NCBI GenBank assembly: GCA_951406725.2
Contig: OX597821.1
Coordinates: forward strand, 107,384,001 to 107,448,000
Direction of reading: 5' to 3'
Origin: Octopus vulgaris
Taxonomy: Eukaryota
Length of the DNA stretch: 64,000 nucleotides
Shown here piece after piece: positions 1-64,000 of the stretch (the first letter of the stretch is position 1; each line of letters opens with the position of its first letter). The notes beneath the pieces were generated by a model. It did no database searches and was not told the DNA's origin. It saw nothing but the letters and a program-made list of their open reading frames with translations. Made by a program: the position numbers and the translations under genes.

Positions 1-216
1 TACATACATACATACATACATACATACATACATACATACATACATACATACATACATACATACATACATACATACATACATACATACATACATACATACA
101 TACATACATACATACATACATACATACATACATACATGCACACATATATACATACATACATACACACATATATACATACATACATACATACATACATACA
201 CACATATATACATACA

Positions 217-250
<34 letters not shown>

Positions 251-272
251 CATACATACATACACACATACA

Positions 273-306
<34 letters not shown>

Positions 307-622
307 CATACATACATACACACATATATACATACATACATACATACATACATACATACATACACACATACATACATACATACACACATATATACATACA
401 TACATACACACATACATACATACATACATACATACATACATACATACATACATACATACACACATATATACATACATACATACACACATATATACATACA
501 TACATACATACATACATACATACATACATACATACATGCATCCATCCATCCATCCATATACATACATACATACATACGTACTTACATACATGCATACATA
601 CATACATACATACATACATACA

Positions 623-652
<30 letters not shown>
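1..652. repeat. (TACA)n microsatellite array
   Basis: Near-pure tacatacata array with occasional variants; it explains ORF 136..723. Confidence 0.98.
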
Positions 653-654
<2 letters not shown>

Positions 655-738
655 AACAAACATACACGTTCATACATAGAAACATACCTGGTAAACTGGT
701 CCGTACATAAGAATTGCTGGTAGGGACAAAGCATTTAG

Positions 739-965
739 CGGAGGCGCGTGGCTTAGTCGTTAGCGTGTTGGACTCTCATTGTAAGATTGTGGTTTCGATT
801 CCTGTACCGGGTGTTGCGTTGTGCTCTGTGAACAAAACACTTCATTTCACGTTGTTCCAGTTCACTCAGCTGGCAAAAGTGAGTAATCCTGCGATGGATC
901 TGCGTCCCATCCAGGTGGAGCATATATACACCATAGAAACCGCGAAACTGGCCTTTATGAGTGGA
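739..965 (+). mobile_element. tRNA-headed SINE (family C head/core)
   Basis: A-box-like gtggcttagtcgttag and B-box-like gtttcgattcc; a reverse-complement relative lies at ~2810-3030. Confidence 0.75.
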
Positions 966-1340
966 CATGACTAGAAAAGAAAACCTTCTTTTGGTTTTGT
1001 TTTTCGAGCGTATTTCGTTTTGCAGGCATAGTGTAGTACCGAGTGTACTAAACGTAGATAAGTCAGTTGTACTCTGACCTGCTTTGTATTGATTTAAAAA
1101 TCTTTAGTATACCTGAAAGTATATTTTAGTTGCAATAGAAAATACAGAGACCCTAGCAGCAGTTAATATGTGCGTACCAGTTTGATATATAAAATCGGTC
1201 GACCCACAAGTGTTACACCGTTAAATTTAGTGAGTATTTAAGCAATCTGTTCGTGAACGGTTAATGCATTAGATGTAGCACTGAAGAAGGAGCAAGAACT
1301 CCTAAAATCTGCATATACACACATCACCTATTTTTCTATC

Positions 1341-1530
1341 GTGGAGGCACAATGGCCCAGTGGTTAGGGCAGCGGACACGCGATCGTGGGATCGCACTTT
1401 CGATTCCCAGATCGGGCATTGTGAGTGTTTATTGAGCGAAAATACCTAAATTAATTTCGCGAGCAGGTTGTTCTGTTGATCGGATTAACTGTAACCCTCG
1501 TCGTCGTAAAGGACGGAGCGCCACGACAAG
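1341..1530 (+). mobile_element. tRNA-headed SINE (family D), internally deleted, with 9-bp target-site duplication
   Basis: Head and tail match the fuller copy at 28508-28888 (-). TTTTCTATC flanks both sides (1332-1340 and 1531-1539). Confidence 0.8.
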
Positions 1531-1645
1531 TTTTCTATCTTCAATCGCATAGTTATATAGACGTATTCCTATACGAGACATCGTAGCTTTCAGTGGTGAC
1601 TCTAAAGTCTATAGAAAATCTGTAAAGATACACTTAAAAAATATA

Positions 1646-1872
1646 AAAGGTTGGCCAAATGTTACTTGATAGTAAATCAAAATCATTTAATTTCAAGATT
1701 TATTAATGTTTAACAACGGAATGAATTTAATAAAAGCATCTATATATGAAACATGAAAATTGTTCAAACTGAAGTCCTTGAGCGACACATTTTTTCATTC
1801 GAGTCAATACAGATTTACAGATGGTTTTTATGGAATTTTGATTTACTGTCGGGTGACTTTTGGCTAACCCTG
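1646..1872. mobile_element. Tc1/mariner-type MITE
   Basis: Imperfect ~38-bp TIRs (aaaggttggccaaatgttacttgatagtaaatcaaaat vs revcomp cagggttagccaaaagtcacccgacagtaaatcaaaat), flanked by TA. Confidence 0.65.
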
Positions 1873-2395
1873 TATATACATACATGGATCTTCGTCGGTT
1901 TCGACGAAGAGGACTTAGTTGTTCAATCGATTGAATAATCTGCTCACTGAATTAACCGGTAAATGACTCAGCATTCGTGTCGTCTGAAGGCAACTGAACA
2001 ATTACCCGGGGATCCCATCGGGTAATGAGCTCAATCAGTGGTATCTTATTTATGTTATCACTTTGTTTTTAGGGAACATTCGTGTATCTGCTGTGTCTAA
2101 AGGCCCGCAATTCTGTTGAAACGACCCTGTTAAAACGATCCCTTGAAGGGATTCTTAGGTGGGACTAGCTGGACATTCACTGACCAAGCTGTACCTTCCG
2201 AATTACCGGAACAATCTACTAATTTCTATATAGTTTCCGTCATTCTAATTTTCCTCAGAAGGCATGGGTCAACTCCAAGAGACAGATAATAGCATTTGCA
2301 CCAAACGCCTCGCTATCAAGGATCGAACCTGAGACTTTGTGATTCCTCAACGAACTTCTTAAACCATTTGACCCTATATATATATATATATATAT

Positions 2396-2678
2396 ATTAC
2401 ATACATAGAAGGGGGATGACCACTATGTGGACAACCCTTATGCTAGAAGTAGATCCGCTATGGCCTTAACACTAAGAAATTTTCTCGAGAACATTTCTTA
2501 GTGGTAAGACCATGGCGGATCTACTTCTAGCATAAGGGTTGTCCACATAGTGGTCATCCCTCTTATATGATGTAATACAATTTTCTGAACCTTCTGATTT
2601 TAATATGCCAGACCACTGGTTTTAAATTGATGTTAATCAAATTAATATCCAATTTTTCACCCTCATCTTAAAATTTAT
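2396..2678. repeat. TA-flanked fold-back repeat (~90-bp arm palindrome centred on ttctcgagaa)
   Basis: 2396-2486 is a near reverse complement of 2487-2576; a related partial copy lies at 37748-37900. Confidence 0.8.
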
Positions 2679-2809
2679 ATATATATATGCTCATGGCCAT
2701 ATGCATGCGTGAATGATATATATTCATATTCATATATACAGAGTGTGGTATATATTTATTTACCGATTATTTAAACATACATTGTAAAAAATGCAAAGTT
2801 CCTCTCCGA

Positions 2810-3030
2810 TTCATATAGGGTCATAGAGGCCGGTTTCCCGGTTTCATGGCGTATATATACTCTACCAAGACAGGACGTTGTTCCATGGCAGGATTACTCA
2901 TTCTTAACAGGAGCAACGTGAAATGAAGTGTTTTGCTCAAGAACACAACGCATCGCCCAGTCCTGGAATCGAAACCACACTTTTACCATCATGAGTCCAA
3001 CACGCTAACCACTAAGCCATGCGTGTCCAC
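2810..3030 (-). mobile_element. tRNA-headed SINE (family C)
   Basis: Reverse-complement similarity to 739-965. Confidence 0.7.
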
Positions 3031-3084
3031 AAATATACATTGAAATGTTCTTATTTGCCGAAAATGGTTGAAAATGTTGTATAC

Positions 3085-3262
3085 AGCTTCCTAACATTGT
3101 TTGTTGTATTCTGTGTCAGGCTGGGTCTCTCTGAGAAACACTTTGAAGTGTACTCGTGTCTGTGTGAAGTGCGTAGCCACTTGCACGTTAATTTCACGAG
3201 CAAGCTGTTCTGTTGATCGTATCAGCTGGAACACTCGTCGTCGTAACCGACGGAGTGCCACG
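3085..3262 (+). mobile_element. SINE family D 3' tail fragment
   Basis: Ends in cgtcgtaaccgacggagtgccac, like the 28508-28888 copy. Confidence 0.7.
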
Positions 3263-3811
3263 CTTAGAAGAAATCTTCCGAGCAAGAGGGAACTAGTTTC
3301 TAACAACGAAACGAGAGCTGGAATCCAGTTAGCTACGGCGATAATTGACACTAATTGAACTTTAGGAAAATTTAACTTATTTTTACCGTTCCATTTAGAT
3401 ATTGTATCTGTAAAGTGCCTTTTAGCCAGTCTCTTTGCAGAAAAACTCTAAACGTTTCCAGTTTATCAATCACTATACATACCTGTATGCATGTATGTAT
3501 ATATGCATGTATGTGTATGTGTATGTCTTCCTTACGTAAGTATGTTAAACGTGCATGTATCTACCAACAGCTTAAGCAAGACCAACGCAGTGAAAACTCT
3601 TAACACAAACTTACGTCAAATAAAATTACGGGCAATGAAGTGAGCAAATTTATGTTTCCAAAAGGATGTTATGGACTTTGACAGTCAAGGAAGGATTAGA
3701 GCAAACTCACATTTGCTACATGTCTTTTAAAACGTAATATATGGGCGCGTGGTTTTACATCAGCTTCAATGCATATATTTATATAAGCAAAATATGAACC
3801 TTTCTATATGT

Positions 3812-3843
<32 letters not shown>

Positions 3844-3916
3844 GATTTTGATTTTGATTTTTCCAGTTTCAGCTAATGAGCTGTGGCCATATATATATAT
3901 ATTTGTGTGTGTGTTC

Positions 3917-4136
3917 TTTTATTCTTTTACTTGTTTGAGTCATTTGACTGTGGCCGGCCATGCTGGAGCACCGCATTTAGTCGAACAAATCGACTCCAGG
4001 ACTTATTCTTTGTAAGCCTAGTACTTATTCTATCTGTCTCTTGTTGCCGAACTGCTACGGTACGAGGACGTAAATACACCAACATCGGTTGTCAAGCGAT
4101 GGTGTTGGTGTTGGTGTTGGTGGGGCAAACACAGAC

Positions 4137-4140
<4 letters not shown>
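3917..4140 (-). mobile_element. SINE family A, 3' half
   Basis: Contains tcatttgactgtggcc...gctggagcaccgc, ttgtaagcctagtacttattctatc and acaccaacatcggttgtcaagcgat, shared with other copies. Confidence 0.85.
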
Positions 4141-4180
<40 letters not shown>

Positions 4181-4349
4181 ATGTATGTATGTATGTATGT
4201 ATGCATGTATGTTCGTATATATAGATACATAGATTCATATGTATGTATATATATATATATATATATGTATGTATATATAGATAGATTCATATGTGTATAT
4301 GCATACATATACATATATATATATATACACACACACATACATACATACA

Positions 4350-4385
<36 letters not shown>

Positions 4386-5405
4386 TATATATACACGCTA
4401 ATATTCGACATTGAGAACGAGCGGTCAACACCGCATTGGTAAATATTGATAAATATTCTTAATTTGTGTTAACAAGGCTACCGCTGGTTTCATGTCGCGA
4501 GAAATCTCTCAACAATTATCAAGCCTACCACCTGGAAAGTTGTTACTCATCTACATCTTGGATGAGGATACACGTGAATACACGGCGCAGCACCCGATTG
4601 TAAAAGATCTGGGGATAAATAATAAACAGACCATGGAAGGCAACGTATAAGAAATTCTTATAGAGTCCTAAAATCACGTGGCTATCACAGAAGACTTCTC
4701 TAGTGGACTCGGCTAATAGACTAGATAGTAATACAATGCAGAGGAGTTTAATACAGTGTTCTATACAGCAAAAGATCCAAAAGATCGATGATATTATTTG
4801 ATCCAAAAGATCCAAAAGATCGATGATATTATTTGACGAACAGTATATAAACCATAAAATGGCAGCAGTTATGGGGGGAGGGAAATATATTTATTTAACC
4901 ACAAGTCATCCTTGGGGTTATGACCGTTTTGTAGCCTTCTTCGTGTAATAATAATTTCACTGCATAATAAATCATGTTCACATGTCTGCACTAATATTCG
5001 TGCTACGCATTATACAGAATGATGTTCTGGTGATGTAACGAGCTGCCCTTCTCTATCTGCATTAATTTGTGAATATGAAACTCTATGGTATAATGCATGC
5101 ATATTAGCGCAGACATGTAAAAGTAATTTATTACACACTGAAAACCGCCGTATATGAAGAGCGCTGTGAAACGGACACGAACATGAGGTTTATAAGTGAT
5201 GATATAAATATATGACCAACATAGAGGTTAACACAGACTTCTTCATAACTACACATACATACACTTGCACACAGGCGCATTATATTTGTGGGTAGGTATG
5301 TGGATGTGTGTATAAATATATTTGTATATATGTCTCTGTTTGTATGTGGGTGTGTGTGTGTGAGCCTGTATGTCTGTGTTTGTCTATGTATGTTTATGTA
5401 TGTGC

Positions 5406-5502
<97 letters not shown>

Positions 5503-5584
5503 CATATGATATATATATATATATATAAAACATATATATATACACTTATTCTCTTCATCTATATATATATATATATATATATAT

Positions 5585-5615
<31 letters not shown>

Positions 5616-5799
5616 TAGATATATATGTGTGTGTGTGTATGTATTATGTGTTTATACACATATGAATATGCATACGCATATATAAATATATATAATGCGT
5701 ATACTATTTAGTCATAACCTGCCGAAACTGAGCTGATTCTTGTCTCTGTTTGTGACGAGAGGTGTTCCTTTTGTTACTCGTTTTCATGTTGTGTATGTA

Positions 5800-5859
<60 letters not shown>

Positions 5860-5903
5860 AATTTTAGTATCTGAAATTTGTTTAAAATCTCTCTGATATT
5901 ATT

Positions 5904-6000
5904 ATAATAGCTGACGTACCCGGTAATTCCCGGGAAAGCGGGGCTTATCCCTCGGTTCTGTTCTCATAATTGTTTCACTAATCCAATAACAACAATACAA
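5904..6000 (+). mobile_element. Possible Helentron/HINE-like 5' end
   Basis: taatagctgacgtacccggtaattcccggg resembles the TAGC..CCCG..CGGG subterminal hairpin of Helentron-type elements. The far end was not identified. Confidence 0.3.
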
Positions 6001-6639
6001 AATATGGAACCTTAAAACTGTTTTTGTACATTTACAGAGAATATCGAACTGTCTTACACAGGATCTTGTTTTTAGGAATTCCCAATAAGTTATGAATACC
6101 CAAATTGTGAAGTCATTTATGTAATAACAAGAAATTAGTTACCCGATAGTAAGAATTCAAATAAAGTTGCCCCAAAAGGGCTTTAATGTGTTCCCAGAGT
6201 ATATAGAACATAGGAGGAAATACTAACAAGGTATCTATACTAAATTCGTGATGCATGTTATATAATGACAGGCTAATCAGATATGAAATAATAACAATTC
6301 AAAGTAAAAAAAGGGCTTTTGTGTGTTCCCAGAAAATATTACCCTGAGGGTCGCTAGTGTTGATATATTAGTGAATAAATCACTAACCGAAATAAGTGAA
6401 TCTATTGTTTAGGAAAATACTATTCACTTGTTTAAGGGTCGTACTGGTTAAATTGCGAAATAACTCTAACAGTTCAAATATCAAGAAATAAGCATAGGCA
6501 ATTTAATGTATACCAAATAATTTACGAAAAATGAATGGGTTATTTTCCTCGGCTATATATAAGGATCCCTTCCAGAGGCGAATGAGTTATTTCCCTTGGT
6601 TTTTAAAATAAATATATTAGATATAAATCGAATATAGCC

Positions 6640-6830
6640 CCAAAATTATTGGAGATAGGGGCCAGTCGATTAGATCGACCTAGTACGCAACTGACACTTA
6701 ATTTATCGTCCGCCGAAAGAATGAAAGGCAAAGTCGAGCTCGATGAAATTTGAACAAAGAACGTAAAGGCAGATGAAATACCGCTAAGCATTTCGCCCGG
6801 TGTGTTAACGTTTCTGCCAGCTCGCCGCCT
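6640..6830 (-). mobile_element. tRNA-headed SINE family B
   Basis: Revcomp begins ggcggcgagctggcagaaacgttaacacaccgggcgaaatgcttagcgg; many copies in the window. Confidence 0.85.
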
Positions 6831-7539
6831 TAATTTGAAACCAATATTGGTAGGGTTTCGACAGAGAAATAATTTTCTGTTATTTCTAAAAAGCAGAACA
6901 TTTATATCCGGGATACCTATAGTGGCTTCTTGCTAACACTTTAAAACTCTGAAGAAATTCGTATTTCTTTTAGTCAAAAATATGGATCCACAAGTTCCAG
7001 TCATCATCTGAATCTTTCCCACAATCCAACGTTTGGTTTAATCGCTGTTATCGATACATCAAATACCAGTAATATATAAAGGTCTGATGTTATAGTATTC
7101 TCCACTCCTCTGTGTGTTACCTACAAATCTTGGAGCAATGCCGACAAGAAAAAAAATCAATATTATAATTAAACGCACTTCGAAACCTCTTCCAAAATTC
7201 TGCCAACATGTCTACACCCAGTGTAAACACACACACACAAACAGAGTGAGTGAGTGGGGGTAGATATACATACACCTCGTCTATGGATACTAACCTGACC
7301 CATCAGACATAAAGGACGCATCTCCATGGATACATACACCCATGCGCGCATACACGCATACCCACAAATACATACATGCACACAAGCACGAACGTACATT
7401 TGAAAACAGAGAAAGTCATATAAACATACATAGTCTATACACAAAATATACACTCACATATATAGTAAATGCATGCGCATGCGTATACACATGCAGAGTT
7501 ACAAGCAAATATATGTACATCTACACACACAAATATGCA

Positions 7540-8260
7540 CCCTTAATATAAATGGCATACGCGTGCACACACAGATAGAGAGAAATTTTCAGATAGATAG
7601 AGAGATGTATAAACTCACAGCATTGTCTATGCACACACATCGTATACGAATACCCGTACACACACACACACACACACACATAGACACACGCACACACACA
7701 CACACAAACACGCACATACAAGACACACACACACACTAATAAACCGGCAGGGAGAACAAACCTGCATGCACAACCTCACACATGGCATATACGCGTTCAT
7801 AAAAAGCACACATACACGTACACACAGATACACACTCACACACGCACGCACACATACAAACACGCAATACACACACTCAAAGGCACACGGGAGCAATACG
7901 CACATACACGCAAACGCGCACGCAGGCACACAGACGCACACGCGCACACGCACGCACAAACACACACACTCGCACACACACAGACACTCAGACAAGACAC
8001 ACGCGAGCAGACGCACACGCACACATGCACACACACACACACACACACACACATGGCATATACGCGCTCATAAAAGCGCACACACACATACACACAGACA
8101 CGCACGTACGCACACACGCAGACGACGCGCACGCACACACGCAGACGCGCACGCACACACGCGGACGAACGTACACGCAGACGCGCACACACACACGCAT
8201 TGGCACACACGCACACACACACACACGCACGTACGCACGCACACACGCACGCACACATTT
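7540..8260. repeat. Degenerate (CA)n/(CGCA)n low-complexity tract
   Basis: CA-rich simple repeat; the overlapping ORFs are TH/VC repeats. Confidence 0.9.
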
Positions 8261-8348
8261 GCATCGTATATCTAATCTACTGGCAACACTCCGTTAATAC
8301 ATTTCCATATTTAAGAGATGAGGAATTATGTACATTATTATGTACATA

Positions 8349-8722
8349 GGCGCATGAGTGGCTGCGTGGTAAGTAGCTTGCTTACCAACCACATGGTTCC
8401 GGGTTCAGTCCCACTGCGTGGCACATTGGGCAAGTGTCTTCTACTATAGCCTTGTGAGTGGATTTGGGAGACAGAAACTGAAAGATGTGTAGATGTATGT
8501 ATGTGTGTGTGTGTGTGTATGTGTGTGTGTCTGTGTTTGTCCCTCAACATCGCTTGACAGCCGATACTGGTGTGTTCACGTCCCCGTAACTTAGCGGCTC
8601 GGCAAAAGAGAACGATAGAATAAGTACTAGGCCTAAAAAGAATAGGTCCTGAGGTCGATTTGCTCGATTAAAGGCGGTGCTCCAGCATGGCCACAGTCAA
8701 ATCACTGAAACAAATAAAAGAG
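8349..8722 (+). mobile_element. SINE family A (tRNA head, internal microsatellite, 3' half)
   Basis: ggcgcatgagtggctgcgtggtaagtagcttgcttaccaaccacatggttccgggttcagtccc (A/B boxes) through cagcatggccacagtcaaatcactgaaac. Confidence 0.9.
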
Positions 8723-8749
8723 AAATAGAGAAAGCGAATTTATTTACAT

Positions 8750-8921
8750 AATTTGCATTATCTAGATTTGACAGATATCTATCCTCATCTTGTTTGTTAC
8801 TAACGCAACGTTTCGGCTGACATACCCTCCACCCTTCAGCGTCTTGGAGGTCATATATCAGCCGAAACGTTGTGTCAACAACTAACAAGATGAGGACAAA
8901 TATCCGTCAAATGTAAATAAT
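8750..8921. repeat. Inverted pair of PLE-like 3' ends with degenerate hammerhead remnant
   Basis: cctcatcttgtttgttactaacgcaacgtttcggctga pairs with tcagccgaaacgttgtgtcaacaactaacaagatgagg; GAAACGTT half-core present, CUGAUGA core damaged. Confidence 0.55.
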
Positions 8922-9058
8922 TGTTAACACTTCATTAGTTATAAGGTTCTAATTATTTAACAATCATCATATTCGCTTTCGTGTATTCGCTCTCCTATCA
9001 TATTTCTTATTCTCTTCTATATTTCTGTATGCATCAATCTATAAATGCATATACATAT

Positions 9059-9388
9059 GTGAAGGTGCTTGGCTTAGCGGTTAGGTTACTCGGTTCACTA
9101 TCGGAAGATCCAGTGTTCGATTCCTAGTGGCGCTTTTGATCCTTGAACATGACGGCTTCTCCCCCCCCCCCCTTTATTCCAGTTCATACAGCAAAAATGA
9201 GTTATCGTTGTAATTCGAGAGGGCCATACTTCTCATATTCTGTGTCACGCTGGATCTCTCCATCAACTACGTTACGGATACACTTGTCTGTGGAATACTC
9301 AGCCATTTCCGTATTAATTTCACTAATTGGGTGTTCCGTTAATCAGAACAACTGAAACACACGACGTCGTAACCGACGGAGAACCAGT
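9059..9388 (+). mobile_element. Old SINE: family C-like head with family D-like tail
   Basis: Head resembles 739-900; tail ends cgtcgtaaccgacggag. Confidence 0.6.
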
Positions 9389-9545
9389 GATATATACGTA
9401 TGTTTTTATGTGCTTATGTATGTATGAATACACGTGAATATTTATGTGTGTGTGTGAGTGTGTTTGTGTGTGCACATATATACATCTCGGAGATATACTT
9501 ACATGGTAAGTGCTTTGATGTGAAATTGTGTACTGAAACTAAAAT

Positions 9546-9740
9546 AATTGCGGTGTGGAAGACACGCACGAGCCGTTCAAAGACATAGAATGATGCAAAA
9601 CTTCATTTAAAATGTTTATTATTCGGTGTTAATGACCAGATCGCATTTGCTGCGACGAAAATTTAACACCAAATAATGAATGCCTAAATAAAGTTTTGTA
9701 TGTTTTTGAACGGCTAATGTAAGTTTACCACGCTGTAATT
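9546..9740. repeat. Diverged fold-back/MITE-like inverted repeat
   Basis: agccgttcaaagacat...aaaacttcattta...ttattcggtgttaa vs ttaacaccaaataat...taaataaagttttg...atgtttttgaacggct. Confidence 0.6.
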
Positions 9741-10049
9741 GAGTCAAACATCACGCGCGCGCACACACATTTGTATATATGTAAATGCATGTGTGTTAAG
9801 AAATACAAGTGTAAAGATTTTTTCCCATAAAAATAATATGAAATATTTCAAGCGGAAGTAAATAATAGCAATGAAACAAATTATTTTTGGTTTCGTATAT
9901 GAAAAAGATGCGGTGAGGGAAAGAAAATTTTAGTTAAAATAATGAGAAATTATAATGATTTTACGTAATGAGCGAAGATACTGTAGAATTTATATCTACA
10001 AGCAAAGATTACATCAGAGAATCGATTAAGAAAAGAGCTATCATTTTGT

Positions 10050-10620
10050 AATGAGCGACTTCAAGTAACATAATTTAGAGGCGCGATGATGTGCATTGTA
10101 GAAGGTTCCACTGCATATTATCGATTAGGACAAGCCATAAGATGTACTCTGGATCTTGGAGCGGTGTATGGCGGTAGCAAAGGAAGTAGATTATTTAGAA
10201 GTGCTATTTGAGAAGGAGTTCAGATGCGCAAGGTAGCGTCGCTTGAAGTCGATTGTGTCCCCATTTGGACTCTAGCCTGGTGGGAACATGGAGTTGTGAC
10301 AGTACATGAAATTCTAACTAAAGATTTTCCTACCGGTGGTGGACTGGGCCTCCAAAATATCCTAAATTAGTCTATGCTATCATTAAGCAGCAATTGCAAA
10401 GAGTTGCTTATAGGAAGGAGCATGATTATTCAAAATATATTCACTAGCGGATAAGTTAAAGTTATACTGGAGATTCCTTTAATTATGTCTTTTAAAACAG
10501 GACTAGAATGATTAGAATGTACGTTGGACTTATGTTAATGGCTGTGGAGATGAATTTAAGTTAAGAATAGCATCCAAGAATGTGGCAACTTTAATGCTAT
10601 TTTCGAATGAGTTACAGCAA
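10050..10620 (-). pseudogene. Decayed Penelope-like RT-thumb/GIY-YIG fragment (same type as 45627-47432)
   Basis: Minus-strand pieces VATFLDAILNLNS, SNHSSPVLKDIIKGIS and DFKRRYLAHLNSF align by eye to VVNFLDVSLDLNN, SCHPPIVFKNLVKNIS and NFKARFNNHTLSF; stops and deletions present. Confidence 0.6.
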
Positions 10621-10759
10621 TAATAGCTTTTAAAGAAGTTGTAGAGGGTTTTATGGATACGCTCGATGGACGGCCTCGACGTTCTCGTGTCTGCCAGAAC
10701 ATCATCCTGCATAGCTCCCCTACTCGCGGCCTATTGGCCTTTTTGGCCTATTGGCCTTA

Positions 10760-10960
10760 ATTTCTCTATCTTGTGTATTGGCATATCCCAGAGTATGGTA
10801 TCTTTCTCGTTTTCTGTGACCTTTTCTGACGTGTGCTTATATCATCTTTTTTCTGTTGTTATTCCATAGTGTTGGTATAGTTTCCAGTATATGTAGGTCC
10901 CAACTTAGTCGTGTCTATGAATATATTGCTTCTTAACAAGGAATGTACAGCCAGAGATAT
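10760..10960 (-). pseudogene. R4/Dong-like non-LTR fragment (post-CCHC region)
   Basis: Minus translation includes ISGCTFLVKKQYIHRHD and EKVTENEKDTILWDMPIH, matching the RHD...ILWD motifs. Confidence 0.7.
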
Positions 10961-10994
10961 TATTATTATTATCATCATCATCATCATCATCATC

Positions 10995-11265
10995 ATAGCC
11001 TTTGCATTGCTTCTAACGCTGGAGATGTACTTCGGTGTCAGCTATTCACTACCAGTGAACTAAGGTAACACCTCTTATTTTTAGAGTACCTTCCACAGTA
11101 TTCGAGCGGTTCCAAGCAGTGCTGTTTTCTGCAAGTGCTCCACCCTTATTGCAGCTCCTATTTGTTCATGTACTCCTCAAGATTTTTATTTATTGTCCCC
11201 AGGGCTCCGACAATTATTGGTACTACTACCAACTTTTTCATCGACCACAACTGCTTAACCTCCCA

Positions 11266-11266
<1 letters not shown>
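10995..11266 (-). mobile_element. R4/Dong-like 3' end, same family as 14541-15403
   Basis: Reverse complement of ~15130-15403; embedded in ATT/ATC trinucleotide repeats. Confidence 0.85.
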
Positions 11267-11326
<60 letters not shown>

Positions 11327-11327
11327 G

Positions 11328-11660
11328 AGTCAGAGAACAGTGCATGCCATTAAAATGACACGGGGTAAAATATGCGAAGTCCAATATACCCATCATGACT
11401 ACCCGTCTTATAAGGCTACACTAGGCACATGCATCACAACCATATTTGCACGACATGGTGATTTCATATCAAGATAAACAGCACCTGACCTTGCAGGTGG
11501 GGCCCAGTTAGAATTTTCTTCTGGTCGAGTAACCCATCCCGCTCAGAAGGTCCCTGAATAAGGGTTGTTTAAGGATGTTGAAAGAACCACCCATGTTTCC
11601 AGAGGCGAATTATTCAAACCCAAATAAATCCCTCCCAACACATGTCTATGATGCTCCCCC
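11328..11660. mobile_element. ~330-bp non-coding insert between two (TAA)n arrays, probable non-autonomous element
   Basis: Complex sequence bounded on both sides by long ATT arrays; no convincing ORF. Confidence 0.45.
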
Positions 11661-11668
11661 AATTATCA

Positions 11669-11763
<95 letters not shown>

Positions 11764-11994
11764 GTTATTATTATTCCCTATCTCACAGAAAAGTTTTTTT
11801 TAACCATTTTCTTTCCTATAATATGTAGAGCCTGAATCTGTTCGATAGCTTCTGCTTTTCTTAATTTCTTTACTCTTATCGGAAAACACGTAGTTATTTC
11901 CCTTTTGATACTCTTCTTTCGGTTCCACCAATCGGTTGATGTTTGACATTTCAACGGAAGATATTTCGTGTTCATGCCAGATTTTAAGTAAAAG

Positions 11995-12560
11995 TGGTGT
12001 GAGTGAATGCGTGCACATGTGAGTGAGAGAATGAGTGAGTCAGTGAGTGGGTGAAGGAGGAAGAAAGAGAGTGGGAGTGAGTGAAGGGGAGTGAGTGAGT
12101 GAAGGGGAGAGAGGGAGGGAAGGAGTGAAGAGGTGAGAGGGAGAGGGAGAGGGATGGAGGGAAGGAGTGAGTGAATGGGGTGGGAGTGAAGGGGGAGAGC
12201 AGGAGAGAGGGATGGAGGGAAGGAGTGAGTGAAGGGGAGAGAGGGAGGGAGAGAGTGATTGAGTGAATGAGTGAAAGAGAGCCGGGAGAATGCGTGAATG
12301 AGTGAGTGAAAGAGTGAGTGAGAGTGAGTGAGTAGGTTGTTGAAGGAGGGTGAGAGGGAGGAGCGAGTGAGTGAAAAGTTGAGGGGTTGAGTGAGTAGTG
12401 ATAGAGTATGTAAGTGAATGAGTGAGTGAGTGAATGCGTGAATGAGTGATTGAGTGAGCCAGCGAATGAGTGAGTGAGTGAATGAGTGAGTGAGTGAGTG
12501 AGTGAATGAGCGAATGAGTGATAGTGAGTAAGAGAGCGGGTATGCGTGTTAGTGTGTGTG
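11995..12560. repeat. Purine-rich (GAGT/GGA)n low-complexity tract
   Basis: Repeating gagtgagt and ggagggaag units. Confidence 0.9.
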
Positions 12561-12922
12561 TATCATACGCTTGCTCTGTCTATGTGCATGTGTATTTCTA
12601 AATGCTAATTCATGAAGCGGTAAACAAGACCGAATTACGTTATACCTTTAGAGTTATACCCAGCGATATCCTGAACTGCTTCAATATGATACGTGGTTTC
12701 CAGTTACCGAACAAGGCGTGGGTCTAAGGGCTCGTAAGACCAATTATCCTCAACGCATCATTACACATAAAGCACTTTATTAAGTGAAACCCTAAAATAT
12801 TTTGCGGTGGATTTAATTTCAGGACGCAAGTAGTATGCGTTTCACCTCCAAATATCTCTGTGCATTCTAATTACTAAATGGCTTTTGCATTTGTGCAGAT
12901 TCCATCGGCCAATTCTGCATCC

Positions 12923-12982
<60 letters not shown>

Positions 12983-13649
12983 CGCTCCGTATGCGTGTAT
13001 GTGTGTTTGTGCGTTTCTTTATATACGACTAAAACAAACTAAAGAATATACACACATTCAAATAATCACTTTGTTGCGGCCATCTTCTGGCGTTAAGTTC
13101 TGAGATATTTAAAAATGGATTAAATTAAGGTAAGAGAGCTATGTTGTTTTAGATTTAGTTCATCTCAAAAATCTCCACTTACTGCCCAGAATTAAATCGA
13201 CTTTAAAATATGTTATAATTTCACATAGAAACAATGTTTCTCTATTCTCACTGACTCAGGTGGGGTAGGCAGTGCTAATGGCCTCAGCAAACACCCCAGG
13301 ATAAGTGAGCTTGGTGCTATCAATGTTCTGTTTAAATTGTTGTGGAGCAAAATCTGCTGGACAGACATAAGCAAGAGGGACTATATTCTGGGAATGAAAG
13401 CTAAGACGTAGTGCTTAGTGCGAGGTCGGGGGCTGCATAGGAAGAAAGAAAGGTGACGAGAGCTGTAGAATAGAATGACTCGTCGGTGTCAAAATAATGG
13501 AAGTACGAGACCAACCAGCTCCCAGAAGTAGAGGTCATTATGGTTGCAAAAGAAGAATCAAATGAAAGAGTAAGTACACTCGTGTACCTGTGTGCTTGTG
13601 GGCCTGTGATGCTGAGCCTATTGAGATCAAACTAGTGATTCGATCAAAA

Positions 13650-13942
13650 AGAGTTGCTAATATTAAAAAGAGTTGCCAGATTTTTAAAATGAAAATATCT
13701 GAAATAAACTCGACTGCTCTCACAAACGAGAATACTAAAAATGAACCCACTGCTCACGAAAACTAAGTAAAAAGACAAAAAACAAAACAGGTAAAATAAC
13801 CCAGTATCCTTGTCTTGTACCGGATGATCCCAACACCTAATCAGTTCCTGATTGTCACGAGACCAAATATCCCTGAAATTTTCATTCGAATCTATCCAGC
13901 TGTTCTTGAGATATTTTATCCACGGACAAACAAGCAAACAGG
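13650..13942 (+). mobile_element. Partial copy of the 27557-28115 element
   Basis: Shares gaaataaactcgactgct, aatgaaccc and ttcttgagatat...ccacggac..acaaacaagcaaaca. Confidence 0.7.
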
Positions 13943-14307
13943 ACTGAAGGCAATTCGTTCAAACCAGGGCACGCCCAACAAATTAAACGGGTTGACTAGC
14001 AAATGGAATTAAATACGTATCAAAACCAATTGTTATTTCAAAATGCATTTGATAGCAAACTTTGCACTGCAGTAAACCGAAAGACAGAGAAAACCGTCCC
14101 CGGACAAAAAAAGGTTGATTTTTCTTGCGCAAAACGCATTTGAGTTGCAGTATGCACTGAATTTAATCAATATAATCTTGTTTCTTACGAAAATTTCTTT
14201 CTGTACCAGAGAATTTCAATAATATGTGATTTCTTTTTTCTGTTCAACTTTTGTGTTGTGTGCGTAAAATTCAACGTGTGAAAACATCGTGGCACTCCGT
14301 CGGTTAC

Positions 14308-14353
<46 letters not shown>

Positions 14354-14387
14354 GTTGTTGCTGTTGCTGTTGTTGATGATGATGATG

Positions 14388-14490
<103 letters not shown>

Positions 14491-14495
14491 TGATG

Positions 14496-14530
<35 letters not shown>

Positions 14531-14540
14531 TATAATAATA

Positions 14541-15403
14541 ACGAATGAAACTGAAAATAGGCGGGTTAAAAAATGCATGGACAATTTCATAGGGATGCTG
14601 AAGATAAGACAGACAGAGAAAAAAGATGGCTGTGGATGACTAAAACGGATTTAAAACCGGAAACGGAGGTTCTAATCTGTACTGCCCAAGAGCAAGCACT
14701 AAGAGCAAACTGCATAAAATACAGAATTGACAACACATCCAAAAGTTATAAGCGCAGAATCTGAGGAAAAAATGGTGATACCGTATGACATATTACCAGT
14801 CAATGTACGCCACTAGCCCAGGAGGAATATAAGAGACGCCATGTCAATATAGCAAAGCTTGTCCATTGGACAATTTGCAACAAGTATGGACTTTACGGAG
14901 CAAAAAATTGATACGGCCACAAACCCGAAGGCATCCTCGAAAATGGTAATGCAAAGATCCTGTGGGAATTTATGATTCAGTGCAGCCATGAGATAGAGAA
15001 TAGGAAGCCAGACATGGTCTTAATTGAGAAAGAAAACAAACTATGCTGGATCATAGATATAGCATGCCCAGCTGACAAAAAGGTATGCGATAAGGAAGAA
15101 AGAAAAGTCGATAGATACGACAGGCTAGCTTGGGAAGTTAAGCAGTTGCAGTCGAGGAAAAAGGTAGCAGTAGTACCAATAATTGTCGGAGCGCTGGGAA
15201 CAGTGAGTAAAAATTTTGAGAAGTACATGGAACAAATAGGGGCTGCAATAAGGCACGAGCATTTGCAGAAAACAGCACTGCTTGGAACCGCTCTAATGCT
15301 CCGAAAGGTGCTCTAAAAATAAGAGGTGTTACCTTAGTTCACTGGTAGTGAACAGCTGACACTGTCGTACATCTCCAGCGTTAAAAGCTGTGCAAAGGCT
15401 ATG
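14541..15403 (+). mobile_element. 5'-truncated R4/Dong-like non-LTR retrotransposon (degenerate CCHC + restriction-like endonuclease) in (TAA)n
   Basis: MHGQF..LKPETEVLICTAQEQAL, HITSQC, YKRRH, ILWEF..RKPDMV..IIDIACP, VPIIVGALG; in-frame stops; (TAA)n on both flanks. Confidence 0.88.
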
Positions 15404-15423
15404 ATAATAATAATAATCATTTC

Positions 15424-15491
<68 letters not shown>

Positions 15492-15571
15492 TCTGTGATT
15501 ACACGGAAGACTAACAACGTAAATGCCTCAATATCTGATGTGAAGAGAACAGGATCAGTAAATCTCTCTTA

Positions 15572-15820
15572 TTCTCTTACCTGTTATACTTGTTTCAGTC
15601 ATTTGACTGCGGCCATGCTTGAGCACCACTTTAAAGGGTTTTAGTCACACAAATTGACCCCAGGACTTATTCTTTGTAAGCATAGTACTTATTCTGTTGG
15701 TCTGTTTTGCCAAACTACTATGTTACGGGGACGCAAGAACACCAAAATCAATTGTCAAGTAATGATTGAAGGACAAACACAGACACAAAGATACTCACAC
15801 ACATACACATACACGCACAT

Positions 15821-15916
<96 letters not shown>

Positions 15917-16091
15917 CATATATAATATATATATAAGACGGGTTTCATTCAGTTTCTGTCTACCAAATCAACTCAGAAGACTTTGACCGACCAGAGGATG
16001 TAGTAGAAGGCACTTGCTGATGGTGCCACGAGGTGGGACTGAATCTGGATCCATGTGGTCGGGAAGCAAGCTTCTTACCACACAGCCACTT
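15572..16091 (-). mobile_element. SINE family A with internal (GATA)n
   Basis: Both halves match family A. Confidence 0.85.
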
Positions 16092-16904
16092 CATATACAT
16101 TAATGAAACTATAAGAAAGTACAGACGCCGTGGACAGTAAAGCACATCACAAATCAACATCTACTTTAATTAACATTTACAAATTTATCCTGGAGTTGGT
16201 ACGACGCTCAAGACGGAATCAACGCTGTCAATTTGAGTTAACTGCAGCACCAAATGATATCACACATAAAAAACAAAGGAAGAAAATCCCCTGAAGCAAG
16301 AGCAACCGAATATTTTCATCCCAAATTAGTGACCAACCACTAAGTCATCGAAGTTCTTTATTTACGCTTTGCATGAGCGCAACGTATTCAACGAACTCTG
16401 CGAACTTCCTGTGCAATCGCGCAAATATATTTTGTAATTACACTATGCTTTGTTGAACATTCTACAAGGTGTTTTCGTTAATTAAACGACAGTTAACGTG
16501 ATTTTATTTGCAAAATAACATGAATTTTAAGCAATTAGCGGTGTAGTATATATTTTATCAATTCAATAACAAAGAAAAAAGGAGCCTGTAAACTTCCATT
16601 AGTACATAATTATGTTCCGCATGGCTTCCGTTGTTTACAATAGGATTAATAATCCGTACAAAATGGTCCCCAAACGTTACGTTCGGATAATCAAAGTCTA
16701 TATTTATATAAGCCAACAAAAGTGATTTGTAAAGTCAATAGAAATAACAGACAAATTACCCTCAAATCGCATCCTACTGTTTTAAGTAGATAGCTAACTA
16801 TGAAACACATGACAGCTCCATGTTAGGTAAACCAGCTAAAAACAATACCTTAATCTCCCTTAAACATGCTAAACTATGTAAGCATTATGTATATCTATAC
16901 ATAC

Positions 16905-16965
<61 letters not shown>

Positions 16966-17157
16966 ATGATCAATTTTAAATACTTTTGGAATTTTACTCA
17001 TAAGGTATTGGAATCTTATATGTATAACATTCTGCCTAAAAAAATGGATCTACAAATACAATATCACTACATATCTCGCATTTATTTTCCTTCGTCCACC
17101 TCACTCTCTATTTTGTATCCTATCTAAATTAACTATTATTTAACCATCCTCTCACAC

Positions 17158-17207
17158 CGTCTCCGATGAAGGGATATATTAAATATCCTGGAAACAGCTG
17201 TAAGACG
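17158..17207 (+). ncRNA. Minimal type-I hammerhead ribozyme-like motif (U4C), in a microsatellite-flanked insert ~16962-17270
   Basis: cgtct-CCGAUGA-a-gggatat/atatcct-g-GAAA-cagctg-UA-agacg: stem I cgtct/agacg, palindromic ACAGCUGU, GUA site. Confidence 0.65.
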
Positions 17208-17283
17208 TTCTATCTATAAACGTTCTAATATCTACACAGCCTTGGTTTGTTTTATCTCATTACGAAAAAAAAAAGATATGCAT

Positions 17284-17325
<42 letters not shown>

Positions 17326-17482
17326 TTATATATATAACATGCAGCAGAAACGCGTGACGAACTGAAGTTTAGCGTGAATGCATTGCATATATCTGTAACT
17401 AAAGACGTTTTTGAGGATGTGTGAAGGCTCCATTTTTATTTATAATGTCGTGTGTGTGTATTTGCATACATACATACATACA

Positions 17483-17515
<33 letters not shown>

Positions 17516-17713
17516 GTGTGTATGTATATATATATATAATATATACACATTCACACACCTACACACACACTCACTCACACACACACTCACTCACACACAC
17601 ACACTTAATGTTAATCTAGCGAATGATAATGAAGAGACAATTTTGCACTGCATTGAAACAAACTGAATTATGGCTAATATGTTTGGTCCATGTGTATTGT
17701 GTATATATATATG

Positions 17714-17761
<48 letters not shown>

Positions 17762-17802
17762 ATAAGTCAAAATAGAAAATGCTAAAATAATTTTATAAAG
17801 AA

Positions 17803-17850
17803 CATTTCAGTACCGGTTTCAGTCATTTTGAGTCCTTTTCAACTGTAACG
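17803..17850 (-). ncRNA. Hammerhead-like motif, U3-A8 variant (stem II mismatch)
   Basis: Revcomp cgttacag-UUGAAAA-ggac..gact-GAAA-ccgg-UA-ctgaaatg. Confidence 0.6.
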
Positions 17851-18065
17851 ATTAAATAATTAAATTTAGAAAAATCAAAAGAAATGTTTTTTTAAAGGAA
17901 TATTTGTATAGTGTTCAAATATAAGTGGCATTTTCCTTGTTTCTGTGTGAACAAGAGACACAGAGCAAGGCAGAAACAAGGAAAATGCCACTTATATTTG
18001 AACACTATACAAATATTCCTTTAAAAAAACATTTCTTTTAATTTTTCTAAATTTAATTATTTAAT

Positions 18066-18113
18066 CGTTACAGTTGAAAAGGTCTCAAAATGACTGAAAC
18101 CGGTACTGAAATG
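18066..18113 (+). ncRNA. Hammerhead-like motif, U3-A8 variant
   Basis: cgttacag-UUGAAAA-ggtc-tcaaaat-gact-GAAA-ccgg-UA-ctgaaatg. Confidence 0.7.
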
Positions 18114-18203
18114 TTCTTTACAAAATTATTTTAGCATTTTCTATTTTTGACTTATTTTTTCATATATATCAACTCGTGTGTTCCCTTTTCATCCTTATAC
18201 ATA

Positions 18204-18381
<178 letters not shown>

Positions 18382-18565
18382 GCATATATATATATATGTA
18401 TATAAATATTTATATAATATAATATAATACATCTGCTATATCGGGAATCTGCAATGGCTCCATAACTACCGTCTCGACTACAACCTTGGAGCCCTAGTAA
18501 TCCGTAACAGCACTTACCTAGCGAACCCAATCGTTTAGATCACCTATGAACAACTCCCATACTTT

Positions 18566-18602
<37 letters not shown>

Positions 18603-18603
18603 C

Positions 18604-18648
<45 letters not shown>

Positions 18649-19170
18649 CACACACACATATATGTATGTATATGTACATATACATTTATATATATACACG
18701 CGCGCGCACGCACAACGCTTGCACTGCACCGTGGAAGAGTTATAGCTGCCGTTTTTGTGTAATACAAACCTCACACTTTGCACTTTATTGTTCCTTCTGT
18801 TTAACCAAATTCAACTTCAATATAGTTTCACTTTATGCCACTTGCCGAGCAAATACAATCCTGAAATACAATTATCCACATAAAATAATTCAGTGAATGG
18901 AATTAGATATTTGAAGAAATGCAACTCTCTGCATTATATCGAAACATGATTTCACGTAGATACTTTTCAAGCGCGTATATTTCTTGGCTGAAAGCTGATG
19001 CTGAATCACCCATAAGGACTTAGCATGAAAGCTATTGTATACACTATGTAAATGTTAATAGTTCTTTTCACTTCATTTGTGACTGTTCAATTGTTTTTTT
19101 ATATGACCAAGGTATTTCGATAAAATCTAATGGTTTTGACTAAATACATATATCTCCTGTTACTTATACG

Positions 19171-19360
19171 CATTGTGGCTGAGTGGTAAGTAGCTTGCTT
19201 ACCAACTACAAAGTTCCGAGTTCGGTGCCACTACGTGGCACCTTGGGTAGCTGTCTTTTACTACAGCCCCGGGCCGACCAAAGACTTGAGATTGGATTTG
19301 GTAGACGGAAACTGAAAGAAACTCGTCGTATATATATATATATATATGCGTGTGTGTTGT
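19171..19360 (+). mobile_element. SINE family A, 5' half
   Basis: gtggctgagtggtaagtagcttgcttacc...ggatttggtagacggaaactgaaagaa. Confidence 0.85.
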
Positions 19361-19365
19361 GTGTA

Positions 19366-21030
19366 GATAGAAAAGTTCTTTTATTAGCCACACAGGGCCG
19401 AACACAGAGGGAACAAAATACAATGCAGAGCTGTTTTTTTCGAAAGAAAAAGAAGAGAATAGGAAATAGGGAGGAGAAAATAAATTTCCGATCAAAAGGG
19501 ATCGTGTATCACAGAAAAGATCAAAAATGTAAAAACAGATTATGTTTATCCATGGAAAGAAAAGCCTACTAAATAGACCGCGGTAACCTCGGGAGGGGAG
19601 GGGCAAAACACATGAGAGTAATGTGCTCTCTGTCTCTGTCTCTCTGTCTCTCTCTCTTCGATTTACAGAATCATGCTCAAAGTGGTTTCGTCATTCACCC
19701 ACCTTTTATCGAATCGTTCATGAGACAAAATTTGCCTCTCGATTCTCATCTTCCTTTTCAAGTGGTACTTTAAAAAGTTGATGGGCCACTGGCCAGACAG
19801 GAATGTGTTTGTCTTTAAACCTTTCGCTCGAGTCCACCACACACATTCTTTCACCATGGCCACCAGTAACGTGAAAACTAACTTGCCTTCCCGGTTGAGG
19901 AAAGGTGGTGGAGCAATTTTCACGATAGACTGGGCCGACAATCGAATTCGTCTCACACGCGATAACAGCTGTTCAGCATAAGCCCACAGGTCCAAAATCA
20001 TTGGACACTGCACGAGTGCGTGAAGAACGGTTTCGTCGCTCTTACAGCATCTCGGGTAGGTCGATCCGGTGTGTCTCGAACCGTGCCTGTAGAGATTATC
20101 CCAAACGGGCAGTGCTTCTCGATAGCACTGCCAGACCAGAGATCTATGGTGATTGTCCATAGGTCCCGGCCCGAACAGGTATTTTCCGTCGACGCCGCCC
20201 ATATTCTGCCCGAGAATGTCGTCGCACCTCCCCTCCACTAATCCTTTATAGAACGCCTTCGTGGAATTGAAGTCGCACAAGTTTGGTCCCTTGAGAGCAA
20301 GGCGGCACTCGCGGTGCCATTCGCTTAGCCTCGGTCTCTGTTTGAACCACTACTGGAGCCAAGGATTCGACCTGCAGGAAAGCGCGCCTCACAAACGGCA
20401 ACCATACCTGTTCACCGTCGTCTATGAAGCGCCGGAGATGTCGCAGTCTCAGCGCATGTCTGCGCATCATCAACCACGGCATGTCCAGCTCTCCATTTAG
20501 CGGATGTTGGCAGCAGATGGATCAACTAAGCATCGGAACGCTTCTCTTTCACAAAAAGCAGAAGTGCATGCGTTCCAGTTTGATGATGGTAGGGTCGGGA
20601 CAAGACACGATGGTCAGACGGTAATCGATGACGGATGCGATGTACGCGTTCGCCACCTCCGCCGACCGTTTAAGGATAGCTTTCTCTCGGTCCATTGCTG
20701 GGTGAGAGTGGACACTCTACTCGTTATCTCGTCCCAGTTCTCCATTTGGAGATCCGGACTGAACCAGACTCCGAGCAATTTAACCGGTCCATCAGTCCAG
20801 TGTCCCACGATGGAGACGCTGTTGAACGGCATAGGCTTACTTCTCTAGGTGCCGAACCACAAGCCCACTGACTTTTCCCAGTTAAATTTCGCTCCCGTTA
20901 CTGCTTCGCATTCTTTTAGTGTCTCGCCGACCAGGTCGATATGCCTGTAGCTTGACACTATCACAGTGGTGTATGCAGACACGCTCCTCCCGCATTCTAG
21001 TTCTCGCAGGATGCCCCTCAGTGTCTCCAG
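19366..21030 (-). mobile_element. 5'-truncated Tx1/L1-clade LINE (end of RT, zinc-binding C-terminus, 3' UTR)
   Basis: TGAKFNWEKS, VKLLGVWF, WTERKLSLNGR, YPRC..DETVLHALVQCP, KECVWWTR; frameshifts and stops; 3' end ccctgtgtggctaataaaag. Confidence 0.85.
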
Positions 21031-21474
21031 AACATAAAAAGAAAGAAACGAATCAGAAGCAAAAGCAAATTAAACAGCACGAATTCCACTAAACGTAATA
21101 TAGAAGTAATATCTTTATTTGCCTATCACAAATTCATTTAATCTTGTAATTTGAAACGGATTTATGGCTCAAATTAAAATGGAAATTTTGCAAAATATAC
21201 ATCATGGCAATTATTTAGCAGTGCGGTAAATATGCCGTGAACTATGCACCGTACGCGCATCGTTCAAGGTAGTGAATGGCTAGTGGGTGAAGGGCCGATC
21301 CTTTCTCCATCGAGTGAACGAGGTAACCAGGGAAGTGACAAGCGACCATTTACCGTAGCAAATGTATAGGGTGCACTGCAAGATGACTTCATCCTACCGG
21401 GGTCGATAAATTAAGTACCAATGAAATACTGGGTTCGATGTAAATTTCAGTTCTTGTGCCTATTGTAGAAAAGA

Positions 21475-21546
21475 TTATTATCATTATTATTATTACTATT
21501 ACTATTATTATTATTATTATTATTAGTATTAGTATTATTATTATTA

Positions 21547-21614
<68 letters not shown>

Positions 21615-21649
21615 GTTATTATTATTATTATTATTATTGTTATTATTAT

Positions 21650-21681
<32 letters not shown>

Positions 21682-21688
21682 TTATTAT
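21475..21688. repeat. (ATT)n/(ACT)n microsatellite
   Basis: Direct observation. Confidence 0.95.
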
Positions 21689-21689
21689 C

Positions 21690-21903
21690 AGGCGGCGAGC
21701 TGGCAGAATCCTTGACACGCCGGACGAAATACGTAGCGGTATTTCGTCTGTCCTCACGTTCTGGGTTCAAATGCCGCCGGGTTCAGCCTTGCCATTCATC
21801 ATTTCGGGGTCGGTAAAATAAATACCAGTTGAACACTGGGGCTGATGTAATCAACTTGTCCCCTTCTCCAGTATTTCGAGGCCTTGTGCCTATACTAGAA
21901 AGG
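21690..21903 (+). mobile_element. SINE family B
   Basis: ggcggcgagctggcagaatc...ttctgggttcaaatgccgcc...taccagttgaacactgggg. Confidence 0.85.
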
Positions 21904-21925
21904 ATTATTATTATTATTATTATTA

Positions 21926-22010
<85 letters not shown>

Positions 22011-22035
22011 CATTATTATTACTATTATTATTATA

Positions 22036-22340
22036 TGTTTGACTTTTGCTTTGTATTTGCACAAGATAGTTCCAAGTTTCATCTAGAGACCTCAAGACAA
22101 AATAAGTTAGAAGTTCAAGTTAGACTTATGCCTAGGGGAGTCATATATTTGGTTTTACACTTAGTTTTGTTCTAGACAAAGTTTAAGAAAGAAAAAATTA
22201 TGAGTTTATTTTAAAATTTGAGATTACATAGACAGTATTTTACGTAGGATATGGGCAGTTCCCATGAGCACTATCTTTTGGTATTTCTGCCGTTTTTGAA
22301 TTTCCTGGTATCTGAGCTAGGTAGCGATCAGCAAAATCAA
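22036..22340 (-). mobile_element. R4/Dong-like extreme 3' end with (TAA)n tail
   Basis: Minus translation YLAQIPGN / QKIVLMGTAHILRKILSM*, like the C-terminus of ORF 62800..63309; followed by a TAA array. Confidence 0.75.
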
Positions 22341-22578
22341 AAGAACTTCTCAACAAAAAAAAAAAAAATACCAAAAATAGGAAAGAATGCAAATTCCAAT
22401 AAATTTGAAATGTAAATATTGTGGGATAATGTTTGTTCAACACTTTCAACACGGATTTCTACATTTTTCGTCGCTCACATGGAAATGGTAGCTAAATAAC
22501 CTCCTTTTGACCGGGTCCTACTGACTGATGTACATATGTACATGCACGAACACAAATGCACACACAATATATATACAT

Positions 22579-22653
<75 letters not shown>

Positions 22654-22701
22654 GAAAAAACAAGTCAAAAATAGAAAATGCTAAAATAATTTTATAGTGA
22701 A

Positions 22702-22749
22702 CATTTCAGTACCGGTTTCGGTCATTTTGAGACCTTTTCAACTGTAACG
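22702..22749 (-). ncRNA. Hammerhead-like motif, U3-A8 variant (best copy)
   Basis: Revcomp cgttacag-UUGAAAA-ggtc-tcaaaat-gacc-GAAA-ccgg-UA-ctgaaatg; perfect 4-bp stem II. Confidence 0.75.
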
Positions 22750-23474
22750 ATTAAATAATTAAATTTAGAAAAATTAGAAGAAAAGTTTTTTTAAAGGAAT
22801 ATTTCTATAGTAGTGTTCAGATATAAGTGGCATTCTGCCTTTCTCTGACTCCCTTGTTTGCACTTGTGTGTTGGAGGTCGTTGTGAGTTCTTGGTAGGGT
22901 AGTAGAAGAAGAAGGCTGATGAGGAAAGGGGGTGGGAAAATCTGGGAGTGCCCTGATGGTCGTATTTTGAATGGTCAGTGGCGGCTAGCAGTCGCAGTTC
23001 AATTCAGGAGAATATTTCTATTGAAAGGCTTGTTTATAGAATTTGCGTAGGTGTTATACTAAAAAACATTAGTGACAAAGTTAAGGGGTAGAAGGTGGAG
23101 AAGTAGAAGAAGAAGAAGAAGAAGAAGAAGAAGAAGAAGAAGAAGAAGAAGAAGAAGAAGAAGATGACGATGTTGATGATGATGATGATGAAGAAGAAGA
23201 AGAAGAAGAAGAAGGAGAAGATGACGATGATGATGATGGTGGTGATGATTATGACGACGATGATGATGATGATGATGATGATGAAGAAGAAGAGGAAGAA
23301 GAAGAAAAAAACAGAGAAGGGAGAATATGAATGGGTGAAAGTAGTGAGGTGTTGTATGACTTGAAGTTGGCATGTTGTGGATTATAGCTGTGATTTTAGC
23401 TGTGATTAGTAATGGATTCTTTGGAATGTAATATTTGTGTGTGTATATTTCTTTTATTCTAAAGTTGAGGTATA

Positions 23475-23801
23475 TTAATTGTTTGTCGTAGACCCGTTAA
23501 GAAGTGGCCTGTATTTTGTAATAAAGAGAGTTTCTTTACTTATTCGTTGTCTCGAGGTTGTATCGTCCCTAAATTGGTAGAGGGGGAAAATCCTGAAGCT
23601 TGGTGTTTTTTTGTTGGCGCAAGTATCTATGTGTTGGCTAAAAGCTATTTTTCTGTTTTGGGGAATTTTTATCTGGGATCTTTGCAGGGCCATTCGTTTA
23701 CGCAAACTATTTTTTGTTTGGCCTATGTACTGCTCTTGACACCCGGAGCAGGTTAGTGAGTATATTAGGTTCTCCGAAGCACATGTGAAGTTGCTTTTCA
23801 C
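23475..23801 (-). pseudogene. PLE GIY-YIG endonuclease domain (truncated ORF end)
   Basis: FTCASENLIYSLTCSGCQEQYIGQTKNSLRKRM...SQH...KETLFITKYRPLLN: LIY..CxxC..YIG, R, H, E, LN motifs. Confidence 0.9.
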
Positions 23802-23821
23802 TGTAAACCGTTGTTTACATA

Positions 23822-24031
23822 CTCTCTTCTACTCATTTACTTGTTTTAATCATTTGACTGTGGCCATGCAAGTCGACCCCAGTAGTTATTCTTTTGTAAG
23901 CCTAGTACTTATTCTATCGGCCTCGTTTGCCGAATCGTTAAATTACGGAGACTTATATACACCAGCATCGGTTGTCAAAAGATGATGGGGGTACAAACAC
24001 AGATACACAAACATATACACACACACACACA

Positions 24032-24114
<83 letters not shown>

Positions 24115-24477
24115 CCTCGTGTGTACCGTTGGTGATTTTTTTCCTCTGTCTTCCCTTCTCGGGATCTTTCCTTCTCCTATGTTTCCGACGAAGAACTCCG
24201 CTCGAAACGTTAAACCCTCCTTCTTCCCTTCTTTCCTGAGCGTCCAATAATACTATATTTGTTCCACGTCCTTGCGTTGTTGTGTTTTTTTTTGTATTTT
24301 CTTGTTTGGATTAACTTTATATACATATGTACGACGGACTTCAAATCTATTCACAAGGTTTTGGTCGGCCCGAGGCTATAGTAGAAGAGACTTGCCCAAG
24401 GTTCCACGCAGTGGGACTGAACCCGGAAGCATGTGGTTGGTAACCAAGCTACTTACCACACAGCCACTCCAACGCCT
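23822..24477 (-). mobile_element. SINE family A, split by an insert in its internal TA tract
   Basis: 3' half at 23822-24015, 5' half at 24330-24477. Confidence 0.85.
24181..24215 (+). ncRNA. Minimal hammerhead-like motif (U4C) in a ~210-bp TA-flanked insert (24112-24320)
   Basis: gttt-CCGACGA-agaactccgctc-GAAA-cg-UU-aaac: stem I gttt/aaac, loopless ACGU stem III, GUU site; stem II weak. Confidence 0.55.
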
Positions 24478-24997
24478 ACATATATATATATTGTTTTTAT
24501 GTTTTTCCCTTTTTTGTGTATATATTTGTTTTAATGTATACTTTTTAGAAAAAGTTTCTTTCTATCCAAGCGACCAGTAAAACATATTTTTCCATTTCAG
24601 AAACATCTACATTATCCCACCACCCCAACCAAAAATGATCTCTACTCATTATTGCAAATATATCTACACTCACACACACACACACACACAGACACACACA
24701 CACAGACACACACACACACACACACACACATACACACACATATATATATATATATATGCATACATATATACATATATATATATATATGTGTGTGTGTGTG
24801 TTTATGTGCGTGTGTGTGAGTATATACATGTATGTGTATATATATATATATATATTATCTATAAATGTATGTATATGTATATATTAACGTGTATTTATGT
24901 ATGAATATATATATGCATGTATATCTGTCTGTATGTATCTATATGTGCTTGTAATTATGTATGTACCAATACACACATGCACCACCACCCCCATATA

Positions 24998-25041
<44 letters not shown>

Positions 25042-25168
25042 TATATATATATACGGAGAGAGAGTATGATGAATACATGCATACATACATACATACATAC
25101 ATACATAATTATATGTGTATGTGTTTGTGTGTGTGTGTGTGTGTGCGTGTGTGTGTGTGTGTGTACGT

Positions 25169-25201
<33 letters not shown>

Positions 25202-26469
25202 CGTATATACATCGTTTTTATATTTGGATTATAAAATTCTAGATGTGCCTTCGTGTCTTGGATCAAGTTTTGTTGTGTCTTGGAAGAGTCGTTAGGCCAA
25301 AATAATTCCAGTAGACATCGATTCACTTCCAGGCACGCTCACGTATGTGCAATCATTTAGGCATAGACAGGTACAGATAATGTAGGAAAAAATGACAAAA
25401 TTACACAAGAAAATTCTTAGAAATAAATACGTATCGCCAAGAAGTGTTCCTATACAGAGTCACACACATCCATGCACACGCAAAGACGGGCACACACACA
25501 CACACACATACACACACACACACATACGTATGCACACCTACACACACACACACACATACACACACACGCGCGTACGTATGCACACCTACACACACACAGA
25601 CATGTGCAGACATACACAAACGTACACATACACACACACGCATACATGCAAGCGTAAATACACTCATATACACGCGCAGGATCACATGAACACACAAGTA
25701 CACACGCATCCGCATCCGCATACACACAGGCACAAAGACACACACATATACACACACGCATACCTGCACAGGCATACGTGCGTATAAAAGTGCGCACACA
25801 AATATGCACATATACATACACACACGCGCGCACAAGCGCTCACACACACACATACAGACACACGAACGCGTAAGTGCAAGCGTACTGGCAGTAGATTATC
25901 AATTTTGAAAGATGTCACGTAACACGCACGAGCAGATACGCACACACACACACATGCTTGAATGCACTGAATAAGGAAACAGTCACACATTCACAGGCAC
26001 ACACACACACATATGCACACATACACGCACATTCGAACATACCATTCACATAATCGACTCAACCCCCACCAATACACACACACTAGACCACACAGTCACA
26101 CACGCATACAAACACAAACACATGCGCATACCCAAACTCTGCGTTTAATTTCACACTTACCTTCTCATCTAAGCAAACACACGTCTACATACACACATGC
26201 AAGCATGCATACACACAGACAGAAAACCAATTTTCAGACGGGCCCAGAGCAGACCTTGGAGCGATAGAGAAAGTCACTAAGTCACTGAAAAGGTCGCAAA
26301 CGGTGATGAGAGAACTTCAACTAACAAGCAATCGCTTGATTGCTTAACTAGCACACAAAACAAACAAAAAACATTGATTTATTAATTGGTTAGATATTTA
26401 AACAACTAGCAAACAATTAACAAGCGGTATTGGACGACTGCGTTTGTTATTATTATTGGCGTTTGGTTG

Positions 26470-26640
26470 ATCCTATGTATATGGCTGTAGAGTTGGGTAA
26501 TAGATATATCTTATGCAATGGATTTGTAACGGGCAAATGGTTCCAGGACGGCAATTACAATTAGGTGAATTTTGGAGATTGTGTTCAGGGATGGAGGAGG
26601 TAATATTGTCAAAGGAGAGGTTAGAGAGGTGGGGTAGAAA
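26470..26640 (-). pseudogene. Small PLE linker fragment (CxC-x5-C motif)
   Basis: HNLQNSPNCNCRPGTICPLQIHC resembles HNIQKTQEENSCSCRNKELCPLNGAC of the 45975 ORF. Confidence 0.55.
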
Positions 26641-26744
26641 AGTCCAGATTATTAGTATTATTAACGTTATCATTACCATCATTGTTATTATTACTATTGT
26701 TGTTATTAATTGTACTATTTGTAAGAGTGGTAGAGATTGTAGTT

Positions 26745-26940
26745 TCCCCCACCACCATCGCTTGACAACCGATATTGGTGTGTTTATGTTTCCGTAACGT
26801 AGCGGTTCGGCAAAATAGGTCGATAGACTAAGTCCTATGCTAAGAAAAAATAAGTCCTGGGGTCGATTTGTTCAACTAAAGGCGGTGTTCTAGCATGGCC
26901 GCAGTCAAATGACTGAAACAAGTAAAAGAGTAAAAGAATA
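26745..26940 (+). mobile_element. SINE family A, 3' half
   Basis: catcgcttgacaaccgat...gcatggccgcagtcaaatgactgaaacaagtaaaagag. Confidence 0.85.
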
Positions 26941-27454
26941 TGTATGCATGGGATTCAGGCCTCTTTTCCTTATCTCCTCAAAGACATACATCACCTCGAA
27001 AGAGTCCAGAAGCTGGCTACCCGCATGGTTCTTGGTCTCAAGCATTTGTCTTATGAAGAATGGCTGAAGACGCTCGACCTTTATTCTCTAGAAAAACGAC
27101 GACGCCGTGGTGATCTCATTCTTGCTCACAACATCATAAGCGGAAAGTGTAACCTCTCGAAAGAGCTGTTCTTCACTCCTGCTCCAGAGCATCGGCTGCG
27201 GGGTCACTCCGAAAAGCTCTATCTGCGACGATTTCATCTCAATCGAAGGAGAGGGGCTTTCTCCGTCCGGGTTGCGGATCCGTGGAATAAGCTGCCGGAC
27301 GAGATAGTGAAGATGCCGACGACCACTCGGTTCAAAGTCTCCCTTGACCAGAAATGGCCTGAACTCTTTGCATGAACACCCTCCCTGTACATAACTCCAT
27401 GTCCCCCTACATGGCCTTGCTTTTTGCCTTTTGAGCCAAAAAATTAACTTAACT

Positions 27455-27456
<2 letters not shown>
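26941..27456 (+). mobile_element. CR1/L2-group LINE 3' fragment
   Basis: PYLLKDIHHLERVQKLATRMV..LSYEEWLKTLDLYSLEKRRRRGDLI..RLRGH..FSVRVADPWNKLP; short repeat tail aacttaactt. Confidence 0.9.
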
Positions 27457-27503
<47 letters not shown>

Positions 27504-27556
27504 ATATATATATATATATATTCAGGGATGGCCATAAGACGCTTTATTCAGTTCTA

Positions 27557-28115
27557 ATAACAACGAGAGCACTCAGAGCGCGCAAACCTCCGCCAAGGCA
27601 ACACCAACGATTAGTCCGAGATTATTTTTAAAATGAGAATATGTGAAATAAACTCGACTGCTATCACAAACGATAATGCTAATAATGAACCCGACCGCTC
27701 TCAAAACTTAAGTAAAAAAAAAATAATAATAATAATCCAGAATCCTTCTCCGGTACAGCGTCGATCCCAAAATGTAATCAGTTCGTGCCAGTCACAAGGC
27801 CTAACACCCCCGAAAGTTTCATCCGAATCCACCAAGCGGTTCTTGAGATATCATGTCCACGGACGAACAAACAAGCAAACAAACCTCGTGACTGGCACGA
27901 GCTGATTAGGTTTGGGGATCAATCCGGTACCGAACAAGGATTCTGGATTATTTTCCGGTGTTTTTAGTTAATTTTTGAGAGCGGTCTTGTTCAGGTTTTA
28001 GCAGTCGAGTTTATTTCAGATATTCTCCTTTTAAAAATCATCTCTGGCTAATTGTTGAGAGGATGTTGGTGTTGCCTTGGCAGAGGTTTACCATCTCTGA
28101 GTGTTCTTGTTATTA
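27557..28115. mobile_element. Non-autonomous fold-back element, class uncertain
   Basis: Termini aacaacgagagcactcagagcgcgcaaacctccgccaaggcaacaccaac / gttggtgttgccttggcagaggtttaccatctctgagtgttcttgtt; imperfect arms extend ~230 bp. Confidence 0.75.
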
Positions 28116-28507
28116 TTGTTATTGTTATTATTATTATTATTATTATTATCATTATTATCGTCGTCGTCGTCGTCATTTAAGTTTATTTATTCTTTGTTAG
28201 TGTATTTTTAATAATGTATTTGTTTCGTCATATTAGCCCTGTTTTCTAAATAGACAATAAATAGACAATATTCAGTATCAAAATCGATTTTGATAATCTA
28301 TTTGTATAAAGCTTATTTATTGCTGTGTTTCTCCTTTGCTTAACTTTTATTCGTTTTCCTTTTCTGTTTTTTGTTTGCCTACAATCTGATTTCACAACAT
28401 CTAATCTGTCTACCGATATTCGCTTATTATATCGATACATATCAATTTAGTAAACATTCACCTGTTTTACTACTAAACTTAATTACTATTGAATAGTAAC
28501 GAATTCG

Positions 28508-28888
28508 TGGCACTCCGTCGGTTGAGACGGCGAGTGTTCCAGTTGACCCGATCAACGGAACAGCCAGCTCGTGAAATTAACGTGCAAGTGGCTGAGTACT
28601 CCACAGACGCGTGTACCCTTAACGTAGTTCTCGGGAAGATTCAGCGTGACACAGAGTGTGACAAGGCTGGCGCTTTGAAATACAGGTACAACAGAAACAG
28701 GAAGAAAGAGTGAGAGAAAGTTGTGGCGAAAGAGTACAACAGGGTTCGCCACCACCTCCTGCCGGAGCCTCGTGGAACTTTAGGTGTTTTGCTCATTAAA
28801 CACTCACAACGCCCTGTCTGGGAATCGAAACCGCGACCCTACGACCGCGAGTCCGCTGCCCTAACCACTGAGCCATTGCGCCTCCACA
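28508..28888 (-). mobile_element. tRNA-headed SINE family D, apparently full length
   Basis: Revcomp starts gtggaggcgcaatggctcagtggttagggcagcggactcgcggtcgtagggtcgcggtttcgattccc (A and B boxes) and ends ccgacggagtgccac. Confidence 0.88.
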
Positions 28889-28967
28889 CTAACGAATATA
28901 CTAATGAAACATAGAAAATTGCGATTGTTTTCTATTCATCGGCGCATGCGTGGCTGTGCGCTAAGAT

Positions 28968-29172
28968 TTGCTGGCAGAATCGTTAGCACTCGAGAGAAAA
29001 TGCTCAGTCCATTTCGTCCGTCTGTACATTCTGAGTTCAAATTCCACTGAGCTCCACTTAGCTTTTCATTCTTTAGGAGTCGATAAAATAAGTATCAGTT
29101 GAACACTGGGGTCAATGTAACTGACGTAACATCTTAACGGAGACTGCTGGCCTTGTGCCAAAATTTGAAATT
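28968..29172 (+). mobile_element. SINE family B
   Basis: gctggcagaatcgttagcac...ttctgagttcaaattcc...gtcgataaaataagta. Confidence 0.8.
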
Positions 29173-29343
29173 AGTATTACGCTCTGTACAGATATATTCG
29201 TTCCTACAAGAAGCCGGAACGGAGGATGCCAGATAATATGTATTTCCCCATCAGAATTTACTTATATGATACTCTAAGATAGAAATATATCTAATTCTAG
29301 CAATTGGCTATTGGTACCGCTATGGCTAAACTGAATGATATAT

Positions 29344-29379
<36 letters not shown>

Positions 29380-29381
<2 letters not shown>

Positions 29382-29544
29382 CGTAGGAGTGGCTGTGTGG
29401 TAAGTAGCTTGCTTACCAACCACATGGTTCCGGGTTCAGTCCCATTGCGTGACACCTTGGGCAAGTGTCTTGTACTATAGCCTCGGGCTGACCAAAGCCT
29501 CATGAGTGGAACTGGTAGACGGAAACTGAAAGAAGCCAGTCGTA

Positions 29545-29576
<32 letters not shown>

Positions 29577-29577
29577 G

Positions 29578-29613
<36 letters not shown>

Positions 29614-29827
29614 GTGCGTTTGTCCCCCCCCCCAACATCGCTTGACAACAGATACTGGTGTGTTTACGTCCCCGTAACTTAGCGGTTCGGCAAAAGAGAC
29701 CGATAGAATAAGTACTAGGCTTACAAAGAATAAGTACTGGGGTCGATTTTGCTCGACTAAAGGCGATGCTCCAGCATGGCCACAGTAAAAAAAACTGAAA
29801 CAAGTAAAAGAGTAAAGAGTAAAAGAG
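29380..29827 (+). mobile_element. SINE family A, full length
   Basis: Complete head, internal (TA)n, 3' half and (gtaaaaga) tail repeats. Confidence 0.92.
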
Positions 29828-29829
29828 TA

Positions 29830-29872
<43 letters not shown>

Positions 29873-29894
29873 GTGTGTGCGCGCGTGTGTCTGT

Positions 29895-29951
<57 letters not shown>

Positions 29952-29982
29952 CGTGCGTGTGTGTGTGCGCGCGTGTGTCTGT

Positions 29983-30028
<46 letters not shown>

Positions 30029-30319
30029 GTGTGTGCGCGCGTGTGTCTGTGTGTATGTGTGTATGTGTATGAACGTGTGTATGTGTGTCTTTATTCAGCT
30101 CTGCTTCACGATTTCTTGCTAATAAAGATAGAACCGGTTTCTAACCATAATGCAAGTCTCCTTCATCCGAATTTCTGCAACATCAGCAGGGTATTTTTGT
30201 ATGAATGTATGTATGTGTCTCTTCTATTTATTAATTATTATAAATCTTCCACTGAGAAGGGTGTCGGTTTCCAACAAAGATAAAAGGCTCCGTCTTTGGG
30301 ATGTAATTATCACAGACAA

Positions 30320-30600
30320 ATTCACATTTGGAACTTGAGAAAAGTCTTGCATATTTGTACTGTTCCACTTACAGATTGCACTTGTAATTTACGAATTAGC
30401 CGGTGGATTTCTCTTTCTAAAAATCTCAGTTTATCCAGATTCTCCTTTAAGCACTTACTAACAAAACCTAGTGCTCCAATTATTACTGGTATGAATATGA
30501 ATTCATAGTATGGATATAGAAGCTGGAGATTCGAAGCAGCTGTCCATAGATGTCCTCTTTTTCTTTGAGTTTCAAAGAGAGATTTATATCTTCAGAGCAG
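30320..30600 (-). pseudogene. R4/Dong-like endonuclease C-terminal fragment
   Basis: EDINLSLKLKEKEDIYGQL / FIPVIIGALGFVSKCLKENL..SVSGTVQICKTFLKF. Confidence 0.7.
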
Positions 30601-30746
30601 CTGACCTCTATACATACATGTACACACATACACGCATCCACATGTGTGAAAATATTAGTATGTATGTATATATACGTACAGATTTGTATGTCTTGTTTTG
30701 TATATGTATGCATGATTTATGTATGTATGTATTTGTATGTATGTAT

Positions 30747-30981
30747 AAATCTTTAGTGAGATTTTCAAAGTTTTCTTCGCACAATTTCTCTTCACAGTAG
30801 TTCCAGATGTCTGAAAATAAGTGATTGCAAAGGAACTTGCACATAAAACGTCGCCGTGTGTTCAAATGTGCTTTCACGCATGGCAAGAGTGCTCATATCT
30901 TTTAAATCACACGGTATGAACGTATGCATACATACATACATACATATGTTTACACACATGTACGTATCTACGTAGTAAATA

Positions 30982-31017
<36 letters not shown>

Positions 31018-31600
31018 TGTATGTATGCATGCATGTATGTATGTATGTATGTATGTATGTATGTATGTATGTATATATGTATGTGTTTATGTATATATGT
31101 ATGTATGTAATTGTATGTATGTCTAAATCCTTAGATTTTCAAAGTTTTCTTCGATTAATTTCTCTATAGGTTTTCTCAGTAGTTCCAGACGTTTGGATAT
31201 CTGTGATTGCAAAGGAATTTGTGCATAAACGGCGACGTATGTCCGAATGTGCTTTCATGCATGGCAAGAGTGCTCATACCCTTTAAATCACCTGGTATGA
31301 ACATATACATACATATATACATGCATACATACACATGTTTACACAATTGTAGTATCTACGTAGTAAATATATGTGTGTGTCTGTCTGTCTGTCTGTATGT
31401 ATGTCTTTATCCTTAGTTGGATTTTCGAAGTTTTCTTTGCACAACTTCTCTATAGGTCTTCACAATAGTTCCAGACATTTCTAAATATATGATTGCAAAG
31501 CAATGTGTGCATAAACGTCGGGGTATTTTCGAATGTACTTTCACGCATGGCAAGAGTGCATACACCTTTTAAGTCATCTGGCGTGAACGAATGCATGTAT
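30747..31600. repeat. Three diverged tandem copies of a ~175-bp unit separated by TATG/CATA tracts
   Basis: Units start at ~30747, ~31125 and ~31407 and share gattttc.aagtttt, tagttccaga, tgattgcaaag and gcatggcaagagtgc. Confidence 0.85.
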
Positions 31601-32254
31601 CTACATACACGCCCACACACCATACATACATACATACATACATTTACACATATGTACATACCTACGTATATGTGTGTAGATATATGTATGTAGATATATA
31701 TAAGAATGTGTGCTCCTACACATATATTTGCCATATAATTTCTCTTCCCAAATGGAATTTTATAGTTTATTTGGACTGACAACTTGTTTGATGGCAAGGC
31801 TGCAAAGAAAAGATATTTTTCTTTTAAGTACGTTTCCGTTCTTTTTCGTCATCCTTTCCACAACCATTTTACCATATACGCATATATGTGCGTGCGTATA
31901 TCTGCATGCAATTAACCCTTTATAACATGTATATATGCTTATGTAGGAATCCATGTATGTGAACTAACTCCCCAACACTTCATAGATTATTGCTAAATAA
32001 TTATATATTCATTCTATAATAAGACACTTCTTCTCCAAAGAAGACAGTGAGAGAACAAATTGGCAGCTCTCTTTCTCAAAGCGAACAGCTCGCCATCTTT
32101 AAAATGAGAGTCACGCGTTTCTAAACCAATTCTATTGGCAGTATGCCTACAGCTGTGATGGCAGCAGTGCTCGGCCACTAATCGATCATATAGTCGATCG
32201 GTTTCCTCTATGTCGCAGAGCCAATCAAGCAGAAGAGTACAAATAGGTTTTCTT

Positions 32255-32787
32255 TTATTCTTTTATTCCTTTACTTGTTTAGTCATTTGACTGCGGCCAC
32301 GCTGGAGCACCGCCTTTAGTCGAGAAAATCGACCTCCAGGACTATATATATATATTCATATATATTTTTCTTTACTACCCACAAGGGGCTAAACACAGAG
32401 GGGACAAACAATGACAGACAAACGGATTAAGTCGATTATATTGACCCCAGTGCGTAACTGGTACTTAATTTATCGACCCTGAAAGGATGAAAGGCAAAGT
32501 CGACCTCGGCGAAATTTGAACCTAGAACGTAACGGCAGACGAAATATGGCTGCGCATTTCGCCCAGCGTGCTAACGTTTCTGCCAGCTCACCGCCTAAAA
32601 AATATATATATAAATATATATACGATGGGCTTCTTTCAATTTCCGTCTACCAAATTCACTTACAAGGCTTTGGTCGAACCCGAGGTTATAGTAGAAGACA
32701 CTTGCTCAAGTTGCCACGCAATAGGACTGAACCCTTAATCATGTGGTTGGTAAGCAAGCTACTTACCGCACAGCCACTCCTACGCCT
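32255..32787 (-). mobile_element. SINE family A fragments with a nested family B SINE (32368-32596)
   Basis: Family A 3' end at 32255-32342 and head at 32622-32787; family B lies between them, in the TA-rich tract. Confidence 0.85.
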
Positions 32788-33155
32788 GGTTTAAAATTAT
32801 TTCTATATATTTCAATTGCTTATTTTACAATGAAAGACATAAATCATACGATGTAAATTATAACATGTTTTTGCTTGCTTTTGATTTTTTTTTTTTTTTT
32901 AATTTTACCTATTTGTTATTTTTAATGATTTTCTTTTTTATTAGCGTGATTTTAGGTTGCTTTTTGTGAGAGATTTTTTTCATGACTTGTCTTTCTCATG
33001 CCTGTTATATCATAGTTAATGTTTAATCACGAACTTTTCCTGACCCTCTTCTAGAATCTAGAAGGCACCCCACATTTATATACCGTGGCTGACACCGCAT
33101 GCTATTGTCTCCCCTTCTTCTCTCTCTCCCTCTGTCCTCTCATATGTATATATGC

Positions 33156-33204
<49 letters not shown>

Positions 33205-33234
33205 TGTATATATATATATATATATATATACATA

Positions 33235-33503
33235 TCTTAAAATTAATATAGGGTAGGAAAAATTACAGAAATTTTTTTCTACCAGTGGCAAGGTATGTAT
33301 ACAAAGTTAGTAGACATATTTTTCATATGAAAATTAATGTACATTTATACACAAAGAGGCAAGCCTTAACAGGTAAATGTTTTTATTTTTCATTCCCTTC
33401 GAAATTGCTCTGAACTATGGTTTGGACCTTTTGACTGTTCTTTCTAGTATGTTAGACAACCTGTTAAAGCTTGCCTCTTTGTGTATAAATGTACACTAAT
33501 TTA
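33235..33503. repeat. TA-flanked insert with 44-bp internal inverted repeat
   Basis: aattaatgtacatttatacacaaagaggcaagccttaacaggt vs acctgttaaagcttgcctctttgtgtataaatgtacactaatt. Confidence 0.75.
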
Positions 33504-33515
33504 TATATATATATG

Positions 33516-33560
<45 letters not shown>

Positions 33561-33819
33561 CATATATATATATATATATATAAAACATATATATATATAC
33601 ATATACATACATATACATACATATAAATATATATAAATATATATATATATACATATTGTTATATATTACACATATATATATATGTATACACATACATATT
33701 GAAATATATTACAAATATATATGCATATATATTTTTCGAGATCAGTGACTTTTCGTCACTGGAAAATGGATATATGTATTTGCATTGGGAACCACTTCAC
33801 ATCGCCAACCGGTGTTTGT

Positions 33820-33864
33820 CACACGCTGATGACAGGTCAATACCGAGAAACCCGGGTCCGTCTG
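33820..33864 (+). ncRNA. Minimal type-I hammerhead-like motif with canonical core, in a TA-flanked insert ~33737-34075
   Basis: cacacg-CUGAUGA-ca-ggt-caat-acc-ga-GAAA-cccggg-UC-cgtctg; palindromic ACCCGGGU, GUC site. Confidence 0.65.
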
Positions 33865-34082
33865 TATCGCGTCAGCCTGGAGATGAGAAGGATGGCTTCC
33901 CTTTGCAAATACTAATAGGGCACAGAATGCGTGTCAATAGCTAGCTGAAGGAGATGTTTTCCTAGGGCTACAAGCTACACTGGCATCCACCCTTAAGAGT
34001 TAGGCGCATTTAAGTGGAAAATGTACTCCACGATGTCGTGCAGCTACTGGTTATACCTCGCTCAGAGATTTATAATTTAGAT

Positions 34083-34115
<33 letters not shown>

Positions 34116-34117
34116 CA

Positions 34118-34196
<79 letters not shown>

Positions 34197-34561
34197 ACAT
34201 ACATGTGTGTGTATATATGTATATACACAGTCCAAGAAAAACTAAAATGTCAGATTCCCAACTCCGTCCTAACTCAAAGTACTTCTCCCGAACTTATTTA
34301 GTCAATGTTATCATTTATTTATTCTTGAATACAATTTCCAAGTAATTAATAAATCATACGTCGAATACTGTTTTAGTTTATAAACACTGATTCTAATAGT
34401 TTTTTGACTTCATTCATCATTCTGTCTTTTAAGACTCATCCTGTCTCTCTGGGGACCAAAACGAGCCAAGGTTTTATTAACCATTCTGACTCAGCTTCCC
34501 ATTTTAGTGTCATCCATAGATCGAGTCTTTAGTTGCTTTTCCCACACTTTCTCGTTATATA

Positions 34562-34790
34562 TTTCTTTGCTACCCACAAGGGGCTAAACACAGAGAGAAC
34601 AAAACAAGGACAGACAAACGGATTAAGTCGATTATATCGACCCCAGTGCGTAACTGGTACTTAATCTATCGACCGCGAAAGGATGAAAGGTAAAGTCGAC
34701 CTCGGCGGAATTTGAACTCAGAACGTAACGGCAGATGAAATACCGCTAATCATTTCTCCCGGCGTGCTAACGTTTCTGCCTCTTCGCCGC
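34562..34790 (-). mobile_element. SINE family B, near full length
   Basis: Matches 32368-32596, including the tail cccacaaggggctaaacacagag. Confidence 0.88.
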
Positions 34791-35036
34791 AAGTCTGGTT
34801 CTGTAGTTAGAAGCTTGCTTTCCAATCGCATGGTTCTGTTCAACTGCGTGGCATCTTGGGCAAGTGTCTTTTGCTATAACCTCGAGCATTGTGAGTGGAT
34901 TTGGTTGATGGAAACTGTAAGGTGGTTTGAGTTTGAGTACCACCATCATTATGGCAAAATTTCATGCAATATCTCTGCTCTACGAGTTCGGTGAAAATGA
35001 AAACAGATAAGCGTGTCCTACATGTCTGTACTCTAG

Positions 35037-35105
<69 letters not shown>

Positions 35106-35174
35106 CCTACATATATTTGGTGAAATTTTTAGAAAAATAAAGATGAAGACAGGTGTAGGAACAACATGCAAATG

Positions 35175-35595
35175 CAGTCGAGAGCTCCGCATACCAGAAG
35201 CCAGCAAGTGTATGGGGTCATCAGGAGAGAATGTGCGCCGTTTCGGGGCCTACCTCTCGACGGCATCAATGCGCACCCGATTCGCTCGCTGATATGAGGC
35301 CCTGCTTGCTAGATCAACTGGTTATCAAATAAAGCTCAATATTCTTCTAACCATCGCCCATCGTCTCTTTTTAGCCAAATCCAGTGGCTAGTCTTTTCGA
35401 CTGTAGTTTGGATACCGGTCATGGTGGTATTTACTTTACGATGATTTTGGCCTAACGATAACAACAGTCGTCTCACACTGTGTCCAACAAACCCTCGATT
35501 GGAAAAATGCTCCGCTTCCCAGCCTGCATCTACACATTCCTGAAGGAGGTTTACACAACCGTTAGTGTTTCTAGTCTGAGCGGCGTCCATATGAT
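35175..35595 (-). mobile_element. HERO-like (R2 group) non-LTR retrotransposon 3' fragment
   Basis: C-terminus ECVDAGWEAEHF(deletion)RGFVGHS...VEKTSHWIWLKR resembles the GW..EVGCRGF..W(I/L)W.KR ending of HERO ORFs; followed by a structured GC-rich UTR. Confidence 0.7.
35210..35276 (-). ncRNA. Permuted (pseudoknotted) hammerhead-like motif
   Basis: Minus strand gtgc..gccg-UC-gagag-gtaggcccc-GAAA-cggc-gcac-att-ctctc-CUGAUGA-ccccatac: stems I and III are perfect but interleaved. Confidence 0.6.
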
Positions 35596-36778
35596 CAGAT
35601 GAATGAGGTTTTTTTTTGGTATAGGCTTTATAAGAAATGTCCGTTTATAGTACTCTTATAGCTATTTTTTTCTTTCGTTTCTCTAGGAATTCTCTTTCAA
35701 TCTTTTCCAACTACGACATCCCTGGCGAAATTTAAATTGTTGTTATTGCTGTTATTCTACTTCTTCTTCTTTTCCCCTTCCTCCTCCTTCTTTTACTTTT
35801 TCTTCTCCTCCTCTTCCTTTTACTTCTCATCCTTGACTTCCTCCTCCTCCTCCTTTTTTCTTCTTCTTATCGTCGTTTTTTTCTACATCAACGCTGAACG
35901 AGCAACCCTAAAATCGTGAATAAACATGTTCCGCATCCCCTCCACGTTTCATACAACGATTTTTGCGGACCTATAATCTACTACATCCTCTAATTCTATT
36001 TAGATAAGAAAGTTCCCATTTGTACAGTGTTCGGCCACTATTTCTATTAGGTCAAGCGGCTACACAGACAATCACTCATCGGTAACAATTATAATTAAGT
36101 TTACAAGATTCTTTGTACATCATCTAATTGTGTATCTTTCCGTTTCTATCGTCGCTTACTTAATTGAAAGACACATTGTATATACGTCTACATTTACTTC
36201 GTAAATACATCTATATTACATATAATAGTATATAAACGACTACATTACACTACCCAATATGTTCTCTGTCTCGCTGTTTGTTTGTTTTTTATTTGTCTTT
36301 TATGTTTTACCTGGTCAGAAGTACAAGTATAGAGTAAATTATCTAATCAGATTTACATGTTCCATCGTGTTTTTTTTCTCTCCCAAATTGTTTATTTCCT
36401 CTCTTCTCTCGTCACTTATTCAATTGAAGGAGATAAAGAAAGTGGTTCGTAGACATTTTCAGCAATTTAATTCAGAAACACAAATGTTTTATATTTTTAT
36501 AGATTCGTTCTTTTATGAGTTAACTAAATATATTGACACAATGCCAATTGCTTCGGTGCTTCTTTCTTTTCCTTATTTTTTCTTCTTTATAATAAAAGGA
36601 TTTAGAAAATGGAATCTATTCCAGAATACAAGTCGTTTAGTATATTGAACATCGATATATGTACAGTAAAGCCAACGACACACGCCAATCTCCGAAAGCA
36701 CAGTCTGCAAGAAATAGCAGCCAAATCTCTATCCATTTTTTCAGTAAGATATATTCTGTAGTTATAAGTAAATGCATG

Positions 36779-36837
<59 letters not shown>

Positions 36838-36839
<2 letters not shown>

Positions 36840-37192
36840 CGTAGGATATGTGTTAGTGTAGGAGTGGCTGTGTGGTAAGTAGCTTGCACATGGTTCCGGG
36901 TTCAGTCCCACTGCGTGGCACCTTGGGCAAGTGTCTTGTACTATAGCCTCAGGCTAACCATGGCCTTGTGAGTGGATTTGGTAGACAGAGGCTGAAAGAA
37001 GCCCGTCGTATATATATATTTATACGTATATATATGTGTGTGTGTGTATGTTTGTGTGTGTGTGCGACGGGCTTCTTTCCGTTTCCGTCAACTAAAATCT
37101 CTCACAAGGATTTAGTCAGCCCAAGGGGCCACGCAGTGGGACTGAACTCGGAACCTTGTAGTTGGAAAGCAAAACGTGTTACTACACGGCCT
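36838..37192. mobile_element. Two convergent SINE family A 5' halves (36838-37060 +; 37066-37192 -)
   Basis: Family A head sequence on both strands, meeting in a TA/TG tract. Confidence 0.8.
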
Positions 37193-37747
37193 CTCCTCTC
37201 TCTGTCTCTCTCTGCCTCTGTACCCTAATATATATATTGATATAATATAACATAATATAATATAATATAATATAATATATTAAGACACACACACATATAT
37301 TCTTATATATATAACAAGGGCTCCATGAAGTACCAGTTTTTGCAAAAGATAGGAGTCAAAAATACTCCGAAGCCACAAGAATTAACACTTGGTTTTCACA
37401 TATGGTTGGAAAAAAAAACTACAAGAAGGAATGCTAGTTATCTTAGTATCATGATTTCGAATTTGGCGCCTAAAGCACTTGATTCTCTTCAGGCACGTCT
37501 ACCCATAACAAACCTATATATCACATCGACAAATGCGTGTGTTCGTTTCGGTGCCCAAACCGCATTGAAAAAAACCAAGTGAGCATTTTTGATTCCTACT
37601 TTTAGCAAACTTGGTGCTTTGTAGCGCATTCGTTATACATAATTATTATACATATGCATTAATTTTGTGTCTATACGGTTTTAAGCTTGAGGCCATTAAC
37701 ATTATTATCTCTCGGGTGTATTAATTTTCTTTACGTATATATATATA

Positions 37748-37900
37748 GGTGTGAAAAATTGAATTTTACTTTGATTAATATCAATTTAAAACCAGTGGTC
37801 TAGCATACAGAAAAGTCTGATGATTCAGAAAAATATAGTTCTAAGACCATAGGGGGTTGACTTCTAGCATATGGATATCCACGTACATACCTCTTATACG
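37748..37900. repeat. Rearranged/deleted copy of the 2396-2678 repeat
   Basis: aaaaccagtggtctagcata matches revcomp of ~2600-2625; taagaccat..acttctagcata matches ~2505-2535. Confidence 0.7.
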
Positions 37901-37943
37901 TATATATATATATATATATATAAAAGCTCAGTGGTAATATATA

Positions 37944-37949
<6 letters not shown>

Positions 37950-37979
<30 letters not shown>

Positions 37980-38298
37980 TGTATGTATGTATGTATGTAT
38001 GTATGTATGTATGTATGTATGTATGTACGTACATACATACATACATACATACATGCATACATACATACATACATACATACATACATACATGGATACATAC
38101 ATACATACATACATACATACATGGATACATACATACATACATGGATACATACATACATACATACATACATACATACATACATGGATACATACATACAGCA
38201 TACATACATACATACATACATACATACATACATGGATACATACATACATACAGCATACATACATACATACATACATACATACATACATACATACATAC
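37950..38298. repeat. (TATG)n abutting (CATA)n microsatellite
   Basis: Direct observation. Confidence 0.95.
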
Positions 38299-39311
38299 AA
38301 ACTACTGAAATATTTACGTGCTATGATTTCGCCTCGGTATTAAAGCAGACGACATTGTAAAGAACTATCTTTGGCACCTTATTACGACACGCATTACTAC
38401 TGTACTTTTAATGATTCAATCATTAATTTCTCACATGCCTACGGGACATATTTTAATTATCTCCACGCCTTATTCTAGAGAATATATTCATTGGAAACAA
38501 TGTGTTGATTAACACACCAAACAGCAGCCTGAGGTTGTCAGTCGTTTTCTACAGCCTTCGTTTGTTGACAGTTTTGCTTTATTATTGTTTTGTGTTTTTT
38601 TTTTTTTAGTTCTAATTCAGCTCTTTAGATATCCAAAGGTTGTAGGCAACTAAGACCTTGGGCCAAAGTTAAAGCGAAACAAATCAACCAAATGGGAGCG
38701 GAGATGAAAGAGTCAATATATTAAGAAAACTAGAAGGATTTTTGGCAAGGCAAAATTTGAATTAAACCTCAGACAAGGGAAACCAAACACGGGGCCCAGA
38801 TGGATACCTAGGGTAGAAGCTCAAAGGAGAAAGAAATGACAGGAAGGGTATGGAATCAAATGAAAAGGAAAAAGCCGAACACGAAGTGTTGAGAATTTCC
38901 AGGAATACAAAAAAATGATGCGGTCATACTTACAATCGTCCAAGCGTGCCCCGTTTGTCACATTTTTCCTGAAAATTATTTTATGCCATATACAAGAGAA
39001 ATTTAGTTTCTGCTTCCAAACTATCGAGTAACAACGCTGAAGCGTTTTCGCTGACTTTACGATTGCCGTTGGTCGTCGATGGTTCGTACACACTCTTATA
39101 TGAGAAGCTGATGTACCGTACCCTTCTTAACAAACGGGTTCCGTAATACAGAAACAAGGTGTTGATTTGAGAATACCGGCTTTGTAAACTTAAAAGCTCA
39201 TACTCGCGTGTAGAGCTTTATTGAACCCCGGGTCCTGTCATATTGCATCACCTGAATTATATTAGGTGAATACGTTACCCTATGCATTGAGCTTTGATGG
39301 AAAACATAGAA

Positions 39312-39495
39312 ATGGCAGAATCGTTAGCGAGTCGGATAATATGATCAGCAACATTTTCCCCGCTTATTTACATTCCATGGTTACCTTTGCCTTTCATCCT
39401 TTCGGGGTCGATAAAATAAATGCCATTTACACACTGTGGACGATGTAATCGTCTACTCTCTTCCCATAGAAAAATACACGCCTTGTGCCCCAAAT
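39312..39495 (+). mobile_element. SINE family B (diverged)
   Basis: tggcagaatcgttagcg...ctttgcctttcatcctttcggggtcgataaaataa. Confidence 0.75.
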
Positions 39496-40294
39496 TTTAA
39501 ACTATTGTTTTCGCTTTTTTATTCTTATTCTTATCATTGATCTTGTTGTCATTGCTGCTATCGCTGTTCTTTACTTTCGTTCGGTTCGGAGACGGTACGA
39601 AAGATTTACGGTAAAAGACATTCTAGATGTGACATTTCCGACTTTTGCTCAAACACATTTTATCTAGAATTACAATACCCAAAGTGTAATGTATTTTCAA
39701 AAAATAAACGACTATAAATGGTGAATGGAGGGAGATTTGGCTACCAGTTTTAGCAGGTTCGCGATGGCTTGAATGCTTTTTCGTCTGTTCCTACACGAAG
39801 ATGTACTTCCCAGATTTGTCATAACCAACAAATGGTTTATAGAATACAACAACACACTCACGCTCTCTCTTTCACTCTCTCTCCTTTCTCTCTTCTTCTC
39901 ACTATCTCTTACTCCCACACACTCTCTCTCCTACTCTCTTTTTCTCTCTCTTTCTCATTCGCTCCTCCGTGTGTCTTTGGACTCATAAATTGTAACAAGA
40001 TCATCCAGAGTATTATCGTCCGACAATTTTGTAGACTCTCTGCTACATAGAGAGCTCTGTGCATGTATTTATGTCTGCATAGATATGCGTATGTATGTGT
40101 ACATGCACATACGTGTATACGTATATGTGCTTATAAGTGGGTGTACTTGTGTGTGTATAATATATACATATACATACACACACACACTCATACAAATATA
40201 GAGACACATATATACATATGTATATATATAGAGAGAGAGTGATAGATAGGTAGTTAGATAAATATGCATGTATATGGGTATATAAATATATATA

Positions 40295-40364
<70 letters not shown>

Positions 40365-40373
40365 GAGATAGAG

Positions 40374-40445
<72 letters not shown>

Positions 40446-40506
40446 GTGTGCGTGTGTGTGTGTATATATATATGTATGCATGTATGTAGACCCAAACAAA
40501 TATATA

Positions 40507-41351
40507 CAGGGTGCGATGGGTAAATTGTTGCTATTTTATATTCTCAATTTCGCTCATGTGCAGTGTATGACTTTGATTTTATTGACTATTTAGTGTAGGG
40601 TCAGTTGGGCACTGTCTATGAGAAAAACAACACCATGACACAATTCACTCTGCCAGAAATTTGGAAAAGACATGCTGTATTGCTTAGAAGTTAGCGCCAG
40701 ATGATCCAATACGAGTATTTCAGAGTGTTCAGGTGTCAATCTGAGGACAGTGCAATCTGAGGACATGTACCAAGAGTGATAAAAATCAAACACCCAGTCA
40801 ACATCATGGTATTTGAAGTGATCACTAGTGATGGCGACGTTATACCTCCATTCATCTTCTCACACGGCCTCACATTCAACACGGAGGCATACATCAAGTG
40901 CCTGGAGTAGATAAAGCTACCCTGGGTCATGATGGGGTTGCTGGAATACTCTATGCTTGGCAACAGGACCCTGCCCCATGCCACACAAACAGGAAAACCC
41001 ACTCGTGGCTGTCAGACAATTTCTGCGACCACTTCCCTCCTAACATCTGGCCACCTAACTCCCCAGACTGAGAGACCAAAAAAGACCTCTTGTGACACCG
41101 AAGATTTACGGAAGGCAAGGATTATGGCATTCAAAAACTTAAACAAGGAAACCGTCCAGATGAGTTGCAGGAGATTCCGAAGTCATCTGGAGGCCGTGGT
41201 TGAAGCCAATGTCAATTTTATTGAATGAATTTACTCTTTAGTATTTGAAGATATTTTTGTATTATTTTAGTAAGTAAATCTGTTGAAATGAAATGACAGT
41301 GTTATTTTCATTTTGGCGTAACTTAGCCGACAGTTTGTTCACCGCACCCTG
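40507..41351 (+). mobile_element. Internally deleted Tc1/mariner-superfamily transposon (maT/DD37D-like)
   Basis: TA-flanked TIRs cagggtgcgatgggtaaattgt / acagtttgttcaccgcaccctg; fragments KHPVNIMVFEVITSDGDVIPPFIF, WQQDPAPCH, NIWPPNSPD, CRRFRSHLEAVVEANVNFIE. Confidence 0.88.
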
Positions 41352-41497
41352 TACATATCTATTAATGTGTGCATATTTTTATGCATTACTGTGCAGGATT
41401 TGGTGATTGTGATTTTCGTTGCCTTTCCGCACTTCTAAACAACCAGGTTTTGTTTGTCGTCCCGACACTATGTATGCATGTATGTATGTATGTTGTG

Positions 41498-41529
<32 letters not shown>

Positions 41530-42315
41530 TGTATGTATGTATGTATGTATGTATGTATGTATGTATGTATGTATATCTGCTGAAGTGTAATCATAAAAAT
41601 GAAACCTCATATTCCAATGGCGTTACTTAGGCGATTCAAGCATAAATATGCCGGTTCTTAGCACATTTCTACGTTGACGTGTTTATAATACAGAAGGAAC
41701 GCATATCACGATAAAGTGAAAAAGAGGAATAAACCAATGAGAAACATTATAAGTTGACGAACAAAAAATAATAGAAACGGAGAAATAAAGATTGGTAGTT
41801 GAGAAATATAACAGTTTGGCGGAAAGCAGGTGAGAAGAAGCGAGCAAATGCTATATATATAAGGAAAAGTGTGTGTGCGTGTGTGAGTATGTGTGTGTAA
41901 GTGTGTGTGTGTGTGCATGTGAGTGTATGTACATATATATATATATAAATGTATATTGATATATACACACAATATATGTGTATATGTATATATATATATA
42001 TGTATACACACACACTATATGTATATATATATACATATATATACATGCATTCATATATAAATATATAATTTCACACAACATATGTATATACATATATATA
42101 TATATATATACGTATGTATGTATGTATGTATATATATATACATGCATACATATATATAGAGACCTATACATATATATACATACATATATATATGCATACA
42201 GATATATATGTGTGTGTGTGTGTGCGCGCGTATATATATGTATGTATTTATGTATATATGTATATATATATATATATATATATTCATATATGTATATGTG
42301 TGTGTGCGCGTGTAT

Positions 42316-42407
<92 letters not shown>

Positions 42408-42477
42408 GTAGCTAGGTAGATAGATAGATAGATAGATAGATAGGTAGGTAGGTAGATAGATAGATAGATAGATAGAT

Positions 42478-42826
42478 ATGTTTCTTTATTAGCCACACAG
42501 GGCTGCACACAGATAGAACAAATTACAAGGTAGAGCTTTTCTTTTGAAGGTTTAAAAAAAAAAAAAAAAAAAAAAAAAAGGAAGGGGGAGTTTCGATCAA
42601 AAGGGATCGTAAAAGGAGAGAAAGAGGACAAAAAAAGGGGGTTAAAAAAAGGGGGGAGGAAAAAAAAATTGATCAATAGGGATCGTTATCACAGAAATGT
42701 CAATATGAAGTGTAAAGGGGAGGACAGGTGAGGTTTACCCGTGGAAAGAAAAGCCTACGGAAAAGACCACGGTAACCTCGGTCAATGAAGTCACATTTTA
42801 TATTTCTTTTTTTTTTTTTTTTTTTA
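42478..42826 (-). mobile_element. Tx1/L1-like 3' UTR fragment inserted in (GATA)n
   Basis: Shares ttattagccacacagggc, cgatcaaaagggatcgt, ggaaagaaaagcctac and cggtaacctcgg with 19366-19600. Confidence 0.85.
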
Positions 42827-42840
42827 GATAGGTAGGTAGG

Positions 42841-42883
<43 letters not shown>

Positions 42884-42892
42884 GTAGGTAGG

Positions 42893-42955
<63 letters not shown>

Positions 42956-42960
42956 GTAGG

Positions 42961-43050
<90 letters not shown>

Positions 43051-43753
43051 TGCATGCATAAACACACACTGAGCAACAGTACCGTACATAATGTGAAATT
43101 AATAGCGATTCCTTTGCAAGAGTTTTTCAAGTCTTTTTCTTCCCTAAATAGGCAAACATATTCCATACATTAGTTTATAAATGCACCAACATACCTCCTG
43201 TCACAAAGGACTCTAACGATTTGAAAGCGTTAGTCATCTATCATTTCCCTAATAACTACTTCTTTGCGCGGATGCAGAGTGAAACGGAGGTAATTGTTAG
43301 CTACGGACGGCTATAAAAGAAAAACATTTACGGAAAATTTATCCGAGAATATATAATGTCAACTACATATTTCAAAAGGTAAATAAATAGGCGAGGCTGT
43401 TGATGTAAACAATTGATCTATCAGAAAGTCGAAACTCAAACGCTAAGTTGTTTTGGATGGGAAAGAACTGGGGAACGCATCGTGCATTTTTTTATAGAAA
43501 TGTATGATTACAAATGAGGAATATGTATTCATACGTAAGGCAGTCGGTATTTATGTTGGCGTGGTGCATAGATTTATGGCAAATTATATCAAACCCGAGA
43601 ATTTTAAAAGCATTTATGTTGTATCGACATCGGAAATGAGGATCGCTAAGTCAACGATTGGCCGTTTCGATTTGAAGCTGAAAAGGGATGTAACTGAGTA
43701 CTACAAAATAGAATTATCGGCTGCTCCAAAGACTGAACCAATATACGTACATA

Positions 43754-43866
<113 letters not shown>

Positions 43867-44062
43867 TCATACATATATGAATATACGACGTGGTTCTATC
43901 CGTGTGGTTGAGAAACAATCTCCTTACCAGACACTCACGTCTATACCTATATATATATATATATATATACGGTTCCGGGTTCAGTCCCACTGCATGGCAC
44001 CTTGGGCAAGTGTCTTCTACTATAGCCTTGAGTGGATTTGATAAACGGAACCTGAAACCCGT

Positions 44063-44115
<53 letters not shown>

Positions 44116-44402
44116 ACGATGAATAGCCCTCGCGTAAACCACTGGTTCGTTTTGTTCTCTTACTTTATTATTATCTTATAATCATCTCATAATAATGACT
44201 TTTATGACTCGTATTACTACCTCAGTCAATCTAAATGTATATATTTGTCACTACCTGTCATAAATAGCCTTTTTCTATTTGCAATATGCATTTTCGTTGA
44301 TTTTTCATATTTTACTCTTACATTTCCACGTGTATTTTATATTTTCTTTTCGTAACAGATTTCTACTATATACATATATATACATACCTACATAAAAACA
44401 TA

Positions 44403-44615
<213 letters not shown>

Positions 44616-44711
44616 ATAAAACGGTAAGATAACAAAAGAAAGAAAGAGACCTCAATATTATGTAAATAGAGGAAATTTATCTATACAATATGTTACATTA
44701 CTCGGTAGTCA

Positions 44712-44774
44712 AGATAAAACTCTGAGTTTCAGATGCCGAAGTGGAAATCCACAACACCATCTCTTCGGTTATCT
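44712..44774 (-). ncRNA. Hammerhead-like motif (U4C), left-arm copy
   Basis: Reverse complement of 47628-47690. Confidence 0.65.
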
Positions 44775-45626
44775 GGCTATTTGAAAACGTTATGAAAAAA
44801 TACCGTTAAAAATGAAGGGAAATTACTCTGTTATAACTCTGCTTTGCCTGCGTACTTATACATCGCTCGCATTTTTCGTCATAAAAATTATATAAAAATA
44901 CATAAAATATATATAAAAATATATAAAAATATATAAAATCTTCTTGGGACATAACACAGAAAGCATGTTCTATCCGTTTTCTTTAGGGGACCAAAAACGT
45001 AACAGAAATTTAGTCACATGTGGGCATGATCCGAAAAGCTCTGTCCTTGTATTTAGACATGTGGTAGGGTCTAAGCTGCTTTTCCAGATAAGCCATCTCT
45101 CCATGTCGCATAAACCGCACCTTCCGCTGCCGTTAGTATAGGGCTTACATCTGGCCAAAATCTTCCATTGTATGTTATAATCGACACCTTTATCTCTTAA
45201 AGACCAAATATGATTGGATAATTGTGTCGCTTTTCTTTTGTTCCAGTGCCTAAAGCTCAAAGTGTGGTTATTGAACCTGGCCTTGAAATTACCCTCTGTC
45301 AGGCCCACGTATTTCTTCGTCAAAAACGGTGTCTTTAGTGGTTATAGAGTTTACGGTAGCTCATATATGATGGTCTTGGACATGCAAGCTCCATTTAGCG
45401 GGCACAATTCTTTATTCCTGCATGAACAGCTGTTTTCTTCTTGTGTTTTTTGTATGTTATGATTGATTATGTTTTTAAAATTGGTAGTTGAACTAAAACT
45501 AATTTTTAAATTGTGTCTATTGAAGAGTTTCCTATAAGCATGGTTAACTGGAAAATGTCTATCTATCAGTGCTAGGAAATATTTACCTATATTGAAGGCC
45601 ACCTCGGGTGAGTAAGGGGGCGTAAG

Positions 45627-47432
45627 AAAAAAGCACTTTTTTCGGATAAAACCAAGAACTTATACCTGGTAGATAACAGCAAATACACACAACTCTTACA
45701 CAACAGCATCATTAATAATTATACTAAGGCTAGGGCACAGACATATAACGAAATTAATAAAGAAGCTAGCGTCATCGCCGCTAAACTTAAATTAGATAAA
45801 AAAATAGAAACCCTCCCCCAAAAAGAGGCCTTTATTACTATTAAAGACCACAAAGAAAACTTCCTTTCCAATCCTAAATGTAGGCTTATCAACCCAGCCA
45901 AGTCAGAACTAGGGATTATTAGCAAAGAAATTTTAGATAAAATAAATACGAAAATTAAGACCGATACTAGGCTAGTGCAATGGTCCAATAGTATAGAAGT
46001 CGTAGACTGGTTTAAAGCTATTAAGAATAAGAAAAAAGCGAGGTTTACACAATTCGATATTGTTGATTTTTATGCCTCTATCTCTAAAGAACTGCTAGAT
46101 AAAGCCCTAATCTTCGCTAGTGACTTCATAGAAATTAGTACCAATGATAAGGATATAATCTTCCATGCTAGAAAGACATTACTTTTCAGTGAGAATGCAA
46201 AGTGGGTAAAAAACACCGACACGGAGGGCGCTTTCGATGTGAGCATGGGTTCATATGATGGGGCAGGCATCTGTGATCTAATTGGACTCTTTCTCCTAGA
46301 TACCTTCAGTAAGACATTCCCTAACGTACATTTCGCCATCTACAAAGATGATGCCCTCGCCTTAACAGCTAATACAAATGGACCAGCACAAGATCGTTTT
46401 AGGAAGGATATTATCCAGTTAATGAAACACTTCGGACTTAGTATAACTATAGACACTAACCTGACGGTTGTCAATTTCTTAGACGTTTCCTTAGATCTTA
46501 ATAATAATATTTATAAGCCTTATAGGAAGCCCAATGATAGACTAAGTTATATTAATGTAGGTTCATGCCATCCCCCTATAGTATTCAAAAATTTAGTTAA
46601 AAATATTAGTAAGAGGATTTCTAGCCTCTCATCTAATGAGGACATCTTCAATAGCGTTGCCCCAGTTTATAATAAAGCTTTAAAAGATAGTGGTTTTAGC
46701 GAAAAAATAAAATATACACCTATCACCAGCCCAACAATAAGGAAAAGGAATAATAGAAATAGGAAGGTCATCTGGTTTACGCCCCCTTACTCACCCGAGG
46801 TGGCCTTCAATATAGGTAAATATTTCCTAGCACTGATAGATAGACATTTTCCAGTTAACCATGCTTATAGGAAACTCTTCAATAGACACAATTTAAAAAT
46901 TAGTTTTAGTTCAACTACCAATTTTAAAAACATAATCAATCATAACATACAAAAAACACAAGAAGAAAACAGCTGTTCATGCAGGAATAAAGAATTGTGC
47001 CCGCTAAATGGAGCTTGCATGTCCAAGACCATCATATATGAGGCTACCGTAAACTCTATAACCACTAAAGACACCGTTTTGACGAAGAAATACGTGGGCC
47101 TGACAGAGGGTAATTTCAAGGCCAGGTTCAATAACCACACTTTGAGCTTTAGGCACTGGAACAAAAGAAAAGCGACACAATTATCCAATCATATTTGGTC
47201 TTTAAGAGATAAAGGTGTCGATTATAACATACAATGGAAGATTTTGGCCAGATGTAAGCCCTATACTAACGGCAGCGGAAGGTGCGGTTTATGCGACATG
47301 GAGAGATGGCTTATCTGGAAAAGCAGCTTAGACCCTACCACATGTCTAAATACAAGGACAGAACTTTTCGGATCATGCCCACATGTGACTAAATTTCTGT
47401 TACGTTTTTGGTCCCCTAAAGAAAACGGATAG
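45627..47432 (+). CDS. Penelope-like reverse transcriptase + C-terminal GIY-YIG-type endonuclease (5'-truncated, Hydra-clade-like)
   Basis: The frame is open upstream of the called GTG at 45975 (SDKTKNLY, KDHKENF, CRLINPAKSELG). RT motifs FDIVDFYASI, MGSYDGA, YKDD, NFLDV; linker CSCRNKELCPLNGAC; EN IIYEATV..KYVGLT..FKARFNNH..CGLC. Confidence 0.92.
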   Translation, partial: KKALFSDKTKNLYLVDNSKYTQLLHNSIINNYTKARAQTYNEINKEASVIAAKLKLDKKIETLPQKEAFITIKDHKENFLSNPKCRLINPAKSELGIISKEILDKINTKIKTDTRLVQWSNSIEVVDWFKAIKNKKKARFTQFDIVDFYASISKELLDKALIFASDFIEISTNDKDIIFHARKTLLFSENAKWVKNTDTEGAFDVSMGSYDGAGICDLIGLFLLDTFSKTFPNVHFAIYKDDALALTANTNGPAQDRFRKDIIQLMKHFGLSITIDTNLTVVNFLDVSLDLNNNIYKPYRKPNDRLSYINVGSCHPPIVFKNLVKNISKRISSLSSNEDIFNSVAPVYNKALKDSGFSEKIKYTPITSPTIRKRNNRNRKVIWFTPPYSPEVAFNIGKYFLALIDRHFPVNHAYRKLFNRHNLKISFSSTTNFKNIINHNIQKTQEENSCSCRNKELCPLNGACMSKTIIYEATVNSITTKDTVLTKKYVGLTEGNFKARFNNHTLSFRHWNKRKATQLSNHIWSLRDKGVDYNIQWKILARCKPYTNGSGRCGLCDMERWLIWKSSLDPTTCLNTRTELFGSCPHVTKFLLRFWSPKENG

Positions 47433-47627
47433 AACATGCTTTCTGTGTTATGTCCCAAGAAGATTTTATATATTTTTATATATTTTTATATATTTTTTAT
47501 GTATTTTTATATAATTTTTATGACGAAAAATGCGAGCGATGTATAAGTACGCAGGCAAAGCAGAGTTATAACAGAGTAATTTCCCTTCATTTTTAACGGT
47601 ATTTTTTCATAACGTTTTCAAATAGCC

Positions 47628-47690
47628 AGATAACCGAAGAGATGGTGTTGTGGATTTCCACTTCGGCATCTGAAACTCAGAGTTTTATCT
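47628..47690 (+). ncRNA. Hammerhead-like motif (U4C) in PLE 3' UTR
   Basis: agataa-CCGAAGA-gatg..gtgga/tccac..catc-t-GAAA-ctcagag-UU-ttatct: perfect 6-bp stem I, GUU site. Confidence 0.68.
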
Positions 47691-47712
47691 TGACTACCGA
47701 GTAATGTAACAT

Positions 47713-47780
<68 letters not shown>

Positions 47781-49695
47781 TTCGTTTACGGATAACATTT
47801 TTGCGTACGTACGTAAACACTTCTTTGCTATTATGCCAGCTACGACCTCGTAATTCCGCCTTGCAATAGCAATTTTATGAGATAGTACCGAGCTGTGCCG
47901 ACACGACGTAGGATAAATAAATTAATAATAATAAGCCAAGGGTGGAATTTCATTTATAATTTAATATATCGCTACGGGCGTTTCCTCAACTCACGTGATT
48001 TTTGGACTATAATCTTCATCTATAGGATGATTACAATATAATTTGTAATTGCCATGAATGCTAACATTTTAAAATAGCCAGGGATACTGAAAAAAAAATT
48101 ATAATAAAATATTAATGAAGGCAGTTATTCACCCTGTCAGTATAGATAAATGTGGTTTTCACGCAGCTGTAAGTGTTTAACTGTCATTTCTAGCAATAAT
48201 TGTGCTTTTGGCACCCACAGTCACATTTAGTGACGACTACATCTTTCCTATTCGGCTTTGTATTGAGACTAGCTGCTCAGATTAATGTCTAGTGTGTGTG
48301 TGGTGTGTGTGTGTGTGTGTGTGTGTGTGAGTAATTTCGGTTTACAATCATCCTACGCTACTTATCCTAATGTAACATGTTAGAGAAAAGAAATTATATC
48401 TAATCTACAGAAACTCTTTCCAACATGATTGATTGTTTAACAGGAAGTATTTTGATCTCGGGCGGAAACCTGAGGGTTGAGATCGCTGAGACTACAATGA
48501 AATTGCTTAAAGTTTTATGCACATCACGAGTTCTTCACACCATCAATTATTTCCTTCTACTGTTTTCGAACCATTGCTAGTTTAGTGATTGTATTGAATT
48601 TCTTGCGAGCAGTCATTCATAAAATACAGTTGACTAATTTTAGATTATAAATGCACGGGTTAGTTTTTAAGCAGTTTCCAGATTTTAGCGTTAAATTCCA
48701 GTGAAATTACAAGTCTTCGTAGTCATCAAAAGTATTAGTTTGGAGCATTTAATGTGACCTCTTTGCTAACTTACTCGTTTACGGTTGTCCATTAAACCGA
48801 AACATGGCTACCATTTCCTTCATTTGTAGATCTATAAGAAGTGAGGCAGTTGGTGGTTTGCATTTCTTTCATATCACCGACAACAGAGAAAGCTGACGTA
48901 CTACTGGCCGAACAATCGCGACAGCTACCACATAAGCTATATCTACTGTGTACCGTCAGCGGTGAGTTTCCAACGGAAGTGAGAGCATTTCATCATCGCA
49001 GTTGGTTGTGATACGCTGACCCCAACCGACCACAACGACAATGAATACTTCTGAGAATCATGATTCATGATCTGCGCCATGAACCTTTCTTGTGGCAAAG
49101 TAACTATCCCATCTGAAAGGGATTGTTCCAATGATAAGGCTGACCAACGACTATGACCCGGGATGACCGGTACTTCCTGCCAGCTGTATGAAACTAAGAA
49201 AAGTCCAGGCTTTCCAAAACAACATCCCAACTAACCATCACAGTTTGTTTTACTCCGAAGGTGTACCTTCTCCTCCTATAACCCGTCTTCCTAGACTCGG
49301 CCCCACTGCTGCAGACTGGTGCATATACGTTGCCTCAACAACTCTGTTCTTTGTAGAATATGGAATTCATCAGATCTAACATAGTTTTACAAGGCACTCG
49401 TTCACCCTTACAACTTTTCTAAAATTTCGTGCACAACAATACATCACACGTTAACAAAGAAGTCATCTAAGTTTTCACCTGATCTGGTAGAAATAGCAGC
49501 CAAATCTCTCAAGAAACATGTGGTATCAAATATACAAAAATTCCCTCAAAACTCAGCGTAATATACAAGGGAAAAAAAGGACGGCCACAACTGGAACTCT
49601 TTGGTTCACTGATTATAATTACTCGGAGACGATTTGCGCATAAACAGCAAGAATAGAAATTGATTATATAAAACAGATTTTGATTTTTTTGTCTT

Positions 49696-49838
49696 GGCTG
49701 TGTGGTAAGAAGTTTGATTCTCAACCAAATTACTCTGGGTTCGGTCTGCTTCGAGAAAGTGTCTTCTACTATAGCTTTTGGCTGTCCAAAGCCTCCTGGG
49801 TGGATTTCATAGAGGGAAACTGAAAGAAGCCTGTTGTG
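49696..49838 (+). mobile_element. SINE family A 5' half (diverged)
   Basis: tggctgtgtggtaagaagtttg...aagtgtcttctactatagc...gaaactgaaagaagcc. Confidence 0.75.
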
Positions 49839-50204
49839 CCATTCTTTGCACGTACCATTCCAACGCTTGTTTTACGTCGTTCAATTTTTCTCTACTGCTC
49901 TTTGGACTAATTGAGTAAACTCATCAGTAACAAACCTATGATGACTACAGGAAACAACTGTAAGCCAGATTTGATCCACTATAGCAGAAGTATCTAATGG
50001 CCATTATTTATGCCTTGTCTTATGTATGTGTGTTTGTATGTATGTATGTATGTATGCATGTATGTATGCATGTATGTATTTTTGTATGTATGCATGTATG
50101 TATTTTTGTATGTATGCATGTATGTATTTTTGTATGTATGCATGTATGTATTTTTGTATGTATGTATGTATTTTTGCATGTATGTGTGCATATGAGCGTG
50201 CGTG

Positions 50205-50432
50205 TTTTTGTGTCTGCCCCCGCATCACCAATGGAAATCGGTGTTGGTGTGTTTACGCCCCAGTAACTTAGCTTTTCAGCAAAAGCGACCGATAGAATTA
50301 ATACCGACTCAAAGAAAAAAAATCAACCAATAATTACTGGGGTCGATTTATTCGAATAAGAAACTGCTCAAGGCGGTGCCCCAGCATGGCCGCTGTCTAA
50401 TGACTGAAACAAGCGAAAGATAAAAAGATAAA
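50205..50432 (+). mobile_element. SINE family A 3' half (diverged)
   Basis: ggtgtgtttacg..gaccgatagaat..cagcatggccgc..aatgactgaaacaag. Confidence 0.78.
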
Positions 50433-50974
50433 CGACATCCATTTCACCATATTTTCGAAACAAGGTGCATATCTCTTTAGGCACGATGCCCTTTATCTCT
50501 GACTGACAAACAAAATAAATTAAACAGACACTCTACAGTTAATTCTGCGTGTGTCAGAGAGGGAACCATTAGTAAATGCTTGACTTGAGCAAGATAGAAG
50601 ATGTTGAATCCCTCTTAAATCTCACACTGAAGTCTTAGAACAGAGAGAAAAAAACAAGAATAAACACAAAAGCAAACAGGAAGCAAATATTGTATTATGT
50701 AATCGTAAATACATTTTATGGGACAAAGAAGGAGAAATAAATAAAAACAAACAAACAAGAAGGATATTGGTTGGGAGTAGTTTGAACACTTTTATTTAGG
50801 GGTTTTATTCAATCAGAACTCATCAGGGAGTATTATTCAGCAACAGCAAGTAATTAATTAATTCTCAGATTATGTTAACAGGGTGCAAGCAGTACCGTTG
50901 CTGAGAGAGGTGGAGGGAAATATTTAATCAGCAAGTATCATTAACTAGGATCATTTGCTTTGAATCATCAAATT

Positions 50975-51840
<866 letters not shown>

Positions 51841-52274
51841 GCCATGCATTTGTGAACAACAGTGTCATTGATTATAAGCTTCCACTGAGCAAGTAATTGC
51901 CTCATTGCATTTTCTGTGGCAACAAGGTCTAATGGTTTTGCTTCTTATTTTTGCTAATTTCTTTGTGCACTCGTGTCCTTTGAAAGCTGTTATCTCATCG
52001 TCCATGATAGCTTTTGTCACAGGTTATAAAAAATTTACTCACCTGAATTTGAAAATTGTTAATTAAAATTGATGAATACAAATAATTAGTTAAGAATTCC
52101 GAGTAACTTTAATGGAATAATTTTGATTTTTGTAAATATTGAACGAAATATGTTTAAATAAGGATAATATTGGTGAGTTGATAATTAAAGGAAGGATTCG
52201 ACATTATTAATGCTGCTAATGTAGATTGTAATATGTGCGTGTGTGTGAATGTGTGAATATGTATGGCTATGTAT

Positions 52275-52324
<50 letters not shown>

Positions 52325-52535
52325 TACATGTATATATGTATAAAAATAATAAGTAATATATAATATATATACACATATACATATATATATGTTTGTATAT
52401 ATAAGTATGTATATATATATATGTAAATATATACATATATATGTGTGTATATATACATGTATATATACATATATATGTATGCATATATATATACATATAT
52501 ATATGTATATGTATATATAAATATGTGTATATATG

Positions 52536-52566
<31 letters not shown>

Positions 52567-52599
52567 GCATATATATATATATATATATATATACATATG

Positions 52600-52653
<54 letters not shown>

Positions 52654-52658
52654 TATAT

Positions 52659-52826
52659 AGGCACAGGAGTGGCTGTGTGGTAAGAAGCTTGCTTCTCAGA
52701 CACATGGTTCCGTGTTCAGTCCTACGGCGTGGCACCTAACCACGTGTCTTCTACTATTGGCTTGGGTCGAACAAAGCCTTGTGGGTAGATTTGGTAGATG
52801 GAAAAATTGAAAGAACCCCGTCGTAA
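52659..52826 (+). mobile_element. SINE family A 5' half (probable 3' half at 54212-54425)
   Basis: ggcacaggagtggctgtgtggtaagaagcttgc...; the 3' half resumes after nested inserts. Confidence 0.85.
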
Positions 52827-52837
52827 ATATATATATA

Positions 52838-53658
52838 TTGCCCTGAAACTCCCATACTCCCTTCCTTCAGGTGAAACTCTCGCGGCGTCCAACAACATCA
52901 GAGACCTGGGAGTAATTGTGGACAACAACATAAGCTGGACCACTCATATAAACACCAAAGTTGACATGACCCGCAGAATGTGTTCCTGGATTCTCAGAAC
53001 TTTCCAGTCGAGAGATATCCACACCATTATCCTTCTCTTCTCCACTTTTGCCCGACCCCACCTTGAATACTGTTGTCCACTGTGGTCTCCCCACACAATA
53101 CAAGGTATCATAAAAGTTGAAGCACCTCAAAGGGCAATCACAAAAAAGATAGATGGCATGACAGGCCTCGACTATTGGGGTCGACTAGAAAAGCTAAAAC
53201 TTTATTCTCTCCAACGTCGTCGTGAGCGCTACATCATCTGCATGATGTGGAAAATATTCCATCCGCATTGCCCAAATGATGTTGGCATCACCTTTAAGGT
53301 ACATCCAAGGCTTGGGCCCCGTGCCATCCGCCCAAAACAAAAATCGCACTCTCATCTCATAACAACAATACGGCACAATTATTTCACCTATTGGCCCCGC
53401 TCTCTTTAACATTACACCAAAACACATTAAAACAGAAACTGACCCTATAGGGTTCAAGAAGTCTTTGGACAGATTCCTTCAAGAAATCCCGGATAAACCC
53501 CCTACACCCGGATATGTCTCTGTAAACAATAACTCTCTACTTGAGTGGGCCATAGTGCCCAAATTCTGACTTGAAAGACTTCACCAGGTGGTGCTATTAA
53601 GTTAGACATGGCCTGGGCCAATAATGGCCGAAACCTATCAAAGTATCAAAGTATCAAA

Positions 53659-53660
<2 letters not shown>
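52838..53660 (+). mobile_element. CR1-group LINE 3' fragment
   Basis: IRDLGVIVDNNISWTTHI..RPHLEYCCPLWSP..LDYWGRLEKLKLYSLQRRRERY; tail of 8-nt TATCAAAG repeats. Confidence 0.9.
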
Positions 53661-53711
<51 letters not shown>

Positions 53712-53749
53712 GGTATTGTAGTTCGCTTGAAGCATTGTGTATTGTTTGT

Positions 53750-53997
53750 AAAGAATAAAAGTTTTGAATGATGCAATAATGATGCACTGTAATAGAAATG
53801 TAATGCCTATATGCCTGTTGTAATTAAGTCATCCATAGTCTGATATGATATTTTGGAATATATATCTAATAATATCTGATGAAGGAATTTCATTCCGAAA
53901 TATCATCAGACTATGGATAACTAAATCACAACAGGTATATAATCCATTTTTTTGTATTATAGTGCATTGTTGTACCATTCAAAACCTTTTATTCAGT
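53750..53997. repeat. Diverged inverted pair of PLE-like ends with partial hammerhead core
   Basis: Arms ~53750-53868 and ~53892-53997; CTGATGA-a-ggaat-ttc-attcc-GAAA at 53876-53900; stem I partner not evident. Confidence 0.6.
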
Positions 53998-54156
53998 ATA
54001 TATATATATATATATATATTCGAAAGAAGGTTTGAAAATGCAATTTTAAAAGATGTTTATTTACTTTACCGGTTTCACTCTTTGGAAAAAGATTGTCAAA
54101 AAAACCTTCTTTCGTATATAATTCCACTCGTGCGGTACCCTACAACTCAACTTTGT

Positions 54157-54215
<59 letters not shown>

Positions 54216-54513
54216 GTGTCCATTATGTTTGTCCGCCCCATATCATCGTTTGACAACCGATCATGGTTTTTTGTTTACATCCATCTAGCTTAGCTTTTCA
54301 GCAAAAGACCGATAGAATAAGTACTAGGCTTACCACTTATAAGTCCTGGGGTCAATTAGTTTGATTAAAGTATTACTCCAGCATGGCCGCAGTCAAATGA
54401 CTGAAACAAGTAAAAGAATAAAGAATATACCTACTTACCTACTATCTACCGCTACTTACCTACAAAAGACCTCTGGCAAACAAAAAACATAAATTAAAAA
54501 ATCTCTAGATATA

Positions 54514-54678
54514 GGCGCAGGAGTGGCTGTGTGGTAAGTAGCTTGCTAACCAGCCACATGGTTCCGGGTTCAGTCCCACTGCGTGGCATCTTGGGCAAGT
54601 GTCTTCTGCTATAGCCTCGGGCCGACCAAAGCTTTGTGAGTGGATTTGGTAGACGGAAACTGAAAGAAGCCTGTCGTA

Positions 54679-54739
<61 letters not shown>

Positions 54740-54966
54740 TTGTTTGTGTGTCTGTGTTTGTCCCCCTAGCATTGCCTGACAACCGATGCTATGTGTGTTT
54801 ACGTCCCCGTAACTTAGCGGTTCGGCAAAAAGAGACCGATAGAATAAGTACTGGGCTTACAAAAAAAAGAATAAGTCCCGGGGTCGAGTTGTTCGACTAA
54901 AGGCGGTGCTCCACCATGGCCGCAGTCAAATGACTGAAACAAGTAAAAGAGTAAAAGAAAAGAGTA
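54514..54966 (+). mobile_element. SINE family A, full length
   Basis: Complete head, TA tract and 3' half. Confidence 0.92.
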
Positions 54967-55023
54967 ATACAACAAAATTCTTTGAATACATGAATTCACA
55001 TAAAGAATTTTGCAAAGGCAGAT

Positions 55024-55103
<80 letters not shown>

Positions 55104-55123
55104 AATATATATATATACATATA

Positions 55124-55189
<66 letters not shown>

Positions 55190-55935
55190 GGATCTTTTCC
55201 TTTTGAACGGAACACAATTTCTAGTTAACTAAACACTTTAAAACTTCGTATACTGGTGGTAGAATGTGTCAAAATAAAACAATTTTTTCTCTTGGCTTTC
55301 TTGATAAAATCGTAATTCGTTTGTTTAACGTAGTTTAATTTTTCGAATTTTAACAAATGAATCGCCTCTAATTGAACTAAAATCATTTGCTGCGTCCAAA
55401 ACTGAGACAACATCCTGTCACTAACCTTAAACCTCCCCTAACTCTAACCCTAACCCTATTTTTTTTTCTTAATTCTTAAATTAATTTAATTGTTACGCGT
55501 GTAAAAAAAAAAACGAAAGCGTATACGTACGGAAAGCGTGTGTATAAAATTATGAAATTATTTTGTTTGTTAATTGTTTAAATTATTTTCCATTGCTTTC
55601 GTTTTTTTACACGCGTAACAATTAAATAAATTTAACAATTAAGAAAAAAAATTAGGGTTAGGGTTAGAGTTAGGGGGAGGTTTAGGGTTAGTGACAGGAT
55701 GTTGTCTCAGTTTTAATCGCAGCAAATGATTTTAGCTCAATAGAGGTAATCGATTGGTTAAAATTGCCGAAATGCTCGAAATTTCAGACGAAATATCTTA
55801 CAAACTATAGAATTTTCTCAATAAAACCAAGAGAAAATGATGTTTTATAAACACATTCTACCAGTATACGAAGTTTAAAACTTTTTAGTTACCTAGAAAT
55901 TATGTTACAAAGTGCCGTTCAAAAAGAAAAGATCC
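55190..55935. mobile_element. Fold-back MITE with ~330-bp arms, TA flanks and internal TTAGGG-like repeats
   Basis: Termini ta-GGATCTTTTC / GAAAAGATCC-ta; arms 55190-55520 and 55595-55935. Confidence 0.88.
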
Positions 55936-55937
55936 TA

Positions 55938-55968
<31 letters not shown>

Positions 55969-56294
55969 GGTTGAGGACTGGCCAGGTTACTAGGCTACCT
56001 GGTGGCAAATGGGCCCCTGCGCTATTAGAATCCATATATGGGAGCCCAAGTTAGTATTTAGGGGCCCCATCCCTTCAGATTTGAGAATTTTTTATTCACC
56101 ACTGGAAGAAGGCATTAATTACTTCATCCTAGGTGTGTTTGTAGACATTTGAAAAGAGTACTTTTAAAAAATTAAATGATAGCATTATAACCGCGGGTGG
56201 GCCCGCTCATAGTAGCGGGTTGGTCCTCTTGCACTTGCGGATGGGTCCCCAACCCTTAGGCTCCTAGCAACTAATATTTTTAGACCCAGTCGGC

Positions 56295-56331
<37 letters not shown>

Positions 56332-56334
56332 ATC

Positions 56335-56668
56335 AGTCCCACTGCGTGGCATCTTGGGCAAGTGTCTTCTGCTATAGCCCCGGGCCGACCAATGCCTTGT
56401 GAGTGGATTTGGTAGACGGAAACTGAAAGAAGCCTGTCGTATATATGTATATATGTATATATGTGTGTGTCTGTGTTTGTCCCCCTAGCATTGCTTGTGT
56501 GTTTACGGCCCCGTTACTTAGCGGTTCGGCAAAAAAAGAGACCGATAGAATAAGTACTGGGCTTTCAAAGAATAAGTCCCGGGGTTGATTTGCTCGACTA
56601 AAGGCGGTGCTCCAGCATGGCCGCAGTCAAATGACTGAAACAAGTAAAAGAGTAAAGAGTAAAAGAGT
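56335..56668 (+). mobile_element. SINE family A, 5'-truncated
   Basis: Very similar to 54570-54960. Confidence 0.9.
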
Positions 56669-56710
56669 ATAGAAATTCGGGGTGAGTACTTGATAATTGT
56701 AAGCATCATG

Positions 56711-56769
<59 letters not shown>

Positions 56770-57524
56770 CTTTACTTCTTATATATTGTAATACATGTCA
56801 TCGGTAGGGAAGTGTCTAATAATTAATGTTAAGATTTTTTTCTATATTTGTCACAGCATTTAATTTAAAACGACTTTAGACTGTGTTACATAACATTTTG
56901 TGCTTTGTATTAGTTGTTCAGTTAATTTGTATGGCTTCTGTAGTCGCTTCCATCCGCTAATTTTAGGGCTTCTTTGTAAAATGGCGTTGATTGTTTAAAT
57001 ATTGATTGTGAAATTCGTTAATATTTCCTGGCCAAGGCTACTGAGTAGATGCTTTATCTTCTTTAGTATGGAATGTGGATGTTTAGAATCCAAATTATAT
57101 ATAGCAGTATACAATTTGCTTCGTGTAATTATATTCTGTAGCCAAAAGTTTGCATATTTTGTGACAAGGAATAAGGATTAATTTAACTTACGCTACGAAA
57201 AAAATATGCCACAACAAAACACAACGCTGATAGTCACATGTACTCGACATACATGCATATATGCGTGGGTGTGTGTGTGTGTATGTGAATGATTGTATGT
57301 ATGAATGTATACACACTACACCACACACATACACACACACACATACACACACACACACAAACAAGCTAACAAACAACTCTCACACACATTATGATTGTGA
57401 TAACTCACATAATACTTCCGGTGCCTTCTTAAAGTAATATAATTTTCCTGCTTCGACAAGGAATAAGTTAAAGAATTCGTTAAATAATAATCCATCTTTT
57501 GCTTTTCTCTTTCGGCCTTTAAAC

Positions 57525-57654
57525 CGAGGCCGTGCTGGTTTGCGATAACATAAAAATAAAGAATCGCCGGTTATCAAACAGTGACGAGGGACAAACATGA
57601 AGAAACAATCGCGCGAGCTGATAAAGATATACACCGACAGAGAGACAGGCAGAC

Positions 57655-57730
<76 letters not shown>

Positions 57731-57731
57731 C

Positions 57732-57786
<55 letters not shown>

Positions 57787-58070
57787 GGACGGACGGACGG
57801 ACGGACGGACGGACGGACGGACGGACAGATGGATGGATGGATGGATGGATGGATGGATGGATGGATGGATGGATGGATGGATGGATGGATGGATTGATGG
57901 ATTGATGGATGGATAGGTAGATAGATAGTTTGCGTTTATAAAATCCACCTGCACGGCTTTGGTCAGTTGGGGCGATATTAGAGGATACATGTGCAAAGTA
58001 TCACGCAGTGGATCTGAACTCAAGTCCTCATGGTTGCGAAGCAAGTTTCTTACGACATAGTCATGCCTAT
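57525..58070 (-). mobile_element. Old SINE family A with compound GATA/GACA/GACG/GATG array
   Basis: Degenerate halves flank the tetranucleotide array. Confidence 0.6.
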
Positions 58071-59424
58071 ACCTATCGAAACCTTTCTTGATAATTACAA
58101 GTAATAAATTTCACCAGATGAATGCAAGTTCCTATAACTTTCTTCCTCATTGAATTAGTTTCCTTTACCTACAAGAAAATGGCATACCTTTTCCAAAATC
58201 ACATCAAACGAACTTAAAAAAGTAAAAAAACATCTTGTATTACGATGTCTAGGATAAGGGCAGTGCGCTGGCAAAGTTGTTAGAGTGTTGGGAAAACGCC
58301 AGGTCTTATATTCTTCCGGATTTTTAAATTCTGAGTTCACATACTAGCAGAATCAGATTTGTTTTTCGTTCTACTGAATCGATTAAGAATAAAATGTTCT
58401 ATTCTAAAACTGGAATCGATAACATAGTCTAATACTCTGCCTTGAAATCGCTAGTTTAGCCTATAGATCATAACCTATCATGAAATATAAGGTTATAGGA
58501 AATTTTGCCGAAAACACTTTTCTGTAAGAAAATTTGCCTTAAGAAATTTCATTTTAAATTACCTCATCAGATTTATGTGAATGTTTGACTTTGAATAAAG
58601 ATTTGTGCATTTAATGCTTTTATAAAACCTTTTATAATTCTCTTTTTATATTTCAGGAAATGTTGATATAATACGTTTTGATATTTTCGATACGGTCAAT
58701 TTCTCCTATAGCGAATTCTCACATGTGGTGAAATTTCTTACGGTGAATTTTCCAGACGCGGAAATATAAAACGCGAAGGTGACGGTTGGAATGCTTATAC
58801 GCTTAGATCTAACTATCTGTTTAGTCAGGACAGATCTGAGATTAGACAGGAAACAGCAACGGAAAACGGGCTGTTATTAGCTAAGATAAAAAAAAAACAG
58901 TTAGGAATATATTCAGTATGTACAACTGCTTAAATTTTAGTATATCGTCCACAGGACGTGTAAAAGAGGGATATTTCTGCGTATGCATATATGTTTCTGA
59001 GTGTGTGTGTGTCTCTCTCAGCTACATTCGAATTATCCAGAAGCCCTATGTAAAGAAGATACTTTGTTGCTGTAGTTCAGGTTGGAACCGAGTCATAATA
59101 ATAAATAATTAGATAGTAATATCTTATGTAGTTTGGTTATTGCTCGTCAGAAAGAGATCCTTGGTTACAGTCTTTTGTGACGTTTTTGCAGCTTTAACAA
59201 AAAATACATGCATATATGTATATATTCGGTCATCCCATAAATAATGTGGGATTATTTCAATTGCATGAACTAAAAGTCAGCGGGGATGGGATAAACATTT
59301 CTTCATTTCCCCGAAGAGAAGATTACATTCTTTTACACCATTTTATTGCCTTGAAATAATTCCAGTGTTATCTACGAAACATGTGTCGGAAGAAAAAGAA
59401 TTTGAATATCACCTGTGTCTAATT

Positions 59425-59474
<50 letters not shown>

Positions 59475-59489
59475 ATCTATCTATCTATC

Positions 59490-59587
<98 letters not shown>

Positions 59588-59604
59588 CACATATATATAT
59601 ATAT

Positions 59605-60035
59605 TCTGTCATTCTTTTATTAGTTTCAGTCATTTGACTACAGCCATGCTGGAGCATCGCCTTGAACACTGTATTAGGCGAACAAATCAATCCCAGGACT
59701 TAATTTTTAAAGCCTAGTATTTATTCTATCTTTCATTTTTGCCGAACCGTTAAGTTACAGGGACGTAAACACACCAACACTGATTACCAATCGGTGATGG
59801 AATGACAAAAACAGACAAAAAGACAAACATGCACATAGATATATACATATATGAATCGTCCTCCTTACTCCTCGTCTTTTTTTAAACCTGGTACTTATTC
59901 TATCGATCTGTTTTACCCAACCACTAAGTCACGAGGACGTAAACACTCCAACACCGGTTGTCAATCGATGGTAGAAGACAAACACAGACACAGAACATAT
60001 ACATACAGGCATAGTGTGTGGCTAATAAAGAAACA

Positions 60036-60082
<47 letters not shown>

Positions 60083-60142
60083 TTATCTATCTACCTATCT
60101 ATCTATCTATCTATCTATATATCTATCGATCTATCTATCTAC

Positions 60143-60227
<85 letters not shown>

Positions 60228-60395
60228 TATACGACGGGCTTCTTTCAGTTTCCGTCTACCAAATCCACTCACAAGGCTTTGGTCGGTCCGAGGCTACAGT
60301 AGAAGACACTTGTCCAAGGTGCCACACAGTGGGACTGAACCCGGAACCTTGTGGTTAGAAAGCAAATTTCTTACCACCTAGTCACTCCTTCGCCT
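59605..60395 (-). mobile_element. SINE family A pieces (two 3' halves and one head) with microsatellites
   Basis: 3' halves at 59605-59830 and 59880-59995; head at 60232-60395. Confidence 0.8.
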
Positions 60396-61065
60396 ATTGA
60401 TTGATAATTAAAATTTATTTTAAAGAAATGATAGTAAAACGGATATATTCTATCGAGGCAATGCTTAATGCTCAATATCAAAGAATTAAAGAACTTTATT
60501 GACGAAAACCGCATGAAGACGTGCATAAGGCCGCTGAAATAATGGCGATTTAAACCTATCAAAAAAATTCCGATGGGATTTTAAATGGACGGTGAATAAA
60601 ATGAAGAATAACACATAATGGAGATTAACATCACCTAGAGGCTAGTTTCATTAAGATATTTCATTATCTGATTTTTAGATTACAATGTAGTGAAAATTTT
60701 ATTGATTGAAAGTCAAAAGCAGAATGTACCCATGTATGGTAAAAGGTTAATAAAAAAAGTGGTGGGGAAAAAATCAGAAGGTTACGTGTTTCGTTTGGTT
60801 TGGTTTGGTTTGGTTTTATTAGGGATGTTTATTAGAAGAGTAATTTGTGGTTCTTAACTATTTATTTACATTTTTCAAATGTGCTGTTGCACTTTGAGAA
60901 TTTATATATATAAAAATATATATATTATATATATAAAAATATAGACAGATAGATATAGATATTGATATACATATATATATATATATATGTGTGTATATAT
61001 ATATGTATATATATATACATATATACATTCATATATATATATATATATATATAAATATACATGTA

Positions 61066-61096
<31 letters not shown>

Positions 61097-61162
61097 GTAC
61101 ATGTATATGTATATCTATCAATCTATCTATCTATATATATACACACACGCATATATATACAT

Positions 61163-61206
<44 letters not shown>

Positions 61207-61328
61207 TTTGGGTCGCTTCATGTGAACCCTCCGTAGCTATATTTATATAAATACTGCTCTATAGCTTAGAGTCTGCTTCTCTTTCGGATTAATGATTTAT
61301 TGACGATATATATATTTGCACATGTATG

Positions 61329-61375
<47 letters not shown>

Positions 61376-61525
61376 GCATACTCACACACACATACGCATA
61401 CACATACATATACATATATATACCTGTATACATATATACATATTTATATGTACATATATATATATATATATATATGTATGTATACGTATGTATACGGATA
61501 TACACGTATATATAGGCATGTGTAT

Positions 61526-61733
61526 ATACGAGTGTGTCCTGAAAAGTTCCTTGCTTTAAGGGTATCGTGAAAGGTCTGGCTGGAAACCCAACCTTCCGTG
61601 TTCTTTTGCAGGGCTTAGAAAAACTGAAGGACCGCTGCCACAAATGTGTGAATCTGAGAGGGGAATATGTTGAAGAAAATCACAATTAACTGAACATTCT
61701 CTATTTACTTTTACTCAAGCCCAACCTCTCGTG
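61526..61733 (+). mobile_element. mariner-derived MITE
   Basis: tacgag.. left end, ctctcgtg right end; residual C-terminus LQGLEKLKDRCHKCVNLRGEYVE. Confidence 0.75.
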
Positions 61734-61782
61734 TATGTACATAAATATATGTATGAACATATGTGCGTACACACACACACAA

Positions 61783-61837
<55 letters not shown>

Positions 61838-61883
61838 CATATAATATATATATATATACACACACATATATATATATACATAC

Positions 61884-61918
<35 letters not shown>

Positions 61919-62164
61919 AAATATATATATACATATATATATATATACATATATATGTACGTCTCTACGTAGATATGTATTTAAATACGCTTATATATAG
62001 AGATGTGTGCGTGTGTGTATCCGTGCACATATGCAAGTGTATAAACACATTAATTATTTTAAGTTTGGTTGTTAATCCATAAATTCATCTAAAACTATAA
62101 AATTATGTAAACATACATACCTAACATACATACATATATGTGTGTGTGTGTGTATGTGCGTGTG

Positions 62165-62242
<78 letters not shown>

Positions 62243-62443
62243 TACAGATATATTCAGGTAAGTAGTCATCTTCTGACACTGAATTAGCAGACATTTTAGA
62301 GCTTTTATTTAATGTTTAAAAGTCACTTCTTGTCACAACAATATTTGTATAGCAATGACGTCACAACTTCCGGAATTGAATTGTATTATATCTTTTCCCT
62401 TTCGAGAATCTGCTTCTGGCAATATTTGTCCTGTGTCATTTGC

Positions 62444-62630
62444 GAGCAGCTAGAATCGTTAGTACGCTGTGCAAATTGCTTAACGACATTTCATCTCTAC
62501 GTTTTGAGATCAAATTCCACCGAGGTCGACTTTATCTTTTCTGGGTCGATAAATGAATTGGCAGTCAAGTGCTAGTGTCGATGTGATCGGCTATCCCCTC
62601 CTCTAAAATTCCCAGCATTATGACTATAGT
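62444..62630 (+). mobile_element. SINE family B (diverged)
   Basis: gagcagctagaatcgttagtacgc...tcaaattccaccgaggtcgacttt. Confidence 0.75.
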
Positions 62631-62634
62631 ATTA

Positions 62635-64000
62635 TTATTTTTTTTATTTTTACTTTTATTGTGCGTGTTTGCTACAATCAGTTGCCGACACACGCCTAGC
62701 GTCCAGGGGCGAATGAAGGACAAGAGATTTTACAGTGACTGAAGGCTTAGGGTGGCAGGGGCAGTAGCGAAATATCTTCATGTAATACAACACCGACATT
62801 TAAATAGATAGGGTTTTTCTAAGAATGTGGGCAGTACTTGTCAGCACAGTCTTTTGGATTTCTCTGAGACATGGTTCTCCAGGGATCTTATCGAGATGTT
62901 TCTGACATCCCTTTGTTCTCATACCTAGGAGACCGACAATAAGAGGAATAGTTCTCATTTTAAGATGCCACATGTTTTGTATTACAATTTCCAGGTCTTT
63001 ATATTTACTTAATTTGTCAAATTCCTTTACAGATATATTTTTCTCAGTGGGAACACTTACATCTACTAGTCTACAAGTATTTTCTTCCTTGTCTTTAATA
63101 ATTATGCTTGATCGAGTAACCTGGATCGTTCTGTCAGTGTTGACAGGAAAATCCCAGAGTATAGTGACATTTTTACCTTCAACGACTGGCACGGGATGGT
63201 GTTCGAACCAGTAAGCAGGAATGCTGATTTTGTAGTGTTTACATATTTTCCGATGTAAATACTGTCCTACCCTATCGTGGCGATTTTTGCACTCGTTTGG
63301 TGTCAGCACAGGACATTCCGAAACGAGGGTCAGAACCGTTTTGAAGAACTTTATCCTGGAGTTTTGATCCTGTGCCGCTCATATGAAACCTTCAGTCTCT
63401 GCTTTCATTTCTGAACTTCTCATCCACTGATAGGCTGTTGCTTGATCAACTTCAGCATTTCGACTTTGAAGTATATACTGTCCATTCTGAGGCTTCTGGC
63501 TCCACAGCTCCCCAAATTGCTTCTGCTCGTTCTTTTTTGCAGTCTGTGTGATCCATTTTGCTTGTTTAGTGACAGTGGTTTCGGGTTCTTCATCTAATAC
63601 CGGGTTAATGTCAAGTTCCTTTGTGAATTTGCAACTTTCCTTGACAATCTAATGTGATTTTTTTTTACTGCTTTCGTGTTTGCACACAAGCCGTAGCATC
63701 CAGTCCTCTGTACTAGATAAGTACCTGTTCATTGCTATTGTGGCGGTCTTATAGCACAATTCTCCATGCATCATTCCTCTTCTCCCATCACTTCTAGGTA
63801 GATACAGACAATCAACGTCTGCTTTTGGGTGGTGCATGTCAATAGTTTTCTTGTCTTCCTGTCCAGGCGTTGGAGCTACGTAAGGGCCGAGTTAATGATA
63901 TTAAAGGTTCATTGGACTACTGGAACTTCCAGGGTGTTAATGGCTTCGATACGATTTTTGGAATTGAGTTCAGTTTTTAGTATGAATCTTACTCTCCTGT
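62635..64000 (-). mobile_element. R4/Dong-like non-LTR retrotransposon 3' part (runs off the window)
   Basis: KTELNSKNRIEAINT, HHPKADVDCLYLPRSDGRRG, KAETEGFI*AAQDQ, RHDRVG, ILWDF, VDVSVP, KLSKYKDL; stops and deletions. Confidence 0.9.

What the first reader, a model, noticed from the sequence alone, without database searches (positions are those of the whole stretch)
22702..22749. PLE hammerhead with compensatory U3-A8 core swap (UUGAAAA instead of CUGANGA), three copies
Seen: cgttacag-UUGAAAA-ggtc-tcaaaat-gacc-GAAA-ccgg-UA-ctgaaatg downstream of the GIY-YIG ORF, and again at 17803-17850 (-) and 18066-18113 (+). Stem I pairs 7 of 8 positions, stem II is 4 bp, and stem III is the palindrome ACCGGU with a GUA site. 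Established: C3 and G8 form a Watson-Crick pair in the active hammerhead, U3-A8 is a rare tolerated variant, and PLE minimal hammerheads with palindromic stem III cleave as dimers. Inference: the double change shared by all three copies is selected rather than decay, and standard CUGANGA searches would miss it.
Basis: partly seen in the sequence, partly recalled or inferred. Interest (0 to 1): 0.75.

Follow-up and report, generated by a model that had tools for sequence, protein, structure and literature searches.

The report
Variant hammerhead in a Penelope retrotransposon
This is a small hammerhead-type RNA motif with an already known paired core change, carried by thousands of copies of a young jumping gene, and rare copies fused to other RNAs exactly at its predicted cut site show that it very likely cuts in living cells and likely gets re-joined before being copied into DNA.

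Summary
The motif is real. It is the type I hammerhead in the pseudo-LTR of a young Penelope-like element (PLE): at least 2,930 pattern hits, intact RT + GIY-YIG copies, 4.3-4.4 kb tandem unit. U3-A8 is the master state (1993 of 2004 young copies). The three window copies are two insertions, so they do not test selection. Three sister PLE families (50-61% amino-acid identity) keep U3-A8 with different stems, which does. U3-A8 is not new: it is published as a natural variant (2011) and in Schistosoma PLEs (2014). The useful addition is a genomic record of cleavage. Of 15 insertions that begin exactly at the predicted cut, 5 are fused to another hammerhead ending at its own GUC site; others are fused to 18S rRNA, SINE or the element's own RNA. 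Control positions gave no such hammerhead fusion. Likely cause: cleavage, then RtcB-type ligation, normally closing a circular template; an RT end-jump is the rival. Against strict selection: U3·G8 and C3·A8 retrozyme subfamilies also multiplied. The scan already noted U3-A8 hammerheads elsewhere, including this genome, and U6 fusions at PLE cut sites in another genome. No bench or raw-read data.

The parts
22702..22749 (-). Type I hammerhead, U3-A8 core, G10.1-C11.1, palindromic stem III; predicted cut between 22710 (A17) and 22709
22645..23814 (-). 5'-truncated PLE copy: end of ORF2, 3' UTR, hammerhead, about 60 nt past the cut, ending in (TA)n
   Evidence: blastn to full unit L084, 86% over 1215 columns
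23475..23825 (-). GIY-YIG endonuclease remnant, 116 codons plus stop; residues 5-116 are 95-99% identical to other genomic copies
17750..17945 (-). Left arm of an inverted PLE insertion, ending at the near end point (+64 from the cut)
17803..17850 (-). Hammerhead copy, U3-A8, stem II with G-U closing pair and one A-A mismatch; cut between 17811 and 17810
17950..18204 (+). Right arm of the same insertion, ending at the far end point (+98; includes the 34-nt tail)
18066..18113 (+). Hammerhead copy, U3-A8, G-U closing pair of stem II; cut between 18105 and 18106

Best explanation
The motif is the pseudo-LTR hammerhead of a young Penelope-like retrotransposon, with U3-A8 as its master core; it very likely cuts the element's RNA after GUA in cells, and the cut ends are likely re-joined by an RtcB-type ligase before reverse transcription. 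Shown: motif, family, master state, tandem layout with hammerheads 4.33-4.41 kb apart, two 3' end points 64 and 98 nt past the cut, and fusions at the cut. Inferred (about 0.9): cleavage at GUA|C. Inferred (about 0.6): two hammerheads pair through ACCGGU, perhaps helped by the element's protein. Inferred (about 0.55): the released unit-length RNA (5'-OH, 2',3'-cyclic phosphate) is normally closed into a circle. RT would start at +64/+98, run back across the re-made junction and round the circle, giving pLTRs and partial tandems. Occasionally the 5'-OH end would be joined to a wrong partner (retrozyme 5' fragment, rRNA, SINE, broken own RNA), and that fusion is what was inserted.
For: Master state: 1993 of 2004 young copies are U3-A8. 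In a sample chosen by a tag outside the ribozyme, U3 is 75/75 and A8 74/75 (75 of 92 kept); 0 of 12 core columns carry shared variants against 17 of 52 flank columns, which are not independent. Retention: sister PLE families at 61%, 51-56% and about 50% identity keep U3-A8 with different stems I, II, III and N7. One retrozyme group has both C3-G8 and U3-A8 multi-copy forms on the same stems. Cleavage record: 18 of 40 rows (15 events) beginning at +1 have foreign upstream sequence. Five events are another hammerhead ending at its own GUC, offset 0 in a scan of offsets -6 to +6 over all loci held. For the partner family checked, 0 of 30 native copies continue with the PLE sequence. Other partners: 18S rRNA (55.7 bits, above the gathering score), a SINE, and the element's own ORF1 RNA, all sense. 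L458 holds a head-to-tail repeat of nt +1 to +445. No crossover at the shared GAAAC: 0 of 29. Literature: U3-A8 hammerheads are active in vitro (PMC3088659); RtcB circularises cut retrozyme RNA (PMC7229834) and makes U6/L1 chimeras before retrotransposition (PMC6789731).
Against: No biochemical data and no raw RNA reads. In its natural flanks the hammerhead fold is not favoured by ViennaRNA (stem II about 0.1, stem I 0.02 or less). The peak of 5' ends is not sharp: +2 has 16 foreign rows of 84, as many as +1; +4 has 7 of 99; -13 has 4 of 99; -5 has 1 of 50, so part could be RT stalling at the stem. Hammerhead-to-hammerhead junctions share one C, so they are placed to within 1 nt; the SINE junction has one unexplained base. 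Mismatched cores do spread in retrozymes: a U3·G8 family (about 47 of the first 100 rows) and a C3·A8 subfamily with tandems (about 12 of 100). 7 of 100 older copies have A10.1·C11.1, and 3 of them examined share upstream changes. For the anole PLE, cleavage was not needed for insertion in vitro and no RNA reads began at the site (PMC11167929). Fusions show that cut RNA exists, not that normal copies come from circles.
Confidence: 0.6

Rival explanations
1. The hammerhead cuts, but no ligase is involved: the RT runs off the cut 5' end and jumps end-to-end onto the 3' end of the same or another RNA.
For: Gives the same DNA products; many 5' ends fall at +2 to +4; one extra base at the SINE junction. 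End-to-end jumping is known for R2-type RTs (recalled, no call).
Against: All five hammerhead fusions have no added base, occur only at offset 0, and involve ends with the chemistry RtcB needs. In L388/389, L391 and L402 both arms carry the same junction, which fits a fused template but also fold-back copying.
Confidence: 0.25
2. The hammerhead cuts and is sometimes ligated, but this is a side path; normal insertions use uncut tandem read-through RNA, and the ribozyme serves 5' processing or turnover, or rides along.
For: Anole PLE inserts from uncut RNA in vitro (PMC11167929); Naiads spread without canonical hammerheads (PMC8557442); mismatched-core retrozymes multiplied; most copies read straight through the site.
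Against: Core and 3-8 pair are kept across PLE families of 50-61% identity. Solo 5'-truncated copies still carry 64-98 nt past the cut, which a circle explains directly.
Confidence: 0.3
3. The motif is an inactive relic; U3-A8 drifted in with a successful master, and the junctions come from RT stalling plus microhomology.
For: Weak predicted folding in context; broad spread of 5' ends just past the site; 2 of 15 events have SINE microhomology and 2 are inverted-arm junctions.
Against: Does not explain five fusions in which both partners end at their own hammerhead sites, with 0 of 29 at the longer shared GAAAC, nor retention of U3-A8 on unrelated stems.
Confidence: 0.06

Closest known systems
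U3-A8 minimal hammerheads of Cercyon PLEs in Schistosoma mansoni (Cervera and de la Pena 2014, PMC4209133; read parts 1-2 of 4, searched 2 supplement files, file 1 not searchable)
   Same: Type I hammerhead in PLE pseudo-LTRs, U3-A8 core, over a thousand mostly single copies, close inverted pairs; circle model proposed there.
   Different: Here stem II is 4 bp with no extra nucleotide after A9, and stem III is a 6-nt palindrome like their fly, rotifer and shrimp variants. U3-A8 spans several families. Fusions at the cut site were not in the parts read.
Natural U3-A8 core covariation (Perreault et al. 2011, PMC3088659; passages)
   Same: Same paired change, stated to be active in vitro (the cited study was not read).
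   Different: Rare there; here 5834 descriptor hits against 582 for C3-G8.
Poseidon PLE of Anolis (Frangieh et al. 2024, PMC11167929; parts 1-2 of 4)
   Same: Two RT start sites past the hammerhead that define a 30-40 nt tail (34 nt here); AT-rich targets.
   Different: Canonical C3-G8 core, no RT-EN zinc linker mentioned, ribozyme overlaps the ORF start; no in vivo sign of cleavage found there.
U6/LINE-1 chimeras made by RtcB (Moldovan et al. 2019, PMC6789731; abstract and outline) and RtcB-circularised retrozymes (PMC7229834; passages)
   Same: A cyclic-phosphate end joined to a 5'-OH end, then retrotransposed.
   Different: Here the 5'-OH end maps to a ribozyme site and five partners are themselves ribozyme fragments; ligation is inferred, not shown.

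Membership tests
Type I hammerhead ribozyme | Core N3-UGA-N7-N8-A, GAAA, NUH with a Watson-Crick 3-8 pair | tested here: met
   U3-A8, all other core positions canonical
Type I hammerhead ribozyme | Stems I and II flank the core, ends in stem I | tested here: met
   isolated 48-mer folds stems I and II at -9.1 kcal/mol; closing pair G-C, G-U or A-U between subfamilies
Type I hammerhead ribozyme | Self-cleavage after NUH in vitro | not testable with these tools
   needs bench work
Type I hammerhead ribozyme | RNA ends at the predicted site (indirect, from DNA copies) | tested here: met
   5 hammerhead-to-hammerhead fusions at offset 0, plus rRNA, SINE and own-RNA fusions
PLE hammerhead with short palindromic helix III | Palindromic stem III, unstable as a monomer | tested here: met
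   ACCGGU; self-duplex -8.3 kcal/mol; sister families use other palindromes
PLE hammerhead with short palindromic helix III | Located in both pLTRs, sense to the ORF | tested here: met
   6 of 18 element loci, some chosen for tandem hits, have two same-strand copies 4334-4412 nt apart
PLE hammerhead with short palindromic helix III | Cleaves as a dimer | not testable with these tools
   no assay
min-HHR consensus of Cervera 2014 (no helix III, extra nucleotide after A9) | Unpaired nucleotide between A9 and 10.1, long helix II | tested here: not met
   A9 is followed directly by a 4-bp stem II; not filed under this subtype
EN+ Penelope-like element | RT and C-terminal GIY-YIG in one reading frame | tested here: met
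   784-codon frame: RVT_1 E 3.5e-8, GIY-YIG E 3.8e-4 (just below cut-off), DKG motif
EN+ Penelope-like element | Partial tandems, inverted 5'-truncated copy, 30-40 nt tail | tested here: met
   63 short, 28 long and 1 read-through end among 92 copies
Neptune/Nematis clades | CX2-5CxxC linker between RT and EN | tested here: met
   residues 650-658; feature from PMC8557442
Neptune/Nematis clades | Placement in an RT tree with reference elements | not tested
   no named reference sequences were available among the hits

The most novel reading that the evidence does not exclude
Penelope-like elements replicate through a hammerhead-cut, host-ligase-closed RNA circle, and this genome preserves the mis-ligations: the PLE's cut 5' end joined to the cut 3' ends of retrozymes, rRNA, SINE RNA and its own fragments, including a mini-circle copied more than once round. 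PLEs and their retrozymes share one pool of cut ends, and U3-A8, not C3-G8, is the prevailing working core here, reached through wobble or mismatch intermediates that still transposed.
Probability: 0.4. Interest if true: 0.75.

Novelty: new member of a known kind. Interest (0 to 1): 0.5.

Why it matters
Whether the weak PLE hammerheads cut in vivo, and whether PLE RNA is circularised, is open: proposed in 2014, not seen in the 2024 reconstitution. Fusions at the cut site are a cheap genomic read-out that can be mined in any PLE-rich assembly, and here they indicate that a U3-A8 core works in cells. The family has many intact copies, so it is a practical test system. Practically, CUGANGA-only searches would miss most hammerheads of this shape in this genome (5834 versus 582 descriptor hits).

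Tried and rejected
DNA search of G000 with the motif region returned nothing because common words are skipped; patterns were used instead. Rfam listed no hammerhead in the rows shown. No RNA holder is listed on record and all runs were contigs, so starts, ends and expression could not be read; no spliced joint at the ORF1/ORF2 overlap was listed. C3-G8 copies inside the family (1 young, 2 older; 0.35 expected; P about 0.006) were considered as proof of selection and set aside: they are single copies, and in L035 the other arm of the same insertion is U3-A8. Forty loci with C3-G8 or C3·A8 motifs were fetched to find an outgroup PLE; none of their C3-G8 motifs could be tied to an ORF with confidence, so the direction of the change is not established. 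The C3-G8 family with the same stem III (76 hits) has no PLE ORF in 29 of 30 loci and is not shown to be related. L380's partner looked like U2 snRNA from recall; Rfam did not confirm it, so it is left unassigned. Insertion into a genomic retrozyme was rejected for L381, L388 and L402: blast to reference monomers finds only the partner's 5' part at the junction; L391 and L435 had no reference. Partners ending in GUA are invisible to the junction patterns. Lunse et al. 2017 is not held and may describe U3-A8 PLE variants or their activity.

Full report
Observation. The three motifs are present as described. The main copy (22702-22749, minus) has stem I 7 of 8, core UUGAAAA, 4-bp stem II, GAAA, ACCGGU and GUA; the cut would fall between 22710 and 22709. 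The other two differ in stem II and are the two arms of one inverted insertion. A loose descriptor finds these 3 against 0.37 per shuffled window. The window lies in a 2.8-Gb assembly of 227 contigs; earlier notes call it octopus-like, which I did not test.

The element. The GIY-YIG remnant has 150 scored matches at 95-100% identity among 17,982 candidates, many in 784-codon open frames. Of 20 loci of 9.9 kb, 18 were element loci; 6 of these have two same-strand hammerheads 4334-4412 nt apart (some were chosen for tandem hits), and 10 have an inverted copy. The unit is: cut site, short leader, ORF1 (411 codons from the first AUG), ORF2 overlapping by 64 nt in the -1 frame (RT, CX4CxxC linker, GIY-YIG), about 700 nt of 3' UTR, hammerhead. 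Copies end 64 or 98 nt past the cut in (TA)n (63 short, 28 long, 1 read-through of 92). This matches the two RT start sites and tail of the anole PLE (PMC11167929, parts 1-2 read). Homologues at 43-61% identity are numerous and mostly unnamed.

Is U3-A8 the family state? Yes. With positions 3, 7 and 8 free, 2004 copies match (control 0); 6 lack U3 and 5 more lack A8, leaving 1993. An older subfamily (926 hits; A-U closing pair, shorter loop) has U3 in 99 of the first 100 rows; its single changes number 15 (C3·A8) and 17 (U3·G8), doubles 2-3. In 92 copies chosen by a downstream tag, 17 were dropped as truncated or too divergent; of 75, U3 is invariant and A8 is 74/75. Contigs of four public runs under three organism labels list no variant at these two places at 1% or more.

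Is it selected? Copy number cannot say. A generic descriptor (G/C at 10.1 and 11.1, so it omits A-U and G-U closed forms and long loops) gives U3-A8 5834 (control 225), C3-G8 582 (170), U3·G8 487 (196), C3·A8 258 (137). The U3-A8 rows fall into at least six sequence-distinct families with paired stems, palindromic stem III and free N7. Three lie downstream of related PLE ORFs at 61%, 51-56% and about 50% identity; others are retrozyme-like repeats, one a 362-nt tandem. One retrozyme group has C3-G8, C3·A8 and U3-A8 forms on the same stems. So the pair is kept over long times and swaps as a pair, which supports selection. Against strictness: the U3·G8 retrozyme family and the C3·A8 subfamily multiplied, and 7 of 100 older PLE copies have A10.1·C11.1 (counts by eye). 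The direction of change was not established.

Does it cut? I looked for copies that begin at the predicted cut. One search gave 40 rows: 34 read in full loci, 6 judged from the 11 bases shown. Eighteen rows keep the core upstream (point changes), 4 are internal deletions, 18 (15 events) have foreign upstream sequence. Five events are another hammerhead ending at its own GUC (L381, L388/389, L391, L402, L435); a scripted scan of all loci held finds such partners only at offset 0 of -6 to +6. For the family of L381 and L388 (533 hits) none of 30 native copies continues with the PLE sequence. One event is sense 18S rRNA, one a sense SINE with one unexplained base, one the element's own ORF1 RNA; 2 are inverted arms, 2 SINE microhomology, 3 unassigned. 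Among rows with a chance A before the site are two more own-RNA joins (L455, L458), L458 being +1 to +445 joined back to +1. Controls, foreign rows by eye: -13, 4 of 99; -5, 1 of 50; -2, 6 of 71; -1, 8 of 80; +2, 16 of 84; +4, 7 of 99. Most of these were fetched (not four (TA)n rows at -2) and none is a hammerhead partner. Crossover at the five shared bases GAAAC, which would have been visible for all five partners, gave 0 of 29. The density of 5' ends alone is only suggestive; the double-ended fusions are the strong evidence.

Mechanism. Hammerheads leave a 5'-OH and a cyclic phosphate (established knowledge). RtcB joins such ends: it circularises cut retrozymes (PMC7229834, passages) and forms U6/L1 RNA before retrotransposition (PMC6789731, abstract). 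I therefore favour cut, ligation, then reverse transcription from +64/+98 across the junction. Self-closure would rebuild the hammerhead and give pLTRs, as proposed in PMC4209133. RT end-jumping, or cleavage as a side path, remain open; the anole work found cleavage protein-assisted and dispensable in vitro. Poor predicted folding in context fits a slow, assisted ribozyme.

Prior art. U3-A8 is published as natural and active (PMC3088659, passages) and in S. mansoni PLEs with about 1,300 hits (PMC4209133). A search for Penelope-like + hammerhead + octopus gave one paper (passages read). Searches for cut-site chimeras gave no direct report (the 'chimer' passages of two of the four papers were looked up). 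Lunse 2017 and most subscription papers could not be searched, nor supplement file 1 of PMC4209133 or bioRxiv supplements. This scan has noted U3-A8 hammerheads several times, including a retrozyme in this genome, and U6 fused at PLE cut sites in another genome (seen after my junction result); these notes are not independent support.

Verdict. Observation confirmed, interpretation supported on better grounds, novelty of the core variant low. It is a new member of a known kind, with useful indirect evidence of in vivo cleavage and end-joining. Interest 0.5.

Noticed in passing
L084:5462-5525 (full-length unit): ORF1 and ORF2 overlap in the -1 frame around T TTT TTA, a classic slippery heptamer (recalled), kept in 19 of 19 matches and in the 61%-identical sister family. 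No stable downstream hairpin is predicted; the site also reads like a 3' splice acceptor, but no spliced contig was listed.
   Followed up: partly
G000, rows (e.g. C1:11159842, C3:86359244): A retrozyme-like family with U3·G8 wobble as master core, about 47 of the first 100 rows, some in tandems about 357 nt apart.
   Followed up: no
L342, L341, L294, L296: One retrozyme group shows C3·A8, C3-G8 and U3-A8 cores on the same stems, a possible stepwise path.
   Followed up: partly
window 44675-47727: A second, unrelated PLE insertion with inverted arms: 606-codon RT + GIY-YIG-like frame at 45612-47432; its 3' end near 47625-47690 has hammerhead-like words in a fold I did not resolve.
   Followed up: no
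L253-L282: A C3-G8 hammerhead family (76 hits) with the same ACCGGU stem III and GUA site, long loop II, G-U covariation in stem I, and no ORF nearby in 29 of 30 loci.
   Followed up: partly
L310: A further U3-A8 motif downstream of a PLE endonuclease only 34% identical to ORF2; single locus.
   Followed up: no
L458: Head-to-tail repeat of element nt +1 to +445, as expected from a small circular RNA closed at the cut end.
   Followed up: partly
L469: A family copy starting near -13 is joined to sequence resembling the 3' region of the second PLE family seen in the window.
   Followed up: no
window 19666-20349 (-): Remnant of a non-LTR retrotransposon with a zf-RVT match.
   Followed up: no
L095, L107, L117: Small older subfamily with an A10.1·C11.1 mismatch closing stem II; the C3-G8 family shows the same mismatch in several copies.
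   Followed up: no
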